This document shows positions 1-64,000 of a DNA stretch of 64,000 nucleotides, one piece after another; within the stretch, counting starts at the first letter, position 1, and each line of letters begins with the position of its first letter. The notes under the pieces were generated by a model. It was not told the DNA's origin. It was given only the letters and a program-made list of their open reading frames with translations, and ran no database searches. The stretch covers positions 1,063,195 through 1,127,194 of the forward strand of contig CAVYJM010000006.1 of the NCBI GenBank assembly GCA_963768855.1, read 5' to 3'. The position numbers and the translations under genes were made by a program. This stretch comes from an uncultured Thermoplasmata archaeon (GTDB lineage Archaea; Thermoplasmatota; Thermoplasmata; RBG-16-68-12).

Positions 1-505
1 CACCCCAAATCACTCGGCTAAACACATCGCGTCCTATGTCATCCGTTCCGAAGAGGTGAGCGGAAGAGGGTGGTTGGAGTTGCCCGAAGGCTATAGATGA
101 GGGGGAATAGGGCGCCAGCAACCATGGAACAAGAGCGAGGATTATGAAGAACAGCAAGACCGCGAGACCGAGAACAGCGGGCTTGTCTGCTCGAAAGCGT
201 CGCCAAAAGGCTCTAACCCGTTTGGCCGACTCAAGCAACCCAGGATGGCCCCTAAGCGCTTCCAAAGCTCGTCGCAAGTGATATCGTTTCATCGGATAAA
301 TCGTTTTCCAGGCTCAATGTCATGGAATCACGCTTTCGCCGACAGAGAGTTTTGTGCTCACTCGACGGAGATGTTCGGAATGGTGCCGTGCAACTGGCTC
401 TTTATGGAATTTCACCGAATCGCAATACAATCTATTCCGAGGTTTGGGGATGCCAAGTATTATCTAGCATTCAACCCTTTACCGAATAGGTTCGGAGGAC
501 GAAGG

Positions 506-2245
506 ATGCGGCTCTTGGTGATCGCTTTTGTCTTGGCAACCATTGTGGCGGGGTCGTTTGCTGGGGTTGTGTCCACGGGCGCGGTCAGAGCCCAGGGCGA
601 AAAAGTGCTCGTGATCGTGCAGCAGAACGACCCTGGGATATTCAACAACATCCTGGCGAACACGATTGGAGCACGATACGTGCACTACAATGTATGGCAG
701 GAGTTAGTGCACCTCAGCTATGACAGCCAGAACATAACGTACCAGCTCGCCAACAGTGTGAGCATATCTTCGGATGGGTTGAATTACACCTTCCATCTTC
801 GTCCGGGACTGAAATGGAGCGATGGCGTTGCGTTCACTGCGGACGATGTCAAGTACACGTTTGACGAGGCCTTCGCACTACCGACATGGGGTCTCGACTA
901 TCTCTTGGACGTCAACTCCACCCACGTGGATGACCCCTACAACATCAGTTTTGTTTTGAAGGGGGCTAATGCAGCATGGCTCCCGTATTTTGCCTTCGGA
1001 TCTGACCATGGTCTCAACATTCTCCCGAAGCACTTGTATGAGGGCACCAACATTTCGACGAACCCAAACAACTTCCATCCAATCTCGCTCGGCCCGTTCC
1101 TATTCGACTCGTACACCCCAGGTCAATCGATTACCCTCGCAGCAAACCCCAACTATTGGGGCGGCAAGCCTACTGTTGACAAGGTTCTCATCAAGATTCT
1201 GCCGTCCTCGGCTACCGCCCTGCAGGAGCTGCAGTCAGGCGACTTGATGTACGTCGGTTCATATGACAACTCTATCGCGTACTCACAAATCCCGCCGGTC
1301 GCTGCGACACCCAACATACGCGTCGATGGGGCGGAATGGCCTGTCGTCACCTTGATGCTCATGAACACCAAAGACGCAGCGGTTGGGAATGTAACACTGC
1401 GCCAAGCGATCGGATATGCCATTAATCGTACCGAACTCGCTACCAAGGCGTTCTACGACTATGCCTTCGCCATGAACGGGTTCTACCTCAACACCAAGTG
1501 GTATAACCCCGCGGCAGAGCTAGCCTACAACCCGACGAAGGCGACTCAGCTGCTAGACCAGCTCGGGTACCCACAGGGAACTTGTCGCGTCAACATTGAA
1601 CTCTCATACCACACCCTGTTTGGCATGGATGTTGAGGCTCAGGTGATAAAATCGCAGCTGGCCGAGGTGGGCATCTGCGCGACACTCTGGTCGGGAGACT
1701 ACGCAACTTGGTTCCAGAGAGTCCAGGTGGACGGCAATTACCAGATTGCACTACGCGCGTGCATGATCGGACCAGACCCTGACCTCTTCTGGCCATGGCT
1801 CAACCCGCTTCACCAGGGCGAGAGCGGCTCAACCTTCTTCAACAACACTGCAATGAACAACTTGTTCAGTCAGGCAAGACAAATCAACGACTTCGCCCAG
1901 CGGAAGTCGATGTACGACCAGGTCCAGCAGATTCTACATGACAATGTGCCGCTCCTCCTGCTCACGAACCTGCAGGACGTTAACCTGTGGCGGACCGACT
2001 TGGTGCGCAACATGGGGGCCGAAACGGGGACAAACAGATGGGATCTGGCCACGGCGGAATTGGTTACTACCGCAGCACCGAGCACTCTGGACCCATTCAT
2101 CGTCACCGGTGTCGTGATTGTTGTGATCGCCGCCGTGGGCGGAATTGTGTGGTGGCGAGTGAGCAAGGGCCGAGCCAGCAAAGCAAAGCTGAGAGAACCA
2201 CCCCGCGAACAGCAACCACCCCAAGGAGGGCCACCGGGAGGCTAG
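506..2245 (+). CDS. ABC transporter family-5 (peptide/nickel) substrate-binding protein with signal peptide and C-terminal TM anchor
   Basis: Motifs YTFHLRPGLKWSDG..FTADDVKYTF, GPF...Y.PGQ.I.L.ANPNYWGG, LRQAIGYAINR. ATG 506 follows GGAGG; the ORF-track extension from 245 is not protein-like. Confidence 0.92.
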   Translation: MRLLVIAFVLATIVAGSFAGVVSTGAVRAQGEKVLVIVQQNDPGIFNNILANTIGARYVHYNVWQELVHLSYDSQNITYQLANSVSISSDGLNYTFHLRPGLKWSDGVAFTADDVKYTFDEAFALPTWGLDYLLDVNSTHVDDPYNISFVLKGANAAWLPYFAFGSDHGLNILPKHLYEGTNISTNPNNFHPISLGPFLFDSYTPGQSITLAANPNYWGGKPTVDKVLIKILPSSATALQELQSGDLMYVGSYDNSIAYSQIPPVAATPNIRVDGAEWPVVTLMLMNTKDAAVGNVTLRQAIGYAINRTELATKAFYDYAFAMNGFYLNTKWYNPAAELAYNPTKATQLLDQLGYPQGTCRVNIELSYHTLFGMDVEAQVIKSQLAEVGICATLWSGDYATWFQRVQVDGNYQIALRACMIGPDPDLFWPWLNPLHQGESGSTFFNNTAMNNLFSQARQINDFAQRKSMYDQVQQILHDNVPLLLLTNLQDVNLWRTDLVRNMGAETGTNRWDLATAELVTTAAPSTLDPFIVTGVVIVVIAAVGGIVWWRVSKGRASKAKLREPPREQQPPQGGPPGG

Positions 2246-2291
2246 TCCGAGTCACCGCTTCCCTAGAGTACTTCCTGGAGCGCAGGCGGAT

Positions 2292-3269
2292 ATGCTACGC
2301 AGGTACCTAGTGACCCGGCTTTTGCAGATAGTACCCGTACTGTTCGCGATTGTCACTATCGACTTTCTCATTATACATCTGGTTCCAGGAGACCCGGCAA
2401 TCGCACTCGCTGGGCCCAACGCCAACCCTGACTTCATAGCAGCAATCCACCGGGAATTCGGTTTCGACAAACCGCTCTACGAACAGTACTTCATCTATAT
2501 TCTCAACCTCATGCAAGGCAACCTCGGTATCTCCGTTGCGCAGCACCGCCCAGTTCTCGACACGATCTTGGAGCGGCTTGGACCCACCCTGCTCCTCATG
2601 CTAACAGCCTGGTTCGTGTCGCTTGGCCTTGGAATCTACCTTGGGACGAAGTCTGGAATGAGACAAGGTTCTCTTTGGGACCGCTCAATGTCTCTTTTTG
2701 CGCTAACAATCTACTCAATCCCTGTCTTCTGGCTCTCCCTCATGACAGTGACGCTGCTCGCGCTTCGGTTTCCCGTCTTTCCAGTATCGGGAATGGTGGA
2801 CCTAAGATACCCTAGCCAAGGGATAGGTCTCGTTATTGACCTAGGTCGACACATGGTTCTTCCACTGATCAGCATGGTTGCATTCTACATGCCACAATTC
2901 TATCAGCTGACTCGTTCCGGCGTCGTCGAGACGCTCAATGAAGACTTCGTGACCACCCTTCGCGCGACAGGACTGAGGCAAACCCCCGTGTTCTCGCGCT
3001 ATGTCCTGAAGAACGCCTCTTTGCCAACGGTGACCCTGGCGGGGCTATGGTTGGGCTACGCCCTGACTGGCGCGGTACTTATCGAAGTGATTTTCGCCTG
3101 GCCTGGGCTCGGACGACTGCTGTTTGACTCGGCGCTGGCACGCGACTACCCAGTGCTCCTGGGTGTATTCATATTCGCCTCGGTCATGGTCGTTTTCGTG
3201 GCTTTGATTACAGACCTGCTGTATGTGTACCTGGATCCCCGGATGCGCTACGGCAAGGAGCAAGTTTGA
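2292..3269 (+). CDS. Peptide ABC permease, OppB/DppB type
   Basis: LVPGDPA, FGFDKPLYEQY, EAA-like loop TRSGVVETLNEDFVTTLRATGL, RDYPVLLG. Confidence 0.92.
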   Translation: MLRRYLVTRLLQIVPVLFAIVTIDFLIIHLVPGDPAIALAGPNANPDFIAAIHREFGFDKPLYEQYFIYILNLMQGNLGISVAQHRPVLDTILERLGPTLLLMLTAWFVSLGLGIYLGTKSGMRQGSLWDRSMSLFALTIYSIPVFWLSLMTVTLLALRFPVFPVSGMVDLRYPSQGIGLVIDLGRHMVLPLISMVAFYMPQFYQLTRSGVVETLNEDFVTTLRATGLRQTPVFSRYVLKNASLPTVTLAGLWLGYALTGAVLIEVIFAWPGLGRLLFDSALARDYPVLLGVFIFASVMVVFVALITDLLYVYLDPRMRYGKEQV

Positions 3270-3421
3270 GTCAGACTCTGGCCGCGCCCCGCTGATGATG
3301 CGGAGGTCAGCTGCCAAGCTGGACCAGTTCTCAGGTCATGTGCGGTTCGTGCTGCTGATTGAGTGCGGACCGTGTGTGCCCGCGGCTGGTGACCCGCTTG
3401 TCTCGAGGATCAAGTTGTGGT

Positions 3422-4459
3422 CTACCCTGCAATCGGCCCTATGGCAAGGTCCGGATGGACTATCTTCCCGTCCTTGACGACGCACTCATCGTCCAAGAAC
3501 ATGCTCTGCTTCATGAGCATGGTGTCCAGGTGCGACCTCGCCTTGTTCTTGCCTCCCAGACCGCGGAAGATGTTGGCACCGAGCGCGAAATTGATGCATC
3601 CCTCGATGCTCTCGACCTCCTGAGCCTGGTCGATACTCGCCCGCGGATCCCCCCCGAATCCTATGTGCGAAACAATGTAGCTATTGGGGTCTCCGAACGA
3701 GGCCAGCCAGTTCTCCATGCGTCTCGCGTCGGCACGTCCTTGGATTTCCATCGCTCGCCCCTTCTTGAGTTTGATGGCAAACTGGTCAGAAACGAGTATC
3801 TCCTGAGGCGTGGTCCACACAAAGTCGCCGGGTTCTACAACGAGCGTGCCTTCCACGGACCCTTCAATCGGTGCGCATGCGAATATAGAGGAGGGTGTGC
3901 TGTCCCACTCACCGGGTTTCCGGGCAATTCCATCCTGCCCCCAGCCATTTCGACCCTCGACGTTCGCAACCACGTTGGTGCCGTTGTCCGAAGTGATTCG
4001 AATCTGCTTCGCCTTCGTGAGCATTTTGGCCACACGCTGTGCCCGCTGGACCAGTGCCTCCGTGGGCGGCATCTTCACGAGGGTATGCTCAGTGGAAAGG
4101 ACCTGAAGGACTCTCCCCCCCGAGTCGAGGATCTCGTTGAGTCCATTGGTGTACAACCACTGCTCAGACGAGAGATCTGCAACCATCTTCGCACCTTTCA
4201 TCGCGAGCAGGGCGGGAGGACTCGGTTCCTGAAGCATCTTGTGCGGCGCAGGAATGGTCAGCATGAGCGGCTCCAAGTCCAGCGCCAGCGCCGCGCCAAA
4301 GAAACCCTCCACCAGAGCCGGGGACTTGCCTGTGTCGGTATATATCGCAAGCAGGTCACCCGGTCGCAGTTCACACAGACTTAGTATCTTCCGTATGCTT
4401 CGCAGTGCCTCCAATCTGTACAAACTCAAATCCTCACCCCGCGTCCAGACGTGGTCCAT
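3422..4459 (-). CDS. M29-fold protein, NicX (2,5-dihydroxypyridine dioxygenase)-like non-heme Fe enzyme or aminopeptidase-like
   Basis: ITSDNGTN, SHIGFGGDPRA, EG..NFALGAN...GG, C-terminal SHLD..LDDECVVKDG. Confidence 0.7.
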   Translation of the reverse strand: MDHVWTRGEDLSLYRLEALRSIRKILSLCELRPGDLLAIYTDTGKSPALVEGFFGAALALDLEPLMLTIPAPHKMLQEPSPPALLAMKGAKMVADLSSEQWLYTNGLNEILDSGGRVLQVLSTEHTLVKMPPTEALVQRAQRVAKMLTKAKQIRITSDNGTNVVANVEGRNGWGQDGIARKPGEWDSTPSSIFACAPIEGSVEGTLVVEPGDFVWTTPQEILVSDQFAIKLKKGRAMEIQGRADARRMENWLASFGDPNSYIVSHIGFGGDPRASIDQAQEVESIEGCINFALGANIFRGLGGKNKARSHLDTMLMKQSMFLDDECVVKDGKIVHPDLAIGPIAG

Positions 4460-4860
4460 TCAATGGCCGGTCTGTAGTCAGCGGGATGGGCAATCTGAGT
4501 CATAAGCCTTTCCAGAGGGGACCTTACCCCTGGGACTCCGCATCGGCCTCAGTGGCCGTTGAACCCGCATTACGGAAATGTGACTCGGCCGGGTCTGGCA
4601 GAAGTTACCCAGGTTTGGATACGCCTTTGCCTGCCGCTTCCCAGGTTTCACTAATGTTCGATCCGTTTCGACCTTGTGTTAAGTCCGAGTGTCGGTGCGG
4701 CAGTTTTATGTCGGTGCATAACCATATCGTATCGGAGGTCTGTGGGGTCCGGCACCTCCTCCAGGTTGTCCCTAACTCGTTAACCCACGCGGACTCCCGG
4801 CCTCCCTTCGCATGCCTGACCAGTACTGTTCTAGAGGAAGTCTGTGGAGTTGTCGAGGCG

Positions 4861-5503
4861 AAGAAGCTCAGCATCCTTGGAAGCGGGGACGTGGCACAGG
4901 CGCTTGGTCGCGTTTCGCTCGACATGGGCGGGAGGTGATGCTGGGCTCACGGACGCCGAACAGCAAGAGGCTGACGAGATGGGCTAGGACCTCTGGATGC
5001 AGAGCCCACACCGGCACACTAGACGAAGCCGTTGCATTCGGAGACGTCGTGCTTCTGGCGCTGCGTGGCACAGCTACGGTGGAAGTCGTCGGACGTCTCG
5101 TTCCTTCAGACCTCGTAGCAAGCTTGTGCTCGATGTGACGGACCCAATCGACTATTCGGCAGATCGCCCCTACGGTCTGTTTATTGGAAACACAGATTCC
5201 CCCGGCGAACGGGTGCAGCGCGCGCTCTCAAGCTCGTTCGTGGTGAAGTGCTTTAATGCGGTTAACAACAGCCAGATGATAGACCCTGAGTTTTCGGAGA
5301 CAACGCCTCCTATGTTTATCCGTGGCGACAGTGCTGGGGCGAAGAAGCGCACGGCGCCTATTCTGCGTGAGCTTGGTTCGCCGGCGGCGATCGACGTTGG
5401 CCATATCGAAGCGGCGCGGTGGCTTGAGACGCTCGTGCCTCTGTTCATTCGTGTCGGAACTCGGCTGCGAACCGTGCGCCAAGCATTCAAGGTCGTGACC
5501 TGA
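4861..5503 (+). pseudogene. F420-dependent NADP oxidoreductase (NpdG/Fno-like), two frameshifts
   Basis: Rossmann ILGSGDVAQALG, shift near 4911, then FARHGREVMLGSR...EAVAFGDVVLLA, shift near 5119, then KLVLDVTDP...VVKCFNAV...IDVGHIEAARWLE. Confidence 0.8.
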
Positions 5504-6288
5504 GACTGCGTCGGCGAACTTCCGACCGAATAGCCCCCACTTCAATGCACATGCGGGGGTTTCATCCGAGCTGGAAAGTCACAAACACCGGGGACACGTA
5601 CACGATGAAGAACGGCCAGGTGAGACGCAGGAGCACATCTGGCGCCTGCCCCGTCCTATTCCACCGAGATTCGACAGGGGCTGGTTCGCAATAGCAGCCG
5701 GAGCCGTTGTAGACTGTGAGTAGCATCCTAGCCCTAGCGTCACGTGGGCAGGCCACGACAATCGGATGCATATTTCAGGTCCCTGTGCACCGAGCAGGTT
5801 GCGTTCGTACGATGGTGTGCCGGATGGGCAGAGCGTGAGAGTTAACGGGCGAAGGCCTTTCGGCTCCGGTTCAGGGACGCATGATGGAGCCCCATCTGGG
5901 CATCCGCCTCGGATGAGCCCTAAGGGGCAGGCTGACGCCAGAGCACCCGAAAGATGGACGGGGCGGGGTCCTTGCAGAGCCTAGGGTACAGGGACAGGAG
6001 CCGATAGTCGAGCGCGGTTGCGGTCTCTAGATTCGCCGGAGATGCGCACCTACCCCTCCCTAAGAACGAATCCTGCCCCGGACGCTCTCAGAAAAGGCCG
6101 AGTGCCGATTCTGGAGTCAACGCTGTGAGTGGACCCTGACGGATCGGAACTGCCTTTCGATGGCAGATCGGGGTCGAAAAAGGGGAAGGGGGAGGCGATT
6201 GCCCGCCTCCATGATGGGACATACCGGGAGACGGACTCTTGGGCCGTTGCCTCCAATTGGACTCCGTCCACTCCTAGTGTGGTCGAAT

Positions 6289-6359
6289 CCGCACGACGGC
6301 GCTCTTCTCGGTGTCAGCGCTCCGCTCTCGTCGCCCCGAAGCGGCCGGAACGGCTATGC
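6289..6359 (+). repeat. ~70-bp leader repeat, copy A (hairpin plus promoter-like motif)
   Basis: CCGCACGACGGCGCT...CTCGT.GCCC...AGCGGCCGGAACGGCTATGC, shared with 7491-7560. Confidence 0.8.
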
Positions 6360-6371
6360 TAGGACGGGTCG

Positions 6372-7172
6372 ATGGCGATGAAGATGGGGCCTCGCGAGCG
6401 GGTCTCCTCCGTGGTCAGGACGGGTGCCATCCTCCTCCTCGGGGGTTTGGGCACCGTTCTGGACGTTCTCTTCGTCAGTTGCATCCCTCCCTGGATGTGC
6501 GTCCCGTTGCCTGCGGTGCCTATCGTCCTGCCCTTGTTCCCCTTCTTCGCCGGAGTCTTTCTTATTATCGCAGGTCTCTGGCGCGAAACGGAGGACGCAG
6601 AGAGACGCGAACGCACTGCGAGAGAGCGGCGCTCCGCGCTGACCGTTTCCGTGACGTTGCTCATCGCACTCACTCTCGTCGTGGCCTGGGGACTGGGGGC
6701 CTTCGGGCCGCCTTTCGGAAGCCAACCGGGTCCGTTCTGCGGTGTCATTGGCCCGGCCACCAACAAACCATTTGGGACCTTCTATCTCCCAAACGCGACG
6801 ACCTCGGCCGTGGAGATTGCGGTCGCCTCATGCATAGCCGAGGCGGTGTGCGCGGGATTCGCCTCTAGGCAACGCGACGCGTATCCGTGGCAGGAGCTTC
6901 CCAAAGGGGTTTCTTCGCCATGTGAAGATGAACAGCCACTCTCCCGTGTACTCGCACAAGTTGTCGAGGATTGCAAAGTACTCGTCATCGTCCACGATGT
7001 GGAACAAGAGATCCAAACAAAAGACAACCCTGCGTCGGACCTTGATGCGAACCGAAGCGGTCGCAGCAATGAACGCCCAAGTCGGTCGTCGCTGCCGATT
7101 TCGAACGAGGACCGAAGGCACGATGTCGATGCCCACATAGGATGCACAGTTGCGGCCCTCCCAAAAAGATAG
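6372..7172 (+). CDS. Membrane protein (3 hydrophobic segments); 3' part runs antisense into the methyltransferase gene and the true end is uncertain
   Basis: Hydrophobic stretches in the first ~115 aa; ATG 6384 lies 29 nt after the TATGC motif. Confidence 0.5.
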   Translation: MAMKMGPRERVSSVVRTGAILLLGGLGTVLDVLFVSCIPPWMCVPLPAVPIVLPLFPFFAGVFLIIAGLWRETEDAERRERTARERRSALTVSVTLLIALTLVVAWGLGAFGPPFGSQPGPFCGVIGPATNKPFGTFYLPNATTSAVEIAVASCIAEAVCAGFASRQRDAYPWQELPKGVSSPCEDEQPLSRVLAQVVEDCKVLVIVHDVEQEIQTKDNPASDLDANRSGRSNERPSRSSLPISNEDRRHDVDAHIGCTVAALPKR

Positions 7173-7337
7173 GTCACCACAACCCACGTCCAAGACCTCC
7201 TCGGGATCGCCAACATACCGGCGAATAATTCGCCACTTCCATTCGCGGATTCTGCCAATGCTCCCGGCTCCACTCGTCCCTCCGGTGGCATAGCGTTGTT
7301 CCCAGTATGTCGCCGCGCCTTCCGACGCAGGGGTCAT
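6828..7337 (-). CDS. Class I SAM-dependent methyltransferase, probably C-terminally truncated
   Basis: YWEQRY..GGTSGAGS, VLDVGCGD, YVGIDI, CLDLLFHIVDD. Confidence 0.75.
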   Translation of the reverse strand: MTPASEGAATYWEQRYATGGTSGAGSIGRIREWKWRIIRRYVGDPEEVLDVGCGDLSFWEGRNCASYVGIDIVPSVLVRNRQRRPTWAFIAATASVRIKVRRRVVFCLDLLFHIVDDDEYFAILDNLCEYTGEWLFIFTWRRNPFGKLLPRIRVALPRGESRAHRLGYA

Positions 7338-7490
7338 CGTCGGCGGGGAGGATTTACCCTGTCTATCAAGCTGTTGTCCGGCTCGGGGTGCGGGGTGATT
7401 TAGAATACCAGGGATCGGGCAGAATTTCGGCGGGCCTGGTCGGGTACCTGGTCTGGGGGTCAAGCTCGCCATCTCACATGGGAAAGCGAC

Positions 7491-7560
7491 CCGCACGACG
7501 GCGCTTTACTGAGTCGAAGCGGGCGCCTCGTGGCCCTCCGAGCGGCCGGAACGGCTATGC
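7491..7560 (+). repeat. ~70-bp leader repeat, copy B
   Basis: 15-bp and 20-bp blocks identical to copy A; CACGA/TCGTG and GGCGC/GCGCC stems. Confidence 0.8.
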
Positions 7561-7585
7561 GGGCACAGGATGATTGTGTCGCGGC

Positions 7586-7942
7586 ATGGACGAGGGCTGG
7601 AGGAATGCGCGGGCTCGCGCAATGAAGTACGCACGGCTGAAAGTGCACGTCCTCTTCGTGGGGGTTTACCTTGGGTTGGGCTTGTCATTTCTGCTCTCCT
7701 TCGACAACCCCCGCCCCGCGTTGATCACTTGGGCGGTCTCGTTCATTCCTTCTTTCGCGGCAATATACTACGTTTCTTCCGTTCGGGGATGGGACGTTCC
7801 CAGGGACTTCGTCTGTCCCGGATGCAAGCAATACATTCCTTTCGACTCTGAGTCGTGTTCCATGTGTGGGTACCGTCCTCCGTCCGCGCCAGACACCAGG
7901 GCTCCTCATATCACCGCTCGGAGGGTCCCGAAGTCCAAGTGA
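7586..7942 (+). CDS. Small 2-TM protein with C-terminal zinc ribbon
   Basis: Two hydrophobic helices followed by CPGC...CSMCG. Confidence 0.65.
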   Translation: MDEGWRNARARAMKYARLKVHVLFVGVYLGLGLSFLLSFDNPRPALITWAVSFIPSFAAIYYVSSVRGWDVPRDFVCPGCKQYIPFDSESCSMCGYRPPSAPDTRAPHITARRVPKSK

Positions 7943-8013
7943 TTCCTCTCGGCCAGGGTCAGCTGATGTTTTGTCGGAAGGACTATGCCGGGACCGAGCG
8001 ATGCCGCCCCCGA

Positions 8014-8264
8014 ATGAACACGGGCCAGGTTCCGGGACTCGCCCTCATTGTCGCAGGACTTGGTCTGTTCACTCTCGGATTCCTTACCCAGAGTTGCCCG
8101 CCGGGAGCCACCGGTCCCCCCTCATCTTGTCCGGGCTCTCGACTACGGGAGGCGCCCTCAACTGCACGCGACCGGCGTTCCCCTTCGTCTTGCTGTTCTG
8201 GTTGCCCGGTGCCGTCCTCGTGGTCCTCGGAGCTGTCTCCTATCACCGAGCCGACAAGAAGTGA
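8014..8264 (+). pseudogene. Small 2-TM membrane protein, frameshifted near 8135
   Basis: MNTGQVPGLALIVAGLGLFTLGF in one frame and PFVLLFWLPGAVLVVLGAV..KK* in another. Confidence 0.5.
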
Positions 8265-8324
8265 TTCGGGAGGGACTCTGAGAAGAGTGCCGCGCACCTC
8301 CTTGCCCACGATTGGCCGGGAGGC

Positions 8325-9848
8325 CTACCTCAGCGCCCCGACGACCTTCTCCACCGCGCCCAGCACTTCTCCGGATCGTGCGGCCTTCGTCAGGTCGTTG
8401 ATGTCGGAGTAGATCGGCCGGTCCTCTTCCAGCTTCGTCACGTGCTTCCGGATCACCTCGTAGGCCGCGTGGCATCCTTTGGAGGGCTTCGCGGGCGCTC
8501 GGAACTCAAAGGCCTGGGCCGCGGCCATCAGCTCGATCGCAACGATGGTCCAGGAATTCTCGAGGATCTGCCTCGACTTGATCGCCGAGGTCATCCCCAT
8601 GGAGACGAAGTCCTCCTGGTCGGCCGCGGCCGGGATGGAACCCGTGGCGGCAGGGTGGGACAGGATCCGGTTCTCGGAAACCAGGGCTCCGGCCGTGTAC
8701 TGGGAGAGCATGAGCCCCGAGAACATCCCCGCTCCCTTCGTCAGGAAGGCGGGCAGTCCCACCGAGAGGTGGGGGTTCATCAGGCGGTTCGTCCTCCGCT
8801 CGGAGAGGACGCCCACCGTCGTGACCACCATCCCAAGGACCTCCAGCGCGAAGGCCAGGGGCGTGCCCTGGAAGTTCGCGCCGGTGAGCACGAGCTCCTC
8901 GTCCGGGAAGAACGTGGGATTGTCGGCCGCGTGGTTGAGCTCGATCTCGAGCATGTGCCTCGTCCACACCAGGGCGTCCTTCGCAGCACCCACGACCTGG
9001 GGGCTGGACCTCAGGGAATACGCGTCCTGCACCTTCTTCCCGGGGCGCTTCAACAGCTCGGAGCCCTCCGTGATTCTCCGAACGTTCTCGGCGCAGGCTT
9101 GAGCGCCAGGATATCCTCGGACCTCGTGGACCCGGTGGTCGAAGGCCTGCATGTTCGCGTTGAGCGCCTCCAGCGTCATCGCCAAGGCGACCTCCTGGGT
9201 CTTGAGCCATCTCTCGGCGTCGACGAGCTGGATGCAACCCATGCCCGTGATGACGTTGGAGCCGTTGATCGCCGCGAGCCCGTCTCGTTCCTTGAACACG
9301 ATCGAGGAGAGCCCGGCGGCCTTCAGCGCCTCGGCGCCTGGCATCCGCTTGCCCTGGTGGAAGGCCTCTCCTTCACCCATGAGGACCAGGGCCATCTGGG
9401 CCATCGGGGCAAGGTCTCCGGAGGACCCGACCGATCCCTTCTGACACATGACGGGGTTCACGCCCCGGTTGAGCATCTCGATCATCAGGTCCACGAGTTC
9501 GTGGCGGATGCCCGAATGGCCCCAGCAGTGGGTGTTCAAGCGGGAGAGGATCGCCGCCCGCGTGTCCTCCTCGGCCATCGGCTCTCCGCAGCCCGCCGCG
9601 TGGGAGTAGACCAGGAAGCGCTGGTACTTCTCGACCTGTTCCGGACTGAGGACGACCTCGGACAGCTCGCCGATTCCGGTGTTCACGCCGTACATGATTT
9701 CCTTGGCAACGATCTTGCGCTCCAGGAGCGCGCGGCACCTGTTGATCCGGTCAACTGCGTCCTTGCTGATCGAGATCGGTTCCCCGCCCCGGGCCACTCT
9801 GACGACATCCTCGGCCTTGAGAGAATGCCCGTCCAACATGACGACCAT
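8325..9848 (-). CDS. hutH: Histidine ammonia-lyase (MIO enzyme, S-S-G triad)
   Basis: YGVNTGIG, LVYSHAAG, GSVGSSGDLAPMA, GLAAINGS, QDAYSLR, DNP, GANFQG, QEDFVSMG. Confidence 0.9.
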   Translation of the reverse strand: MVVMLDGHSLKAEDVVRVARGGEPISISKDAVDRINRCRALLERKIVAKEIMYGVNTGIGELSEVVLSPEQVEKYQRFLVYSHAAGCGEPMAEEDTRAAILSRLNTHCWGHSGIRHELVDLMIEMLNRGVNPVMCQKGSVGSSGDLAPMAQMALVLMGEGEAFHQGKRMPGAEALKAAGLSSIVFKERDGLAAINGSNVITGMGCIQLVDAERWLKTQEVALAMTLEALNANMQAFDHRVHEVRGYPGAQACAENVRRITEGSELLKRPGKKVQDAYSLRSSPQVVGAAKDALVWTRHMLEIELNHAADNPTFFPDEELVLTGANFQGTPLAFALEVLGMVVTTVGVLSERRTNRLMNPHLSVGLPAFLTKGAGMFSGLMLSQYTAGALVSENRILSHPAATGSIPAAADQEDFVSMGMTSAIKSRQILENSWTIVAIELMAAAQAFEFRAPAKPSKGCHAAYEVIRKHVTKLEEDRPIYSDINDLTKAARSGEVLGAVEKVVGALR

Positions 9849-9992
9849 GACGATAACCCTCCGCGGCTGTGGATTTTGGGCGGCCAACACGGAGCCCACC
9901 TAAGTACTTTCTCGGGGACGGGAACGCGGCCGAACAACGGCCTCATCGACCTCCACAGGGGGAACGCAGGAGCCTTTGCCGCCACGTGCTCC

Positions 9993-10820
9993 CTACGGCT
10001 TGGGCGGGGGCGGGCCTTCCGCGCTCGGCGGGGAATACGGGTACATCGGCCGGTACAACAACGGATAGAGCTGTTCGATCCTCGGCAGGACGGGCGCGGG
10101 CGTCCCGGCTTCGAGGGACCGCCGCGTCTCCCGGTAGGCGAGCCAGAAGAGGAGGAGCGAGATCGCCGAGATGCCCTGGCCCGCGATCGCCGACGCGAGG
10201 ATTCCGGAGGCCAGGAGGTCGACTGTGATCGTGCTCCCCGCGGTGGCCAGCAGGATCAGCAACGGGCCGACGACCGCTCCCACCACGCCCAGGCCGAGCG
10301 CGAACCGCAACCGGGAACGGACCGGCTCGCCGGAAATAGACCCGATCGTCTGCAGGAGCGTCAGGCCGGCGAAGAGGGCTCCCAGCGGCGCCAGGATGAA
10401 GTCGCCCGTGAGGTCCGTGAGGATCGCCTGCCCGGTCAGCCCTGGGGTGAACACGCTCGATGCGGAGAAGCCAGCGCCCACGGCGCTCAAGACAATGAAG
10501 ACGATGAGGAGAACAAGGGCGCGTTCGAGGGAGCGGGACTGTTCGAGCCCGTACTCGTGCCTCCCGGCATGCGCCTGAAAGAATCCGATCAGGAATACGA
10601 TGGCCACCCCCAGCTCCGCGATCTCGATGCCGCACAGCGCGGCCAGGGCGCCCAGGAAGGGGCCGAGGAGGTCCGCTGGGTTCGTCAGGAGCGCGCCGAA
10701 CGCGAGGCCGAATGCGGCCTGGGTGACGCCTTGGGCGATGACCACGACGACCTGAACAAGGAGGGCCCACCCCATGAGCCCAATCCCCTTGATCGTGCGT
10801 CCCTCGTAGACGTAGTACAC
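9993..10820 (-). CDS. Multi-pass membrane protein of unknown function with Pro-rich tail
   Basis: About 6-7 hydrophobic segments; GC3-biased codons; A/T-rich TATA-like site near 10855. Confidence 0.75.
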   Translation of the reverse strand: MYYVYEGRTIKGIGLMGWALLVQVVVVIAQGVTQAAFGLAFGALLTNPADLLGPFLGALAALCGIEIAELGVAIVFLIGFFQAHAGRHEYGLEQSRSLERALVLLIVFIVLSAVGAGFSASSVFTPGLTGQAILTDLTGDFILAPLGALFAGLTLLQTIGSISGEPVRSRLRFALGLGVVGAVVGPLLILLATAGSTITVDLLASGILASAIAGQGISAISLLLFWLAYRETRRSLEAGTPAPVLPRIEQLYPLLYRPMYPYSPPSAEGPPPPKP

Positions 10821-10887
10821 GACCGGCTCCCTCCCGGAGAGGCACGGGGTCTGTATTAATAGCGTGCTGCCGGGCGGGGCGCACGGG

Positions 10888-11079
10888 TCAGCGCGACTTC
10901 GTCTCGGGCTCCCGGATGATCCGCGACGTGAAGTCGATCATGACGATGATGATGACCGTGAAGGCCATGAACGCGAGGGTGATCCACCGGAACCCGAAGA
11001 TCATCCCCGCAGCCACGAACAGGCCCAGGAACAGCAGGATGTACACCACGTAGAGCAGGGTTGGGACGTCGATGCGCAT
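10888..11079 (-). CDS. Small 2-TM protein
   Basis: 63 aa, two hydrophobic helices, gene-like spacing. Confidence 0.6.
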   Translation of the reverse strand: MRIDVPTLLYVVYILLFLGLFVAAGMIFGFRWITLAFMAFTVIIIVMIDFTSRIIREPETKSR

Positions 11080-11215
11080 GGGACCCCTCTCGGCCTTCCT
11101 CGCCGCGACGCAGTCCTCGCTTGGGTATAGCCTTTACGCACGCCGCGGGCCTCATGGGTTCCGCCTCCTCCGCCGTCGTCAACCCTTAAGTAACGTCCGG
11201 CCGTTGCCGCGACGA

Positions 11216-11321
11216 GGGCCCGTAGCTTAGTCCGGTGGAGCGTCTGGCTCATAACCAGATGGTCGCTGGTTCAAAGGGCTCCGCGCGCTCGGCACGGAGC
11301 CGGGAAATCCGGCCGGGCCCA
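11216..11321 (+). tRNA. tRNA-Ile2 (anticodon CAT) with a 32-nt intron (11276-11307) at position 59/60
   Basis: Acceptor GGGCCCG/CGGGCCC-A, D-stem GCTT/GAGC, anticodon stem TCTGG/CCAGA with loop CTCATAA, T-stem GCTGG/CCGGC. Splicing restores TTCAAAT (74 nt mature). CTTAAGTA box ~30 nt upstream. Confidence 0.92.
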
Positions 11322-11327
11322 CTTCTT

Positions 11328-14300
11328 TCACTCGTATTCGGGGAGCTGCGGCGCCACGTGGTTGTGGTTGTTCGAGCCGAGGAGGGAGTCCCGGATCAGG
11401 TCCCGCGCGCCGACGACCTCCTCCATGTCGCCGTCCCACTTCGCGAGGACGGCTCCGAACTCCTTCTCAATCAGTTCGATGACGGTGCGGACCTTCTTCC
11501 GGATCGAGGGCGACTCCGCGCCCGAATAGACCACGGCCAGGTAGACGTACTTCCCGCGCTCGATCAGGATCCGGTAGTCCCCGAAGTCCAGCTGGTGCAG
11601 CTCGCGGTGCTCCCCGTACTGGAACGCCTCGCGGACGAACTCCTGCACCGCGGTCAGCATGCCGCTCAGGACATCCTCGTCCTTCTCCCGCAGGAGCGTC
11701 CGCGAGAGGTGAGAGATGAGGACACCATCCCGGTACACGAGGAAGACCTCCTCGATCTCGACGTGCTCGCGGCGCACGAGGAGGACGATGACCACGGCCC
11801 CGAAGACCGCCGCGACGCCGAGGATCCATAGCAGTGGAGTGATGTCTTCCCCAATGCGGACGGTCACCGGCAGAGATCGGATCGACGCAAGGACGAGGCC
11901 CACGCTGTTTGTATACGAGGCCTCAATGCTGTTCGGGATGTCCGTACCCGCCGCCAGTCCCTCCCCGGCCCGGACCGTGATGAAGATCGTCTCCGTCTGT
12001 CCGGGCGCGAGATCCGTGAAGTTCCAGGTCAGGTTCTGCTGTCCCTGCCCCGGCACGCTCGACGTGAACGAGACGACCGCGAGGCGCGTGTCCAGATCGT
12101 CCTCAATCCAAACGCTGTGTGCGATCGTCATTCCCGCGTTCGCGACCCGGAGCGTATAGTTGAACGTCCCTCCGCTGGCAAGCGTCGCATCACTCGCGAA
12201 CACGCTCAGGACGAGCGTCGGGGCCAAGACGGTCGTATGAACGGTCGCGTTCACAGCAGGCCGAGACAGCAGGGTCGCGTCGAGGAAGTCAAGATGGAAT
12301 CCGAGGTCCGCGGCGGTTCCGTTCGGCGTCGCGGGGCGTGCGCGGAGGTCCAGGGTGAATAGGTTCTGGGTGAAGGGCTGGAGGATCCTGCTGCCGCTGG
12401 CCCAGTGCCAGGAGATCCCGGTTCCTGCGACGTAGGGCAGGACGCCAGAGTTGTCGCCCAGGTAGTCCAGCCCTCCGGGGAGGGTGACGTTGAGCCAAGC
12501 CTGCGCGGCCGCCACGCTACCCTGGTTGTACGTTGAGACGATGAGGAAGAAGGTCGTCCCCGCCTCGACGGCGGTCTGAGTTGGCGTGACGCCGAGCGTG
12601 AAATCTGGGGAAGCGACCGGGATAGAGGCCGCCGAAAGGACGAGGGCCGGGAGCCGGTTCCCGTATGCGTCCTGGGCCTCGAGGCTCCCATGCACTTGGA
12701 GCGGGGCCCGGTCGAGCGCGCTCGGACTGACCGTGAAGTTGAGGAACAAGGTCGTTAGGCCGAGACCTACGCCGGTGAACTTGAAGGAAGGGGCCGAGGC
12801 TGGCCCGGAGAACGGCAGGCTCGAATTGGACACTGTGAGCAGGGGATCGAGGGTCAGGTTGGCCCAAACGTACGGTGCGGCTTCGTTGCCCGTGTTCCAG
12901 AATCGCACCGCGGCCGGCACGGCGCGGCCTGGGCTGGCCTGGCCCGCCAGGAAGGCGACCAAGCCCTGCTCGAACCACGGTGACAGCGCGAGGGACGAGA
13001 CGTTCGTCGAGTCGACGGGCATCTGGTACCCGTTGCTGCTCGTATAATTCACGTCAATTGAGTCCACGTACGACCCGTTTCGGGTCAGCGTGGCTCCCGC
13101 CTTCGCGCGAATCTGGAATGAGAGTCCCGTGCCTGCCGGGACCGGCGCAAACTGGTAGAGCAGTCTCGATCCGAGCTGGGTCAGAGTGCCCCCTACCATG
13201 GAGGCGGTGTCGGAAAGGTAGGCAAAGCCCGTAGGGAGCGTGTCGTTGATCCAGACGGAGCCGGAGTCGTCGCCGCAGTTGTTGAGCGTCACGGTGTAGA
13301 CCACGGTCTCGTTCGCGTGGATCGTCCGGACGGGGAGGCTCGTGAGGGAGACCGTGAGGACGGGTCCGTTGAGGTATACGGACGCGTTCGAGACAAGGGG
13401 TCCTCGAGTGACCGCTCTCATCTGTGAAGGTGAGCGTGGCAGTATCTTGGATCCAGGCCGGCGTCGTGCTGGACCCGGGCACGTTCACGTCGATCTCGAG
13501 GACATGGTTCCCGACGGAGATGTCGGTCAAGGTCCAGTTGTACTGGTTTCCGGATGACGAGGTGTACGCGACACTGCTTGCGATGTAGGTCACCTCGGAG
13601 GGCAGGCTCTCGTTGATCCACACTGTGCCAGCGGAGCCCGTGCCGGAGTTGTTGTAGTAAAGGTAGTAGGCGAACGACATGCCTGCGTGGGCGCGGCCGA
13701 CGGAACTCAGGTCGGAGAAGGAGAAGATCGGGACCGCGACATGGGCGCGGGCCTCCGCGAGGTCTACAACTCCGTTGTCCTCCATCGCCTCCACCTCGAT
13801 CCGGTATTCCCCGGTGACCAGGGGCGGCGAGAGCGTGTAGTTGAGGAGGATCCACGACGGGAGACTCGAGGGGTCTGCGGCGACCGGGCTCATCGGCCCC
13901 GCGGCCGCCACACCTCCCGACGGCGAGGTGATGTTGATCCAGACCCCGGTGATCTTCGAGCGGCCGAACGGGTCAGAGACGTTCGCGAAGACGACGATCG
14001 AATCGAGGGGAGACCACACCGTCGCGTTGGAATACGGGTTCGTGAGTTCGATCTCATCGATCGACACGTACGTCGTTGTCGTGACGTCGAGCCGAGAGGG
14101 GAGCGCCGTGCTGTTGTAGTCGAGCAGGAGGTTGTCCGTGCTGCCACCGCCACCGCCGAAGCTCCAGACGGAAAGACCGACTCGGTGGCCGCTGGCGAAG
14201 CTGTAGTTCAGAGTCCCGAAGGCGAAAGTCACCTGGTGGAACCCCGACGAGGTGAGGGTGAAGCTCGGTAGGATCGAGGCGACCGCCGAGCTGCCGTCGA

Positions 14301-15513
14301 GAAGGCTGACGTTAAGCCGGTAGCTCTGAGGGGGCGCTTTCTGCGTGGAGACCCAGAGGCTCGCCGAGACATCGACGGCCTGGAACGGGCGCGCCAGGCC
14401 CGGTTGCAGGATGAACTGCACAGGCTGTGCGGCTCCCGGATTCAGGGTGGAGCTCGCGGCGGTCGCGCCCGTCGGTGTGGTTGTCGTCAGGAGCTTCGTT
14501 GCCACGGACGTGCCGCCCAGGTACAGTTGCTTCGTCACGAGCCCCACGAGGAGGGAGGCCGCGGCTTGGCGGCCCCGGAACATGGCGCCAGTCTCGTTTT
14601 CGAAGTCGAGGGCGGCCCGCGTCGTCGCAACGGTACCCGGCGGCGTGCCGACCGCGACCTGGCCTGTCATGGTGAAGGAGTGCGGGCCGTTGGGGACGTT
14701 GAGGAACGTGAGGTTCGGGAATGCGACGGCGGACACCGGCTGGAGGCCAGGGAAGCTCGGGGATGCATTCGTGATTGCCGACGACATTGTCGTGTTGATC
14801 CAGACCTGTCGCGCGGTCTGCGTCCCCGTGTTGTTGAAGTTGACGGTGACGATCACGGAGTCTCCAGGGAGGGCCCGCGCCGCGCCCACGGTCATGGCAG
14901 GGCTGACGTTCGCGCTCCACTCCCGCCCGTAGGTCACGAAGTAGAGATCGTACGGCAGGCCCGTCCAGATGCCAGAACTCGGATCGAGGACGGCGGCCGA
15001 TCCGCTCGGAAACGTGTCGGCGTTGCTGTTATGCCACTCGTAGCCGTTCGTCGGCGGTCCCTGAGGCGCGGTGTTCTGGGCGACGATCCAATAGACCGTA
15101 CCAGCCCGGAGCACGGGCGAGGGGCTGAAAGGGAAACTCCAGTTGTCCGGCACCGCCTGGTTGTTGGGGGAGACCTGGGAGGTCGAGGCGAGCTGGCTCG
15201 TCATCACGGGGAAATGCCGCGTCGGGTCGTCGGCGCGAACGGAGACGACGAGGGCGTTCATGTTGCCACCGTCGTTTCGCACCCGCAGCGTGACGTTGGA
15301 GAGGACATAATCCTGCGAGACGAGGACGGACTGGGCGACCGTTGCGCCGCTGTACACGTCGTAGTATGGGTCCCCCGGACCCACGACCGGGTTCGCCTGG
15401 AACACATGTTGCCCGAACGCGCTCGCCGAACCTGCGAGGAGTGGAGCGCCCGAGCCGACCGCCACGAGGCACACCACGGCCACGAGGGTCAGGGCTGGCA
15501 GGCGACGGCTCAC
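11328..15513 (-). pseudogene. ~1390-aa surface glycoprotein (signal peptide, ~6 DUF11-like repeats, TM, cytoplasmic longin/roadblock-like domain) split by one frameshift near 13400
   Basis: GTG start after GAGGT; repeated Y/F-T-x-x-x-x-N-x-G...VW(I/L)N(E/D)xLP units; ORFs 13054-15513 and 11328-13421 join at TFTDESGH/RGPLVSNASV. True lesion versus assembly error cannot be decided from sequence. Confidence 0.8.
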
Positions 15514-15568
15514 TCTACGACCTCTGACACGGGGTAGCGCGGGGGCTTATTGACCCCCACCGAGGCGG

Positions 15569-15625
15569 TTATCCCCCCTGATAATTTTTTACCGAAACGG
15601 TTGACAGAATTATCCGCGGTGATAA
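15569..15625. promoter_or_regulatory. Two palindromic operators TTATC-N6-GATAA (15569-15584 and 15610-15625)
   Basis: Identical arms and spacer length, 41 bp apart, in the divergent intergenic region between the surface gene and lhr. Confidence 0.7.
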
Positions 15626-15673
15626 CTTTTCACGACGCGCACCTTTTTGGCCCGCGACCCCTTGCGAGCGTGG

Positions 15674-18418
15674 ATGGACTCCCTGGGATTGGATCCGCGG
15701 ATCCTCGACGTCGTGAAGGAGATGGGCATCGAGTCCTTCACGGAACCCCAGGTCCAGGCGATTCCCCGCATCCTGGTCGGCTCCAACGTCCTCCTCGTCG
15801 CACCAACCGGGATTGGCAAGACAGAGGCGGCCTTCCTCCCCGTGCTCCACCGCATCCTGACGGAGAAGCCGGAGCCGGTCAGCTGCCTCTACATCACCCC
15901 GTTGCGGGCGCTCAACCGGGACATGCTCCGGCGGATGACCTTCTTCGCGGAGCGCCTCCACGTCACGGTCGCGGTGCGGCACGGGGACACGAGTGCGCAG
16001 GAGCGTGCGCGGATCACGCGACACCCACCCGACGTGCTCATCACGACTCCGGAGACCTTCCAGATCCTGTTCACGGGCCGGAAGCTGCGCGAACACTTGC
16101 GCACCGTGAAGTGGGTCGTGATCGACGAGATCCACGAGCTCGCCTCGGATGAGCGGGGCGCCCAGCTCGCGGTCGGGCTCGAGCGCCTGCGCGATCTGGC
16201 GGGGCACGAGGTCCAGCGCATCGGACTGTCGGCAACCGTCGGGACGCCCGAGGAGGTCGCCCACTACCTCGGTGGCGTGGGGCGGCCCGTCGAGGTGCTG
16301 CGGATCCGGATCCCGAAGGGGATTCATATCGCGGTCGAGGTCGCTCCCCCGCAGACGGGGGACCATGAGATCGGGGACCGGTTGCGCGTGCAGCTCGGCC
16401 AGGCGACCGCCCTGCGCCGCTGCTACGAGCTCCTGAAAGCCCACCAGTCCACGCTCTTCTTCGTGAACACCCGGGACACGGCCGAGTTCCTCTCCTCGCG
16501 CCTCGCAGCCTGGTACCAGGACCCGACCATCGGGGTGCACCACGGCAGCCTGTCGAAGGACATCCGGATCCAGATGGAGGACGACTTCAAGGCGGGCCAC
16601 CTCCGCGCCCTGGTGTGCACATCGTCGCTCGAGCTGGGCATCGACGTCGGAAGCGCGGACTTCGTGCTTCAGTACAACAGTCCACGGGAGGTCGCGCGCC
16701 TCGTGCAGCGCATCGGTCGCTCGGGCCATGGCGTCGGCGAGGTGGCCGACGGTGTGATCCTGGCGACCCACGAGGACGATTTCGCGGAGGCCGCGGTGAT
16801 CGCGCGGCGCGCCCTCTCCGAGGAGATCGAGCCGCTGACGGTCCGCCTGAACAACCGCTCCGTGCTCGCCAACCAGATCGTGGCCACGGCCGTCTCAGAG
16901 CGGTTCGCCTCCGCGGAGACCGTCTATGCGGCCGCGCGCCGGAGCTGGCCGTATCGGGAACTCCTCCGGAAGGACTTCGACGAGCTTCTGGAGCAGCTGG
17001 CGAGCCTCAAGGTGATCTGGTCCCGCGAAGGTCGTTTCGGCCGCAGCTCGAACTCCCTCGCCTACTTCTACGAGAACATCTCGATGATCCCCGACGTCAA
17101 GACGTACCGGGTCGTCGACCTCGGTTCGAGGCGGGTCATCGGCACGCTGGACGAGTGGTTTGTCGCGGAAAACGCGAAGCTCGGGCAGAGCTTCATCATG
17201 CGCGGCACGGCCTGGCGGTTCGTAGACTTCAAGGACGATCACATTCTCGTCGAACCGGTCAAGGAGATCGGCGATGTGCCCTCCTGGGTGGGTGAGGACA
17301 TCCCGGTGCCGTTCGACGTGGCGGAGGAGGTCGGCCGTTTACGCCGAGAGCGGGACCTGTCCCGCTACCCGGTGAACGAGTTCGGCGTCGGGAAGCTCGA
17401 GGAGTACCTGCGCTCCGCCGGCGAGGCGCCCGTGGCGACGGACCGCCGGATCACGATCGAGAACTCCCGCGAGCTCATCGTTGTCAACGCGTGCTTCGGA
17501 TCCAAGGTCAACGAGACCCTGGGCCAGCTCATCTCCTCCCTGATTTCCGCGAGGTTCGGCCAGAGCGTCGGCGTCCAGACGGATCCATACCGGATCGTGC
17601 TCGACGTGCCTCGGAGCGTGAGCCCGAAGATGATCGAGGAGATCCTCCGCCCCACGGACCCCGATGCCCTCGAGCCGTTGCTCCGGGTGATCCTGAAGAA
17701 CTCCGCGTTCCTGCGCTGGTCGTTCGTCTATGTCGCGAAGAAGTTCGGCGCGCTGCGGCGGGACGTGGAGTGGGAAGCCGTCTCGATCCCTCGCCTCCTG
17801 AGGACGTTCGAGAACACGCCGCTCTTCGAGGAGGTCTTGGACAAGGTCTTCTGGGAGCGGATGGACATCCCGAGGACGATCGAGGTCCTCCACCGCATCC
17901 GGCGTGGCGAGATCGAGATCGTCGCGACGCACCTCACTCCGATCGGGCGGGCCGGCCTCGAGGGGGGTCGGCTCCTCGTCTCGCCCGCGAAAGCGGACCA
18001 CGCGACCCTCATGGCCGTCAAGGCGCGCCTGGAGAAGGAGACCGCGACCTTCCTGTGCCTGAACTGCAAGATGAGCTGGCGCGCGGGAGTCAGCGACCTT
18101 CCCGCGAAGATCCTGTGCGCGAACTGCGGCGGGGCGATGGTCGCGGTGATCGCGCCGTACGAGAAGGACCGGCTCGCGCACTTGGACCTGCAAGGCTCGG
18201 ACAAGGAGAGCCGCGCCTTTGCGAAACGTCTCTTCACGAACGCGAGCCTCGTGATGGCCCACGGCCGCAAGGCAGTCCTTGCCCTCATGGCCCGCGGGGT
18301 CGGCGAGGACACCGCCGCCCGCATCCTCCGGGGGTACCACGAGACCGAGGAGGACTTCCTCCGCGACCTCCTCGCGGCCGAGATCAACTACGCCCGGACG
18401 AAACGCTTCTGGGATTGA
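15674..18418 (+). CDS. lhr: Lhr-family SF2 helicase with C-terminal Cys4 motif
   Basis: APTGIGKT, YITPLRALNRD, DEIH, GLSAT, HHGSLS, TSSLELGID, QRIGRSGH, ENISMIPD; CLNC...CANCG. Confidence 0.92.
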   Translation: MDSLGLDPRILDVVKEMGIESFTEPQVQAIPRILVGSNVLLVAPTGIGKTEAAFLPVLHRILTEKPEPVSCLYITPLRALNRDMLRRMTFFAERLHVTVAVRHGDTSAQERARITRHPPDVLITTPETFQILFTGRKLREHLRTVKWVVIDEIHELASDERGAQLAVGLERLRDLAGHEVQRIGLSATVGTPEEVAHYLGGVGRPVEVLRIRIPKGIHIAVEVAPPQTGDHEIGDRLRVQLGQATALRRCYELLKAHQSTLFFVNTRDTAEFLSSRLAAWYQDPTIGVHHGSLSKDIRIQMEDDFKAGHLRALVCTSSLELGIDVGSADFVLQYNSPREVARLVQRIGRSGHGVGEVADGVILATHEDDFAEAAVIARRALSEEIEPLTVRLNNRSVLANQIVATAVSERFASAETVYAAARRSWPYRELLRKDFDELLEQLASLKVIWSREGRFGRSSNSLAYFYENISMIPDVKTYRVVDLGSRRVIGTLDEWFVAENAKLGQSFIMRGTAWRFVDFKDDHILVEPVKEIGDVPSWVGEDIPVPFDVAEEVGRLRRERDLSRYPVNEFGVGKLEEYLRSAGEAPVATDRRITIENSRELIVVNACFGSKVNETLGQLISSLISARFGQSVGVQTDPYRIVLDVPRSVSPKMIEEILRPTDPDALEPLLRVILKNSAFLRWSFVYVAKKFGALRRDVEWEAVSIPRLLRTFENTPLFEEVLDKVFWERMDIPRTIEVLHRIRRGEIEIVATHLTPIGRAGLEGGRLLVSPAKADHATLMAVKARLEKETATFLCLNCKMSWRAGVSDLPAKILCANCGGAMVAVIAPYEKDRLAHLDLQGSDKESRAFAKRLFTNASLVMAHGRKAVLALMARGVGEDTAARILRGYHETEEDFLRDLLAAEINYARTKRFWD

Positions 18419-18729
18419 ACAGCTCCCTCGGGCGTCCAAAAGAAAGGAGAGCCCGAAAGGCTTGGGGACGGGAGGACCGCTCTGCCTCGCGGGCTCGCTG
18501 TGTGGGTAATCGTTTTTCATTCAGGAGAAAGGTCCGTGCCGGCCCCGCGCAGCGCCGCGGTGCCGCATGTGAGCCTCCCCCCAAGGAGCTGAAATGGAGC
18601 CCCCGATTCCGGAAGCAGTGGTTCATCGAGATATGCGTATTTAATCATTCTCCGTTACGCGAGGCCGCGAGTCGCCGGACCTCTCGCCACGGAACGACGG
18701 GCGGGATTACGTTTCCGGCTCGCCTGGAC

Positions 18730-19344
18730 TCATCCAACGCGACCGCGTGCCAAGACGTACATCTCCGCACTCGAAGGGGTCGACGCTTTCGGCTTGACGC
18801 CTTTCACGGCCTCGAAGTGTGCCTCGGCGCGTCGTAGGAAGGCCCGGTAGCCGTCGCATTGGAACACCTTGACGAGCAAGTCGCCTCCGGGTCGCAGGGC
18901 GCGAACCGCGAAGGAGAGCGCGGCATCGGCCAGTTCGAGCGCGCGGGCCTCGTCATAGGACTTGTTTCCGCTGAGATGAGGCGCCATGTCGCTCACGACG
19001 ACGTCGGCGGGTCGGCGCAGGTGTTCGAACAACCTCGCTTGGACGGAGCCCTCCATGAAGTCCCCTCGCACGACCTCGACGCCTTCGATGGGTTTCATCG
19101 GTGCAACGTCGATCGCCAGGACGCGTCCCTTGGCGCCGACCCGTTCCGCCGCGATCTGGGACCACCCGCCCGGCGCGGCCCCGAGGTCGACGACCGCGTC
19201 GCCGGGATGGAACAGGCCGTAGTCGCGGTCGATCTGCGAAAGCTTGATCGCCGACCGGCTGCGGTACTCCTGGCGCTTTGCCGCGCGGTAGTACCGGTCA
19301 TGCCGTCTCGACTTCACCCACGCCTTCGGCACGAGGTGGCCCAT
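18730..19344 (-). CDS. rlmE: 23S rRNA Um2552 methyltransferase (RrmJ/FtsJ)
   Basis: DRYYRAAK..YRSRSAIKL, DLGAAPGGWSQ, VVVSDMAP, KVFQ, SAEMY. Confidence 0.93.
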   Translation of the reverse strand: MGHLVPKAWVKSRRHDRYYRAAKRQEYRSRSAIKLSQIDRDYGLFHPGDAVVDLGAAPGGWSQIAAERVGAKGRVLAIDVAPMKPIEGVEVVRGDFMEGSVQARLFEHLRRPADVVVSDMAPHLSGNKSYDEARALELADAALSFAVRALRPGGDLLVKVFQCDGYRAFLRRAEAHFEAVKGVKPKASTPSSAEMYVLARGRVG

Positions 19345-19377
19345 GTGTGCGGAGGCGATGAAGGTTTGGGGGCACGG

Positions 19378-19641
19378 TCACGCGCGCACGAGGAGCCGCA
19401 CGGGCGCCTCCGGGAGGCGTTCGATCTGGCCGGTGAGCTCGAGATCCCGCTGGACGACCTTCGCGTACCACCGGGCGCGGCTCTCGTCCGGGAAGAGCTC
19501 AGGCGGCACGAGTCGCGACACGCCTTGGAGAAGCTCGTTGAAGCTCACCGGCTTCTTCACGCGGCGGAGATAGGCCAGGATCGCGGCTTCCATCGCCTCG
19601 TACTCGGGTTGTTTCACGGAGAAGCCTGCGGGGGAGCGCAC
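19378..19641 (-). CDS. Small winged-helix-like protein (DUF6958-like)
   Basis: WYAKVVQRDLELTGQIER motif. Confidence 0.6.
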   Translation of the reverse strand: MRSPAGFSVKQPEYEAMEAAILAYLRRVKKPVSFNELLQGVSRLVPPELFPDESRARWYAKVVQRDLELTGQIERLPEAPVRLLVRA

Positions 19642-19763
19642 GACGGAGCCCGCATCCCATCGGGGACTGGCGAATATGAAACCTTCCTAAAGACTGTTCG
19701 ACGGCGGAGCTGCGTGGCCAACGGTCTAAATAGCCCCCGTCTGCTTTCCCGCGGTGTGGTGGC

Positions 19764-20786
19764 ATGGTCCGGACCTACGCGGAAGCGGGCGTGAGCCAGG
19801 ACGAGAAGGCAGCCCACATCGCGGCGCTCGTGTCTGGCCTCACCTACCGGCGGCGGGGCGTCGGGCGACCTCTCACGAAGATCGGCCACTTCACCGGACT
19901 CGTCGAGTTCGGCAGGTATGCGCTCTCCCTGTGCACCGACGGCGTGGGCACGAAGCTCATCGTCGCCAACGAAATGCGGAAGTGGGACACGGTCGGCATC
20001 GACTGCGTCGCGATGAACGTCAACGACATGATCTGTATCGGGGCGGAGCCGATTGCCTTCGTGGACTACTTCGCGATCGAGTCGTACGACCACGGAGTGG
20101 CCCGTCAGATCGGGATCGGGCTGAACCGCGGAGCCCGGATGGCCAACGTGTCGATTATCGGGGGCGAGGTCGCGGTCCTCCCCGAGATCGTGAAAGGCTT
20201 CGATCTGGCCGGCACGTGCTTCGGGGTCGTGGATCGCAAGAACGTCATCGACGGCCGTGCGATTCGCCCCGGGGATGTGATCATCGGCCTGCCGAGCCAC
20301 GGCATCCACTCGAACGGCCTCACCTTCGCGCGCCGCCTCCTGCGGGACGCGGCGCTCACCGTGTTCGATCCGGTGGGCGCGTCGAACCAGCGCTGGGGAC
20401 CCGCCCTCCTCGAGCCGACCGCGATTTACGTGAAGCCGGTCCTGAACGCGCTCCAGAAGGCTCGGATTCACGGCATGGCGCACATCACTGGCGGCGGCGT
20501 CCGTAACATCGTCCGCCTCAAGCCGACCGTGGAGTTCTCGATCACGGATCCCCTCGAGCCCCACACGCTGTTTCGCGAGTTGCAGGCGTTAGGCGGAATC
20601 CAAGACGACGAGATGTACCAGACGTTCAACATGGGCATGGGGTACGTGATCGTCGCCCCGGAGACGGAGGCGAAGGCGGTCGTCCAGGCCCTGCGGCCCT
20701 CGGTCCGAGCGCGGATCGTCGGCGAGGTGCGAAAGGGTCGCGGCGTGAGCGTGCCGTCCCTCGGACTCCACTGGGATTCGTACTGA
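19764..20786 (+). CDS. purM: Phosphoribosylformylglycinamidine cyclo-ligase
   Basis: TYAEAGV, TDGVGTK, DCVAMNVND, GGE, SHGIHSNG, AHITGGG, TFNMGMG. Confidence 0.95.
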   Translation: MVRTYAEAGVSQDEKAAHIAALVSGLTYRRRGVGRPLTKIGHFTGLVEFGRYALSLCTDGVGTKLIVANEMRKWDTVGIDCVAMNVNDMICIGAEPIAFVDYFAIESYDHGVARQIGIGLNRGARMANVSIIGGEVAVLPEIVKGFDLAGTCFGVVDRKNVIDGRAIRPGDVIIGLPSHGIHSNGLTFARRLLRDAALTVFDPVGASNQRWGPALLEPTAIYVKPVLNALQKARIHGMAHITGGGVRNIVRLKPTVEFSITDPLEPHTLFRELQALGGIQDDEMYQTFNMGMGYVIVAPETEAKAVVQALRPSVRARIVGEVRKGRGVSVPSLGLHWDSY

Positions 20787-20839
20787 CGCGTCGGCAATCC
20801 CTTATCCCTTCAGGACCTTCCCGCGCGCGAGGCCTCTCC

Positions 20840-22024
20840 ATGCCCGGTCTTCTGTTGGGAATCCGCGTCCTCGACGTCTCCCGCGTGCTGACAGGCCCGT
20901 ACTGCTCCCTCATGCTCGCGGACCTCGGTGCCGAGGTCACCAAGATCGAGATCCCTGGAAAAGGGGACGACACCCGCGCATGGGGTCCGCCGTTCCTCGG
21001 CGGCGAAAGCGCGTACTTCCTGAGCGTGAACCGGAACAAGCGGAGCGTCACGCTGAACCTGAAGGATCCGGAAGGTCGGAAGATCCTGCTCGAGCTCGCG
21101 GCCCGGAGCGATGTGTTCCTGGAGAACTTCGCGCCCGGCGTCGCGGAACGCCTCGGCCTTGATTACGAAGCGGTGCGAGCCGCGAACCCCGCCATCGTGT
21201 ACTGCTCCATCTCTGGCTTCGGTCAGGACGGCCCGTATCGCGACCACCCGGCGTACGATCTCATCCTCCAGGGGCTCGGCGGGCTCCAGGGCATCACTGG
21301 GGAAGCGGGCGGGCCGCCGGTTCGCATCGGCGTCGCGGTCGCGGACATCGCAGGAGGCATGTTCGCTGCGTACGCGATCGCGGCGGCCCTCGTCCAGCGC
21401 GCTCGCACGGGCCAAGGAGAGCGCATCGACGTCTCCCTGTTCGATTCCCAGCTCGCCTGGCTCACGTACATGGCGGCCAACTACTTCGCGACCGGCCAGG
21501 ATCCGGAGCGGGCCGGCTCCCGCCATCCGACGATCGTCCCCTATCAAGCCTTCGCCACCCGCGACGGATTCATCAACGTCGCGGTGGGGAACGACGACAT
21601 CTTCCACCGTCTGTGCGCGGCGGTCGGCCGTCCTGAGCTCGATCAGGACCCGCGGTTCGTCACGAACCCCGAGCGCGTCGAGAACCGCGGGGTGCTGGAA
21701 CCGTTGCTCGAGTCGATCTTCCGCACCCGCACCACGGCGGAGTGGCAGGCTGCGCTGAACGAGCACTCCGTCCCCGCCGGGCCTGTCTACCGCATCAGCG
21801 ACATCGTGCGCGATCCGCAGGTGCGGTCGAGGGGCATGGTCCTCGAGCTCTCGCACCGGAAGGCGGGAAGGATCCGGCAATTCGGTCCGCCCTTCCGCTC
21901 CTCGAACGATCGCGGCGACCACACGCCGCCGCCGCTCCTGGGCGAGCACACGGACGAGGTGCTGTCCGCCCTTGGATACACGCCCGACCGGATCGCGGAT
22001 CTCCGCCGCCGGTCCGTCGTGTGA
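20840..22024 (+). CDS. Family III CoA-transferase (CaiB/BaiF)
   Basis: GIRVLDVSRVLTGPY, NRNKRS, ENFAPG, ISGFGQDGP, AYDLILQ, VADIAGG. Confidence 0.93.
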   Translation: MPGLLLGIRVLDVSRVLTGPYCSLMLADLGAEVTKIEIPGKGDDTRAWGPPFLGGESAYFLSVNRNKRSVTLNLKDPEGRKILLELAARSDVFLENFAPGVAERLGLDYEAVRAANPAIVYCSISGFGQDGPYRDHPAYDLILQGLGGLQGITGEAGGPPVRIGVAVADIAGGMFAAYAIAAALVQRARTGQGERIDVSLFDSQLAWLTYMAANYFATGQDPERAGSRHPTIVPYQAFATRDGFINVAVGNDDIFHRLCAAVGRPELDQDPRFVTNPERVENRGVLEPLLESIFRTRTTAEWQAALNEHSVPAGPVYRISDIVRDPQVRSRGMVLELSHRKAGRIRQFGPPFRSSNDRGDHTPPPLLGEHTDEVLSALGYTPDRIADLRRRSVV

Positions 22025-22083
22025 TCCGCACCGAGGGGCGCAGCTTTAAGCCCGGCCGGGCGTCCCGACTCCGCGAGTCCCCC

Positions 22084-22746
22084 ATGCTGCTCGGCATCCT
22101 GTTCGACATCGACGGCACCCTGATGGACACGCTCGACGCGATCGTCGCCTCGATGAACGCGGCCCTCGAAGCCTTCAAGGTCAAGCCGCTCGTCAGGGAG
22201 GAAATCCGCCCGCTGATCGGGATGCCCGTTCAGCGGCAGATGGACCTGCTCCGCGGGATGCAGGGGCCCGTGGTCGACGAGATCACGGATCGCTACTACG
22301 AGCACTTCATGGAACACGTCGAGAGAGGTTTGCCCTTGTACCCCGAGGTCAAAGAGACCCTCCCCCGGCTCGCGGAGCGCCCGATCAGCACGATGACCAC
22401 GCGGCGCCTGCACGGCGCCCGGCGGATGCTCGAGGTATCCGGGATCGCGCCGTACTTCAAGGCGATCGTGGGCGGCGACGAGGTGTCGCGGCCCAAGCCG
22501 TTCCCCGACTTGCCGCTGTTCTCCGCGAACGCCCTCGGGATCCCTTCGGAACAGTGCGTCGTGGTCGGCGATGCGCCCGTCGACATCTTGGCCGGACGAT
22601 CGGCGCGCATGTGGACGGTCGCGGCCGCATACGGATACGGGAGCCCGTCCTCCCTTCGCGAGGCGAAGCCCCACGCGACGATCCAGCGGTTCTCCGAGTT
22701 GCCGTCCGTGATCGAGGACCTGGAAACCCGGGTTCAGGATCGCTGA
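22084..22746 (+). CDS. HAD-family phosphatase
   Basis: FDIDGTL, KPFPD, VVGDAPVDI. Confidence 0.9.
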   Translation: MLLGILFDIDGTLMDTLDAIVASMNAALEAFKVKPLVREEIRPLIGMPVQRQMDLLRGMQGPVVDEITDRYYEHFMEHVERGLPLYPEVKETLPRLAERPISTMTTRRLHGARRMLEVSGIAPYFKAIVGGDEVSRPKPFPDLPLFSANALGIPSEQCVVVGDAPVDILAGRSARMWTVAAAYGYGSPSSLREAKPHATIQRFSELPSVIEDLETRVQDR

Positions 22747-22792
22747 GCGGTCCCTCGGAACGTTCTTACCCGCGTCGCCCGTTCTCGCCGCC

Positions 22793-23734
22793 ATGGCGGA
22801 GCCCGAGGTTTCCAGCAAGCTCATACCCCTCGCGGAAGCCGTGAAGAAGTTCATCCCGGACGGATGCCGCCTCCGGTCAGGCGGCATCGCGGTGCGCAAA
22901 CCGTTCGCCGTCATCTACGAGATCATGCGACAGAGGAAGCGCGACCTCACCTTCCTGATGAGCGGCTGGACCGAGGATGCGGACTGGCTCATCGGCGCGG
23001 GCTGCGTTGACAGGCTCGAGGGCTCGTATCTCGGCCTCGAGGCCCTCGGACTGGCGTACTGCTACCGCCGCGCCGTCGAGAAGGGGATCCCGCGGAAGGT
23101 CCTGATCGAGGAGTACAGCAACTTCGGGATGACGATGCGCTTCATGGCCGCGGGCATGGGCCTCCCGTTCATGCCGGTCAAGTCCCAGCTCGGTTCGGAC
23201 CTCCTGACCGTGGAATCGTTCCGGCATCCGAAAGCCCTGGTGGTCGAGGACCCGTTCGGGAGCGGCGAGAAAGTCGCCCTCCTGCCGGCCTGCCCCGCGG
23301 ACGTGGCCCTGCTCCACGCCCAGCGGTGCGACGAGGACGGGAATGCCCAGGTCTGGGGCCAGATCGGGGACGATCTCTGGGGGACGTACGCCGGGAAGAA
23401 GATCCTCCTCACCGTCGAGGAGATCGTGCCCACGCGGGTCATCCGCCACGACCCGAACCGCACGATCGTCCCGGGGTTCCGCGTCGACGCGATCGTCCCG
23501 ATCCCGTTCGGCGGCCACCCGTACCAGGTCCAGGGATACTACGACACGGACCGCGCGTTCCGCAAGGACTACGCGGCGCGAAGCACGACCCTCGAGGGCT
23601 GGCAAGGGTGGGCGGAGGAGTGGGTCTACGGCGTCGAGGGCCACGAGGCCTATCTGAAGAAGCTCGGCGAGGAACGCCTCGCGCACCTGCGGGCCAAGCC
23701 GGTCATGAGCGGGAAGGTGAATTATGGCTACTGA
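22793..23734 (+). CDS. Family I CoA-transferase subunit A (glutaconate CoA-transferase-like)
   Basis: EEYSNFG, RFMAAGMGLPFMP, DVALLHAQRCD..GN, LTVEEIV. Confidence 0.88.
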   Translation: MAEPEVSSKLIPLAEAVKKFIPDGCRLRSGGIAVRKPFAVIYEIMRQRKRDLTFLMSGWTEDADWLIGAGCVDRLEGSYLGLEALGLAYCYRRAVEKGIPRKVLIEEYSNFGMTMRFMAAGMGLPFMPVKSQLGSDLLTVESFRHPKALVVEDPFGSGEKVALLPACPADVALLHAQRCDEDGNAQVWGQIGDDLWGTYAGKKILLTVEEIVPTRVIRHDPNRTIVPGFRVDAIVPIPFGGHPYQVQGYYDTDRAFRKDYAARSTTLEGWQGWAEEWVYGVEGHEAYLKKLGEERLAHLRAKPVMSGKVNYGY

Positions 23735-24521
23735 CGCGCCCGGGGCAGTTGCTCCCCCGGCGTACAAGCGGACCGAGCTCATGGCCATCTGCGCGGCGCG
23801 CGAGATCCGCGACCGCGAGATCGCCTTCATCGGGACGGGGCTCCCGATGCTCGGGGGCATGCTGGCGAAGTACACGCATGCCCCGAACTGCATCATGATC
23901 TTCGAATCCGGCGTGGTCGATGCGCGCCCGAAGCGGACGCCGCTGTCCATCGGCGACGCGTGCCTCGTCCCCGGGAGCGTGATGCTCTGCGGGCTCACAG
24001 AGGTCTTCGGCTTGATCATGCAGCCCGGCTACGTCGACGTGGGGTACATCGGCGGGGCCCAGATCGACCGATTCGGGAACCTGAACACGACGGTCATCGG
24101 CGACTACCACTCGCCCAAGGTACGCCTCCCGGGCTCCGGCGGTGCGAACGACATCGGGTCCCTCGCGAAGCGCACGATCATCATGATGAAGCAGGACCGC
24201 CTGAAGTTCGTCGAGAAGCTCGATTACGTGACCACGCCCGGGTACATCGACGGTCCCGGCGGCCGGGAACGGGCGGGGCTACCGCGCGGAGGTCCATCCT
24301 GTGTGATCTCCGACATGGGCGTCTACCGCTTCGACGCCGCGACGAAGGTGATGTACCTCGACTCGGTGCATCCGGGCCTCAGCGTGGACGAGATCCGGAG
24401 GAACGTGTCCTGGGATCTCGAGGTGGCCCCCACGGTCCGGAAGACGAAGCCGCCGACCAAGCGGGAGCTTCAAGTCCTTCGGACGAAGTGTGACCCCGAA
24501 GGCATCTTCCTCGGCGCGTGA
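23724..24521 (+). CDS. Family I CoA-transferase subunit B
   Basis: FIGTGLP, catalytic FESG, GGAQIDRFGNLNT, RLPGSGGAND. Confidence 0.9.
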   Translation: MATDAPGAVAPPAYKRTELMAICAAREIRDREIAFIGTGLPMLGGMLAKYTHAPNCIMIFESGVVDARPKRTPLSIGDACLVPGSVMLCGLTEVFGLIMQPGYVDVGYIGGAQIDRFGNLNTTVIGDYHSPKVRLPGSGGANDIGSLAKRTIIMMKQDRLKFVEKLDYVTTPGYIDGPGGRERAGLPRGGPSCVISDMGVYRFDAATKVMYLDSVHPGLSVDEIRRNVSWDLEVAPTVRKTKPPTKRELQVLRTKCDPEGIFLGA

Positions 24522-24527
24522 GATCTC

Positions 24528-26167
<1,640 letters not shown>

Positions 26168-26171
<4 letters not shown>

Positions 26172-26578
26172 TAGGGCCGGCACACCACGTCGGCATCGCG
26201 GTCCACCATCTGGAACCCGCCGTCGAGCGATACCGCCTGCTCGGACTCGCCTTGGACTACGTGGATTCGGTCCCCGCTGCTGGCGTGCGGGTGGCATTCC
26301 TCCGGGCGGGTGGCATCCAGGTGGAACTCGTGGAGCCCCTGGACCCGAAGGGCGCAGTTGCCCGCTTCCTCGAGTCCCGTGGCGAAGGGTTGCACCACGT
26401 CGCGTTCGCAACCCCGGACATCGTCCAGGAACTGGGGCGACTGGCCGGCGAAGGGTTCGAACTGGTCGACAAGGTCCCCCGCCCCGGAGCCCGAGGGAGG
26501 AAGGTCGCATTCGTTCATCCCCGATCCGCGCACGGCGTCCTCATCGAGCTCGTCCAGGAACCGATCCCTTTGCCCTGA
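26168..26578 (+). CDS. mce: Methylmalonyl-CoA epimerase
   Basis: HHVGIAV, VELVEP, GEGLHHVAF, GVLIELVQ. Confidence 0.92.
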
Positions 26579-26646
26579 CGTGTCAGGGCTGTTAGGCTAG
26601 CCCAAGTCGAATAGGTTTATGTCGAGCGTCCTTGGTCGGCCGTCGC

Positions 26647-27324
26647 ATGAGCGTCGAAGGAGCCGCTGCCTCCCTAGCGTCCGCGGGCATCAGCGCCCTG
26701 TTCTCATTCCTCGTGTTCCAGCAGTGGCTCGCCCGCCGCAAGACGTACCAGATGGCATGGACGATCGGGCTCGCGATGTTCTCGGTCGCCGCCCTGATGC
26801 AGTTCTTCTCCGAGGCCTACAGCTGGAGTGTGGGGATCTACAAGGTCTACTACTTCCTGGCCGCGCCCCTGGTCGCGGTGCTGGGCGTCGGGTCTGCGTT
26901 CCTCGCGGGCCGCCGGCTCGGCCTCGCCCTCTCGGTGTACACCGCAATCATGGCGGTCGCGTTCGCCTGGATTGTCGCAACCGCCACAGTCAACGTCGCC
27001 GCGTTCCAGCTCCCCCTCCCGGCGGGCCAAGGGTTCGACGAGTCCGTGCGCATCTGGTCGCCCCTCTTCACGGTCCCGGGCAGCCTCGCCCTCATCGGGA
27101 TCGCACTCTACTCGTTCTGGCGCACGCGGTTCGTGTTCAACCTCTGGATCGCCGCGGGCGCGATCGTCGCCGCCGGGAGCGGCTCGCTCGCGACGTTCGG
27201 AGTGACGTGGGCCCTCTATCTGGGCGAGCTCTTCGGCATCGCCCTCATGTTCTGGGGATTCCTGGCCAGCCGGGAACCGGCTCTGGCCGGCAGCCGCGCT
27301 TCCGAGCAAGCCCCGTCGACGTGA
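26647..27324 (+). CDS. Multi-pass membrane protein of unknown function
   Basis: About 7 hydrophobic segments; GAATAGGTTTATG promoter-like motif upstream. Confidence 0.75.
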   Translation: MSVEGAAASLASAGISALFSFLVFQQWLARRKTYQMAWTIGLAMFSVAALMQFFSEAYSWSVGIYKVYYFLAAPLVAVLGVGSAFLAGRRLGLALSVYTAIMAVAFAWIVATATVNVAAFQLPLPAGQGFDESVRIWSPLFTVPGSLALIGIALYSFWRTRFVFNLWIAAGAIVAAGSGSLATFGVTWALYLGELFGIALMFWGFLASREPALAGSRASEQAPST

Positions 27325-27364
27325 CCCGCCAACGTTGAAATAGCCTCGCCGCGGTCCGCCGACC

Positions 27365-28129
27365 ATGAAGACCGGGGAGTTCCACAACCCGGCCCGCAAG
27401 GTGATCGGCCGGACGATCTGGCACTTCGATGCGGTCGAGTCCACGAACGAGACGCTCAAGGAGCTCCTGGACGGCGATCTGGCGGAGGGACTCGTTGTCT
27501 GGGCGGATCGCCAGGCCGCCGGAAAGGGCCGCCACGGCCGCGCCTGGGCCTCTCCGCCGGGCGGGCTCTATCTCTCGATCCTCCTCAACCCGAAGGAGGT
27601 CCATGCCCCGATCCTGGGCCTCCTCGCGGGCATGCCGCTCGTCAAGGCGCTGCGCCACTTCGGGGTGTTCGCCACCCTCAAGTGGCCGAACGACGCGATC
27701 TTCCAGGGCCGGAAGCTCGCGGGGATTCTCTCCGAGGGCGTGTACCGGCGGGACGTGTACCACGTCATTCTGGGCGTCGGCATCAACACGAACCTCGACC
27801 TGGAGCGGCTCCCGCCCGATGTGCAGAAGCACGCCACCAGCCTGAAGCGCGAAGTCAACCTGTTCGTCGCGAACGAAGAGTGCCTCGACTACTTCCTCGA
27901 GCAGATGGACGACGTGTACTCGCGCTATCGGAACACGCCCACCCCGCTGATGATGAAGGAATACCGCGGCGCGTGTGGGACGGTCGGGAAGAGGGTCTCC
28001 GTGGAGACCTCGAAAGGAAAGGTGGTCGGCAAGGCGTACGACGTCACGCCGGCAGGAGCACTGATGGTACTCGACGACCACGAGGAACGCCACGAGATCG
28101 TCGATGGCACGGTCGAGTACGTCTCCTGA
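27365..28129 (+). CDS. birA: Biotin-protein ligase without N-terminal HTH
   Basis: ESTN, QAAGKGRHGRAW, LKWPND, KLAGIL, GVGIN. Confidence 0.93.
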   Translation: MKTGEFHNPARKVIGRTIWHFDAVESTNETLKELLDGDLAEGLVVWADRQAAGKGRHGRAWASPPGGLYLSILLNPKEVHAPILGLLAGMPLVKALRHFGVFATLKWPNDAIFQGRKLAGILSEGVYRRDVYHVILGVGINTNLDLERLPPDVQKHATSLKREVNLFVANEECLDYFLEQMDDVYSRYRNTPTPLMMKEYRGACGTVGKRVSVETSKGKVVGKAYDVTPAGALMVLDDHEERHEIVDGTVEYVS

Positions 28130-28159
28130 CGCATCGACTCTCGGCGCGCCCAAACGCTT

Positions 28160-30658
28160 TTGCCATGGGCGCGCCATCCGCCCCGCACGAGCGCTCCCTC
28201 CGACCGTCGCGGCTGGGCGAAGTTCGGCGTCTCCGTGGTTCTCTCCATCGTCGTCTTCGCGGTCTTCTCCGCGCCGCTCGGCCCGCTCCCGCCGCTGGGC
28301 TCGATCCTCGATCCGACCACAGGCCTCTGGTCCGTGGCTTTCGGCAACCGGGCGCTCCAGACCCAGACGATCCGCCTTGCGGGCCTCAACGCTCCCGTGA
28401 CGATCGTGCGGGACGTCACGGGCGTCCCCCACATCTACGCCCAAAATGCTGCGGACGGATGGTTCGCGCTGGGTTTCGTCCACGCCGAGGACCGCCTGTG
28501 GCAGATGGACACCCAGTACCGCGCCGCGGCGGGACGGCTGAGCGAGGTGCTCGGATCGAGCTACGTCTCGACGGACGAGTTCTTCCGGACGATCGGCCTG
28601 GCACGGATCGCGGCGAATGCCTCGATCGCCCGGGGACTGGCCGGCGACATCGACTCGCCCGTGATGAAGGCCTACACGGCCGGTGTGAACGCATACATCG
28701 CCGGCCTGGATCCCCCGGATTACCCCATCGAGTACAAGCTCCTCGGCTACAAGCCCGAGCTCTGGTCCGTGGAGAAGAGCCTGACCGCGGGCGGCCTGAT
28801 CGCCTGGGGCCTGATGGGCGACTTCTACGACATCCAGTACGATCTCCTGGTCCAGAAGTTCGGGGCGACCCAGGCGGCGGAGCTGTTCCCGGATTATCCC
28901 GCGGGCACCCAGTACCCGATCCAGTCCGCGGCGCTCGGCGGATCGGACGTCGCCCTCGTTTCCGTCGCGGCGGCGCAGGACATCCTGCAGAAGGCGGCCG
29001 CGGCGGCCCCCTGGATCCCGAACTTCGAGGGCGCGGGCAGCAACAACTGGGCCGTCCTCGGGACGCGCACCGCCACGGGCAAACCGCTGCTCGACGCGGA
29101 CCCCCATCTCCAGTTCCAGCTCCCCGCGATCTGGTACCAGGCCGAGCTCCAGGCCCCGCCGTACTCCGTGCGAGGCGCAACGTTCCCCGGCATCCCGGCC
29201 TTCTTCTTCGGGACGAACGGGCACATCGCCTGGGGCGAGACGAACACGGGTGCGGATGTCAACGACTTCTTCAAGGAGACGATCTCGGCGAATGGCACGC
29301 AGTACCTGTACGGCGGGCACTGGTACGACCTGAAGGTCTACGACGAGCCCATCCTCGTCAAGGGCGGGGCCACCGTCGACTTCCAGGTCAAGGCCACGGG
29401 CCATGGACCCATCTTGACCCAGTACGGCGAGACGGTGTCGATGATGTCGACGATCGTCTACTTCGGTCAAGAGCTCCGAGCGATGCTCGGCGTCGACCTC
29501 GCGACGAACCACGCCGAGTTCGACAACGCCTCCCTGTACTGGCACGTCCCCGCGCAGAACGTGATCTACGCCGACGCGAACGGCGTGTACGGGAACATCG
29601 GGATCCGGTCGACCGGCTGGTATCCGATCCGCGAGAACTTCTCCGGCCGCCTCCCCGTCGACGGGTCGAACGCGAGCTACGCGTGGAACGGGTGGGTGCC
29701 CTTCGTGGACATGCCCCACCTCTACGACCCGCCGCAGGGCTACGTCTTCAGCAACAACGAGGTCCCCTACCCGCCGGGCTACGGCTACGCGTCGACCCTC
29801 GGCTCCCTCTTCGACCCCGGATATCGGGCCCGGAGGATCCATGAGCTCCTCGCGGCCGACCAGAACGTTTCCCTCGCGGACATGGAGCGTTTCCAGCTGG
29901 ACCTACTGGACACGGCCGCGCAGTCCCTGGTCCCCTACATCCTGAATGCCGTCACGCCCGCGGACGGCGTCGACCAGCAGGCCCATGCCGCCCTCCAGAC
30001 GTGGACGACGGTGAACGCGTTCAACATGACGACGAACTCCACCGCAGCCACGATCTGGTACACGTTCATGGATCACTACGTTCAGGATACGTTCGGCGAC
30101 GAGTACGCGGTGGCGGATGCGACGAACCTCACGGATCCGCAGTTCAACACCCTCGAGAACCTCACGATCAACGACCCGGCGTCCCACTGGTTCGACAACG
30201 TGACGGGTGGCATGATCCGCGCGCAGACCCGGGACGACGTGATCCGCCAGGCGTTCAACGACACGATGGCCGACCTCCTGGCGCGTCTCGGCCCCACGCC
30301 CGGCGCGTGGACGTGGGGGTCCGTCCACTCCCGCCAGTTCGACAGCCTCACCGGGCTGGAGGCCTTCCAGAGGGGACCGTTCGCCGCGCCCGGGGACGGC
30401 TTCACCCTGAATGTCGCGGGCGGCCTGGTCTCGAAGGGCGGCCCCTCCTGGCGGCAGATCATCGACTTCAGCGACCTGGACAACTCGCTCGCAATCTACC
30501 CGGGCGGGCAGTCCGGGAACCCGCTCAGCGTTCACTATGACGACTTCCTGAAGGGATCCTACCTGGGCGGCAAGTACCTCTCCTTCCGTGCCTACCCGAC
30601 GGCGGACTCGATTCCAGCGGGGTCCGTCGAATCGACCATCAGCCTCGTGCCGAGTTGA
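28160..30658 (+). CDS. Membrane-anchored penicillin/AHL acylase family Ntn-hydrolase
   Basis: RD..GVPHIYA, GFVHAEDRLWQM, nucleophile GSNNW, DPHL, HIAWG.TN, GQSGNP.S.HY; start uncertain. Confidence 0.9.
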   Translation: MPWARHPPRTSAPSDRRGWAKFGVSVVLSIVVFAVFSAPLGPLPPLGSILDPTTGLWSVAFGNRALQTQTIRLAGLNAPVTIVRDVTGVPHIYAQNAADGWFALGFVHAEDRLWQMDTQYRAAAGRLSEVLGSSYVSTDEFFRTIGLARIAANASIARGLAGDIDSPVMKAYTAGVNAYIAGLDPPDYPIEYKLLGYKPELWSVEKSLTAGGLIAWGLMGDFYDIQYDLLVQKFGATQAAELFPDYPAGTQYPIQSAALGGSDVALVSVAAAQDILQKAAAAAPWIPNFEGAGSNNWAVLGTRTATGKPLLDADPHLQFQLPAIWYQAELQAPPYSVRGATFPGIPAFFFGTNGHIAWGETNTGADVNDFFKETISANGTQYLYGGHWYDLKVYDEPILVKGGATVDFQVKATGHGPILTQYGETVSMMSTIVYFGQELRAMLGVDLATNHAEFDNASLYWHVPAQNVIYADANGVYGNIGIRSTGWYPIRENFSGRLPVDGSNASYAWNGWVPFVDMPHLYDPPQGYVFSNNEVPYPPGYGYASTLGSLFDPGYRARRIHELLAADQNVSLADMERFQLDLLDTAAQSLVPYILNAVTPADGVDQQAHAALQTWTTVNAFNMTTNSTAATIWYTFMDHYVQDTFGDEYAVADATNLTDPQFNTLENLTINDPASHWFDNVTGGMIRAQTRDDVIRQAFNDTMADLLARLGPTPGAWTWGSVHSRQFDSLTGLEAFQRGPFAAPGDGFTLNVAGGLVSKGGPSWRQIIDFSDLDNSLAIYPGGQSGNPLSVHYDDFLKGSYLGGKYLSFRAYPTADSIPAGSVESTISLVPS

Positions 30659-30662
30659 TTTC

Positions 30663-31076
30663 TTGCCCAGACCCCACTTCCCCGACCTGCCCGTCCGCAC
30701 CGTGTTTCTGGCCGGGTTCGCCGCGGCGCTGATCCTCCTGCTCACGGGCACCTGGCAGCTCGCCTACCTCGCCGGGTTCCTGGCGGGCATCCTGTCGACC
30801 CGGGCCCGCCGCGCCCTTGTCCTGGGCGCGCTCGTCGTCATGACCGCGTGGGCCGCCTACCTCGTCTACGTTTTCGTCTTCGGGAGCGGGCTCCAGCTCG
30901 CCAGCTTGGTCGGCGAAGTCCTCGGCGCGGGGAGCGACGCGTGGTGGCTCCTCACGCTCCTGACGCTGGTTTTGGCGATCCTGCTGGGCGCCATCGGGGG
31001 CTTGACGGGGTACACCGCCTCGCGGTTGTTCCTCTGGGAGGCGCAGCCGGCCGCGGCTGAGGTCCCGAAGAGTTGA
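30663..31076 (+). CDS. Small multi-TM membrane protein
   Basis: Four hydrophobic segments; TTG start inferred. Confidence 0.65.
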   Translation: MPRPHFPDLPVRTVFLAGFAAALILLLTGTWQLAYLAGFLAGILSTRARRALVLGALVVMTAWAAYLVYVFVFGSGLQLASLVGEVLGAGSDAWWLLTLLTLVLAILLGAIGGLTGYTASRLFLWEAQPAAAEVPKS

Positions 31077-31103
31077 AGTCGGGCGCTCGCATTCGAGCGT
31101 CCC

Positions 31104-32654
31104 ATGGCCGTTGACGAACGCGTGGAGGAGCTCCGCCGGCGCAAGGAGGCGTCCCGGGAAGGCGGCGGGGCCGAGCGCATCGAACAGCAGCACGCGAAAG
31201 GCAAGCTCACCGCGCGAGAGCGGGTCGAGGCCCTGCTGGATGCGGGGACCTTCGTGGAGACGGATGCGTTCGTGGAGCATCGCGCCTCCGACTTCGGGAT
31301 CGACAAGCGGCGCGTGCCGGGCGACGGCGTCGTCACCGGGTACGGTGCCATCGACGGCCGGACGGTCTTCGTGTTCTCCCAGGACTTCACCGTATTCGGC
31401 GGCAGCCTTGGGGAGATGCACGCGAACAAGATCGTGAAGATCATGGACACGGCGGTGAAGGTCGGCGCGCCCGTGATCGGGCTCAACGACAGCGGAGGCG
31501 CGCGCATCCAGGAAGGGGTGATCAGCCTTGGAGGCTACGCGGAGATTTTCTACCGCAACGTCCTCGCGTCCGGCGTCATACCGCAGATCAGCGCAATCCT
31601 CGGCCCCTGCGCCGGGGGCGCGGTCTACAGCCCCGCCATGACGGATTTCACGATCATGGCCAAGGGCAGCTCGTACATGTTCATCACCGGGCCCGAGGTC
31701 ATCAAGGCGGTGACCGGCGAGGACGTCACCTTCGAACAGCTCGGTGGGGCGATGACCCACAACGAGAAGTCCGGAGTCGCCCACTTCGCGGCGGAGGACG
31801 AGAAGGCCGCCCTGCGGCTCGTCCGAAAGCTCCTGAGCTACCTGCCCTCCAACAACGTCGATGACCCGCCCGTGCTCCCGTCCGAGGACGACCCCGGCCG
31901 CCGCGATGCGGATCTCGCCAGCGTCGTCCCGCGGGAACCGGACAAGCCCTACGACATGCGCGACGTGATCACGCGCGTCGTGGACCGGGGCTCCTGGTTC
32001 GAGGTCCAGGAGCACTGGGCCCAGAACATCGTCGTCGGTTTCGCGCGGGTGGAGGGCCATCCGATCGGCGTGGTCGGCAACCAGCCCAAGGTCCTGGCCG
32101 GGACCCTCGACATCAACTCCTCGACCAAGGCGGGCCGGTTCGTCCGGTTCTGCGACTGCTTCAACGTCCCGCTCCTCACGTTCGTCGACGTGCCGGGATT
32201 CCTCCCGGGGACCGCCCAGGAGTTCGGCGGGATCATCCGCAACGGGGCGAAGCTCCTCTACGCGTACAGCGAGGCCACCGTGCCCAAGGTCACGGTCATC
32301 ACGCGCAAGGCGTACGGCGGCGCGTACGACGTCATGTGCTCGAAGCACATCCGCGGCGACATGAACTTCGCGTGGCCCTCCGCGGAGCTGGCCGTCATGG
32401 GGCCGGACGGCGCGGTCCAGATCATCTTCCGGAAGGAGATCGACGCAGCGAAGGACCCGAAGGCGCGCGAGGCGGAGCTGGTCCGGGAGTACCGCGAGAA
32501 GTTCGCGAACCCATACATCGCGGCCCGGATGGGCTACCTGGACGACATCATCGAGCCGCAGGACACGCGGCCGCGGGTCGCGAACGCCTTCGCGATGCTG
32601 CGGAGCAAGCGCGAGTCGCGGCCTCCGAAGAAGCACGGCAACATCCCCCTCTAG
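31104..32654 (+). CDS. pccB: Propionyl-CoA carboxylase carboxyltransferase subunit
   Basis: [62 protein letters not shown]. Confidence 0.95.
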
Positions 32655-32667
32655 GAAGGCGCCCGAA

Positions 32668-34200
32668 ATGATCCGGCGCCTCCTCATTGCGAACCGGGGT
32701 GAGATCGCGATCCGCATTGCGCGGACCGCGCGGGAAATGGGAATCACGTGCATAGGCGTGTACTCGGAGGCGGACCGGGACGCGCTGCACCGAAAGGCGA
32801 TGGACGAGACGGTCGAGATTGGCGGACCCCTCCCCGCGGACAGCTACCTCAACGCACGGAGCCTCCTGAAGGCAGCGAAGGGCACGCGGGCGGACGCGGT
32901 TCATCCGGGCTACGGTTTCCTCTCGGAGAGCGCAGGGTTCGCCGAAGCGTGCAAGGAGGCCGGCCTCGTGTTCATCGGACCCGGCCCGAAGGCGATGTCC
33001 CTCTCCGGGGACAAGATCGCGTCGCGCAAGGCGATGCGCGCCGCGGGGGTGCCGGTGACGCCGGGCATGGATCGCGTCGTGCGGTCCGTCGACGAGGCCG
33101 GCGAGATCGCGGCCCGCCTCGGGTACCCGGTAATGTTCAAGGCCACTGCGGGCGGCGGCGGGATCGGCATGTCCCGCGTCGACCGATCCTCGGACCTCCG
33201 GGCCGCCTTTGAATCCGCGCAGTCGGTCGCTCGCGCGAACTTCGGGAATCCGGACCTGTTCCTCGAGAAGTACATCGAACGTGCGCGGCACGTGGAGGTG
33301 CAGGTGCTGGTCGGCCGACGGGCACGGGGCCTGCACTTCGGCGAGCGGGAGTGCAGCGTCCAGCGGAGACACCAGAAGCTCGTGGAGGAGACGCCCGCAG
33401 CCTGCCTCACCCCCGCCCAGAGGCGGCGGCTGTGCGAGACGGCCGTGAAGGGCTTCCTCCGGATCGGCTACCGGAATGCGGGGACCGCGGAGTTCCTCTT
33501 CCATGACGGGAGGTTCACGTTCAACGAGATCAACGCCCGGCTCCAGGTTGAACACCCGATCACGGAGATGGTCACCCTCGTGGATCTGGTGCGGCAGCAG
33601 ATTCTCGTCGCATCCGGGCTGGATCCCGAGGTCTCCCAGAACGAAATCCACGGGCATGGTCACGCCATGGAGTGCCGCATCAACGCGGAGGATCCGCTTC
33701 GGAACTTCCTACCGTCGCCCGGCCGGATCGTCGGTTACCGGGAGCCTGCGGGCCACGGAGTCCGGGTGGACAGCGGCATCGCGGTCGGCTCCGTCGTCCC
33801 GCCGTTCTACGACCCGCTTCTCGCGAAGGTCATCGTCCGGGGTCGCACGCGCGCCGAGGTCGTCGATCGCATGGCCCGGACCGTCGCCGATTTCGAGGTC
33901 CTCGGGGTCAAGACGAACCTGCCCTTCCACGAAGCCCTCTTTCGGGAGCGGGCCTTCCAGAGGGGCGACCTCTGGACGACGATGATCTCGGACCTGCGGA
34001 TCGTCGAGCGGATGCACGGACGCGGCCCTCGGGAGGAACGTATCGCGGCGATCGCCGCAACCCTCGCGGCCGGGAGGGGGCCCGAGGCACTTGCCGGGGC
34101 GCTACCGCTCCAGCGGCTTCCGCCGCCGGCCTGGGCCCTGGCGGGTCGCAAGGATCTTCATGGAGGCGCCGATGCGATTCCGCATCACCGTCGACGGTGA
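32668..34200 (+). CDS. accC: Biotin carboxylase
   Basis: ANRGEIAIR, HPGYGFLSE, KATAGGGGIGM, ERECSVQRRHQK, EINARLQVEH, RINAEDP. Confidence 0.93.
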   Translation: MIRRLLIANRGEIAIRIARTAREMGITCIGVYSEADRDALHRKAMDETVEIGGPLPADSYLNARSLLKAAKGTRADAVHPGYGFLSESAGFAEACKEAGLVFIGPGPKAMSLSGDKIASRKAMRAAGVPVTPGMDRVVRSVDEAGEIAARLGYPVMFKATAGGGGIGMSRVDRSSDLRAAFESAQSVARANFGNPDLFLEKYIERARHVEVQVLVGRRARGLHFGERECSVQRRHQKLVEETPAACLTPAQRRRLCETAVKGFLRIGYRNAGTAEFLFHDGRFTFNEINARLQVEHPITEMVTLVDLVRQQILVASGLDPEVSQNEIHGHGHAMECRINAEDPLRNFLPSPGRIVGYREPAGHGVRVDSGIAVGSVVPPFYDPLLAKVIVRGRTRAEVVDRMARTVADFEVLGVKTNLPFHEALFRERAFQRGDLWTTMISDLRIVERMHGRGPREERIAAIAATLAAGRGPEALAGALPLQRLPPPAWALAGRKDLHGGADAIPHHRRR

Positions 34201-34666
34201 AGTCCATGACATTGAGGTCGAGGGCCTCGGCCCCCGCCTCGTAATCCGCGTCGACGGAGCGGAGTACCGGGCGCGCGTGGGGAGGGAATCCGCGGGGTCC
34301 GTCGTCCGGATCGGGCCGCGCCGACACCATGTGGTCATCCGGGGGAGCCAGGTCCTCGTGGACGGAACCGCCCACCGGGTGGAAACGGATTCCGTCGAGA
34401 GCACGGGGCCGGCGTCCGGGGTCAGCGGCACAGGTCGCGCCGTGGCCCTCGTGGAGGTCCGCCCCCCGATGCCGGGTCGGATCGTGAAGCTGCCCCTGGG
34501 CGTCGGGGCGACCGTGAAGCGCGGCCAGATCCTGGCCGTGCTCGAGGCGATGAAGATGCAGAACGAGATTCCCTCGCCCGCGGACGGCACCCTCCGGACG
34601 CTCGGAGTCAAGGAAGGCGAATCGATCTCCGGGGACCGAATCATCGCCGTGATTGAGACGCGCTGA
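34172..34666 (+). CDS. Biotin carboxyl carrier protein
   Basis: PMPGRI...LEAMKMQNEI biotinylation motif. Confidence 0.92.
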   Translation: MRFRITVDGEVHDIEVEGLGPRLVIRVDGAEYRARVGRESAGSVVRIGPRRHHVVIRGSQVLVDGTAHRVETDSVESTGPASGVSGTGRAVALVEVRPPMPGRIVKLPLGVGATVKRGQILAVLEAMKMQNEIPSPADGTLRTLGVKEGESISGDRIIAVIETR

Positions 34667-35288
34667 CCGCAGGCACCTTGAGGAGGTGTCGCATCTTCTG
34701 CTTCTTCGTGAGAAGGTACTGGAGGTTGGACTCCTTCGCCGGGACCTCGAGCGGGATGCGCTCGCTCACGCGCACGCCGTAGGCCTCGAGCTCCTCGATC
34801 TTCGCCGGATTGTTCGTCATGAGGCGCACGGACTTGATCCCGAGCGTCCTGAGCATGCACGCGGCGCACTTGTAGGTGCGGAGGTCCGCCGGGAAGCCGA
34901 GGAGCTGGTTCGCGGCCACCGTGTCGACGCCGTGATCCTGAAGATGGTAGGCCGCGATCTTGTTCGCGATGCCGATCCCGCGGCCCTCCTGGGCCAGGTA
35001 CAGGAGCACGCCCTGAGGAGATTCGCTGATCTTCTTCATCGCCGCGTCGAGCTGCTCGCCACAATCACACCGCTCCGACCCGAATACGTCGCCGGTCAGG
35101 CATTCGCTGTGCAGGCGGACCAGGACGTCCTCGCCTCCTGCGATGCGGCCCTTCACGAGGGCGACATGCTCCTCGCCGCTGAATGGGCACACGAAGGCGT
35201 GGATTCGGAACTGCCCATAGCGCGTCGGCAGGCGGGCACTCGACCCCAGGAGGATGCTGTCGCAGAGGGGTCCGTCTTGGTTCTTCAT
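34641..35288 (-). CDS. ribA: GTP cyclohydrolase II
   Basis: LPTRYG.F, VRLHSECLTGD.FGS.RCDCG, QEGRGIG, LMTNNPAK. Confidence 0.93.
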   Translation of the reverse strand: MKNQDGPLCDSILLGSSARLPTRYGQFRIHAFVCPFSGEEHVALVKGRIAGGEDVLVRLHSECLTGDVFGSERCDCGEQLDAAMKKISESPQGVLLYLAQEGRGIGIANKIAAYHLQDHGVDTVAANQLLGFPADLRTYKCAACMLRTLGIKSVRLMTNNPAKIEELEAYGVRVSERIPLEVPAKESNLQYLLTKKQKMRHLLKVPAVSASQSRR

Positions 35289-35351
35289 GGATGATTGCGA
35301 CGAGGGTCGCGCGCTATATAAGAATGCGGGCATGAACCACGAATTTGGTGC

Positions 35352-35882
35352 CTATCCGGTGAGGTGGGCGAAGACCAGCGCGGGGGCCGCGCCGAGGGCC
35401 GTGGCCGTCTCCAAGGAGAGCCCGCGACCGGTCAGGTCGAAGTGGTAGCGGCCGAGCGGGTAGATCTCGCGGTCGTCGAGCCCCCGGGGTCCGAGTCCGA
35501 ATACGAGGAGGATCGATCGTCCGCGCCGGAGCAGGTCGGCCAGCTCTCTCGCGGACGTCCGTTTCTTTGGGTCCGGCCGGTTCGTCGTGACGACGACCTC
35601 GCCAAGCTGCGGGGGGAACCCCTTCCGGGGGAACTCGAAGGGCTGGAATCGCCCCGCGGCCGCCAGCTCCTTCAGGTACTTGCCGTCCTCGCCGATGCTC
35701 GTGGTCCCGGCGACCCACTCCACGATTTCGAGCGGCGTGTCGAGCCCCGCCTCGTACGGAAAACCGAAGGTCGCGAGGTTCGCGTCAAAGGCCAGGGCCA
35801 CGGGCCCCGCGCGGGCCAGGGCACGGCGATGGGCCTCGTGGAACTTTACAGGGTCGTATGAGTTGTAGAGGCCGATCGTCAT
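35352..35882 (-). CDS. DUF531-family protein
   Basis: IGLYNSYD..KFHEAHRRA.ARA, FGLGPRGL, SLETATA. Confidence 0.75.
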   Translation of the reverse strand: MTIGLYNSYDPVKFHEAHRRALARAGPVALAFDANLATFGFPYEAGLDTPLEIVEWVAGTTSIGEDGKYLKELAAAGRFQPFEFPRKGFPPQLGEVVVTTNRPDPKKRTSARELADLLRRGRSILLVFGLGPRGLDDREIYPLGRYHFDLTGRGLSLETATALGAAPALVFAHLTG

Positions 35883-35963
35883 CCGCCCGCGGGGCATCCG
35901 CGGGCGCGATAGCCTCCGGACTATTTCGACCTGCCGCGTCGCCCGTGGCGACCCGTGAGGCGC

Positions 35964-36224
35964 TCAGCGAGCATCCGCCGGAGGGGAATTCTTCGGCCCG
36001 CCCTGGCGCAGGGCCAGGGCGGCCGCATAGAGTCCTCCGAACGTGACGGCCCCGATTAACGAGGTGCTCACCGTGTAGTCCGTCACGGGCCCGATGTTGT
36101 CGGGGAAGACCGCGGCGGTCAGCCAGAGCCCGAGCGTCAGGCCCGCGTAGAGGACCAGCGTCATCCAGGCGAACCGGCGTCCAAGATGAACCAGGGCTTC
36201 CTTGTCGGTTGGGTTCATGGGCAT
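35964..36224 (-). CDS. Small 2-TM protein
   Basis: Two hydrophobic helices; fills the intergenic gap. Confidence 0.6.
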   Translation of the reverse strand: MPMNPTDKEALVHLGRRFAWMTLVLYAGLTLGLWLTAAVFPDNIGPVTDYTVSTSLIGAVTFGGLYAAALALRQGGPKNSPPADAR

Positions 36225-36348
36225 CCGCTCCGACTCCCCATCGGCGTCGAGCTCTTGAGGGTTGCGGGTGAAAATTCAATTCCGAGGTCGGTTCGTGCAT
36301 GGGACCCGGGGACAGGTTGAATTCCCCGCGCGTCTTCCCCTCGGTCGC

Positions 36349-36819
36349 ATGGAGATGCTCTACTACACGGTCGACGGCGGTCGGCTGGCGGGGCTCCCCG
36401 GACCGGCCTACATGGAGTGGGACTACAGCCGCCTCCGGAAGATGGGCTTCTCGGTGGTCGTGAGCCTGGAGTGCACGCGACTGAACACCTTCGAGATCGA
36501 GGACGCGGGCTTCGAGCACCGCAAGATCTGCGTCGAGGACTTCATGTCCCCGACGTTCGACCAGGTCGACGAGTTCGTCGACTACGTCGAACGCAAGCTC
36601 GGCGAGGACAAGAAGGTCCTCGTCCACTGCTACGCGGGACGCGGACGGACGGGCACGATGCTCGCGGCCTACCTCATCCACCGGGGGATGACCGCCGAGG
36701 CGGCGATCCACGAAATCCGTGAGAAGGCCCAAGGCGCATACGGCACCTTGGTCGGAGTCATCGAGCCGGAGCAGGAGGAGACCCTGCTCCAGTACGAGCA
36801 TCGGGCCCGCACCGCCTGA
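36349..36819 (+). CDS. Dual-specificity/tyrosine protein phosphatase
   Basis: P-loop VHCYAGRGRTG; EDFMSP acid loop. Confidence 0.9.
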   Translation: MEMLYYTVDGGRLAGLPGPAYMEWDYSRLRKMGFSVVVSLECTRLNTFEIEDAGFEHRKICVEDFMSPTFDQVDEFVDYVERKLGEDKKVLVHCYAGRGRTGTMLAAYLIHRGMTAEAAIHEIREKAQGAYGTLVGVIEPEQEETLLQYEHRARTA

Positions 36820-36824
36820 TTAGG

Positions 36825-37877
36825 TCACTTCAGCGAGACGAGCTTCTCCCCGTCCCACTTGTATCGCCGCTGCTTGCGTTTCTTGTGGATTCCCTTCTGC
36901 AGGAGGTAGCCGATCAAGAGCGGGAGGCCGATCGTCGCGTCCACGTGGCTCTGGGCCATCTTCGCGTCCCGATGGAACTTCCCCCAGGACTGGCTCTCCT
37001 CGAACGTGCAGCCGCTCAGTCCGCCCCACTGGGGCATGTCCGTCGTGATCTGGGCGGCATACATGTGGGGGTTCTCCTCGTAGCCCATGACCTCGAGCAT
37101 CGGTTCCACCTGGGAGATGTAGTTCTTGGGCGTCCCGCCGCCGACGTAGAACACGCCCGTTCGGGGCGAGAGGGCCTTGACCTGGGCGATCTCGTAATTG
37201 TCCTGGATCGAGTCGATGGCGATCGGCGTCTTCCCCTTCCTGACCCGGAGGTAGTGGTGCTTCGCTAGGGCGATCCCGATCGACGAGTCGTTCAGCGCGG
37301 GGACGAAGTACGGGATCCCCTTGCGGTAGCAGGCGCCGACGAGGCTGTTCGGGTCCTTCGAGGCGATCTTGCCCATGTAGACGAGGAACTCCCGGGAGCT
37401 GTACGGCCGCGGCTCGAGGCCGTCCGCCAGTGCGGCGATCTCGTCGTCGCACTCCCGGAACAGGTCCTCGTCCGCGAGAGTGTCATAAACCCGGTCGAGG
37501 AAGTGCTCGCGGAGCATCATGTCGTCCGTCTCGGGATCGGTGGCCCAATGCCGGTGCCCGTGGGCCTCGTAGAAGTCGTGGTAGGCAATCGCGCCTGTCG
37601 TGACGACGACGTCGACCAGGCCGAACTCAACCATGTCCCGCATCACCTTCCGGAGCCCGCCCGGAGTCAGGGCGCCCGCCCCGCCAAAGAAGACCGTGCA
37701 CTGCGGGTCGGTCATCGCGTTTTCGAGAACGGACGCGCAGGTCCCCAGGGTGCGAGCCTGGAACGAGATGCGTTTGTAGCCGTCGACGAGGTCTGCGACG
37801 CTCTCCACCTTCGTGAGGTCGAGATGTTCGATCGGAACGGACGTGAGCTCTGCCTTGGTAGGCTTCTTCCCTGCCAT
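36825..37877 (-). CDS. dys: Deoxyhypusine synthase
   Basis: FQARTLG, VTTGA..YHD, DSSIG, GGGTPKNY, GGLSG.T..E..SWGK with catalytic Lys retained. Confidence 0.92.
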   Translation of the reverse strand: MAGKKPTKAELTSVPIEHLDLTKVESVADLVDGYKRISFQARTLGTCASVLENAMTDPQCTVFFGGAGALTPGGLRKVMRDMVEFGLVDVVVTTGAIAYHDFYEAHGHRHWATDPETDDMMLREHFLDRVYDTLADEDLFRECDDEIAALADGLEPRPYSSREFLVYMGKIASKDPNSLVGACYRKGIPYFVPALNDSSIGIALAKHHYLRVRKGKTPIAIDSIQDNYEIAQVKALSPRTGVFYVGGGTPKNYISQVEPMLEVMGYEENPHMYAAQITTDMPQWGGLSGCTFEESQSWGKFHRDAKMAQSHVDATIGLPLLIGYLLQKGIHKKRKQRRYKWDGEKLVSLK

Positions 37878-37928
37878 CGCCACCGCCGGCGCGGCGTATG
37901 CCGGGGGACGGGAAAAAGATTCGGTCCT

Positions 37929-38105
37929 TCAGTCTTTCTGCTTCTTCGGCCTCGAGCACACGGCGTACTCGTCGCCGTCCCAGAACACGTCCAGGTCCGG
38001 GTGCTGCCTCTGCAGTTCCTGGATCCGCTGCATCACATCTTTCAGGGTGATCGACTCGTCGTTGGGGTCGATCCGCAGGATGATGTGTTTCTCTTCTGCG
38101 CCCAA
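37929..38105 (-). CDS. 58-aa hypothetical protein missed by the ORF track
   Basis: TTG start; MGAEEKHIILRIDPNDESITLKDVMQRIQELQRQHPDLDVFWDGDEYAVCSRPKKQKD; strong GC3 bias; CTTATAC box on the minus strand near 38158. Confidence 0.7.
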   Translation of the reverse strand: MGAEEKHIILRIDPNDESITLKDVMQRIQELQRQHPDLDVFWDGDEYAVCSRPKKQKD

Positions 38106-38335
38106 AGCCCTGCCCCAACCCGAGTTTTATTCTGAGGATGAAATTCTTCAGTCCGTATAAGTACGTTTCCAACGGACGATATGCGTGGGGTCGGGGCGCC
38201 GCCCTCTCGGAGGGAACTAGAGCCTCCGCTGATACTGACATTGATACGGTTATATACCCTTCTGCGTCGTAGAGTGGCTCAGATCGAGTCGCTCGAGTCG
38301 GCACTCCGAGCTGGACCCTTCGAGGTACGGATGGC

Positions 38336-40561
38336 GTGGAGACGAAAGCGGATGCGGGTGGCCCCGCGACCGTGACCTGTCGCGTCTGCGGCGGCGAGGT
38401 GAACACCCGGGGTGAGTGCGTCGTCTGCGGGACGAAGCAGTCGGACCCCCAGGCGGCCTCGGCCGAGAACGGGCTCGCTTCCTGGCTGAAGGGCGATTCC
38501 GGCGAGAACGGGCTCAGCACTTGGATTGGATCCCCGGTCCCGCCACCGAACCAGGACGGCCGCGAGGATGCGCTCCGCAAGTGGCTCGCCGGCGAGGACA
38601 ACGCCTTCCAGGATTGGATCGGCACGGCGTCCGGCGGGACGGTCACCGCCTCCAAGGCCGCCAAGGCCACCGGACGCGTGCCGGATGAGAAGCTCCGGGA
38701 ACTCCGCTCGAAGGCCCTTGAGGCCGACGGGTTGCGGGCGGAACTCGAGTCCATGCGCACCACGCTCGCACGCGAGCTCGCGAACTTCCGCTCGGGTCGG
38801 TTCGACCCCGTTCAGTACATCGAGGAGGTCGCGGGCCTCTCCAAGCGGCTCGAGACCGAGATTGCACGGAGGAAGGAGCTCGAGCAGGAGATCGAGCACA
38901 TCAAGAAAGGCTCCATCGCGGTCATCAAGTACGTCAAGGGTCAGCAGCTGAAGGCCGGTCCCGCCCTCGACCTGAAGAAACGGATCGGCCAGGAGGTCGT
39001 ATCCCGCCAGCGGCTCCAGGCCGAGCTGGGCGAGCTGAAAGCCGTGAACGAGGCGCTCAAGGACAAGATCGAGGTCGGCCTCGCGAAGGTAAAGCCCTCT
39101 GAACGGGAGCTGAAGAAGCGGGACCTCGCCCTCGTCGAGCGGGAGGCGGCCCTCGCGGTAAGGGAGGCGTCCGGCGGTGCCCGAGCCGCGCCCGAATCGT
39201 TCGGCATCACGGTCGTCGATGAGGAACTGAAGCGGCGTCTCGAGGAGGAGCTCCGGGAGAAGGAGCATGAGTACCTCGAGAAGGAAGAGGACTTCAAGAG
39301 GCGGATCATCGCCCTCGAGGAGGAGAGAAACAAGGCACGGATCGAGGAGCAGCTCCGGGCGCAGGAGAAGGCCCTCGAGAACAAGCCGAAACGGGAGATC
39401 GAGGACGTCCTGCGCCGCAAGGAGCAAGAGCTCCTGAGCAAGGAGAAGAGCATGCTCCTTCGCGAGCAGGAGATCCAGCGGCTGCAGGAGGAGCTCGGGC
39501 TGAGGGAAGACGAGCTCAAGAAGCTCAAAGAGCCGCTCGCATTCAAAGAGGAGGAAATCCTGCGCCGCGAGCAGGACCTCACATACCGCGAGAACCGCCT
39601 CGAGGCTGAGCTCAAGAAGGCCGAGCAGGCGAAGGCCCAGGGTGGCACCACCGAGGAAGTCGATCTCAAGTCCCGCCTCGAGGAGCTCAAGGGCGAGATC
39701 ACTCAGAAGGAGGAAGAGGTCCGCAACAAGGAGAAGTACCTCCAGACGAAGATGGAGGAGCTACGCCTCCGCGAACAGGGCATGATTGAGGAGGAAATCG
39801 AGGCTCGGGCCGACGACCGGAAGACCGAGGTCAAGCAGCAGAAGGTCAAGACCGGGATCGCGCGCCTCGACGATTTGCTGTTCGGCGGCATCCCGTTCGG
39901 CTCCAACGTCTCCGTCTACGGCCCCGCGTATGTCGGCAAGGAGGTGCTCGTCAGCCTGTTCATGGCCGACGGCCTTAAGAAGGGCCTCCCGGTCCTCTGG
40001 ATTCTCACGGACAAGGGCCCCGCGGACATCCGCGAGGACATGGCCTTCGTTCTCCCCGACTACGAGGAGCGGGAGAAGCTCGGCCTTGTGCATTACATCG
40101 ACGCGTACTCGAAATCCATGGGCGCGGACACCGGCGACCCGAACACGACGTACATCGACGACCCGACGGACCACCAGGCCATCCTGAAGGCCACGGACAC
40201 GATCGCGGCGGAGTGGAAGCAGAAGCACCAGAGCTACCGTCTGGCGTTCCGCAGCGTGTCGACCCTCATCGCCTACCTCGATCCCACGACCACGTTCAAG
40301 TTCCTCCAGCCGTTCGTCGGCCGCCGCAAGCGGGACAAGGCGGTCGCGTTCTACGTGATCGAGAAGGGAATGCACGAGGAGCAGGAGATCCAGATGCTCG
40401 GGTCCCTCATGGACGGCTCGATCGAGTTCAAGGTCGAGCAGCTCAAGTCGTTCCTGAGCATCAAAGGCATCTGCGACGTGCAGAGCCGGAGCTGGATCCG
40501 CTACACGTACACGAAGAGCAGCGTGTCGATCGGTTCGTTCAGCCTGGACCACATCAAGTAA
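38336..40561 (+). CDS. Zinc ribbon + long coiled coil + degenerate KaiC/RAD55-like domain
   Basis: CRVCG..CVVCG; E/K/R-rich heptads; KTGIARLDDLLFGGIP, GPAYVGKE, RLAFRS. Confidence 0.85.
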   Translation: METKADAGGPATVTCRVCGGEVNTRGECVVCGTKQSDPQAASAENGLASWLKGDSGENGLSTWIGSPVPPPNQDGREDALRKWLAGEDNAFQDWIGTASGGTVTASKAAKATGRVPDEKLRELRSKALEADGLRAELESMRTTLARELANFRSGRFDPVQYIEEVAGLSKRLETEIARRKELEQEIEHIKKGSIAVIKYVKGQQLKAGPALDLKKRIGQEVVSRQRLQAELGELKAVNEALKDKIEVGLAKVKPSERELKKRDLALVEREAALAVREASGGARAAPESFGITVVDEELKRRLEEELREKEHEYLEKEEDFKRRIIALEEERNKARIEEQLRAQEKALENKPKREIEDVLRRKEQELLSKEKSMLLREQEIQRLQEELGLREDELKKLKEPLAFKEEEILRREQDLTYRENRLEAELKKAEQAKAQGGTTEEVDLKSRLEELKGEITQKEEEVRNKEKYLQTKMEELRLREQGMIEEEIEARADDRKTEVKQQKVKTGIARLDDLLFGGIPFGSNVSVYGPAYVGKEVLVSLFMADGLKKGLPVLWILTDKGPADIREDMAFVLPDYEEREKLGLVHYIDAYSKSMGADTGDPNTTYIDDPTDHQAILKATDTIAAEWKQKHQSYRLAFRSVSTLIAYLDPTTTFKFLQPFVGRRKRDKAVAFYVIEKGMHEEQEIQMLGSLMDGSIEFKVEQLKSFLSIKGICDVQSRSWIRYTYTKSSVSIGSFSLDHIK

Positions 40562-41011
40562 TCAGGCGATCTCCGGCGAACGCCCCCTCTTGGGCGGTGG
40601 AGTCGGCCCGGGGACCTGGACCTGGGGGATCGGGATAGGCGGAGGAAGCCGCAGTTCCCGGGCCAGGATGACGGTCTCGGGAAGACAGTTCGTCATGATG
40701 ACCGTGTGGATTTCTTGTGCGGTCTCCTGGGGCATCTGGCCGCCTGCGGACCACCCCTTGACGAGGGCCTTCGAGTCCCCTTCCCACGCGATCTGGCCCT
40801 CGATCTGGATGAGGCCGATGACGGCCTCCGCCGCGCGGTAGCTCGCGGTGAAGCGGAAATCGAGCTGGGCGGCGTTCGCCCCCGTCTCCGTGATCAGCGT
40901 GACCGTGCTGTTGTGGTCGACGCGGATGTTCCCCCAGCCCGCACCGATCTTGGTGAGACGACGGGCATCGAGGTTCGTGAAGTCGAAGGAGCGGACGGTC
41001 ATGGAAACCAC
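40562..41011 (-). CDS. Hypothetical protein (beta-rich, possibly SecB-like fold)
   Basis: Alternating beta pattern then C-terminal helix and PPPIPIP; GC3 bias; function unsupported. Confidence 0.7.
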   Translation of the reverse strand: MVSMTVRSFDFTNLDARRLTKIGAGWGNIRVDHNSTVTLITETGANAAQLDFRFTASYRAAEAVIGLIQIEGQIAWEGDSKALVKGWSAGGQMPQETAQEIHTVIMTNCLPETVILARELRLPPPIPIPQVQVPGPTPPPKRGRSPEIA

Positions 41012-41088
41012 CCGTACGAACGGCCCGCCTCGATATGAACTTTCCCGGTCCGCGGGCTTTATCCTTCCCGGGGCCTCTCCACGCCGGG

Positions 41089-42486
41089 ATGGTGCTCTGG
41101 GTCGGCGTGGATGACACGGACAGCCTCCGCGGGATGTGCACCACGTTCCTCGCGACGGAGATCGTCCGGGAGCTCACCCTCACGCGCGACCTGATCGGAT
41201 ATCCGCGGCTCGTGCGCCTCAACCCGAACATCCCCTGGAAGACTCGAGGGAACGGGGCGCTCGCGATGCGGTTCGGGCGCGGGACCGGGCGCCCGCAGGT
41301 CGTGGGCCACATCGGAGACCGCGTCATCCGGTCCTATCCGCGCGGCGCCGGCCACGAGGATCCCGAGGAGCTCCGAGCGCCCCTCGAGGACCTGATGAAG
41401 CGATGGTCCGTCTTCGACGATCCGACCACGAACCCCGCGTTCGCCGTCCTCGGCCGGCCGCCTCCGGCTTCACTCTACTGGAAAGCCGTCCGCCGAGTAG
41501 TCTCGAAGCGGGAGGCGCGGGACGCCGCGGCCCGATTGGGGGTCCTCCGCGGCTACAAGAACGGTCGCGGCATCATCGGCGCGACGGCGGCGATTGCGTG
41601 GCGACCGCGCGACCGAACCTACGAGGTTCTGGCCTACCGCCATCCGAGGTACTGGGGCCTGAGGCGGGAGATTGACGCCGCATCGGTGCAGGCCATGGAT
41701 CGTCGCTTCCGCTCGACGTTCAACAACTATGACTACCAGAACGATGCAGTCGTCATCGCGCCGCACTCCCCCTGCCCCGTCCTGTTTGGAGTCCGCGGGG
41801 ACGAACCGGGGTGCCTGCCCGCCGCCATGCGGACGATCCGGGGGGAGCGGCCTGAACGGTGGATGCTCTTCGAGACGAATCAGGGGACGGATGACCACGT
41901 GGCGTGGGATGACTGGTCGCTCCTCCCCTTCTCCGCGACCTCCGTCGAGGGCTGGGTGCGGTCGAAGCCCGTGACCCTCCCAGGCGGCCACGTCTTCTTC
42001 GATCTGGAGGGCCGGGAGTGGGTCACCGTGGGCGCGTACGAGCCGTCGAAGCAGTTCCGGGAGACCGTGCGAGCGCTGCGTCCCGGGGATCGGGTTCGGG
42101 TCGTCGGAAGCATCCGGGACGAGCCGCGGACCCTCAACCTCGAGCGGCTGGAGGTCCTCTCTCTCACGGAATCGTGGCGGAAGACCGCGAACCCCCGCTG
42201 CCCGGTGTGCGGGAAGTCGATGAAGTCCCGGGGCTACCAGGCGGGATTCCGGTGCCTTCGCGGTCATGCGGATGCGCCGCCCGGCTCCGTGGTTACCGAA
42301 CGCGAGGTCCGCGGCCTTGAGTTGGGGCTCTACGAACCCCCTGCCTCCGCGCGTCGCCATCTCGCGAAGCCCGTGAAGCGGATCCTGGGCACCGCGCCCC
42401 CGATCCGCATCAGGTCCGGTGCTGTCCCTCTGCAAGCCGTCCGGACGGGCCCCCTCAAGGCCCAACCGCGAGCTGCCGCGTCGTGA
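41089..42486 (+). CDS. tiaS: tRNA(Ile2) agmatinylcytidine synthetase
   Basis: VGVDDTDS..GMCTT, LVRLNPNIPWKTRGN, GRGIIGA, PCPVLFGVRG, TNQGTD, OB fold, CPVCG...C. Confidence 0.93.
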   Translation: MVLWVGVDDTDSLRGMCTTFLATEIVRELTLTRDLIGYPRLVRLNPNIPWKTRGNGALAMRFGRGTGRPQVVGHIGDRVIRSYPRGAGHEDPEELRAPLEDLMKRWSVFDDPTTNPAFAVLGRPPPASLYWKAVRRVVSKREARDAAARLGVLRGYKNGRGIIGATAAIAWRPRDRTYEVLAYRHPRYWGLRREIDAASVQAMDRRFRSTFNNYDYQNDAVVIAPHSPCPVLFGVRGDEPGCLPAAMRTIRGERPERWMLFETNQGTDDHVAWDDWSLLPFSATSVEGWVRSKPVTLPGGHVFFDLEGREWVTVGAYEPSKQFRETVRALRPGDRVRVVGSIRDEPRTLNLERLEVLSLTESWRKTANPRCPVCGKSMKSRGYQAGFRCLRGHADAPPGSVVTEREVRGLELGLYEPPASARRHLAKPVKRILGTAPPIRIRSGAVPLQAVRTGPLKAQPRAAAS

Positions 42487-42487
42487 C

Positions 42488-42862
42488 TTATTCCTCCCGG
42501 CGTGGGAGATTAGGGAACACGAAGCGGGCCATGTAGAAGTGCCCCTCGAGCCAGAGCGCCACGACCAGCCCGATCGCGGTGACGGACCATCCCGCGACGC
42601 CCGGGATCAGGAAGATCGCTTCCGGGATCACGAGCAGGTCGACGAAGACGCAGCCCGTCAGGAACAGCGCCCGCAGAATCTCCATGCGGATGGGGACCGA
42701 CTGGGCGCGGCTCAGGAACCGCTGCCGACGTTGTTGGGCGCGGCGCACAAGGTAGCCGCTGATCGTCCCCTGCCGCTCCACCACGCCTTGGGGACGCGCG
42801 TCCTCGCGAGGCGCCTTCCGGGCCCGGAGGGGCTGGGCGTCCGGGGACCCTTCGTCGACCAT
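42488..42862 (-). CDS. Small 2-TM membrane protein
   Basis: Basic N-terminus, two hydrophobic helices; abuts oppF, probably co-transcribed. Confidence 0.55.
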   Translation of the reverse strand: MVDEGSPDAQPLRARKAPREDARPQGVVERQGTISGYLVRRAQQRRQRFLSRAQSVPIRMEILRALFLTGCVFVDLLVIPEAIFLIPGVAGWSVTAIGLVVALWLEGHFYMARFVFPNLPRREE

Positions 42863-44275
42863 TCAGGTCGGGGCCTTCTTCGCGGGAGCTTCGGGGCCGC
42901 CAAGGCTCTCGAGTCCCAGGTCCCGCGCCGTCGCGAAGCACGCGACCTGCCGTTCGTTCCCTGCATCAAAGAGCTTAGGTTCGATCGCCCGGCACGGCTC
43001 GAACGCGAGCCAGCAGCGCGGATGGAACCGGCATCCGGAAGGCGGGCGGGTCGGGCTGGGCACCTCGCCTTCGAGGATGATCCGCTCGATCTTCACACTC
43101 GGATCGGCGGAGGGGGCCGCGGAGATGAGGGCCTTCGTGTACGGATGCAGAGGTTCTCGGAAGATGTCCTCCGTATCCCCGACCTCTACGATTTTGCCCG
43201 CATACATGACGGCAACGCGGTCCGCGATGTGGTAGACCACGCTCAGGTCATGGGTGATGAAGAGGTAGGTGAGGCCCAGCTTCGTCTGGAGGGACATCAG
43301 CAGGTTCAGGATCTGGGCTTGCACCGAGACATCCAGGGCGGAGGTGGGTTCGTCGAGGATGATCACATCGGGATTGAGTGCGAGTGCCCTCGCGACATTA
43401 ATCCGCTGGCGTTGGCCTCCGGAGAATTCATGAGGGAAGCGGTTGAGGTGCTCTTTCTTCAGGCCTACGAGTTCGAGGAGGTCGAGGACCCGATGGGTCA
43501 CCTCTTCGCCCGTCACGAAGTGTCTCCGGACGACAAACAGGTACGCGAGGAGGAAGACCGACTCTCCGATTTGGATCAGGTTGGGGACGAGGGACACGGA
43601 GAGCACAAGATTCACTCCGGCAAGGATGGCCACCCCCCACCATGCCCACCCCTCGAGTCTCCACAGGCCTAGAGCGAACCAGACTAGCATTCCGCTGAAA
43701 GCTGCCAGGTAGAGTGCGAAGAGGATGGGGCCGAAAGTGAGAGCTCCGAGATAGGCCGCAACGCCTGCGACGAGGAGAACAAGCACCGCGAGTGTCACGG
43801 AAATGGCCGCCACGAGAGCCACGAGTCCGGCGAGGATTGCAACGCTCAGGGGCCGTGTCTCCGACCTCTGGTGGACTATGAGCGGCTCGGCGATGATGTT
43901 CTTCACAGTCATCCTCGGGTTCAGGGAGGACATCGGATCCTGGAACACCATCTGCAGGTGCTTCCTCTCGTCTCGAATGACGCGAAGTTTCTCCGAGGCG
44001 AGGTCGCGGCCCATGAAGAAGACCTTGCCTGCTGAGGGATCGAGGAGGCGGAGGAGGAGTCGGGCGAGGGTGCTCTTCCCGCATCCGGACTCTCCGACGA
44101 CCGCCAGCGTCTCCCCGCGATGCAACTTCAGGGACACACCGTCCACGGCCATGACGTGTCCCTTCACGGTGCGCAGCAGGCCGCCGCGGAGCGGGAAGTG
44201 CATCTTGACGTCCTCGGCAGCCAGCAGGACATCTTGGTTGGAGAGTTTGCCGGGTGCAGCCGAATCGGCGCTCAT
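42863..44275 (-). CDS. oppF: Oligopeptide ABC ATPase OppF with inserted 113-aa membrane domain
   Basis: [51 protein letters not shown]; insert 43517-43855. Confidence 0.9.
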
Positions 44276-45879
44276 GGAATCGTCGCTCCTGCGGGAACGG
44301 GGTTATGGCAGGCGACGAGGTGCCCGGGCTCCATCTCCTGCAGGGCGGGCATCGTCGTCTTGCACACATCGAGGGCCCTCGGACAGCGCGGATGGAAGCG
44401 ACAGCCGGACGGCGGATGGAGGAGGTTCGGCACGCTCCCGCGGATGATGTAGAGATCACGCTTACGGGCTTGCGCGCTCTCTCCCTTGAACCGCGGGATC
44501 GACTGCATCAGGCCGTTCGTGTACGGGTGCATCATCCGGTGGAACACCTGCTCGGTCGTCCCGAACTCCGCGATGTGACCCGCATACATGACCCCGACCT
44601 TGTCGCAGACCTCCGCCACGATGCCCAGGTCATGCGTGATGAGCAGGATCGCCATGTTCGTCTTCGCCTGGAGCTCCTTCATGAGCTTCAGGATCTGCGC
44701 CTCGACCGTGACGTCGAGCGCGGTCGTCGGCTCGTCGGCGATTAGGAGCTCGGGATTGCACGCCATCATCATGGCGATCATGGACCGCTGTCGCATGCCT
44801 CCGGAGAGCTCGAAGGGGTACTGACCCGCAATCCGCTCCGGCTCGGCGATTCTTACTTCCCGCAGCATGTCGACCGCCCATCGGACGCCCTCATCCTGGA
44901 GGCGGGATCGCACCAGGCGACGAAGGACGCGGACCGCGCCGATGAAGTCCACGAGTTGGTCGTACGGATCTCGGAGCATGCGCTCGTACAGCTTCTTCTC
45001 GGTGGACATGATGCGGCCTCGGAACGGGGCCCAGAGATCGAAGCTGAGTCGGGCCCCGCATGAGGGACAGCAATCCCACAGCCCGGGTGCGAGCGACCAG
45101 CACGCGCTGCATACGGTCTCGTCGTCCTTCAGGCTGAGCAACCGGCCGTAGATTCCCCGCTCCTCATCGGAGAACCTGTCGGGATTCCGGTCCCCGCGGA
45201 AGGAATCTCGCGCCTGCACCGCGGTCCGGCGGTTCCCTCGGACCTTCTTCTCGCGCGCCTTCATCTGAAGTTCGAGGGCCTTGAGCACGCCACGGCAGAG
45301 TTCTGGCTTCCGATGGAGCATGAGGGTTTCCGCGATCTGGTTCCCAATCGTGAAGACCGGGTTCAGAGCGGTCATAGGCTCTTGGAAGATCATCGAGATC
45401 TTGTTTCCCCGGATCCTCCGGATGTCTTCGACGGGTTTCTGGAGGAGGTCGAACTCGGAGGTGGCGGCCTGCAGCCGGCGCTCGATGTCGAGCTTCTCTT
45501 CCTCGGACTTCGCGGACGTGAGGCGGGAACGGAGCGTTTCGATCTCTGGCTTCAGCGCCTCCATGATTGGAAGGCTCGACGCACCCGCCTGCGCGTCCTG
45601 CCGGCGCAGTCGATCTAGGGCGAGGACATCGTATTCCTTGCGCAGGGCTCGGACCTCGTCCGGTTCGTCGAGGAAGACGCGCCCTGCTTCGATCGTTCCC
45701 GGAGGACTCGGGATCAGGCGGAGGACCGACAACGCCGTCACGGACTTCCCGCACCCCGTCTCGCCCACGAGCCCCACGGTCTCGCCCGTGCAGACTTCGA
45801 GGTCGATCGATTCGAGAGCCTGGACCGTCCCTTCGTAGGTGTGGAAGTAGGTCTTCAGACCCTCGATTCGGAGCACCAC
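44272..45879 (-). CDS. oppD: Oligopeptide ABC ATPase OppD with coiled-coil and zinc-ribbon insertions
   Basis: [47 protein letters not shown]; inserts ~45451-45669 and ~44890-45309. Confidence 0.9.
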
Positions 45880-45895
45880 ACGTCCGTTCGTCCGG

Positions 45896-46855
45896 TCACC
45901 TCCGGAGCCGCGGATCGAGGATGTCCCGGAGGCCGTCCCCGAGCAGATTGAACCCGAGTACGGTCAGCACGATCGCGATGCCGGGGAAGACCGACATCCA
46001 CCACGCGTTGAACAGATAGGTGAGGCCCTCGGAGATCATCACGCCCCACTCCGCCGTCCCCGGCGGCGCGCCGAGACCCAGGAAGCCGAGCCCCGCGGCG
46101 GTCAGGATGACGTAGCCGAAGTCCATGGAGGCCTGCACGATTACGGGTGAGACGGAGTTCGGGAGCACGTGGCGCAGCATGAGCCGTGTGGGGCTCGCGC
46201 CGACGCTCTTCGCGGATTCGACGAACTGCCTTTCCTTGATGGAGAGGACCTGCCCACGCACGAGCCGAGTGTACCAGGGCCACCAGGTGATGATGAGCGC
46301 GTACATCACGTGCTCGATGCTCCTCCCGAGGACCGCGGTGATCGCAATCGCCAGGATGAGGCTCGGGATTGAGAGGAAGATGTCCGTGATCCGCATGACC
46401 ACCTCCTCGATGACGCCTCCCTTGAACCCCGCGACCAGCCCGAGGAGGGAGCCGATCAGGGAGGCGGGGATCACGACCAAGAGGCCCACTTCCAAGGAGA
46501 CGCTGGCCCCGTAGAGGACCTTGCTGTACCAGTCCGTCCCGAAGTTGTCCGTGCCGAAGGGATGGGCCAGGGACGGTCCCAGGAAGACCTGGTAGTCCCC
46601 GGGCAGGTCGTGGAACTGCCAGCGCTGCTGGAGCTGTCCGTTGATATTCACATAGGTCGGTTGCTGGACGGCCAGGTAGGGCGCGAGGAACGCAATCGCG
46701 ACGACCAGCAGGATCAGGACGAGCCCCAGCACCGCGAGCCGGTTCTTCCGGAACAGGAAGAGGGTGTACTTCAGCTCAGAGATGCGCGAGGCATGGTCTT
46801 CGAGGAAGTCCCGCCACCACCCGCCCGGGGCCTGCTTTCCCGTCTCCACCGCCAC
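45896..46855 (-). CDS. oppC: Oligopeptide ABC permease
   Basis: HPFGTD, LYGA..SL, MRITDIF, FVESAKSVGAS, RHVLPN, LGFLGLG, NLLGDGLRD.LDPR. Confidence 0.93.
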   Translation of the reverse strand: MAVETGKQAPGGWWRDFLEDHASRISELKYTLFLFRKNRLAVLGLVLILLVVAIAFLAPYLAVQQPTYVNINGQLQQRWQFHDLPGDYQVFLGPSLAHPFGTDNFGTDWYSKVLYGASVSLEVGLLVVIPASLIGSLLGLVAGFKGGVIEEVVMRITDIFLSIPSLILAIAITAVLGRSIEHVMYALIITWWPWYTRLVRGQVLSIKERQFVESAKSVGASPTRLMLRHVLPNSVSPVIVQASMDFGYVILTAAGLGFLGLGAPPGTAEWGVMISEGLTYLFNAWWMSVFPGIAIVLTVLGFNLLGDGLRDILDPRLRR

Positions 46856-46856
46856 G

Positions 46857-47891
46857 TCAGGAGCCTCCCAGCCGCACCTGAGGGTCCGCTGCGGCGTACA
46901 GTACGTCGATGACCAGGTTCGCGCTCACGTAGAAGACGGTGACCACGAAGAGGTAGCCCAGGAGGTCCGTGAAGCCCGCGTGCAAGGCGGCCTGGAGGAA
47001 GTACTTCCCTATGCCGTTCCAACTAAAGATGCTCTCCACGTAGACGTCGCCCGCAAAGGCCGAGCCGACCGTGAGGCCCGCGACAGTCAGCGTCGCGTTC
47101 GTTGCGTTGCGGAACCCGTGGCGGAAGATGACGTCCCGTTCGGGGACACCCTTCGCTCGCGCCGTGCGAATATAGTCCTGGCCAAGGACCTCGAGCATCC
47201 CTGAACGGGTCATCCGCAAAATGATGGCGAGTTGCGCGAACCCCAGAGTGAAGGCGGGCAGGAGGAGGTGAGCGACCGCGGAGATGAAGTCCGTTAGGTT
47301 CAGTGCGAGAACCGAGTCGATCGTATAGAAACCCGTAACGGTTGGCGGGGGTAGCAGGGTCGGATCGAGTCGCCCATCCAGGGGCAGTATGTTCAGTCCG
47401 ACGACCGCTAGATTCTCGTGGAAGAAGATCTTCAGCATGATGCCGAGCCAATAGATCGGGATCGCGACGCCAAGGATCGCGATGAACCTCGAAAGGTGAT
47501 CTACCCACTTGTTCCGCTTCATCGCCGAAACGATACCAAGGTAGATGCCGACAGGCAAGGCGAACAGCATTGCCGCGATGGTGAGTTCTAGGGTCGCTGG
47601 GAGGAACGTGGCGAGATTGTCCAGCACCGGGAAGTGATTCACGAAGGACGGGCCCCAGTTGCCGGTCACGAGCCGTCCCATGTAGAAGAGGTACTGACTC
47701 GGAAGAGGATCATCGAGGTGCCAATCCGCGTGGAACTGGGCGATTTGTTCGGGCCTGGCTTTCGAGCCCAGGTAGGAGAGCGCGGGGTCGATGGGAATGG
47801 CTTTCCAGAGGACGAAGGCGATCACGGTTACGCCGATGATAACCGGGATGAGCGCGATGAGTCGCCGGACGACGTATTCCCAGAGTTTCAT
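46857..47891 (-). CDS. oppB: Oligopeptide ABC permease
   Basis: PIDPA, LPATLEL, RMTRSGMLEVLGQDYIRTARAKG, ESIFSWNGIG. Confidence 0.93.
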   Translation of the reverse strand: MKLWEYVVRRLIALIPVIIGVTVIAFVLWKAIPIDPALSYLGSKARPEQIAQFHADWHLDDPLPSQYLFYMGRLVTGNWGPSFVNHFPVLDNLATFLPATLELTIAAMLFALPVGIYLGIVSAMKRNKWVDHLSRFIAILGVAIPIYWLGIMLKIFFHENLAVVGLNILPLDGRLDPTLLPPPTVTGFYTIDSVLALNLTDFISAVAHLLLPAFTLGFAQLAIILRMTRSGMLEVLGQDYIRTARAKGVPERDVIFRHGFRNATNATLTVAGLTVGSAFAGDVYVESIFSWNGIGKYFLQAALHAGFTDLLGYLFVVTVFYVSANLVIDVLYAAADPQVRLGGS

Positions 47892-48033
47892 GGGGTGGGC
47901 CCATCACCTCCCCCTGAAGACGTGGATCGCACGCTTTTCATTCCCGCGCCCGCATGCCTCAGGCTCGGACAACAGCGGTTTTGGTTATTTACCCTGCGCT
48001 CTTAGTCTAGCGAATTCGGGGAAAAGGGAAAGG

Positions 48034-48053
48034 GAGGGGGCCTAGGCCCCCTC
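48034..48053 (-). terminator. Perfect 20-bp palindrome followed by a pyrimidine tract downstream of oppA
   Basis: GAGGGGGCCTAGGCCCCCTC then CCTTTCCCTTTTCCCC on the minus strand; a second hairpin GGGTCC/GGACCC lies just upstream. Confidence 0.6.
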
Positions 48054-48081
48054 ATCGGGTCCGCGCGGGACCCGGTCGCTC

Positions 48082-49794
48082 CTACGTCTTCTGGTAGAAG
48101 TAGAAGTTGTACCAGGTCACCGGGTTGAAGAAGAACCCTTTCATGTAGCTCTGGTAGATGGGTACGTACTGCTGTTGGCAGAACCAGATCATGTTGGGGT
48201 TCGCCATCGCGGTCGCCCAGACCTGCGCGTAGTCCGCCGCACGGGTGGTCGTGCTCAGCTCGGATCGGGCGATCGAGGCGTAGTGGTCGATCGTCGTGTT
48301 GGCGAAGCCCGTATGCCAGTAGTCCCCACCGAAGTCGGAACTCATGACCATCGGGGTCACATAGTCGTCGGCGTCGAGGTAGTCGAGGACCCAGTGCGCC
48401 ACGAAGAAGTCGTACGCAGCGGTGCTGCGCGCCGTGTCCCAGGCGTCGGTCGACGGCTTGATCTGCAGGTCCGTGTGGACGCCGAGGCCCTGCAGCGTGG
48501 TCTGGAACCGCCTGGCCGCGTTGGCTTCCTCGAGCTGTGTCCCATCCGCGACGATGCGGAATGCGTAGCCGCCAAACCGGGTGTTCCCTACCTTTGGATA
48601 GCCAGCTTGGTCAAGGAGCTGACCGGCCTTGGTCAGGTTCTGGTAGTAGTACTGGTGCTGCGAATCGAAGTACTGCATCCCAGCCGGGATGGGTCCAGGC
48701 AGGAAGCTCGCGAAGCCCGCGTAGTCGTTCGCAATCGTCGCGTTGTAGTCGAACGCGTAGGAGAACGCCTGCCGCACGAGGCGCCCCGAGGCGTTGTCGG
48801 CCATGTACGGGTTCGTCACGTTCATCGCAACAATCTCGCTCTTGATCGTGGTGTTCGCCTTCGCCACTACCCCCGACAGGCCCGTGACTTGGGAGACGGA
48901 CGAGAGCGGGAGGTCCGCAATGTCTGCGGCGCCCGTCCGGATCGCCTCGACGCGCGAGGTGGGGTCGCTCGTGAACTTCATGACGAGCGTCGTCGGCTCG
49001 GTCCCGTGCCATCCGCGCCAGAAGTGAGTGTTCGCATGCAATGTCATCTGGCTGCCTTTGATCCAGTCGGAGGAGCTCATGCAGTAGGGGCCCGTGCCCA
49101 TCGTGTTCTGCTTGATGTAGTCGTTCGCGATGTAGTGATGCACGCCTCCGTGCGCCTCAATCCACGCGCCCTCCATGATGGAGGAGGGCTCCACCGTGGC
49201 AAGCGTCACCAGGAAGGCGGTGTACGGAGCAGTCAGGTTCATCTGAATCGTGTACGTGTCCTTCACCCAAAGGGATCCCGGGAGGTTGTTGGGGTCGAGG
49301 GTCTGGTTCAGAATCCACGCGACTCCCGATTCCGGCGAAGCCTCGAGGAGAACCTTGCGGAAAGAGGCGTACACATCGTTCGCGGTCAGGTTGTTGCCGT
49401 CACAGAACTGGACACCCTGGCGGATGTGGAATGTATAGTTGAGTCCGTCCGCGGAGATCCCGCCGTTCGCCACGGTGGGGACTTCCGAGGCCAGGTCCGG
49501 CACGAGCGTGGTCGTGTCCTTGTTGTAGCCGAGCAGTGTGTCGTAGGTATTCTGGAGGGCGACGAACGACCAGAGGTCGTACGCGTCCGACGAATCCATC
49601 GTCACGGGCTCGGACTGCATGTAATAGACGAGTGTGCTCGTGTCTCGCGTGGCTGCGGGTCGCGTGATCACGTATGCGACCGCTGCGATAATGACGATTG
49701 CGACGACCGCGATGATTGCCCACAGCCGCCACCCCATCCCACGCTTCGCCGGCGGTCCGCCGGGCGGCGGGGATGCACCTCCTCCTTCTGCCAT
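48082..49794 (-). CDS. oppA: Oligopeptide ABC substrate-binding protein with N-terminal TM anchor
   Basis: YDTLLGY, YTFHIRQGVQF.DG..LTA.DV, MGTGPY, VRQAFSYAFD. Confidence 0.92.
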   Translation of the reverse strand: MAEGGGASPPPGGPPAKRGMGWRLWAIIAVVAIVIIAAVAYVITRPAATRDTSTLVYYMQSEPVTMDSSDAYDLWSFVALQNTYDTLLGYNKDTTTLVPDLASEVPTVANGGISADGLNYTFHIRQGVQFCDGNNLTANDVYASFRKVLLEASPESGVAWILNQTLDPNNLPGSLWVKDTYTIQMNLTAPYTAFLVTLATVEPSSIMEGAWIEAHGGVHHYIANDYIKQNTMGTGPYCMSSSDWIKGSQMTLHANTHFWRGWHGTEPTTLVMKFTSDPTSRVEAIRTGAADIADLPLSSVSQVTGLSGVVAKANTTIKSEIVAMNVTNPYMADNASGRLVRQAFSYAFDYNATIANDYAGFASFLPGPIPAGMQYFDSQHQYYYQNLTKAGQLLDQAGYPKVGNTRFGGYAFRIVADGTQLEEANAARRFQTTLQGLGVHTDLQIKPSTDAWDTARSTAAYDFFVAHWVLDYLDADDYVTPMVMSSDFGGDYWHTGFANTTIDHYASIARSELSTTTRAADYAQVWATAMANPNMIWFCQQQYVPIYQSYMKGFFFNPVTWYNFYFYQKT

Positions 49795-49907
49795 GCAAGG
49801 GGAATCCGGATGTCTCTATATGAACATGACCAAGAAACCTCGATGTAGAACAACTCTCGAAGAGAAACAGGAAATGGAGAGCGCGACCCGCGCTCTCCCT
49901 GGCTCCC

Positions 49908-51233
49908 TCACTTCCCGACGCGCTTGAACGATCCCTCGAGAACGTCGAGTCCCGCGTCGAGAACATCCTCCTCGATGTTCAGCGCGGGGATGTAGCGCAT
50001 CCCGGAATCACCGCACGTCAGGAGGATGAGGCCGTGCTCGTACGCATCCTTCTCGATCGCATCGCGGACCTTCGGGTTGGGCTTGTTCGTCCTGCGGTCC
50101 GTGACGAACTCCGTGCACTGCATCATGCCAAGGCCGCGTCGGTCTCCGATGAACTCGAAGGCGTCCTTCATTTCGTCCAGGCGCTTCGCCATGTGCGCGC
50201 CCAGCTTGGCGGACCGCGCCACGAGCCCCTCGGACTCGATCACGTCGATCACGGCCAACGACGATGCGGCCGCGACCGGGTTGCCGCCGTACGTGTTCGA
50301 GTGCTTCCCCGACATGGGGAAGTCCATCTTCGCGTCGAACACCGCGACGCCGATCGGTATGCCTCCGCCGAGGGACTTGGCCAGGACCATGATGTCGGGA
50401 ATGACCTTCGAGTGATCGATGCCCCACATCTTCCCGGTCCGTCCGAAGCCGGTCTGGACCTCATCGGCGATGAACAGGAAGTCGTTGTCCTTCGCGATCT
50501 TCCCGATCCGGTCGAGCCATCCCGGCGGCGGCACGATGTAGCCGCCCTCGCCCTGGACCGGTTCGACGAAGATGGCCGCGAGGTCCTCGGGCGGCGCGAT
50601 CGTCTTCAGGTAGAGGTCCTCGATGATGTTCGCGCAGTACAGGTCGCACGAGGGGTAGGTGAGCTTGTACGGGCAGCGGTAACAATAGGCGAACGGCACG
50701 TGGACGACGCCAGGCATGCTCGGGAAGAACCCGGACTTCTGCTTCGCCTTGCTCGCGGTCAGGGAGAGCGCGCCCTGCGACCTCCCATGGAACGCGCCGA
50801 GGAACGCGAGGAACATCTGCCGCTTCTTGTAGTACTTCGCGATCTTGATCGCGGCCTCGTTGCCCTCCCCACCCGAGTTGGCGAAGAAGGTCTTCTTCGC
50901 ATGCTTGCCCGGGGTGATCTCAGCGAGCTTCTTCGCGAGCTGCGTCTGCACATCGTAGTAGTAGTCCGTGCCGGCGAAGTGCATGAATTCGCCGGCCTGC
51001 TTGCGGACCGCCTCGACCACCTTCGGATGGGAGAGGCCGACGTTGAGCACGGAGATGCCCGACGCGAAGTCGATGAGCAGGTTCCCATCGACGTCCTCGA
51101 CGACGGCGCCCGAGCCTCGTTTGATGACGATCGGGGCGGACTTCGTGGTCGTGGCCATGTACTTCTTGTCGCGCTCGATCACCTCTCGCGCCTTCGGGCC
51201 CGGAGGGGTGACTTTGATGTCGGGGACTTTCAC
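49908..51233 (-). CDS. Class III PLP aminotransferase (4-aminobutyrate/acetylornithine type)
   Basis: NSGGEGNEAAIK, FHGRS, EPVQGEGG, DEVQTGFGRTG, AKSLGGG, NTYGGN. Confidence 0.9.
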   Translation of the reverse strand: MKVPDIKVTPPGPKAREVIERDKKYMATTTKSAPIVIKRGSGAVVEDVDGNLLIDFASGISVLNVGLSHPKVVEAVRKQAGEFMHFAGTDYYYDVQTQLAKKLAEITPGKHAKKTFFANSGGEGNEAAIKIAKYYKKRQMFLAFLGAFHGRSQGALSLTASKAKQKSGFFPSMPGVVHVPFAYCYRCPYKLTYPSCDLYCANIIEDLYLKTIAPPEDLAAIFVEPVQGEGGYIVPPPGWLDRIGKIAKDNDFLFIADEVQTGFGRTGKMWGIDHSKVIPDIMVLAKSLGGGIPIGVAVFDAKMDFPMSGKHSNTYGGNPVAAASSLAVIDVIESEGLVARSAKLGAHMAKRLDEMKDAFEFIGDRRGLGMMQCTEFVTDRRTNKPNPKVRDAIEKDAYEHGLILLTCGDSGMRYIPALNIEEDVLDAGLDVLEGSFKRVGK

Positions 51234-51322
51234 CGAATCACCTGAGGTCGCCTAACTCAGATTCTCTCTTTAAGCTATGGTAAGGAGCACTCGACCGAGT
51301 CAGGTCGGACACGATGCCGGGA

Positions 51323-51469
51323 CTACTTCGCCGCTCCGATCCGCATGATCGTCGTGCCGCAGACCGGGCACTTTCCCTTCATGGCCGGCTTGCCGTTCTT
51401 GAGCGTGACCGCCGCAGCATCCTTCATTTCGCGCTTGGCCTTGCACTTCACGCAGTAGGCTTGCACCAT
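51323..51469 (-). CDS. 48-aa DUF5679-like zinc-ribbon protein
   Basis: AYCVKCK.KREM...KNGKPAMKGKCPVCGT. Confidence 0.8.
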   Translation of the reverse strand: MVQAYCVKCKAKREMKDAAAVTLKNGKPAMKGKCPVCGTTIMRIGAAK

Positions 51470-51651
51470 GAGACTCACCGCGCGGCTGGAAAGTCGCAGG
51501 GTGCATAAAGATATGGGGAAGAAAGCCAAACCCTGAAACCGAGGGGTGATGACCGAAACCGGCGGATGGAGGGAATCGACCTTCCGTGCACAACAGCGAT
51601 TCGTCTCGCAACGATTATATAGGCTCCATCGAGCTCTCCCGTCCGGAGCCC

Positions 51652-52029
51652 ATGACCGCGCCCGGCTATGTCCCGAGTCCGAGTCGTCCCATCGGCGTCG
51701 CGATCTTGGCCATCCTCGTCATCCTGGTCGGCGCCTTGTTCCTCCTCGGCGCGCTCGGACTCCTCCTTCTAGCGGGGTTCGCCGCAATCCGGGGGCTGCC
51801 GACGTTCTTCGGGCTCACGGGCGCGTTCCTCGGCGTGGTCCTCCTTATCTTCGCGTTCATCTTCATCGGCGTGGGCCTGGGCCTCTGGCGTTTGCGGAGC
51901 TGGGCCTGGTGGCTCGCCATCATCGTCCTCGTGCTCGACATCATCGGGAGCCTCGCGGACCCGGTCGGACTCGTCATCCCTCTCATCCTGCTGATCTACC
52001 TCGTCCTCGTCCGTCAGCACTTCCGTTAG
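51652..52029 (+). CDS. Small 4-TM protein homologous to the OppF insert
   Basis: RPIGVAILA...GLWRLRSWAWW...IYLVLVRQHF; ATTATATA box upstream. Confidence 0.8.
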   Translation: MTAPGYVPSPSRPIGVAILAILVILVGALFLLGALGLLLLAGFAAIRGLPTFFGLTGAFLGVVLLIFAFIFIGVGLGLWRLRSWAWWLAIIVLVLDIIGSLADPVGLVIPLILLIYLVLVRQHFR

Positions 52030-52165
52030 CCGTCGACCAGATTTGCCACTGTCACGACAGAGTCTGAACTCGGCAGCGCGAGCGTGCCCTTTTCCTCCTA
52101 TCTGGCTTTTATAGGAACTTATATATAATGGCCGGAAGATTCGCGCCTAAGATAGGAGGCGTGCC

Positions 52166-52573
52166 TTGGCAGAGAAACCAACAGCAGCGTTCGTGCTATC
52201 GTTGATCGGCGGCATTTTCATCCTTTTGGGCGGAGCTCTGATCGCAGCCGTGTTCGCCACGCTCGGCAGCATGTTCGGCGCACTCGGATTCGGAGACTTT
52301 GGCATGGGCATGACCATGGTGGGCGTGCTGGGCCTCGTGTTTGGCCTGATCATCATCGTCGCGGGCGTCATGATGTACATGAAACCGCAGCAGCACGTGA
52401 TGTGGGGCGTGATCGTCCTCCTGCTGGCGATTGTCAGCATCCCCTTCAGCCTGGCGGGCTTCCTGATCGGCTTCATCCTGGCCCTCATCGGCGGGATTCT
52501 CGGCCTCGTGTTCAAGCCGAGCATGCCCATGGCGGCTCCCTACGCGCCTCCGATGGCGCCGCCCCCGCAGTGA
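52166..52573 (+). CDS. 4-TM protein (DUF6114-like)
   Basis: [10 protein letters not shown]...[13 protein letters not shown]; CTTATATATA box upstream; TTG start. Confidence 0.75.
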
Positions 52574-52655
52574 ACCTGAACTAAACCGCCCGGGAACCCC
52601 CGGGCGGAAATCTTTATATTGGCCCGCCTGCTCGGCGCCTCGTCCCGGGGCCTCC

Positions 52656-52841
52656 ATGTTGTACACCCGTTTCGAGCGAGCTCGCATTCTCGGCGCCCGC
52701 GCCCTCCAGATCTCCATGGGCGCGCCGGGCGTCCTCGAGGCGTCGTCCACGGAGATCGACCCAATGCAGATCGCCGTGCGGGAATTCCAGGCCGGGAGCG
52801 TCCCCCTGACCGTTCAGAGGTTCCCGCATGCCCGCGATTGA
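52656..52841 (+). CDS. rpoK: RNA polymerase subunit K (Rpo6)
   Basis: [22 protein letters not shown]. Confidence 0.93.
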
Positions 52842-54036
52842 GCGATCCTCGGTCCGCCAGATTCTCGACAGCCGCGGAAACGCCACCGTGGAGGTGGACC
52901 TGTTCGCGGGATTCCACGCTCGGGTGGCCGCACCCTCCGGCGCGAGCACGGGAACCCATGAGGCCCAGGCGTTCCCCAAGGCGGGCGTCTCGGAAGCCAT
53001 TCGGTTGTTCCGGAGCGAGGTGGCCCCGAAGCTCACGGGCCGCGATGTCGCGGACCAGGAAGGCCTCGACCGTCTCCTCCGGGAGATCGACGGGACGAAG
53101 AACTTCGCGCGCTTGGGCGGCAACGTCGCGATGGCCGTCTCCCTGGCGAACGCGAGGGCGGCCGCTATGGCGGCGGGACAGCCTCTCTACCGATTCCTCG
53201 GTGGCGCCTCCGCGGTGAAGATGCCCTTCCCCTTCGGAAACGTGATCGGCGGGGGCCGCCATGCGATCGGCGGGACCACGATCCAGGAGTACCTGGTCGT
53301 GGCCCAGGGGCCCACCGTGGTGGGCAACGTGTTCGCGAACGCCCGCGTGCACCGATTGATCAAGGAAGCGTTGATGAAGCGGAATCCGGACCAGCCGCTC
53401 GGGCGCGGGGACGAGGGTGCCTGGGTCGCGAAGATCGATGACGAGGATGCCCTCGCCCTCCTCGCGGACTCGTGCAAGGCGGTGGAGAAGGAGGTGGGCT
53501 TCGCGGTCCGCCCGGCGATGGACCTCGCCGCCTCGGAGTTCTACTCGGACGGCAAGTACCGCTACCGGACGAAGGCCCTCAGTCCGTCCCAGCAGATTGA
53601 CTTCCTCGAGCGGATGGTCAAGGACCACGGTGTTTACGCGCTCGAAGACCCGCTCGACCAGGAGGATTTCGAGGGGTTCGCGCAGCTCACGAAGGCGGTC
53701 GGCAAGCGATGCGTCATCATCGGCGACGACATCTTCTGCACGAATGTGGCCCGGTTGCGGAAGGGGATCTCCGTGCGCGCGGGAAACGCTATCCTTATTA
53801 AGCCCAATCAAATTGGGACGCTGACCGAGACGCGCGCGACGGTGGAGACGGCACGGAAGGCCGGATACCAGACGGTCGTTTCCCACCGGAGCGGCGAGAC
53901 GACGGACGACACGATCGCCCACCTCGCCGTGGCCTTCGGGTCCTTGGGCATCAAGACGGGGACCGTCGGGGGCGAGCGGATCGCGAAGCTGAACGAACTC
54001 ATCCGGATCGAAGAGGAACTCCACGAGGGAATGTGA
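52828..54036 (+). CDS. eno: Enolase
   Basis: [48 protein letters not shown]. Confidence 0.95.
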
Positions 54037-54656
54037 TGCAAGAGGAAGAGCAGACGGGCGTCCAGGGGCTGCTCGTGCCCGAAGACGTGTACCTGACGTC
54101 GGGCGTGCACATCGGCACGCAGCAGAAGAGCGCGGACATGAAGCCCTTCATCTACAAGGTCCGGATCGACGGGCTCTACGTCCTGGACATCAAGAAGACG
54201 GACACTCGCATCCGCGAGGCCTCCAAGTTCCTCGCGCGGTTCAAGCCGGAGGGCGTCCTCGTCGTGGCGGCGCGACAGTACGCGCAGAAGCCCGCGAAGC
54301 TCTTCGCGAAGTCGATCGGCGCGCAGGTCCTCGCGGGGCGATTCGTCCCTGGCACCCTCACGAATCCCAACCTCCCCGAGTACATCGAGCCCGAGGTCAT
54401 CACGGTCACGGACCCCGCGGCGGACCAGCAGGCCCTTCGCGAGGCACTCAATGTCGGTATCCCCGTCGTCGGCCTGTGTGACGCGAACAACGAGACGCGG
54501 TACGTCGATCTCGTGATTCCGACGAACAACAAGGGCCGGCGCGCTCTCGCGACCGTGTACTGGCTCCTCACGCGGGAGGTCCAGAAGGCCCGCGGCGTCG
54601 TGAAGACCGACGAAGAGTTTACAGCGACGATCGACGATTACGAGGCGTCCCTCTGA
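54036..54656 (+). CDS. rps2: 30S ribosomal protein S2 (archaeal type)
   Basis: [35 protein letters not shown]; TGATG coupling to eno. Confidence 0.96.
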
Positions 54657-54669
54657 CGGGTCGTCTCGG

Positions 54670-55533
54670 ATGCGCTATCCCGCGGTCGCCGGTGCGTTCT
54701 ACGAAGGCTCCAGGGACGCCCTCCTCCGCCAGATCGAGCGATGTTACACGTCGAAGCTCGGGCCTGGCGGCGTGCCGAAGCCGGAGAAGGGACCGCGGCG
54801 GCTGGTCGGGCTCGTCTGTCCCCATGCGGGCTACCAGTACTCGGGCCCCGTGGCGGCACACAGCTACGCCGCCCTCGCCCACGACGGCCTGCGGTCCTCC
54901 TACGTGGTCCTGGGCCCCAACCACTACGGGACCGGGGCGCCACTCGCGACGACGCATCACGACTGGGAGACGCCCCTGGGACCCGTACCCATCGATCCGG
55001 ACTTGCTGAAGGTCCTGGCCACCCCTCCGATTGAGGACGACGTCGCCGCCCACCGCCACGAGCACAGCATCGAGGTCCAGCTCCCCTTCCTCCAGCAGCT
55101 CTCCGCCGACGTGCGCTTCGCCCCGGTGTGCATGGCGTTCCAGGAGTACGAGCTCGCGACGGAGGTCGGGGATCTCGCGGCGGAGGCGGTGAAGGATCGC
55201 GACGCCCTCATCATCGCCTCTTCCGATTTCAGCCACGTCGGGATGAACTACAACCAGATGCCGCCGCGCGGCAAGACCGCACCCGCTTGGGCTCGGGAGC
55301 AGGACGCGAAGGCGCTGGATCGGATCCTCGCGCTCGATCCGAAGGGGCTCCAGGACCGCGTCGCTCGCGACGACATCTCGATGTGCGGCTACGGGCCCGT
55401 CACCGCGATGCTGGTGGCCGCGAAGAAGCTCGGGGCGCGCGAGGTGAAACTCCTGAAATACGGGAGTTCGAGCGACGTGAGCGGGGACCGGGACATGGCG
55501 GTCGGCTACGGGGCCGTTGCCGTCTATCGCTGA
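54670..55533 (+). CDS. MEMO1-family protein (AmmeMemoRadiSam B)
   Basis: PAVAGAFY, PHAGYQYSG, GPNH, EHSIEVQLPF, ASSDFSH, MCGYGP. Confidence 0.92.
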   Translation: MRYPAVAGAFYEGSRDALLRQIERCYTSKLGPGGVPKPEKGPRRLVGLVCPHAGYQYSGPVAAHSYAALAHDGLRSSYVVLGPNHYGTGAPLATTHHDWETPLGPVPIDPDLLKVLATPPIEDDVAAHRHEHSIEVQLPFLQQLSADVRFAPVCMAFQEYELATEVGDLAAEAVKDRDALIIASSDFSHVGMNYNQMPPRGKTAPAWAREQDAKALDRILALDPKGLQDRVARDDISMCGYGPVTAMLVAAKKLGAREVKLLKYGSSSDVSGDRDMAVGYGAVAVYR

Positions 55534-55639
55534 CCGGCCCGCCGCGGAGCGGGCCGCGGCTCCCTCCGAGAATTATCATGGGGGGGAATATGGACGATGT
55601 GCTTTTATGTTCCCCTAAGGGTCCGCGAGCCAGCCCTCG

Positions 55640-56023
55640 ATGCCGATCGTCCTGATGTCCGAGGTCACCGCCGCCCTCCGAGCAACGCTCGGGAAGCGAG
55701 GCATGCCCGACGAGGAAGTTCGGATCCTCGCGGAGTATCTCCTCTCCTTCTTCGGGTTTGAGACGGAGGTCATCGACAACAACCTCGACGTCGCGGACCG
55801 CGACGTCTTCTACATGCTCGAGGAGGAAGGCCTCCTGGGCACGCGACAGGAGGAAGTCCTGATCAAGAAGGGGAAGACCTGGCGCATCCACTATTGGGTG
55901 CTCCGGGTGGACCGGATCAAGGCGCTCGCCCGCACGGTCGGCGCTCGTCCCACGCAGGACGCGTTCGGGGTCTACAAGGACGTCCCGGACGACGTGTGGG
56001 CGCGACAGGTGCCCGCGCGCTAA
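55640..56023 (+). CDS. Conserved hypothetical protein (DUF6015-like)
   Basis: FFGFETEVIDN.L...DRDVFYMLEEEGLL...WRIHYW. Confidence 0.75.
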   Translation: MPIVLMSEVTAALRATLGKRGMPDEEVRILAEYLLSFFGFETEVIDNNLDVADRDVFYMLEEEGLLGTRQEEVLIKKGKTWRIHYWVLRVDRIKALARTVGARPTQDAFGVYKDVPDDVWARQVPAR

Positions 56024-56071
56024 CCACCCGGGATAATTTATATAGCCCCGAGGGCTCGTCTCGCATATCCG

Positions 56072-57400
56072 ATGGTGGACTGGACTCCCTATATCATCGC
56101 GGTCGCTGCGGTCGCCGTCTGGACCGCGTTCTTCTTCTACCTCCAGCGGCGCAAGCTCCTGGAGCCCCGCAACCTGACCCTCGCCGGCCCCATCGTGATG
56201 TGGAAGACGGGCCGCGGGCGGAACCTGATCGACCGCCTCGCGAGGCCCAAACGCTTCTGGCGCGCGTTCGGTGACCTGTCCATCATCCTCGTCGGCGTGA
56301 CGATGGTCGCGACGACCTTCCTCCTCGTCTGGGAGGCGACCCTCGTGCAGAGCGCGGCGGTGCGCGCCAACCCGCCGTCCCCGGACCTCCTCCTCGGCCT
56401 CCCCGGCATCAACCGCCTGATCCCCCTCGGCTACGGGATCTTCGGCCTCGCCGTCGCGATCGTGCTCCACGAGTTCTGCCATGGCATCCTCGCGCGGGCG
56501 GTGAACATCAAGGTCCGGTCTGTCGGGGCGATCTTCCTCGTCGTGCCGATCGGCGCGTTCGTCGAGCCGGACGAGGACGAGCTGCGCGCCCTCCCTCCGA
56601 GGCAGCGGGCGCGGCTCTATGCCGCGGGCCCGGGTACGAACATCCTCCTGGCCGTCCTCTTCGGGTTCTTGTTCTCGATGATCATGCTCTCCGCGGTGGC
56701 GCCGGCACACAACGGCGTGGGAATCATCGGGTTCGCGGGCCCGGTCTCGGGCGCCGAGAATGCGGGTATCCAGCCGTATACGATCATCACGAGCGTGAAT
56801 GGCACCCCGATCAACTCCTACAGCGACTTCGTCAACGCGATGGCTTTGGTCCGCCCGAACACGACGATCTCGGTCAGCACATTCGCCCCAGCGAGCGGAA
56901 CCACCACCTCGTACCTGGTGAAGGTCGGTGAGGACCCGTCGACGGGACGGCCCCTGCTCGGGATCTACGCGCTCGACGTGAGCACGGACTACTACCACCC
57001 GCTCACGAACCCCGCGGAGTTCGGCGGCGTCCCGGGTGCTCTCCTCACCTACATCTCCCTTCCCTTCTCGGGGCGTGCTCCGATTCAGGACCCCGAGGTC
57101 CAGTTCTACCAGGTGAGCGGTCCCTTCGCGTCCGTCCCGGCGCCGCTGTTCTGGCTCATCACGAACACCCTCTACTGGCTCTTCTGGCTCAACGCGATGC
57201 TCGGCGCGACGAACGCCCTGCCTGCGGTCCCCCTCGACGGCGGCTACATCTTCAAGGACGGGATGGACACGCTCCTCACGCGGCTCCGCCGGGGGATCAA
57301 ACCGGAGGACCGCGACCGGATCGCGAAGCAGGTCTCCTACCTGTTCGCGCTCCTGATCCTAGCGCTCATCCTCTGGCAGATGATCGGGCCGCGGATCTGA
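56072..57400 (+). CDS. M50 site-2 intramembrane protease with PDZ-like insert
   Basis: HEFCH, AGP..N, NALPAVPLDGG. Confidence 0.92.
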   Translation: MVDWTPYIIAVAAVAVWTAFFFYLQRRKLLEPRNLTLAGPIVMWKTGRGRNLIDRLARPKRFWRAFGDLSIILVGVTMVATTFLLVWEATLVQSAAVRANPPSPDLLLGLPGINRLIPLGYGIFGLAVAIVLHEFCHGILARAVNIKVRSVGAIFLVVPIGAFVEPDEDELRALPPRQRARLYAAGPGTNILLAVLFGFLFSMIMLSAVAPAHNGVGIIGFAGPVSGAENAGIQPYTIITSVNGTPINSYSDFVNAMALVRPNTTISVSTFAPASGTTTSYLVKVGEDPSTGRPLLGIYALDVSTDYYHPLTNPAEFGGVPGALLTYISLPFSGRAPIQDPEVQFYQVSGPFASVPAPLFWLITNTLYWLFWLNAMLGATNALPAVPLDGGYIFKDGMDTLLTRLRRGIKPEDRDRIAKQVSYLFALLILALILWQMIGPRI

Positions 57401-57418
57401 CGCGCCGGTCGGTGCGGG

Positions 57419-57745
57419 CTAGTGCCTTGCCTCGTTCGCCACGAGTCCCACGACTCCGCTGATCAGGGCGAGGACGCCGCCGAGCAGGCTCGGACCCACG
57501 ATCAGGACGACGATGCCGAGGATGAGGTTGAGAACCCCTCCGGTGCTGTAGCGGCCCCGATAGAGCATGACGCTCCCGAGGAGGATGGCCACCCCGAGGA
57601 TCAGGTACACGGCGCGGGCGAGGATGAACTCGAGCGTCAGGTTCAGGTTCCGCCCAAGGTCCGGGATGGCTCCCGCCAGGACGAGCGCTCCGCCGATGAG
57701 GCCCAGGAGGAGCCCGACGATCGCAAGGTCTCGCTTCTCGGACAT
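57419..57745 (-). CDS. Small 4-TM protein
   Basis: Gly-rich hydrophobic helices similar in style to 52166-52573. Confidence 0.7.
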   Translation of the reverse strand: MSEKRDLAIVGLLLGLIGGALVLAGAIPDLGRNLNLTLEFILARAVYLILGVAILLGSVMLYRGRYSTGGVLNLILGIVVLIVGPSLLGGVLALISGVVGLVANEARH

Positions 57746-57771
57746 GGCCGGGGCGAAAGCCCTTCGCTACT

Positions 57772-58623
57772 TCATCCTTTCTCTAATCCGCCCGCGGCCC
57801 AGAGTCCCGTCGCATCCCCGGGATAGAGGTTCTTCCCCCACCACATCCGCAAGGTGTGGAACACCACGGAGAATCCCGCCTCTCGCACGAACCGCGCGAG
57901 GTCCGGGTTCCGGTCCGGCCCGCTGAAGGAGTACTCGCGCGGCCCGACGACGTTCACGAGCGAGTGGAACAGGTCCCGCGCCGCCTGCGGCCAGCCGGGG
58001 GCCACGACCCATGGGCCGATCTCGCACGCCCCGTCGAACGGGCTCCCGACGAGATAGCCGACCACCTGCCCTCCGTCGCGGGCCACGAAGAACTTGGCCG
58101 GGTTCTCCTGGAGGAGGCGGTCGAGGAGCGGCCGTCGGGAGGCGCCGAAGAAGGGTGCATCGAACGCCGCGAGGGAATCCAGATCCTGTGGGGACGCGGT
58201 CGACACGGACCCGCCCCCCTGGGGCTCCGCGGTGCCCCTCCAGCGCAGGACCTCGTACTCGCCCCGGAATCCGAGTCGCTCGTAGAACTTGACGACGTCC
58301 AGGTATGCGTTGAGCCGGACCGTCTCGACCCCGGACGCAGCCAGATGCATGAGGGCGGCCTGCATCAAGAGGCGGCCGACGCCGGTGCCCCGGCATTCCG
58401 GGCTCACGATCACCGCGCCCAGGAACGCGAGGCGCTCGTAGGTGGTCGCGGTGAGCACGCCGACGACGCGGCCCTCGTCCTCCGCGGCGAGGCATCCCTG
58501 CGGCGAGAGGGCCAAGAGGCGCGCGAAGTCCGCGCGCGTGTAGCCCCAGCCCTCGAGGTCCGTCAGTGCGATGGCGGCGTCGATGTCCCGTTCTTCGAGC
58601 CTTCGGATCCGCGGCTCTCCCAA
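57772..58623 (-). CDS. Tandem-domain GNAT acetyltransferase
   Basis: VIVSPECRGTGVGR.L, FYERLGF; TTG start inferred. Confidence 0.85.
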   Translation of the reverse strand: MGEPRIRRLEERDIDAAIALTDLEGWGYTRADFARLLALSPQGCLAAEDEGRVVGVLTATTYERLAFLGAVIVSPECRGTGVGRLLMQAALMHLAASGVETVRLNAYLDVVKFYERLGFRGEYEVLRWRGTAEPQGGGSVSTASPQDLDSLAAFDAPFFGASRRPLLDRLLQENPAKFFVARDGGQVVGYLVGSPFDGACEIGPWVVAPGWPQAARDLFHSLVNVVGPREYSFSGPDRNPDLARFVREAGFSVVFHTLRMWWGKNLYPGDATGLWAAGGLEKG

Positions 58624-58850
58624 AGCTTCACCCGCCGTTCCAGCTCCTCGACCTCGTCGCACTCGTGGTATCCGTAGGTGACGTACTTCTTGTCCTTCCG
58701 GTGATGCTTGTACATGCACGGGCCGTACTCGTCGTCCTCCTGCCCGTACCACTTGTCGCAATCCTTGCACAGGTGCTTGTGCGGGAGCGTCTCCTGGATC
58801 TCCGCGGCCCGCGGGCCCGGCGCTACATCCCCCACGGTCTTGGAGGGCAC
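58563..58850 (-). CDS. Small Cys/His-rich protein
   Basis: C-x2-C-x13-C-x18-C; strong GC3 bias in the core. Confidence 0.65.
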   Translation of the reverse strand: MPSKTVGDVAPGPRAAEIQETLPHKHLCKDCDKWYGQEDDEYGPCMYKHHRKDKKYVTYGYHECDEVEELERRVKLWESRGSEGSKNGTSTPPSH

Positions 58851-58995
58851 ACTGCCGCGTTATATGACATCTCCAGATGAACCTGAGCCCAAGACCCTGT
58901 GGGATTCTTGATCCTGCAGTACGGAGACGTCAGTCTCGTCCTCGTTCCCCACCCACGTCCGCTCCGCCGAGGGGTGGGCACCTTCCCAATCCTAG

Positions 58996-59286
58996 CTATT
59001 TGCGCCTTGCGCAGGCGTAGTACTCTTCCTTCCCGACCTTGCGACGCTCGACCTTCCGTGCCTTCATGAGCTCTGCAAGCGCCGAGTTGAGAACGGCGAG
59101 CGCAGCCGTGAAGTCCAGAAGCTCCACAAGCGGCCGCTCTTCCTGGGGTATCTCATGTCCCAGCCCATGGAAGATTTCCATCTTCGTGAACGCCTCCCCG
59201 GGCCGAGTTTCCAAGAACGTGTGGATTTCCTTGGCCCAATCACTGAGCTTGGCCCCTTCGTCGAACTCGTCCCTGCTGATTGGCAA
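58996..59286 (-). CDS. Winged-helix protein
   Basis: IHTFL..RPGEAFT..EI...L.EL...KVERRKV..EEYY. Confidence 0.7.
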   Translation of the reverse strand: MPISRDEFDEGAKLSDWAKEIHTFLETRPGEAFTKMEIFHGLGHEIPQEERPLVELLDFTAALAVLNSALAELMKARKVERRKVGKEEYYACARRK

Positions 59287-59415
59287 TCAAACCGCCCCCA
59301 GCCTTCCCATAGCGACGTCGACTCCTCATAATCTCTGTGTTGCACATCCCAAAGGCCTAAGCCTGCCGGCGCGTCAGCTAGGCTACGATGTTTTCGTTCC
59401 GAACCGGGTGGGACC

Positions 59416-59628
59416 TTGCCGGGACCGAGTGAACCGGCCAACGTGGTCCACGACAATCCGTCGCATCCGGAACGGTGTCCCCGATGTGGCAAGCTCACCC
59501 GAAAGTGGTACTACCTCGCGACCCGCATTTGGATTTCGTGCGAATATTGCGGCTTCGCAGGCCGGGTGAGCAACACGCCCGTAGCCGGGAGCCAGACGGA
59601 TAGCGAGAGCCGCAGGCCCTCGTCATGA
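59416..59628 (+). CDS. Small zinc-ribbon protein
   Basis: CPRCG...SCEYCG; start uncertain. Confidence 0.45.
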   Translation: MPGPSEPANVVHDNPSHPERCPRCGKLTRKWYYLATRIWISCEYCGFAGRVSNTPVAGSQTDSESRRPSS

Positions 59629-59806
59629 AACGCCTAGATTTGCGAGGACTCTCACTTGGCCAACCTTGCCCTCGTACGGTCGCGAGGCCGCAGTCCTCGG
59701 CCTTCGAGGAGTGGCCGCAGCGGCCACCCGCGTGACGATGCACCTCGGGGCGAACCCTTATGGGCGCCGACATCGATTCCGTCAACCGAGAGGAAGCGAC
59801 GCCGGA

Positions 59807-60103
59807 ATGGCCTTCGACGAAGACATGGTCCGGAAGGTCTGGGAGAAGGGCGGGATCACGGAGAAAGCCGACCCCGAAATCTGGCGCAAGGACGAATGCG
59901 GAGCCTGGATTCGACGGAACTTCTTCGAGAACCTGAATTCCCAATTCGGGTGGGAAATCGACCTCATTGTCCCAGAGTTCGAAGGGGGTGCCAACGACCT
60001 ATGGAACCTCCGTCCCCTTCAGTGGCGGAACAGGATTAGCAAGCGAGCTGGACGCCTCGTGTGTCCAATCACCGCGCGGGAATGGTACAACGTCCCCAGG
60101 TAG
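59807..60103 (+). CDS. HNH-like protein with substituted catalytic residues
   Basis: VWEK...WRKD.CGAWI...GWEIDL..P...GG.NDL.NLRPLQWRN. Confidence 0.75.
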   Translation: MAFDEDMVRKVWEKGGITEKADPEIWRKDECGAWIRRNFFENLNSQFGWEIDLIVPEFEGGANDLWNLRPLQWRNRISKRAGRLVCPITAREWYNVPR

Positions 60104-60360
60104 CTCTCCGAAGGCCTCCAATGGGCACGGGTACCAAATGCCAGGCGTGAAGGGCGAACTGCATCGAGACAAGCCCCCTGGGCCAGAGCGTGTACAAATA
60201 GACGTGTTTCAGGCACGCGGCCAGAGCGGTATTCGAGGCGCAGGGTGTTATGGCAGACTTGAGGACCCCAGGCTTGTTCATTGCACCCGTACTAGCTGCA
60301 GTGCAACAACTACCGAATCCTCAAGTGCCCGCAGGATGCTGCGGATTTACGAGTGCGTCC

Positions 60361-60843
60361 ATGACGACCGATACGGAAGTCTTCGCCTCGTTGCGACGCG
60401 GACGCAAGGTTCTCCGAGACCACGGACGCACATGTCGGGTCTCCGCGAAGGAGTTCGTCCGTTGGCTTCACACCGACACCGCATACCTCAACCCAACCGT
60501 GGACCAAGTCGTTCACAATCTGTTCTTCGTTGTCCACGAACTCGTGGAAATCAAGGAGGTCAAGCGCATGGGCTTGAGGATGACGAAGGAAGTGATTGTG
60601 AAGAATCCGTTGGCGATCGCTGAGGCTCACCTCAAGGCCGCCGAGGTCGAGTTCCGCATCGCGTACGCCATGAAGGATGTCAACCATTTGAAGATGCGCG
60701 TGGAGGACGCCAAGGCGTGGTGCGAAGACCCCGTTCTGACCCCAGCTCTGAAGAAGCAGCATGTGGCCTTCCGGGACACGTGGGCGCAGCGGCTATTCGA
60801 ATTGGCGTATGAGGACACCGTTGGAGATTGGATGTTGGAGTGA
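60361..60843 (+). CDS. Hypothetical protein with HELVE motif
   Basis: VVHELVEI...AEAH..A.EVE; start uncertain. Confidence 0.65.
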   Translation: MTTDTEVFASLRRGRKVLRDHGRTCRVSAKEFVRWLHTDTAYLNPTVDQVVHNLFFVVHELVEIKEVKRMGLRMTKEVIVKNPLAIAEAHLKAAEVEFRIAYAMKDVNHLKMRVEDAKAWCEDPVLTPALKKQHVAFRDTWAQRLFELAYEDTVGDWMLE

Positions 60844-60931
60844 AGGGGCCCCCGCCCGTAGCTCCTCGCCTCTCATAAGTACCGTCCTTTGTAGCCACTA
60901 CCCGGGATTGGGCGCAGCAAGAGGTGTGAGC

Positions 60932-61578
60932 ATGGGTGCGCGGTCAGTGCGCTTCTTCGAGGAACCGGGACCGAAGAACACGGAGGAGGTCGTGCAAGCG
61001 GTTCAGGAGAGGACCCGCGAAGGCGGCATCGACGCTGTGGTCGTGGCGTCGGTTTCCGGTCGAACGGCCATCCGAGTCACCGAGAATCTGCGGGAGGCAG
61101 GAGTCAAGGTGCCCGTCGTGTGTGTCACGGGTCCACCGTCGTGGGAGAAGTACGCTCCGGATACAGGTTTCCGCTCGTCGCCGAGGAAGACCGGAAGATG
61201 CTCGATGGTTTGGGAGTCTCCATTGTTGACGATGTCGAGGAACCGTTCCGGCCGTTGACCTTCCGCAACTAGTGGGAGAAGGAGACGGTACGGGTGAAGA
61301 GGCCGGAGGCCGACCTGTTCTGGATGACCCTCATCCTGGTAGGCGGACACGGGTTCCGGACGGCGATCGAGGTCGTCTTCATGGCTGTTGACGCCGGAGC
61401 GGTCGAGGTCGGTAAGAGGGTCATCACCGTGGCCGGAACAGGCGAGGGCGCGGACTCAGCGGTTGTACTCAAAGCCAGCCACTACGAAGATGCCGTGGGT
61501 CCCGACCCCGAGAAGAGGCTGAAGGTCGAAGAGGTTCTGGCCATGCCCAAGAGGACGACGTGGGTGGGGTATGGCTGA
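60932..61578 (+). pseudogene. Pyruvate-kinase C-terminal-like (PK alpha/beta) protein; frameshift near 61160 and in-frame TAG at 61270
   Basis: FEEPGPKNTEEV, VVASVSGRTA, GHGFRTAIEV..MAVDAG, AGTGEGADSA. Confidence 0.8.
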
Positions 61579-61709
61579 AGACTTGGCGGTCTCCGCTCGT
61601 ACGTGATGGCCCGTGCGATGCGGCGAGTGCGCCCCGTCCTCACGTCCACGACCGGCACGAGGCTCGGGCGAGGAAGGACATATATCCCTGGGCCCCCTCG
61701 TAACTAACC

Positions 61710-62210
61710 GTGGACGTGAAGACCCGAGAAGAGATCCTCTGCGAACTCATCGCACGGGCTGAAGAGCATCCCTACGGATGGAAGGCTGCCGTGCGGCAAG
61801 ACCCTCGGCTTTTCGCCCGAGATTACTACATCTTCCACCCTAGAGTTGGGGTCTACGAGCTGAAGGAATATCAGGTCAATCCGTTTGAGGCCGCGGGGGT
61901 CGGTGCGCACCTCGCTTCTTCCGTCCCCAAAGACCTTCCCAGATCCCTCAAACAGCAGGCGGGCATCTTCGCGATTGTGGAGGTTAGCCTTGCGAGGCTC
62001 CGGAAGGTCCTCGAGGAAACGTCCGGGGGAATCACCCTGCCCGAGGTGGACGTGCGCGCCGGCATCCGCATCCCCATGCAGGGCCCCGTACACAGCGCCT
62101 CCACCTCGCTTAAGTTTCTGGATTCCTCCCTCGAGAGGAAACGGCACGTTGTGGACGAGGAGTTCCGCAGGTTGGTGGATCGCCGAGGGCTCACGATGGC
62201 GTACGCGTGA
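61710..62210 (+). CDS. Hypothetical protein
   Basis: GTG start with ACATATAT box ~30 nt upstream; protein-like composition. Confidence 0.65.
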   Translation: MDVKTREEILCELIARAEEHPYGWKAAVRQDPRLFARDYYIFHPRVGVYELKEYQVNPFEAAGVGAHLASSVPKDLPRSLKQQAGIFAIVEVSLARLRKVLEETSGGITLPEVDVRAGIRIPMQGPVHSASTSLKFLDSSLERKRHVVDEEFRRLVDRRGLTMAYA

Positions 62211-62398
62211 TGTCCGTCCCGATCCGCGCGTCAGGACCACCGAGCCTTGCGAACCCGCCACAGTCCCGCGAACCCCTGCAATGCACGCACGGTGCGGCTC
62301 CTTCTAGTGCGCATTGTAGGAAAGGCGCGTTCGGGGTCTGGACCGTCTACGTCCGGCGGCGGCGGGTTGATTAGACCCGTCTCCCATGAGCACGGTCC

Positions 62399-62581
62399 AT
62401 GAAGACCGCCGTGGAGATCGACAAGGCCATCGCGGAGCTGCGCGTCGCGATCGAGCGGGCCGAGGCCGAGATCCGTCCCCGGACGAAGGCAGCCACGGTT
62501 TACGCGTACTGGTTGCCCCCACCCCCGGACGTGCCCCGCCTCAGGGCGATCCTCGATGCCCTTCTTTGGGTCCGCGCCTGA
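62399..62581 (+). CDS. 60-aa hypothetical protein
   Basis: Amphipathic helix then ILDALLWV; GC3 bias. Confidence 0.5.
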   Translation: MKTAVEIDKAIAELRVAIERAEAEIRPRTKAATVYAYWLPPPPDVPRLRAILDALLWVRA

Positions 62582-62752
62582 CGCCGACAGGCGCCTCCAC
62601 AAAGCCTTCCCCAAGCAGGATGCCCTGGTCGGACGTCGAGCCCGCTCTGTAAGGCTGAACCTTGCGAGATACTCCAGAGGTTACTTGCGCCGCGAATAGG
62701 ACCGAAACCTTTCAATCCTCCCGGGCGCCTGACCCGGCTGGAAGGGTGCTGC

Positions 62753-63367
62753 GTGGCGGTTTGCCCGTCGTGTGGGAACAAGCGTTTCGGCCTCACTTTC
62801 ATAACGTGTTCCACGTGCGGCCGCCAGGGCTGCGAAAGGTGCGTAGCGGTACCCGTGGGCATGAGCTTCCCGGACCAGGAAGGCCGCCAGACGCCCGCGT
62901 ACTCATGCACGTGGGCCTGTTACGAACACGCCGCCCAGTACCATCTATCACGAGGTCAGATGATCACGCAGTGGGGCGGTGGCTACACGTTCCTGGGAAG
63001 GATTCTCAGCCCCGAGGCCGCGTGGCGGGCGAACCGGATTCATGTGGAGCACCTCGTGGTAGCTGGCCGGTACGAGGACGCCGCGGTGCTCTACGAGAAA
63101 CTGGGCATGTGGAAGGAAGCGGGGGACTTGAGAAACCGGGGACGTCAACAGTACATTACCCAGGTCCATGTCAATGTGAACGACTTGCTACAGCAGCTCA
63201 GGGCCATGGGCGTCTCGGCAAGCTACACTTGCCCCGTTTGTCGTAGTCCTTCCACGATCACGGGAACGACGTCTCCGGATGCCCTCGCCAAGTGCCAGTA
63301 TTGCGGAGCGGTCGCGCGCCCGACCGATGTGGTCGAGGCCATCACGAAGGTCCTCGGCTCCCGGTAG
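62753..63367 (+). CDS. Multi-zinc-finger protein with central helical repeat
   Basis: Six CxxC-type pairs flanking AGRYEDAAVLYEKLGMWKEAG. Confidence 0.75.
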   Translation: MAVCPSCGNKRFGLTFITCSTCGRQGCERCVAVPVGMSFPDQEGRQTPAYSCTWACYEHAAQYHLSRGQMITQWGGGYTFLGRILSPEAAWRANRIHVEHLVVAGRYEDAAVLYEKLGMWKEAGDLRNRGRQQYITQVHVNVNDLLQQLRAMGVSASYTCPVCRSPSTITGTTSPDALAKCQYCGAVARPTDVVEAITKVLGSR

Positions 63368-63502
63368 CATGCACGCGCAACAGAGTCCCGACGAACATCG
63401 GTTTCGAGGTCGTCCTCCGCTGCGAAACGAAAAGAGGGAAAAGGTGCCCGCGGCCCCCATTCCCGAGCCAGAAAGGTTATGCCTCGCCTCGCCAGGTGTG
63501 TC

Positions 63503-63994
63503 ATGGTAATCAGGACGAAGCCGCCGTTCATTATGCGTGAGACCGAACGAGGCGACGCCTCCGCAATCTTGGCGCTCGCTCAGACTCTCGAGAAGTGGTT
63601 TGGGTCGATCGGCCTTGCCCAAATCGCTCGCGATCTCGAATCTCACCAAGGGTACGTTGCAGCTCGCGAGAGCCGACTCTTGGGCTTCGTGACGTGGACC
63701 CCCGTCGACGAGACGATGGCGGAGCTCTCCTGGATTGGGGTTGCGGAGGATCTGCAGCACGCCGGCGTTGGTACCGCGCTCCTCTCGGCCCTCACTTCGA
63801 GGCTGAGGCGGGAGGGTTTCCACGTTCTTACCGTGTCCACGATTGCCGACAGCTTCGACTTCGAACCCTATGCAGAGACCCGGCGCTTCTACCGGGCCCG
63901 AGGCTTTAGGGACTATCGAGTCGACCCCCGCTATTGGGTCGAAGGCGACGCCCGATACGACCGTCTCGTGTTGCGGCTGGACTTGACCCACTGA
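63503..63994 (+). CDS. GNAT acetyltransferase
   Basis: WIGV...QHAGVGTALL, TRRFYRARGF; GAAAGGTTATGC motif upstream. Confidence 0.85.
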   Translation: MVIRTKPPFIMRETERGDASAILALAQTLEKWFGSIGLAQIARDLESHQGYVAARESRLLGFVTWTPVDETMAELSWIGVAEDLQHAGVGTALLSALTSRLRREGFHVLTVSTIADSFDFEPYAETRRFYRARGFRDYRVDPRYWVEGDARYDRLVLRLDLTH

Positions 63995-64000
63995 CAGGTA

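Follow-up and report, generated by a model that had tools for sequence, protein, structure and literature searches.

A putative captured four-helix membrane module in the helical subdomain of an OppF-type ATPase from an uncultured Thermoplasmata archaeon

The ATPases of ABC importers are soluble motors that touch their membrane subunits only via the coupling helix. One such ATPase gene, encoded in a 64,000-nucleotide stretch of DNA from an uncultured Thermoplasmata archaeon (the window) on which an earlier note had been made from the sequence alone, carries a long hydrophobic block within its catalytic domain, and it raises three connected questions: whether this block is a genuine part of the protein, where it came from, and what it might do for the transporter.

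An interrupted ATPase in a peptide-importer operon

The gene (P0001) belongs to an operon on the minus strand that runs oppA, oppB, oppC, oppD, oppF, and a small gene (Table 1). Its ATG overlaps the stop codon of oppD (ATGA); translation is coupled, and the operon around the gene is intact. Window G+C is about 60-73%, and the archaeal markers of the window include a TiaS gene (41035-42486). Estimated contamination of the genome, a metagenome-type assembly, is 7.7%.

All motifs expected of a working nucleotide-binding domain (NBD) are present in the OppF protein—Walker A (GESGCGKS, residues 61-68), the Q-loop (Q112), the signature (FSGGQ, 284-288), Walker B (ILDEP, 306-310), and the H-loop (H342)—and these catalytic motifs are invariant in an alignment of the orthologues, as are four C-terminal cysteines (C415, C421, C428, and C446). 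The earlier statement that these elements are intact and the frame open is thus borne out by a 470-residue reading frame free of stops. Pfam family PF00005 (ABC_tran) matches the protein in two separated stretches (E 9.3e-34), PF08352 (oligo_HPY) matches residues 363-428 (76.3 bits against a cutoff of 27.1), and the NCBIfam model PRK11308, for the dipeptide ABC transporter ATP-binding subfamily, gives 413.7 bits, above its cutoff of 408. Scores fall under the NCBIfam equivalog cutoffs for both DppF (NF043071, 381 against 660 bits) and OppF (NF011659, 369 against 540 bits), so that position and family make the protein an OppF/DppF-type subunit, though no equivalog of its E. coli counterparts.

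The interruption lies in the helical subdomain, where 126 residues separate IAEPLIVH (ending at H135) from [11 protein letters not shown] (beginning at R262). Only about 5 residues occupy this interval in M. tuberculosis Rv1281c, in which query position 133 aligns with chain position 466 and query position 257 with chain position 472, and insert-less paralogues from related genomes show, by the same measure, a 6-residue gap at the insert site; solved homologues have about 5-10 residues here, where the earlier note had put about 10. The hydrophobic block that had been placed at 43517-43855 corresponds exactly to R141-F253, 113 strongly hydrophobic residues that begin after a short native linker (Q136-T140). 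Kyte-Doolittle means over 19 residues reach 3.06 within it, and only six of its residues are charged. These charges are confined to predicted loops, with Arg/Lys at the N-terminal flank, in the central loop, and at the C-terminal flank, a pattern that fits a four-span topology with both ends inside. The neighboring OppD subunit also has two soluble inserts, one of which is a Zn-ribbon in the same helical-subdomain loop.

An AF2 model was built from a combined alignment of insert-bearing orthologues, insert-less paralogues, and free-standing proteins related to the insert (described below). Mean pLDDT was 79.9, with a confident NBD and a C-terminal stretch of 70 residues at low confidence; the insert is predicted as four helices (pLDDT about 90), which linkers of 6 and 3 residues join to the helical-subdomain helices 124-136 and 256-269. 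The best Foldseek matches of the model were E. coli OppF (8z21_D), DppF (8z1v_D), and related entries. The transmembrane (TM) helices are predicted from hydropathy, AF2, and homology, and all three, along with the charge pattern, fit the initial proposal that some four TM helices, carried in frame within the helical subdomain, integrate this NBD into the membrane.

Table 1. Features of the oppF locus, with positions counted from the first letter of the window and residue numbers referring to OppF unless stated otherwise
Feature	Position	Strand	Basis
oppF/dppF-type ABC ATPase gene (P0001, 470 aa)	42863..44275	-	ORF without stops; PRK11308; Foldseek
NBD N-terminal part, aa 1-140 (Walker A, Q-loop, first helical-subdomain helix H124-136; ends [13 protein letters not shown])	43856..44275	-	
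Inserted 113-aa module, R141-F253, full-length copy of a predicted four-helix membrane protein (DUF7144/DUF2127-like)	43517..43855	-	HMM, alignment, AF2
NBD C-terminal part, aa 254-470 (second helical-subdomain helix, signature, Walker B, H-loop, oligo_HPY and four Cys)	42863..43516	-	
Predicted TM helix 1, aa 143-175, 33 residues	43751..43849	-	AF2 DSSP; Kyte-Doolittle maximum 3.06
Predicted TM helix 2, aa 181-205	43661..43735	-	hydropathy, AF2
Most conserved motif of the module, [11 protein letters not shown], aa 203-213, spans the turn from helix 2 to helix 3, predicted to be cytoplasmic	43637..43669	-	alignments
Predicted TM helix 3, aa 209-228	43592..43651	-	hydropathy, AF2
Predicted TM helix 4, aa 233-252, carries G237-E238, ends VRRHF	43520..43579	-	alignments, AF2
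oppD, 535 aa, two soluble inserts	44272..45879	-	
oppC permease, 319 aa; expected coupling partner of OppF	45896..46855	-	
oppB permease, 344 aa	46857..47891	-	
oppA-type substrate-binding protein, 570 aa, N-terminal hydrophobic anchor	48082..49794	-	sequence and operon position
Small gene P0270, 124 aa, directly 3' of oppF	42488..42862	-	basic N-terminus and two hydrophobic segments
Free-standing module paralogue P0008, about 125 aa, ends VRQHFR followed by the stop (insert: VRRHF)	51652..52029	+	phmmer, BLASTP, synteny

Conservation and origin of the module

Orthologues with the same architecture were sought in related genomes and metagenomes, as the earlier note had suggested, and were found. 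A search with the insert alone returned five metagenomic proteins of 446-470 residues with insert identities of 47-98%. An exhaustive search of representatives with full-length OppF, which returned mostly fused double-NBD proteins and provides no range count, added one more protein of 472 residues (P0009), the only one there to show the insert, and a genome of the same genus (G023) holds a syntenic insert-bearing copy of oppF. Across these orthologues (P0003-P0007, P0009, and G023) the insert is 112-113 residues long. Identity across them is 80-92% in the NBD and 28-57% in the insert, whose rate of change is three to five times that of the NBD; its mean Kyte-Doolittle value is 1.3-1.7, and the charges occupy the same loop positions throughout. 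A GLWRxEGWAW motif, G237, and E238 are invariant in the alignment of P0001 with P0003-P0007, while P0009 and G023 depart from both the motif and the G237-E238 pair.

The distribution of the insert-bearing gene is narrow: two of 44 family genomes carry it outright, perhaps three, along with a handful of metagenome contigs. Wetland-metagenome contigs from two separate studies (X3 record 9 and X8 record 21) cover positions 43200-44118 and 43200-44200, respectively, and bridge both insert junctions at about 97% identity without indels. Because these independent, gap-free contigs span both junctions, a point on which the earlier note had asked for read coverage, we consider misassembly to be excluded. 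Scanning the contigs of genomes with the insert region yielded no confirmed locus. Short joints that skip 577-656 bases in metagenome contigs were considered as traces of an insert-less allele and rejected; their sides measure 20-26 letters at 90% likeness, and we take them to be NBD motifs conserved in insert-less paralogues or in other organisms.

When searched alone in related genomes, the insert also matches free-standing open reading frames of 127-170 residues. One of these, P0008, lies in the same window about 8 kb from the oppF insert; the two are reciprocal best phmmer matches within their own genome over the whole module (E 5e-11 and 1.5e-10), and BLASTP aligns them at 44% identity over 79 residues. 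A search among longer proteins with P0008, in which the candidate list was crowded, returned no match. The free-standing Thermoplasmata family comprises 111 clusters in the database, with most members about 125 residues long; the few that are named read ‘hypothetical protein [Thermoplasmata archaeon]’, and a few carry a precomputed assignment to PF23636 (DUF7144). An HMM built exclusively from free-standing proteins matches the OppF insert at model positions 8-124 of 125 (E 9.5e-16), and inserted copies are 31-39% identical to free-standing proteins. The same four helices are predicted by AF2 for a free-standing protein (mean pLDDT 86). Insert and family have three landmarks in common—an R-P start, GLGLWxLRxWAWW in the middle, and LxYLxLVRxHF at the end—and the free-standing proteins stop right after VRxHF, the very point at which the insert rejoins the OppF sequence. 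Given these landmarks and the identical end point, sequence comparison identifies the insert as an entire gene product that OppF has captured, as opposed to some random run of hydrophobic residues.

Assignment of the module to a described family falls short of formal thresholds. For DUF7144 (PF23636, gathering score 27 bits), the insert itself has no match and six of 13 module sequences match below threshold (best E 2.4e-5); for DUF2127 (PF09900, gathering score 24.3 bits), four of the 13 do so (best E 0.0023), and the match of P0008 to DUF2127, at 17.1 bits (E 0.0066), is likewise below the gathering score and covers the GLWxL..WA region only. A language-model atlas places the module family beside the DUF7144 and DUF2127 clusters. 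Searches of the PDB and the Atlas by structure found no functional match to the module, only generic helical bundles: the best PDB hit was a tetraspanin with a Z of 10.5, where helical bundles need roughly 13, and the Atlas returned generic bundles and DUF7144 models (DUF7144 cluster, TM 0.65).

A quick maximum-likelihood tree of module sequences, with long branches and weak resolution, groups the six helical-subdomain inserts (SH-aLRT 90) among divergent free-standing lineages and not beside the neighboring gene P0008, which points to one old insertion event, as opposed to a recent local copy. The 10-nt direct repeat found at both module boundaries (43520 and 43855) was considered as a trace of insertion and set aside as probably due to chance, since there is a third copy close by, the two at the boundaries differ in frame, and the insertion is an old one. 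In relatives, a conserved block surrounds the free-standing gene and comprises, in order, a KaiC-like gene, TiaS, a polar-amino-acid ABC importer, a class III aminotransferase, DUF5679, the four-TM gene, Rpb6, and enolase, and a DUF6114 gene stands beside the free-standing four-TM gene, on either side; in the window, the Opp operon fills the slot of the polar amino-acid importer.

The same module may have entered an ABC ATPase more than once. In a genome of the sister genus (G045, locus L012), an OppF paralogue shows a colinear match to the module between Walker A and the Q-loop (hmmsearch E 6.5e-5; hhalign probability 81%, E 1.2e-5), and this paralogue also has a Zn-ribbon in its helical-subdomain loop. 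Judging from these alignments, the match probably represents a second, independent insertion of the same module at another loop, and this probable recurrence suggests that the combination of OppF and module has been selected. In the genome of the window, four or five further ATPases of the peptide type also have hydrophobic inserts of several helices, placed between Walker A and the Q-loop; these inserts have no detectable sequence relation to the module and no Pfam family. For one of them (P0272), the insert found no sequence match in 301 genomes of the phylum, a search that analogous inserts could escape. The OppD Zn-ribbon and these other ATPase inserts occupy the helical-subdomain loop and the Walker A-Q-loop region, which are thus insertion hot spots in this lineage. 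As several other ATPases of the same genome carry unrelated TM inserts, the presence of TM inserts in peptide-transporter ATPases is a lineage-wide feature and not unique to this oppF. What the earlier note had put forward as the window's best candidate for an undescribed system is, on this evidence, better described as an OppABCDF operon that is ordinary apart from a domain inserted into a subunit.

What the module may do in the transporter

The earlier note had left the role of the block between a tether, a sensor, and an extra subunit. The reading we favor, with a probability of roughly 0.6, is that the captured four-helix module serves OppF as an integral membrane anchor or as an additional transmembrane element. 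On this reading, a small membrane protein was inserted in frame in the surface loop between the first and second helix after the Q-loop, with both module ends predicted to be cytoplasmic (N-in, C-in, four spans); because both ends would face the cytoplasm, the two ATPase halves could come together beneath the membrane as a single normal nucleotide-binding domain. In vivo, the four helices would presumably form a bundle within the membrane, and helix 1 has the length for a short stalk plus a bilayer span. A possible location follows from E. coli DppBCDF, in which DppF pairs with DppC and makes polar contacts to it through N113 and E124, and in which the helical subdomain turns by about 20 degrees between inward- and outward-facing states (PMC12136057). 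These two DppF residues align with N119 and E130 of the OppF described here. Since the insertion point comes six residues after E130, whose DppF counterpart touches DppC, the bundle would likely sit at the translocator rim beside OppC, where it may hold OppF permanently at the OppBC translocator and either move with, or restrain, the helical-subdomain rotation of about 20 degrees in the ATP cycle. Complex prediction with OppB, OppC, and the isolated module gave an ipSAE of 0.00 in two runs, performed without controls, and speaks neither for nor against this placement. We hold the anatomy and origin of the insert with high confidence and this proposed role with moderate to low confidence.

A second possibility, which we regard as unlikely though not strikingly so, is that the module is a regulatory or sensor element—one that gates ATP hydrolysis via the helical subdomain when a lipid, a small ligand, or some property of the membrane calls for it, or that recruits free-standing copies of the module or the small two-TM protein encoded downstream, forming a larger complex. 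It is the helical subdomain that rotates during transport (PMC12136057), and the Zn-ribbon in the same loop of OppD makes this loop look like an attachment site for accessory functions. Likewise, the G237-E238 pair, kept in P0001 and P0003-P0007 but not present in the free-standing family, hints that a specific contact has been newly acquired; however, most of the module is as poorly conserved as the identities above indicate (28-57%), and no ligand-binding or signalling motif is recognisable in it. The small membrane gene P0270 might be seen as a partner, as genes of its type follow insert-bearing oppF in loci L001 and L003 and in G023, and a 60%-identical homologue occurs in G013 on a separate contig, but weaker paralogues of P0270 also follow insert-less oppF genes, so that this gene family is not specific to the insert.

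Fusion into OppF could also be read as a Rosetta stone for the free-standing proteins: DUF7144/DUF2127-like four-helix proteins might in general be accessory TM subunits of ABC importers, here wired into the OppF helical subdomain, with its ATP-driven rotation reaching the membrane bundle alongside the coupling-helix route. Motor and membrane would then be linked mechanically at a second point, something not seen before in ABC transporters; we consider this reading distinctly unlikely. Among the module paralogues of the same genome, the four other neighborhoods examined showed no consistent Opp linkage, and gene context therefore offers no separate argument that the free-standing family works with ABC importers.

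The module might instead be a nearly neutral passenger, a chance in-frame insertion in a permissive loop that adds nothing to transport and is tolerated because an even number of helices returns the chain to the cytoplasm. Fast divergence relative to the NBD, the narrow distribution, and the many different inserts accepted by this loop and by the Walker A-Q-loop region in the lineage are all compatible with such an origin. Yet length has been kept within one residue, and hydrophobic character retained, at identities down to about 28%, and what is conserved in P0001 and P0003-P0007 includes residues that were not inherited from the free-standing family. Four TM helices running through an essential ATPase demand co-translational targeting, an expense not to be expected of something useless, and a paralogue probably carries the same module at another site. 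On balance, we hold this explanation to be distinctly unlikely as well. Finally, an artefact (a chimeric assembly) or a dead gene (an oppF that lost its function through the insertion) is suggested by nothing beyond the metagenome-type assembly and its estimated contamination, and is barely credible for an open frame with invariant catalytic motifs, translationally coupled within an intact operon, whose architecture is common to seven distinct orthologues and whose junctions are both crossed without indels by contigs from independent studies.

Relation to known systems

The helical subdomain of ABC ATPases includes a structurally diverse region, a variable NBD surface that tolerates insertions and is implicated in communication between NBD and transmembrane domain; the regulatory insertion of CFTR NBD1 is a soluble NBD insertion of this type. 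The known examples of such NBD insertions are, to our knowledge, short or soluble, and we know of none that is a membrane-spanning domain. A literature search in which subscription journals were thinly covered found neither an importer NBD described with TM helices inside it nor any functional study of DUF2127, and, as far as we searched, no paper or solved structure describes the layout of an OppF with a captured membrane domain.

An NBD with four predicted membrane helices passing through its mobile helical subdomain challenges the picture of importer ATPases as soluble motors, and it raises questions about how a split catalytic domain is targeted co-translationally, how the complex is assembled, and whether motion of the helical subdomain can be coupled to the bilayer. 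It also documents domain insertion by whole-gene capture and, because the donor is identifiable and the module probably recurs at a second loop, offers a first functional lead for the large uncharacterised DUF7144/DUF2127-like family. The practical reach of the finding is limited, since the clade is small and its wetland Thermoplasmata are uncultured.

Three comparisons place the protein among its relatives. The first is with the free-standing Thermoplasmata proteins of about 125 residues, with which the module is colinear over the full length and shares the prediction of four helices. These proteins differ in having their own start and stop, a short N-terminal tail, and a housekeeping neighborhood (DUF5679, Rpb6, and enolase), whereas the inserted copies in P0001 and P0003-P0007 have gained the conserved G237-E238 pair. 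The second is with the TM inserts between Walker A and the Q-loop in other ATPases of the same genome: both kinds pass an even number of helices through the normally soluble NBD of a type I importer, but the OppF site is in the helical subdomain and its donor family can be identified.

The closest solved relatives are ATPases of the PepT family (TC 3.A.1.5), represented by E. coli OppBCDF (8z21) and DppBCDF (8z1v-8z1y) and by M. tuberculosis OppABCD (8j5q) and DppABCD (8wd9). OppF matches them with a Foldseek E of 1e-28 and a TM-score of 0.82 by target, and DppF with a phmmer E of 1e-100. It shares with them the fold, the motifs, the oligo_HPY domain with four cysteines—a [4Fe-4S] site in the solved proteins—and the operon order A-B-C-D-F. 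The solved ATPases are soluble, either 310-334 residues long (333-334 for E. coli DppF and OppF) or fused pairs, with a loop of about 5-10 residues at the corresponding position; in contrast to these soluble peripheral subunits, the OppF described here carries in that loop a 113-residue hydrophobic module predicted to form four helices.

Replacement of an operon and conservation around it

Comparison of window 41035-51233 with three loci of related genomes (L040, L041 and L043) showed that, in the latter, TiaS and a class III aminotransferase flank a polar-amino-acid ABC operon, comprised of SBP_bac_3, two permeases and one ATPase. The Opp operon of the window occupies this slot, so that one operon has taken the place of another inside a conserved block. 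The gene upstream of TiaS, also kept in relatives, encodes a protein in which a long coiled-coil stretch rich in charged residues links an N-terminal Zn-ribbon-like CxxC pair to a KaiC/RecA-like ATPase domain at the C-terminus, the latter assigned to PF06745 in orthologues. Likewise, the DUF6114 gene and the free-standing 4-TM gene, the stand-alone paralogue of the OppF module, form a pair that is kept in relatives, though in variable order.

Coordinates of the features discussed
Feature	Location	Strand	Description
KaiC/RecA-like ATPase-domain protein gene	window 38336-40561	+	741 aa
Small gene	window 42488-42862	-	124 aa; start immediately past oppF stop
10-nt direct repeat, GTGTCTCCG(G/A)	window 43520-43529 and 43855-43864		both module boundaries
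oppD	window 44272-45879	-	535 aa (usually ~330)
DUF6114 small membrane protein gene	window 52166-52573	+	135 aa; adjoins free-standing 4-TM gene
OppC orthologue	L001:1824-3614		596 aa; 87% identity to window's OppC
Peptide-type ABC ATPases with hydrophobic inserts	G000 (own genome) C6:767024-769321, C11:277393-279261, C21:107558-109783, C23:1387-3366, C24:22534-24564		

A small gene after oppF

The product of the small gene, for which no Pfam family was found, has a basic N-terminus followed by two hydrophobic segments, and could represent a sixth subunit in Opp transporters of this type. Orthologues follow the insert-bearing oppF in L001, L003 and a genome of the same genus (G023), and genome G013 carries a homologue with 60% identity. 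Paralogues with 30% identity were observed downstream of insert-less oppF genes, both in the window's own genome and in relatives.

Inserts in OppF and other transporter subunits

The direct repeat at the module boundaries, of which a third copy lies at window 43987, is probably due to chance. In a sister genus, an OppF paralogue (L012, G045:C112) probably also carries the 4-TM module, here between Walker A and the Q-loop (ORF aa 158-283); its helical-subdomain loop holds a Zn-ribbon, and its C-terminal Cys cluster is interrupted by an extra segment. The other ATPase loci tabulated for the window's own genome encode multi-helix inserts of ~175 aa that separate Walker A from the Q-loop; these match no Pfam family and, compared with the OppF module, show no sequence relation.

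The length of the L001 OppC is explained by an inserted PKD / CarboxypepD_reg region, which the window's OppC (319 aa) lacks. OppD of the window carries two inserts—a charged, helical one (~90 aa) that follows Walker A and precedes the Q-loop, and one of ~135 aa bearing a CxxC...CxxC Zn-ribbon—and its L001 orthologue reaches 566 aa. The second of these inserts lies in the helical-subdomain loop, such that this loop holds a Zn-ribbon in the window's OppD, whereas in the window's OppF it holds the 4-TM module.

Follow-up and report, generated by a model that had tools for sequence, protein, structure and literature searches.

Introduction

In ABC importers, the helical subdomain of the ATPase is the lever that passes ATP binding to the membrane subunits, and known importer regulation acts mostly via C-terminal domains. 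The closest described relatives of the system reported here are the solved PepT-family importers, namely DppBCDF (8z1v) and OppBCDF (8z21) of E. coli, OppABCD (8j5q) and DppABCD (8wd9) of M. tuberculosis, and DppD of T. tengcongensis (4fwi). These were compared with an oppA-B-C-D-F operon in a 64,000-nucleotide stretch of DNA from an uncultured Thermoplasmata archaeon, hereafter the window. Common to all are the ABC core, the oligo_HPY region with four [4Fe-4S] cysteines, the operon order and the coupling-helix glutamate. In contrast, the solved importers have no extra residues at two sites of the ATPase, where ~9 and 21 residues stand against 142 and 93 in the window OppD, and their translocators have no sixth subunit.

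Inserts between Q-loop and signature are known from other ABC proteins, including the Rad50 zinc hook and coiled coil, the UvrA zinc modules and the ABC-F arm; some have a CxxC zinc site or a partner-contacting helical hairpin. No homology between these and the OppD insert was detected, and the predicted OppD ribbon, a Cys4 site within one chain, is borne on a short stalk instead of a long coiled coil. The OppD and OppF of Mollicutes (NF043079, 561 positions; NF043078, 649 positions) are also oversized, with extra sequence before the signature helix, and neither window OppD insert, searched alone, matched these models. Accessory subunits are known from MlaFEDB, in which MlaB is bound to the MlaF helical subdomain, and from LptB2FGC, in which a membrane helix of LptC lies beside the permease. 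Their likeness to the accessory-subunit action proposed below is by analogy only; neither is related in sequence or fold to the window system, and neither is a binding-protein-dependent importer. Our literature search turned up no publication describing a zinc ribbon in an importer ATPase or such an insert, and no solved structure with such an OppD insert was found.

The OppD Gene and Its Operon

The operon runs from 49794 down to 42863, with oppD as its fourth gene:

48082-49794, minus strand, oppA, of ordinary length
46857-47891, minus strand, oppB, of ordinary length
45896-46855, minus strand, oppC, of ordinary length
44272-45879, minus strand, oppD, PepT-family ABC ATPase of 535 aa, its stop overlapping the oppF start
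42863-44275, minus strand, oppF (470 aa), whose loop equivalent to OppD insert 2 holds a ~4-helix membrane insert (about 43511-43870)
44308-44403, minus strand, C-terminal Cys493, Cys499, Cys506 and Cys524 of OppD, spacing 6/7/18

Domains, motifs, C-terminal cysteines and operon all identify OppD as a PepT-family (Opp/Dpp) importer ATPase of the OppD/DppD type. Pfam found ABC_tran (PF00005, 3.8e-21) and oligo_HPY (PF08352, 3.9e-19), both above their cut-offs, and the structure search returned 4fwi_B (Z 19.8). Walker A, Q-loop, signature, Walker B and H-loop (ITHD), read from the sequence, are all intact. The C-terminal cysteines form a predicted cluster site, since their spacing is identical to that of the [4Fe-4S] ligands of E. 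coli DppD, C284/290/297/315 (6/7/18; PMC12136057). NCBIfam ranked its OppD model NF007010 first, with 311.9 bits spread over three separate stretches; the score falls below the curated cut-off of 575 because two inserts break the match.

The host genome (G000) holds ~27 PepT-type ATPase reading frames, which corresponds to roughly 13 peptide-type importers in 2.9 Mb. Within family f1, an insert 2 query (E ≤ 1e-6) matched 3 of 43 other genomes, many of them incomplete; this operon therefore looks patchy or accessory.

Position and Properties of the Two OppD Inserts

Insert boundaries were set by alignment to M. tuberculosis OppD (8j5q_D), in which residues 3-58, 152-190 and 333-525 of the window protein align with 5-60, 82-120 and 130-318 of the reference. 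This left the following features:

45427-45705, minus strand, insert 1, residues 59-151, 93 residues against 21 in the reference (about +72 aa)
44884-45309, minus strand, insert 2, residues 191-332, 142 residues against ~9 in the reference (net gain ~133 aa)
45328-45330, minus strand, codon of E184, invariant, equivalent to E. coli DppD E114
45130-45243, minus strand, linker of insert 2 (residues 213-250), length-variable between orthologs (~0 to 70 aa), almost neutral

The sequence-only reading of this DNA had described an OppD insert of ~140 aa after IAETLMLH, at the same site as the insert of OppF. The alignment bears this out, with the same coordinates and flanking words and a length of 142 residues, and both inserts directly follow a conserved ..(L/V)H(R/Q). 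Insert 1 is a second insert that the reading lacked. It is placed between the strand that follows Walker A and the one leading to the Q-loop, is predicted to form a bundle of three to four helices and has a net charge of -5.

E. coli DppD 80-120 aligns ungapped to residues 150-190 of the window OppD, so that DppD E114, which forms a salt bridge to DppB K243 at the coupling helix (PMC12136057), corresponds to OppD E184. Insert 2 starts six residues past E184, in the loop between the first two helices of the helical subdomain. The membrane domain of OppF sits at the equivalent loop on linkers of only ~7-10 residues, and this loop must therefore lie within membrane reach.

Between close orthologs, dN/dS was 0.07-0.13 for the core, 0.17-0.30 for insert 1, about 0.10-0.20 for insert 2 without its linker and 0.2-0.9 for linker residues 211-250, all of these being rough values since dS was 1-2, near saturation. 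The conservation of insert 2 outside the linker is thus not a matter of chance. Its conserved core is helical and consists of the flanking extensions of core helices with LYxRM, then DPxD, then RR; Y298, R320/R321 and the cysteines discussed below are invariant or nearly so across family-level divergence. Insert 2 is basic, with a net charge of +8 in the window and +6 to +16 across 10/10 orthologs, while insert 1 ranges from -5 to +4 among ten. Trp makes up 2.46% of insert 2 versus 0.27% of the rest of the protein in the close family, a ninefold enrichment.

AlphaFold2, run with a 24-sequence alignment, gave pLDDT of ~80-95 over most of both inserts and modelled the ABC core poorly, owing to the shallow alignment. 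In insert 2, core helix 178-188 is continued by helix 192-210. After a linker that contains short helices come short strands around the cysteines, then helix 284-303 and helix 317-341, the latter leading straight into the next core helix. Insert 2 is thus predicted to form a helical stalk tipped by the ribbon. The hydrophobic moments of its helices are modest (0.02-0.40) and their mean hydrophobicity is negative. Residues 57-346 modelled alone reached a mean pLDDT of 75, and no fold match to the insert module was found by Foldseek at E ≤ 0.001 with the inserts modelled alone. The best VIA match of the module was YqeY (Z 6.9), which lies over insert 1 and is generic for helices; ESM Atlas returned nothing usable for the insert, and the whole OppD model matched ABC ATPases only. 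An intein or mobile-element origin of the insert found no support, as Pfam detects no such domain in it.

A Predicted Zinc Ribbon in Insert 2

Insert 2 contains two CxxC knuckles with a short hairpin between them, the arrangement of a Cys4 zinc ribbon:

45058-45111, minus strand, Cys4 motif C257-x2-C260-x10-C271-x2-C274, predicted zinc ribbon

A search restricted to insert 2 yielded 23 close homologs, all OppD-like and 48-96% identical over the insert; in the alignment of these 24 sequences, window included, C257, C260, C271 and C274 are invariant. They are likewise invariant in 9 distant orthologs from other genomes of the same class (eight at 21-31% insert identity, one at 59%), bringing the total to 33 orthologs, and 9/9 of the distant ones retain both OppD inserts and the operon order. 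Conservation of the cysteines, on which the sequence-only reading had made its proposal depend, thus holds at both distances. Its motif, CSAC-x9-CCPSCG, was right in position and in the four conserved cysteines; the first C of its 'CC', Cys270, is Tyr or Trp in other sequences and does not belong to the site.

The Pfam family DZR_2 scored 16.2 bits against the insert, below its cut-off of 27, which leaves the insert outside this curated zinc-ribbon family. The insert profile matched only zinc-ribbon proteins in the PDB, weakly and via the Cys knuckles; the best was PolD DP2 (4.4e-5), with further weak matches to bL32, eL40, eL43, reverse gyrase and RadA. We infer that the ribbon binds zinc as a structural staple.

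Two lineages speak to its role. In L191 (f29) and L160 (f33), alignment from Q-loop to signature showed the ribbon segment to be missing, with the rest of insert 2 and the operon kept. Both retain the first-helix extension and the distal part (Y..Y/LY..M, DP.D, IP.LRRY) as in ribbon-bearing relatives. Loss of the ribbon alone favours a structural staple over a sensor, and it speaks against metal or redox sensing as the core role, which the sequence-only reading had suggested.

A zinc hook of the Rad50/SMC kind was also considered and rejected: such a hook consists of a long antiparallel coiled coil whose single CxxC is shared by two chains, whereas the insert helices span only ~20-25 residues and the Cys4 site is intramolecular. 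SMC_N gave only a sub-threshold match to OppD, of the kind common to ABC proteins.

Distribution of the OppD Insert and Its Relation to the OppF Insert

Searched alone against 1.84 billion representatives, insert 2 gave three matches, all OppD-like. Its profile, run against 5.8 billion proteins with 8000 candidates scored, gave at least 26 matches, again all OppD-like, and where source names were given among these, all were Thermoplasmata or Methanomassiliicoccales. A phylum-wide search with the insert profile was swamped by generic zinc ribbons; among the matches listed, those of full length all came from the window's own class.

The OppF membrane insert is present in the window, in genome G354 and in 10/10 metagenome loci with visible oppF, whose OppDs are 68-98% identical to that of the window. 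Outside this subclade the two inserts part. Families f10 and f28 keep the OppD inserts beside a canonical OppF of 335 aa; in f29, where the inserts are also kept, the sole OppF insert is small, helical and located at the insert-1 site; the OppF of genus g2 has a C-x3-H...C-x2-C motif at the insert-2 site and, at the insert-1 site, a helical insert containing hydrophobic stretches that resemble membrane helices. In the sister genus, OppF at L020:5275-7002 (minus strand) and L023:1815-3596 (minus strand) shows a long helical insert with such stretches at the insert-1 site, the C-x3-H...C-x2-C motif at the insert-2 site and, within the C-terminal domain, an additional segment that the partner OppD in these loci has too.

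This nested distribution indicates that the OppF membrane insert arose later, inside a single subclade, and that the OppD insert is older; the OppD insert is therefore independent of that of OppF. Co-evolution of the two, as first proposed, describes the close subclade, in which they always occur together, and fails in f10, f28, f29 and g2, where the OppD insert is found with a canonical or different OppF. The inserts are thus distributed independently in three other families and g2, an outcome that the sequence-only reading had itself named as speaking against its proposal. Its view that both ATPases are elaborated at the helical subdomain by the coupling contact is supported, the loop being the same in both.

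In a tree of OppD cores with the insert columns dropped, 12/12 zinc-ribbon OppDs fell into one 14-member clade (SH-aLRT 94), which includes two members without ribbon. The zinc-ribbon insert may have a single origin followed by losses.

A membrane domain at this loop is not confined to OppF. P0024, an OppD homolog of 667 aa, has a ~4-helix membrane domain in the insert 2 linker (residues about 225-355), and a GLxLWRLxGWA motif is common to this domain, the OppF insert and a free gene at 51652-52029 (blastp E 1e-4). When P0024 served as query in a scan of metagenome contigs, the matches were generic bacterial OppDs, and its own contig was not among them; an earlier contig scan was empty.

Insert Sites in Paralogs of the Host Genome

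Both sites are hot spots of insertion in this lineage, as the host genome shows. Two further OppD paralog groups have C-x2-C-x10-C-x2-C at the insert-2 site, another OppD paralog has a Cys-free helical insert of ~230 aa there, and one has a large insert 1 only. At least five OppF paralogs bear hydrophobic inserts with several predicted membrane helices at the insert-1 site, between Walker A and Q-loop:

G000 C6:767024-769321, OppF-type paralog with membrane-helix insert
G000 C11:277393-279261, OppF-type paralog with membrane-helix insert
G000 C21:107558-109783, OppF-type paralog with membrane-helix insert
G000 C23:1387-3366, OppF-type paralog with membrane-helix insert
G000 C24:22534-24564, OppF-type paralog with membrane-helix insert

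The contig pairs C21/C22 and C23/C24 carry nearly identical Opp operons, which could reflect a duplication or two strains in the bin (contamination estimate 7.7%). In-frame OppC-OppD fusions were seen at L031:1916-4270 (minus strand; G000 C21, also C22), L194:650-2965 (plus strand; G040) and L159:924-3431 (plus strand; G354), and the ATPase part of these fusions has C-x2-C-x10-C-x2-C at the insert-2 site.

A Small Membrane Protein Gene Linked to the OppD Insert

Directly after the oppF stop lies a sixth gene:

42488-42862, minus strand, small gene of 124 aa, its ATG directly after the oppF TGA (TGAATG)

The protein is predicted to have two membrane helices flanked by a basic N-terminal tail of ~58 aa and a short tail at the C-terminus; no Pfam family matches it. 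By tblastn, the gene was found at the same place in 10/10 metagenome loci with oppF and in G354; two f10 loci gave weaker matches. Judged by position and architecture, it also occurs in other f10, f29 and g2 loci, beside an OppC-OppD fusion paralog of the host and in L048, and it follows oppF in every insert-selected locus with visible downstream DNA. We consider the gene real, given its dN/dS of 0.18-0.48, its conserved position and the public annotation, which calls the same 124-aa protein.

To extend this analysis across the class, a profile was built from 19 small proteins of insert-type operons; divergent small genes beside canonical operons could therefore be missed by it. Of 401 genomes searched in the class, 45 contained the family. 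Among 40 small-gene loci fetched, 38 adjoin an Opp operon, with the gene directly downstream of oppF in 29 and divergent from oppB or oppA in 9, so that the linkage outlasts rearrangement; the remaining two are orphans. Small genes with no Opp gene in the fetched stretch were observed at G000 C6:375812-376057 (plus strand) and in L165 and L170.

The spacing from Q-loop to signature is 91-313 residues in 30/30 OppDs beside the small gene, which were sampled by that gene, as against 53-57 in canonical OppDs. The ribbon is present in 14 of these 30 and absent from 16, and no change in the small protein correlated with its presence or absence was seen. No small gene was found beside any of 14 canonical OppD systems (0/5 in the host genome and 0/9 in three other genomes, each with one insert-type system that does carry it). 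Zinc-ribbon OppDs with no small gene nearby are a contig-8 paralog of the host genome (L030) and the OppC-OppD fusion L194 (G040).

The small gene is conserved beside insert-type Opp operons in at least eight families of the class, and these patterns indicate that it is a better co-varying partner of the OppD insert than is the OppF insert. Insert-bearing OppDs form approximately one clade; the co-occurrence may therefore partly reflect shared descent, and the counts are not independent events. Extra cytoplasmic tails on OppB and OppC that would match the inserts were sought, and none was found.

Discussion

Sequence comparison settles that insert 2 is a real, selected and lineage-specific module beside the coupling interface of a competent OppD. 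As to its function, we hypothesize, with a probability of roughly 45%, that insert 2 docks the sixth subunit and/or the membrane surface and that the ribbon is an optional structural cap. The helical core of insert 2 would be a platform that holds the OppD helical subdomain near the membrane. For this it would bind the small two-helix protein at its cytoplasmic tails, rest on the membrane surface, or both, and the helices of the small protein would pack beside OppB. In the window subclade, a covalent form of the same tether would have arisen in OppF through splicing of a membrane domain into the corresponding loop; in P0024, OppD itself carries such a domain.

Several observations lead to this proposal. 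Insert 2 lies six residues after the counterpart of DppD E114, the partner of DppB K243, in a loop placed near the membrane by the OppF and P0024 membrane domains. Its basic charge and Trp enrichment are conserved, its sequence is under purifying selection, the ribbon is dispensable while the helical core is kept (L191, L160), and the small gene is linked to an enlarged OppD insert site. Against it stand the basic charge of both insert 2 and the N-terminal tail of the small protein, the two zinc-ribbon OppDs without the small gene (L030, L194), the three orphan small genes, the absence of matching extra tails from OppB and OppC, and the shared descent that may partly underlie the co-occurrence. 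A further step, which we regard as doubtful, would make the importers of this Thermoplasmata clade six-subunit machines, in which the small protein binds the OppD insert and tethers or gates the motor, and the OppF and P0024 inserts are fused versions of it.

Other explanations account for part of these data. Insert 2 could be a structural buttress, a basic, Trp-rich arm resting on the inner membrane face or on OppB, with the small gene an unrelated trait of the clade. Its conserved positive charge and Trp content, the closeness of the loop to the membrane and the two ribbon-bearing OppDs without the small gene would all fit, but its helices have the modest hydrophobic moments and negative mean hydrophobicity given above, and the small-gene linkage is tight and survives rearrangement, which makes a mere buttress rather unlikely. 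The original proposal of a co-evolved regulatory pair, in which the Cys4 site senses metal or redox state or touches the OppF insert, agrees with the constant pairing of both inserts in the close subclade (window, G354 and 10/10 metagenome loci), with the cysteines invariant there, and with the redox sensitivity that PepT ATPases already possess via the C-terminal [4Fe-4S] cluster (PMC12136057). It is at odds with the OppD insert occurring beside a canonical OppF in f10 and f28 and beside other OppF variants in f29 and g2, with the persistence of the operon and the remaining insert after loss of the ribbon in L191 and L160, and with knuckles of the CPxCG type, which match structural zinc ribbons. 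A sensor role or a partnership with the OppF insert is accordingly less likely than a docking platform, and we hold it to be improbable, although it may apply within the close subclade.

Soluble ABC ATPases hold partner-binding inserts in the same topological region, and a basic insert with a zinc ribbon could in principle receive a soluble partner, such as a regulator or peptidase, or nucleic acid, in the manner of the ABC-F arm or the UvrA zinc modules. Yet the ORF lists of Opp-like and small-protein matches contain no conserved extra operon neighbour but the small gene, and the PDB profile search matched zinc-ribbon proteins only, by their Cys knuckles, so that we give such a dock little credence, marginally less than the regulatory pair. 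That the insert is a tolerated, functionless insertion in a permissive surface loop might be suggested by the variety of inserts accepted at both sites in the host genome and by the almost neutral evolution of the linker; purifying selection outside the linker, and cysteines, Y298 and R320/R321 that are invariant or nearly so across families, render this highly improbable.

Together, our results describe a conserved module, predicted to be folded, which lies beside the coupling-helix contact and travels with the gene of an unannotated sixth membrane protein. For annotation, this means that insert-type OppDs fall below the NCBIfam OppD cut-offs and that the sixth gene has no family. This module and its linkage to the small gene, along with ATPases whose corresponding loop bears a whole membrane domain, suggest a manner of anchoring or tuning an importer motor that has not been described so far. 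The system is a compact one in which the effect of restraining the helical subdomain on coupling could be tested. If the six-subunit reading is true, it would represent accessory-subunit control of a type I ABC importer at the coupling interface.

Follow-up and report, generated by a model that had tools for sequence, protein, structure and literature searches.

A stand-alone four-helix membrane protein of a Thermoplasmata archaeon is homologous to a membrane domain nested in the OppF ATPase of a nearby opp operon

Introduction

Why does the ATPase of a peptide importer carry, inside its catalytic domain, a stretch that resembles a small membrane protein encoded by a separate gene nearby, and what does this likeness tell about the small protein? 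The question is raised by a window of 64,000 nucleotides, which is the whole stretch of DNA analyzed here and lies on contig C6 of the source assembly (G000; 2.87 Mb, about 66% G+C). The first-pass annotation of this DNA had explained the pair as a domain capture from a local family of small membrane proteins, and had proposed that the free protein may be an accessory subunit of peptide ABC transporters. In classical Rosetta-stone fusions, two proteins are separate in most genomes and fused in a few, and a functional link between them is inferred from this pattern. We describe here the free gene, the fused OppF and the distribution of both, and weigh what the fusion says about the function of the free protein.

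Results

The free gene and its protein

A complete opp operon on the minus strand of the window lies about 2 kb from the free gene, and the features of the region are listed in Table 1. The DNA is archaeal by its content: tiaS is close by, Rpb6 occurs in relatives, and related proteins are recorded under Thermoplasmata or Euryarchaeota.

Table 1. Features of the opp operon, the free gene and their neighborhood in the window
Feature	Coordinates	Strand	Description and evidence
P0121, 124-aa ORF	42488..42862	-	two hydrophobic stretches; directly after oppF
oppF (P0002)	42863..44275	-	PepT-family ABC ATPase, 470 aa, nested membrane domain; Pfam
in-frame insert in oppF	43514..43867	-	OppF residues ~137-254; homologous to free gene
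oppD	44272..45879	-	partner ATPase, 535 aa; zinc-ribbon insert at equivalent site, coiled-coil insert after Walker A
oppC permease	45896..46855	-	Pfam OppC_N + BPD_transp_1
oppB permease	46857..47891	-	Pfam BPD_transp_1_N + BPD_transp_1
oppA substrate-binding protein	48082..49794	-	N-terminal membrane anchor; Pfam SBP_bac_5 + sequence
class-III aminotransferase gene	49908..51233	-	between opp operon and free gene; Aminotran_3 E 5e-109
48-aa zinc-ribbon gene	51323..51469	-	divergent neighbor of free gene
TTATATA, TATA-box-like	51615..51621	+	~30 nt upstream of ATG 51652; read from sequence
free gene (P0001)	51652..52029	+	125-aa four-helix membrane protein, stand-alone relative of OppF insert
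DUF6114 small membrane protein gene	52166..52573	+	adjoins free gene; Pfam DUF6114 E 1e-10

The translation of the free gene, P0001, is free of stops and very hydrophobic. Orthologues of P0001 were found in 35 of the 38 genomes of the genus, and a comparison of three species gave dN/dS values of 0.16-0.29. Using AF2 on the family alignment, we obtained a model of P0001 with a pLDDT of 88.5 and helices at residues 14-46, 51-79, 83-99, and 104-119. The genus-wide orthologues, the dN/dS values, the confident fold, and the TATA-like box together indicate that this is a real gene. Public gene calls (51586-52029, plus strand, cluster P0007) give a longer protein of 147 aa from GTG 51586, and the TTATATA element is located inside this longer call. 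Homologues of P0001 are 123-131 aa long and start at the Met equivalent to ATG 51652; together with the position of the TATA-like box, this argues against GTG 51586 and makes ATG 51652 the likely start. The spacing of the element, for which a promoter role is predicted, suggests a leaderless transcript.

A Foldseek search of the PDB with the P0001 model returned nothing at E <= 0.001 (the best hit was tetraspanin-like, E 2.6), and a quick ESM-Atlas shape search with P0001 gave no match. Around the free gene, the 127-aa ORF at 52147-52530 (minus strand) is an antisense shadow of the real gene, which encodes the DUF6114 protein on the plus strand. Three near-identical copies of a second paralogue of the family, of about 150 aa, were also seen in G000 (C19:3694-4077, C20:3840-4241, and C24:9513-9914; L003-L005). 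The contigs that hold them are small (8-25 kb) and the contamination score of the assembly is 7.7%; the copies may stem from contamination, from variation among strains, or from an element that is repeated in the genome.

The free protein and the OppF insert are homologous

OppF of the window contains about 118 extra residues between a helix ending in ...AEPLIVHQ and a helix starting with [16 protein letters not shown]. Through composition-adjusted BLASTP, residues 6-124 of P0001 were aligned end to end with OppF residues 135-253, with 40% identity and 56% positives over 126 columns (E 2e-10); the earlier estimate of roughly a third identical was slightly low. All the motifs quoted in the first-pass annotation were found, and the separation of about 7.8 kb from the start of the free gene to the insert was as described. 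A second BLAST match, which is short (GYVPSPSRP with [10 protein letters not shown], 0.01), is not conserved among the orthologues and was treated as chance.

P0001 and the insert are both rich in Leu, Ala, Val, and Gly, so that the likeness could in principle be purely compositional, unrelated hydrophobic segments looking alike by chance; the neighboring DUF6114 protein does give tblastn matches of 29-37% when composition is not corrected. The BLASTP significance was nevertheless obtained with composition-adjusted scoring. The Smith-Waterman score of P0001 against the insert was 179, compared with a mean of 50.6 (SD 8.7, maximum 123) in 2000 global shuffles of P0001, giving z = 14.8. Shuffling within blocks of 12 residues, which preserves the layout of helices and loops, raised the mean to 80.5 (SD 12.5), yet the maximum of 2000 such local shuffles was only 132 and the alignment remained significant (z = 7.9). 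From end to end the two sequences are collinear, and rare motifs (WAWW, RP, and VR.HF) occur in both. The family profile A2 gave full-length matches to the free protein and to the insert, with E 3.9e-45 for the free gene and E 5.0e-30 for the insert, although both are rows of A2, so that these matches arise partly by construction. These results indicate that the compositional reading is effectively refuted, and we give it practically no weight.

The flanks of the insert in OppF were aligned with the solved OppF/DppF chains (residues 133/257 of P0002 against 466/472 of Rv1281c), and the solved chains were found to bridge this site with a turn of about 5 residues. Since the flanks leave room only for this turn, and the alignment spans nearly the whole of P0001, the ends of the insert are the ends of the free protein, in agreement with the boundaries that had been described.

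The insert is nested in the helical subdomain of an intact OppF

In Pfam searches of OppF, PF00005 (ABC_tran, E 9e-34) was split in two by the insert, and PF08352 (oligo_HPY, E 2.5e-21) was matched as well; the best solved relatives are Rv1281c, DppF, and OppF. Walker A, Q-loop, signature, Walker B, and H-loop are all intact, as in a PepT-family ATPase, and these catalytic motifs together with C415, C421, C428, and C446 are invariant in four fused OppF sequences. Compared with the canonical proteins (DppBCDF 8z1v, OppBCDF 8z21, and Rv1281c 8j5q), the OppF of the window shares all the ABC motifs and the oligo_HPY domain, the four Cys that bind the [4Fe-4S] cluster in DppF, and the permease-contact residues, but has a 118-residue four-helix membrane domain in place of the short turn. 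None of the solved chains matched in the search has an insert at that site, and a literature search for membrane insertions in ABC NBDs returned nothing relevant.

The AF2 model of OppF had a mean pLDDT of 76, with 68-79 in the insert, and was based on 4 informative sequences; a joint MAFFT alignment of OppF paralogues and free proteins misplaced the free proteins and was discarded for the folding. In this model, the NBD helix 124-136 runs straight into the first insert helix (137-175), which is followed by helices 181-204, 209-228, and 233-252, and the NBD resumes three residues after the fourth. ABC half-transporters and MacB-type proteins also have a TMD and an NBD in one polypeptide; there, translocation is the task of the membrane domain itself, which is fused end to end, at a terminus. 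Unlike them, OppF nests an unrelated small membrane protein within the ATPase fold, and OppB and OppC remain separate.

From the report of the E. coli dipeptide transporter, N113 and E124 of DppF make polar contacts with DppC (PMC12136057). When the two proteins are aligned without gaps, with the numbering shifted by 6, these residues correspond to N119 and E130 of P0002, and the insert begins at about residue 137, two helical turns past E130. By homology, the turn that holds the insert would lie seven residues after a residue contacting the coupling helix of the permease. OppC is the expected docking partner of OppF, as DppC is of DppF (PMC12136057), and the alignment and the published contact list thus suggest a position of the bundle beside OppC. 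The helical subdomain rotates by about 20 degrees in the transport cycle (PMC12136057), so that an attached bundle would have to follow or restrain this rotation.

In this lineage, the turn after the first helix of the helical subdomain is a hot spot for insertions. Normally 58 residues separate the Q-loop from the signature, as they do in most Opp ATPase paralogues of the genus (L035-L064); the number is 103-108 or 160-194 in proteins that carry CxxC zinc ribbons or low-complexity segments there, for example L037, L038, and L057, and OppD of the window has an insert there too. In addition, many OppF-like paralogues (L039-L050, L053, L059, and L062-L064) have insertions of about 100-250 aa in the Cys-rich C-terminal region, which lie in the oligo_HPY/4Fe-4S part, after CxxxxC and before the last VAC motif.

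The capture went from the free gene to OppF

To evaluate how common the fused form is, we searched a collection of 5.8 billion proteins, and found only three clusters with the insert in OppF, for which the identity within the insert was 98%, 97%, and 74%; of 61 related genomes, G023 alone added another fused OppF. In the genomes and proteins searched, the fused form was therefore seen only in G000, G023, and GCA_030157145 and in two near-identical metagenome clusters, which amounts to three species-level lineages in one sub-clade of the genus. This count is a lower bound, because several assemblies of the genus, among them G013, G009, G036, and G002, break exactly at this locus. An apparent absence from G013 was rejected as an assembly gap: its contig C182 ends with the 3' end of the orthologous oppF, so that G013 has the opp operon and the insert region is unassembled. 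In G013, G025, G002, G021, G005, and G029 (L065-L072), the contig that holds the free gene ends no more than about 2.7 kb away, often at or in the aminotransferase gene, which suggests that the locus is hard to assemble or strain-variable, for example by the swapped ABC operon slot described below.

The free family is far wider. A word-indexed search returned 111 relatives of 78-168 aa, and a profile search of 1.84 billion representatives gave 3621 clusters at E <= 0.001, the best 150 of which are all 94-257 aa long. A family member was found in 72 of the 201 sampled genomes of the class, a count that takes in the unpublished genomes G142 and G232; all other claims are independent of both. With so much wider a spread of the free family than of the fusion, the direction of the capture is from the free gene to the OppF insert. 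The capture probably happened once.

The gene order supports the same direction. The block of the DUF6114 gene, the free gene, the 48-aa zinc-ribbon gene, and the class-III aminotransferase gene is conserved across the genus and in a sister genus; the order of the DUF6114 gene and the free gene is swapped in some species (e.g., G025 and GCA_030157145), and the syntenic counterpart of the zinc-ribbon gene is annotated as DUF5679 (L077 and L085). In six species of the genus and related genomes, the slot between the aminotransferase gene and tiaS is occupied by a different, shorter ABC system, which in L085 consists of SBP_bac_3, two BPD_transp_1, and a 241-aa ABC_tran protein (amino-acid type). 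In G000, G023, and GCA_030157145, the opp operon occupies this slot. The opp operon thus replaced an amino-acid ABC operon, and the adjacency of the free gene and the aminotransferase gene is older than the arrival of opp. The distance of only 7.8 kb thus came about when operons were exchanged next to a gene that was older and stayed in place; such closeness may have made the capture easier and does not show a functional link.

The opposite course, in which the free gene would be an excision or fission product of the OppF insert, has in its favor only the proximity of the two genes. It is contradicted by the distribution: the free family is not only wider than the fusion but far older, in the genomes searched no fusion occurs outside one sub-clade of a single genus, and the syntenic block of the free gene is present in relatives without an opp operon there. 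We consider this course next to impossible.

Whether the donor was the neighboring gene itself was addressed by phylogeny. In the trees, the inserts have long branches, of about 2.8 changes per column, and the three are united weakly, with a support of 54; measured along the branches, the rows closest to them are free proteins from the genus itself. Constraining the inserts to group with the seven free proteins orthologous to P0001 in the G000 sub-clade cost 1.9 log-likelihood units (AU p = 0.43), so that this grouping was not rejected. Of the local domain capture proposed earlier, the capture from a small membrane-protein family therefore stands, and a local donor, from the lineage of the neighboring gene, is compatible with the trees.

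Selection on the insert is uneven among the fused lineages

All the fused proteins keep R141-P142, G203, W205, W210-A211-W212-W213, V249-R250, and F253, and a free copy is kept beside the fusion in each of G000, G023, and GCA_030157145. Between G000 and GCA_030157145, dN/dS was 0.12 in the insert and 0.09 in the flanks, and the inserts were 74% identical compared with 62% for the free copies. Toward G023, dN/dS was about 0.6 in the insert and 0.12 in the flanks; the G023 insert is 32-36% identical to that of G000 over ATPase flanks of about 84%, and has charged residues within helices 1 and 2. From these two dN/dS values, the insert is truly constrained in one lineage, and in another its constraint is weak or has been interrupted. 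The G023 insert may go back to a second capture or to gene conversion.

These data bear on the possibility that the insert is a neutral passenger, an accident tolerated at a permissive loop that adds nothing to transport, its hydrophobicity being kept only to avoid the harm of a half-degraded membrane domain; the homology would then be functionally uninformative. Such a reading agrees with the many unrelated inserts that paralogues accept at this site, with the restriction of the fusion to three lineages, and with the fast divergence and the charges of the G023 insert. However, in the G000/GCA_030157145 pair the constraint on the insert equals that on the ATPase core, and the inserts are better conserved than the free copies found in these genomes; all the landmark residues persist even in G023. 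We regard a neutral passenger as unlikely, and as the most serious of the alternatives to an anchor module kept by selection.

The free family is not generally associated with peptide transporters

To determine whether the fusion points to a dedicated role of the free protein in peptide transport, we analyzed 40 loci from 14 taxonomic families, extending up to 9 kb on each side of family members; a family member was present in 40 of 40. OppA, OppB, OppC, or oligo_HPY was found within 9 kb in none of the 40 loci. Generic ABC ATPases occurred in 9 of the 40, which by our own rough estimate is about the chance level for so abundant a group of paralogues. When the neighboring ORFs within 4.5 kb were clustered, no family besides the query family recurred across taxonomic families, and a generic ABC ATPase cluster appeared in only 6 of the 40 loci. 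Four distant members on long contigs have unrelated gene contexts, except for one relative that keeps the synteny described above. In a check of five chosen complete genomes for PF08352, for which the control genomes gave matches in 11 of 14, three had a family member and no PF08352 match: G169 (99% complete, 2 contigs), G158 (98%), and G195 (99%, 1 contig). The pattern of separate and fused forms is the same as in classical Rosetta-stone cases; the co-occurrence and the shared neighborhood that usually accompany it were tested here and are absent. Given that there is no association with opp loci, the proposal of an accessory subunit, for which such an absence had been named in advance as the refuting outcome, is unsupported, and the free protein is not supported as a dedicated subunit of peptide transporters.

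Spelled out, the Rosetta-stone reading would make the free protein an accessory membrane subunit, able to dissociate, whose docking site is the helical subdomain of the ATPases of Opp-type or other ABC importers, a contact that the fusion merely hard-wires. The fusion does exist and is under purifying selection in one lineage, the conserved residues of the family are on the cytoplasmic side near the NBD junction, and in this genus the free gene lies a few kilobases from an ABC importer operon of the opp or amino-acid type. Against this, the survey above gave no Opp genes and no recurrent neighbor, three genomes have the family without any PF08352 domain, distant members stand in unrelated contexts, the fused genomes retain the free gene, and in the genus the free gene is two genes away from the operon and divergently read. 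We therefore judge a docking subunit to be improbable.

As an extra membrane subunit of Opp, P0121 is a better candidate than the free gene. P0121 has no Pfam match; it is kept after the orthologous oppF in G023, G013, and GCA_030157145 (60-62% identity), and weaker relatives (25-30%) follow other oppF paralogues on contigs C21 and C22 of G000 and C61 of G023.

The free family borders DUF7144 and DUF2127 and shares a conserved face

The family is a large and mostly archaeal group of stand-alone small membrane proteins on the border of DUF7144/DUF2127. Both of these uncharacterized Pfam families of small membrane proteins resemble it in length (about 115-140 aa), in their four hydrophobic helices, and in a Trp-rich turn after helix 2, but P0001 falls below both cut-offs. 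Against DUF7144 (PF23636, gathering threshold 27.0 bits), hmmscan gave no match of P0001 at E <= 0.01 and no match of the OppF insert; the orthologue P0124 scored 15.7 bits, below the threshold, and 5 of 22 family members matched at E <= 0.01, of which only P0056 (27.9) and P0075 (27.3) passed. P0001 matched DUF2127 (PF09900) over residues 58-97 only, with 17.1 bits (gathering threshold 24.3) and E 0.0067; matches at E <= 0.01 were also 5 of 22 among the relatives. Clusters of DUF7144 and DUF2127 were among the neighbors in an ESM-Atlas feature search, and a literature search found DUF7144 in no paper.

The landmarks of the family are RP before helix 1, G-L-W...W-A-W at the turn between helices 2 and 3, and V-R-x-x-F at the C-terminus; RP, G-W, WAWW, and VR..F are invariant in three divergent inserts and kept in the free family. 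The invariant or near-invariant columns of P0001 are P13, V16-L19, A20, L22, G77-W79, W84-A85, L114, Y116, L117, V120-R121, and F124. Because the module is nested within OppF, both termini must be cytoplasmic in the family. Together with the four-helix model, this topology would place all the conserved positions in the cytoplasmic-leaflet half of the bundle.

Relatives of P0001 that are longer through fusion did not turn up in our search, which is weak evidence. Frames of 430-634 aa around family members elsewhere were stop-free GC-rich upstream sequence and were rejected as fusions, with L111 as a possible exception: at L111:8407-9324 (plus strand), in G117, from another family of the class with a lower G+C, a member is C-terminal in a 306-aa frame that also has a CPNC...CPRC zinc ribbon and an earlier hydrophobic segment, and the N-terminal extension may be genuine.

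Discussion

Taken together, the analysis favors a real free gene, a capture in a single direction into OppF, a module that acts there as an anchor, and no dedicated role of the free protein in Opp, a reading to which we assign a probability of about 0.7. The homology, the direction of the capture, the distribution of both forms, the missing link to opp loci, and purifying selection are shown by the data, whereas the anchoring and the role of the cytoplasmic face are proposals. The free protein is most likely an autonomous four-helix membrane module with both termini cytoplasmic. In one sub-clade, the short turn of the OppF helical subdomain received an in-frame copy of a member of the family, after an opp operon had replaced the amino-acid ABC operon two genes from the free gene. 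The result is an ABC ATPase with a built-in membrane bundle, in which the module may serve as a permanent membrane anchor beside OppC, and the free protein may use the same cytoplasmic face for interaction with a partner or with lipid.

A broader possibility is that the free proteins are general detachable membrane tethers, which dock on ABC ATPases or other peripheral enzymes through the cytoplasmic-leaflet face. We hold this to be a long shot. If it were true, the OppF fusion would be the first view of that interface, and would give a function to thousands of uncharacterized archaeal DUF7144-like membrane proteins.

The pair records a rare event, the placement of a complete integral membrane protein within the catalytic domain of an ABC ATPase of a normally soluble kind, where the nested module, next to the permease-contacting surface, was then retained under purifying selection. 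The locus is also a clean case of a swap in an ABC operon slot, between an amino-acid system and a peptide system, beside an aminotransferase gene. Showing that the transfer of an accessory-subunit role to the free protein is unsupported keeps a wrong annotation from spreading through the family. What the fusion does give the free family is one firm fact, that its termini are cytoplasmic, and one lead, the conserved positions in the cytoplasmic leaflet.
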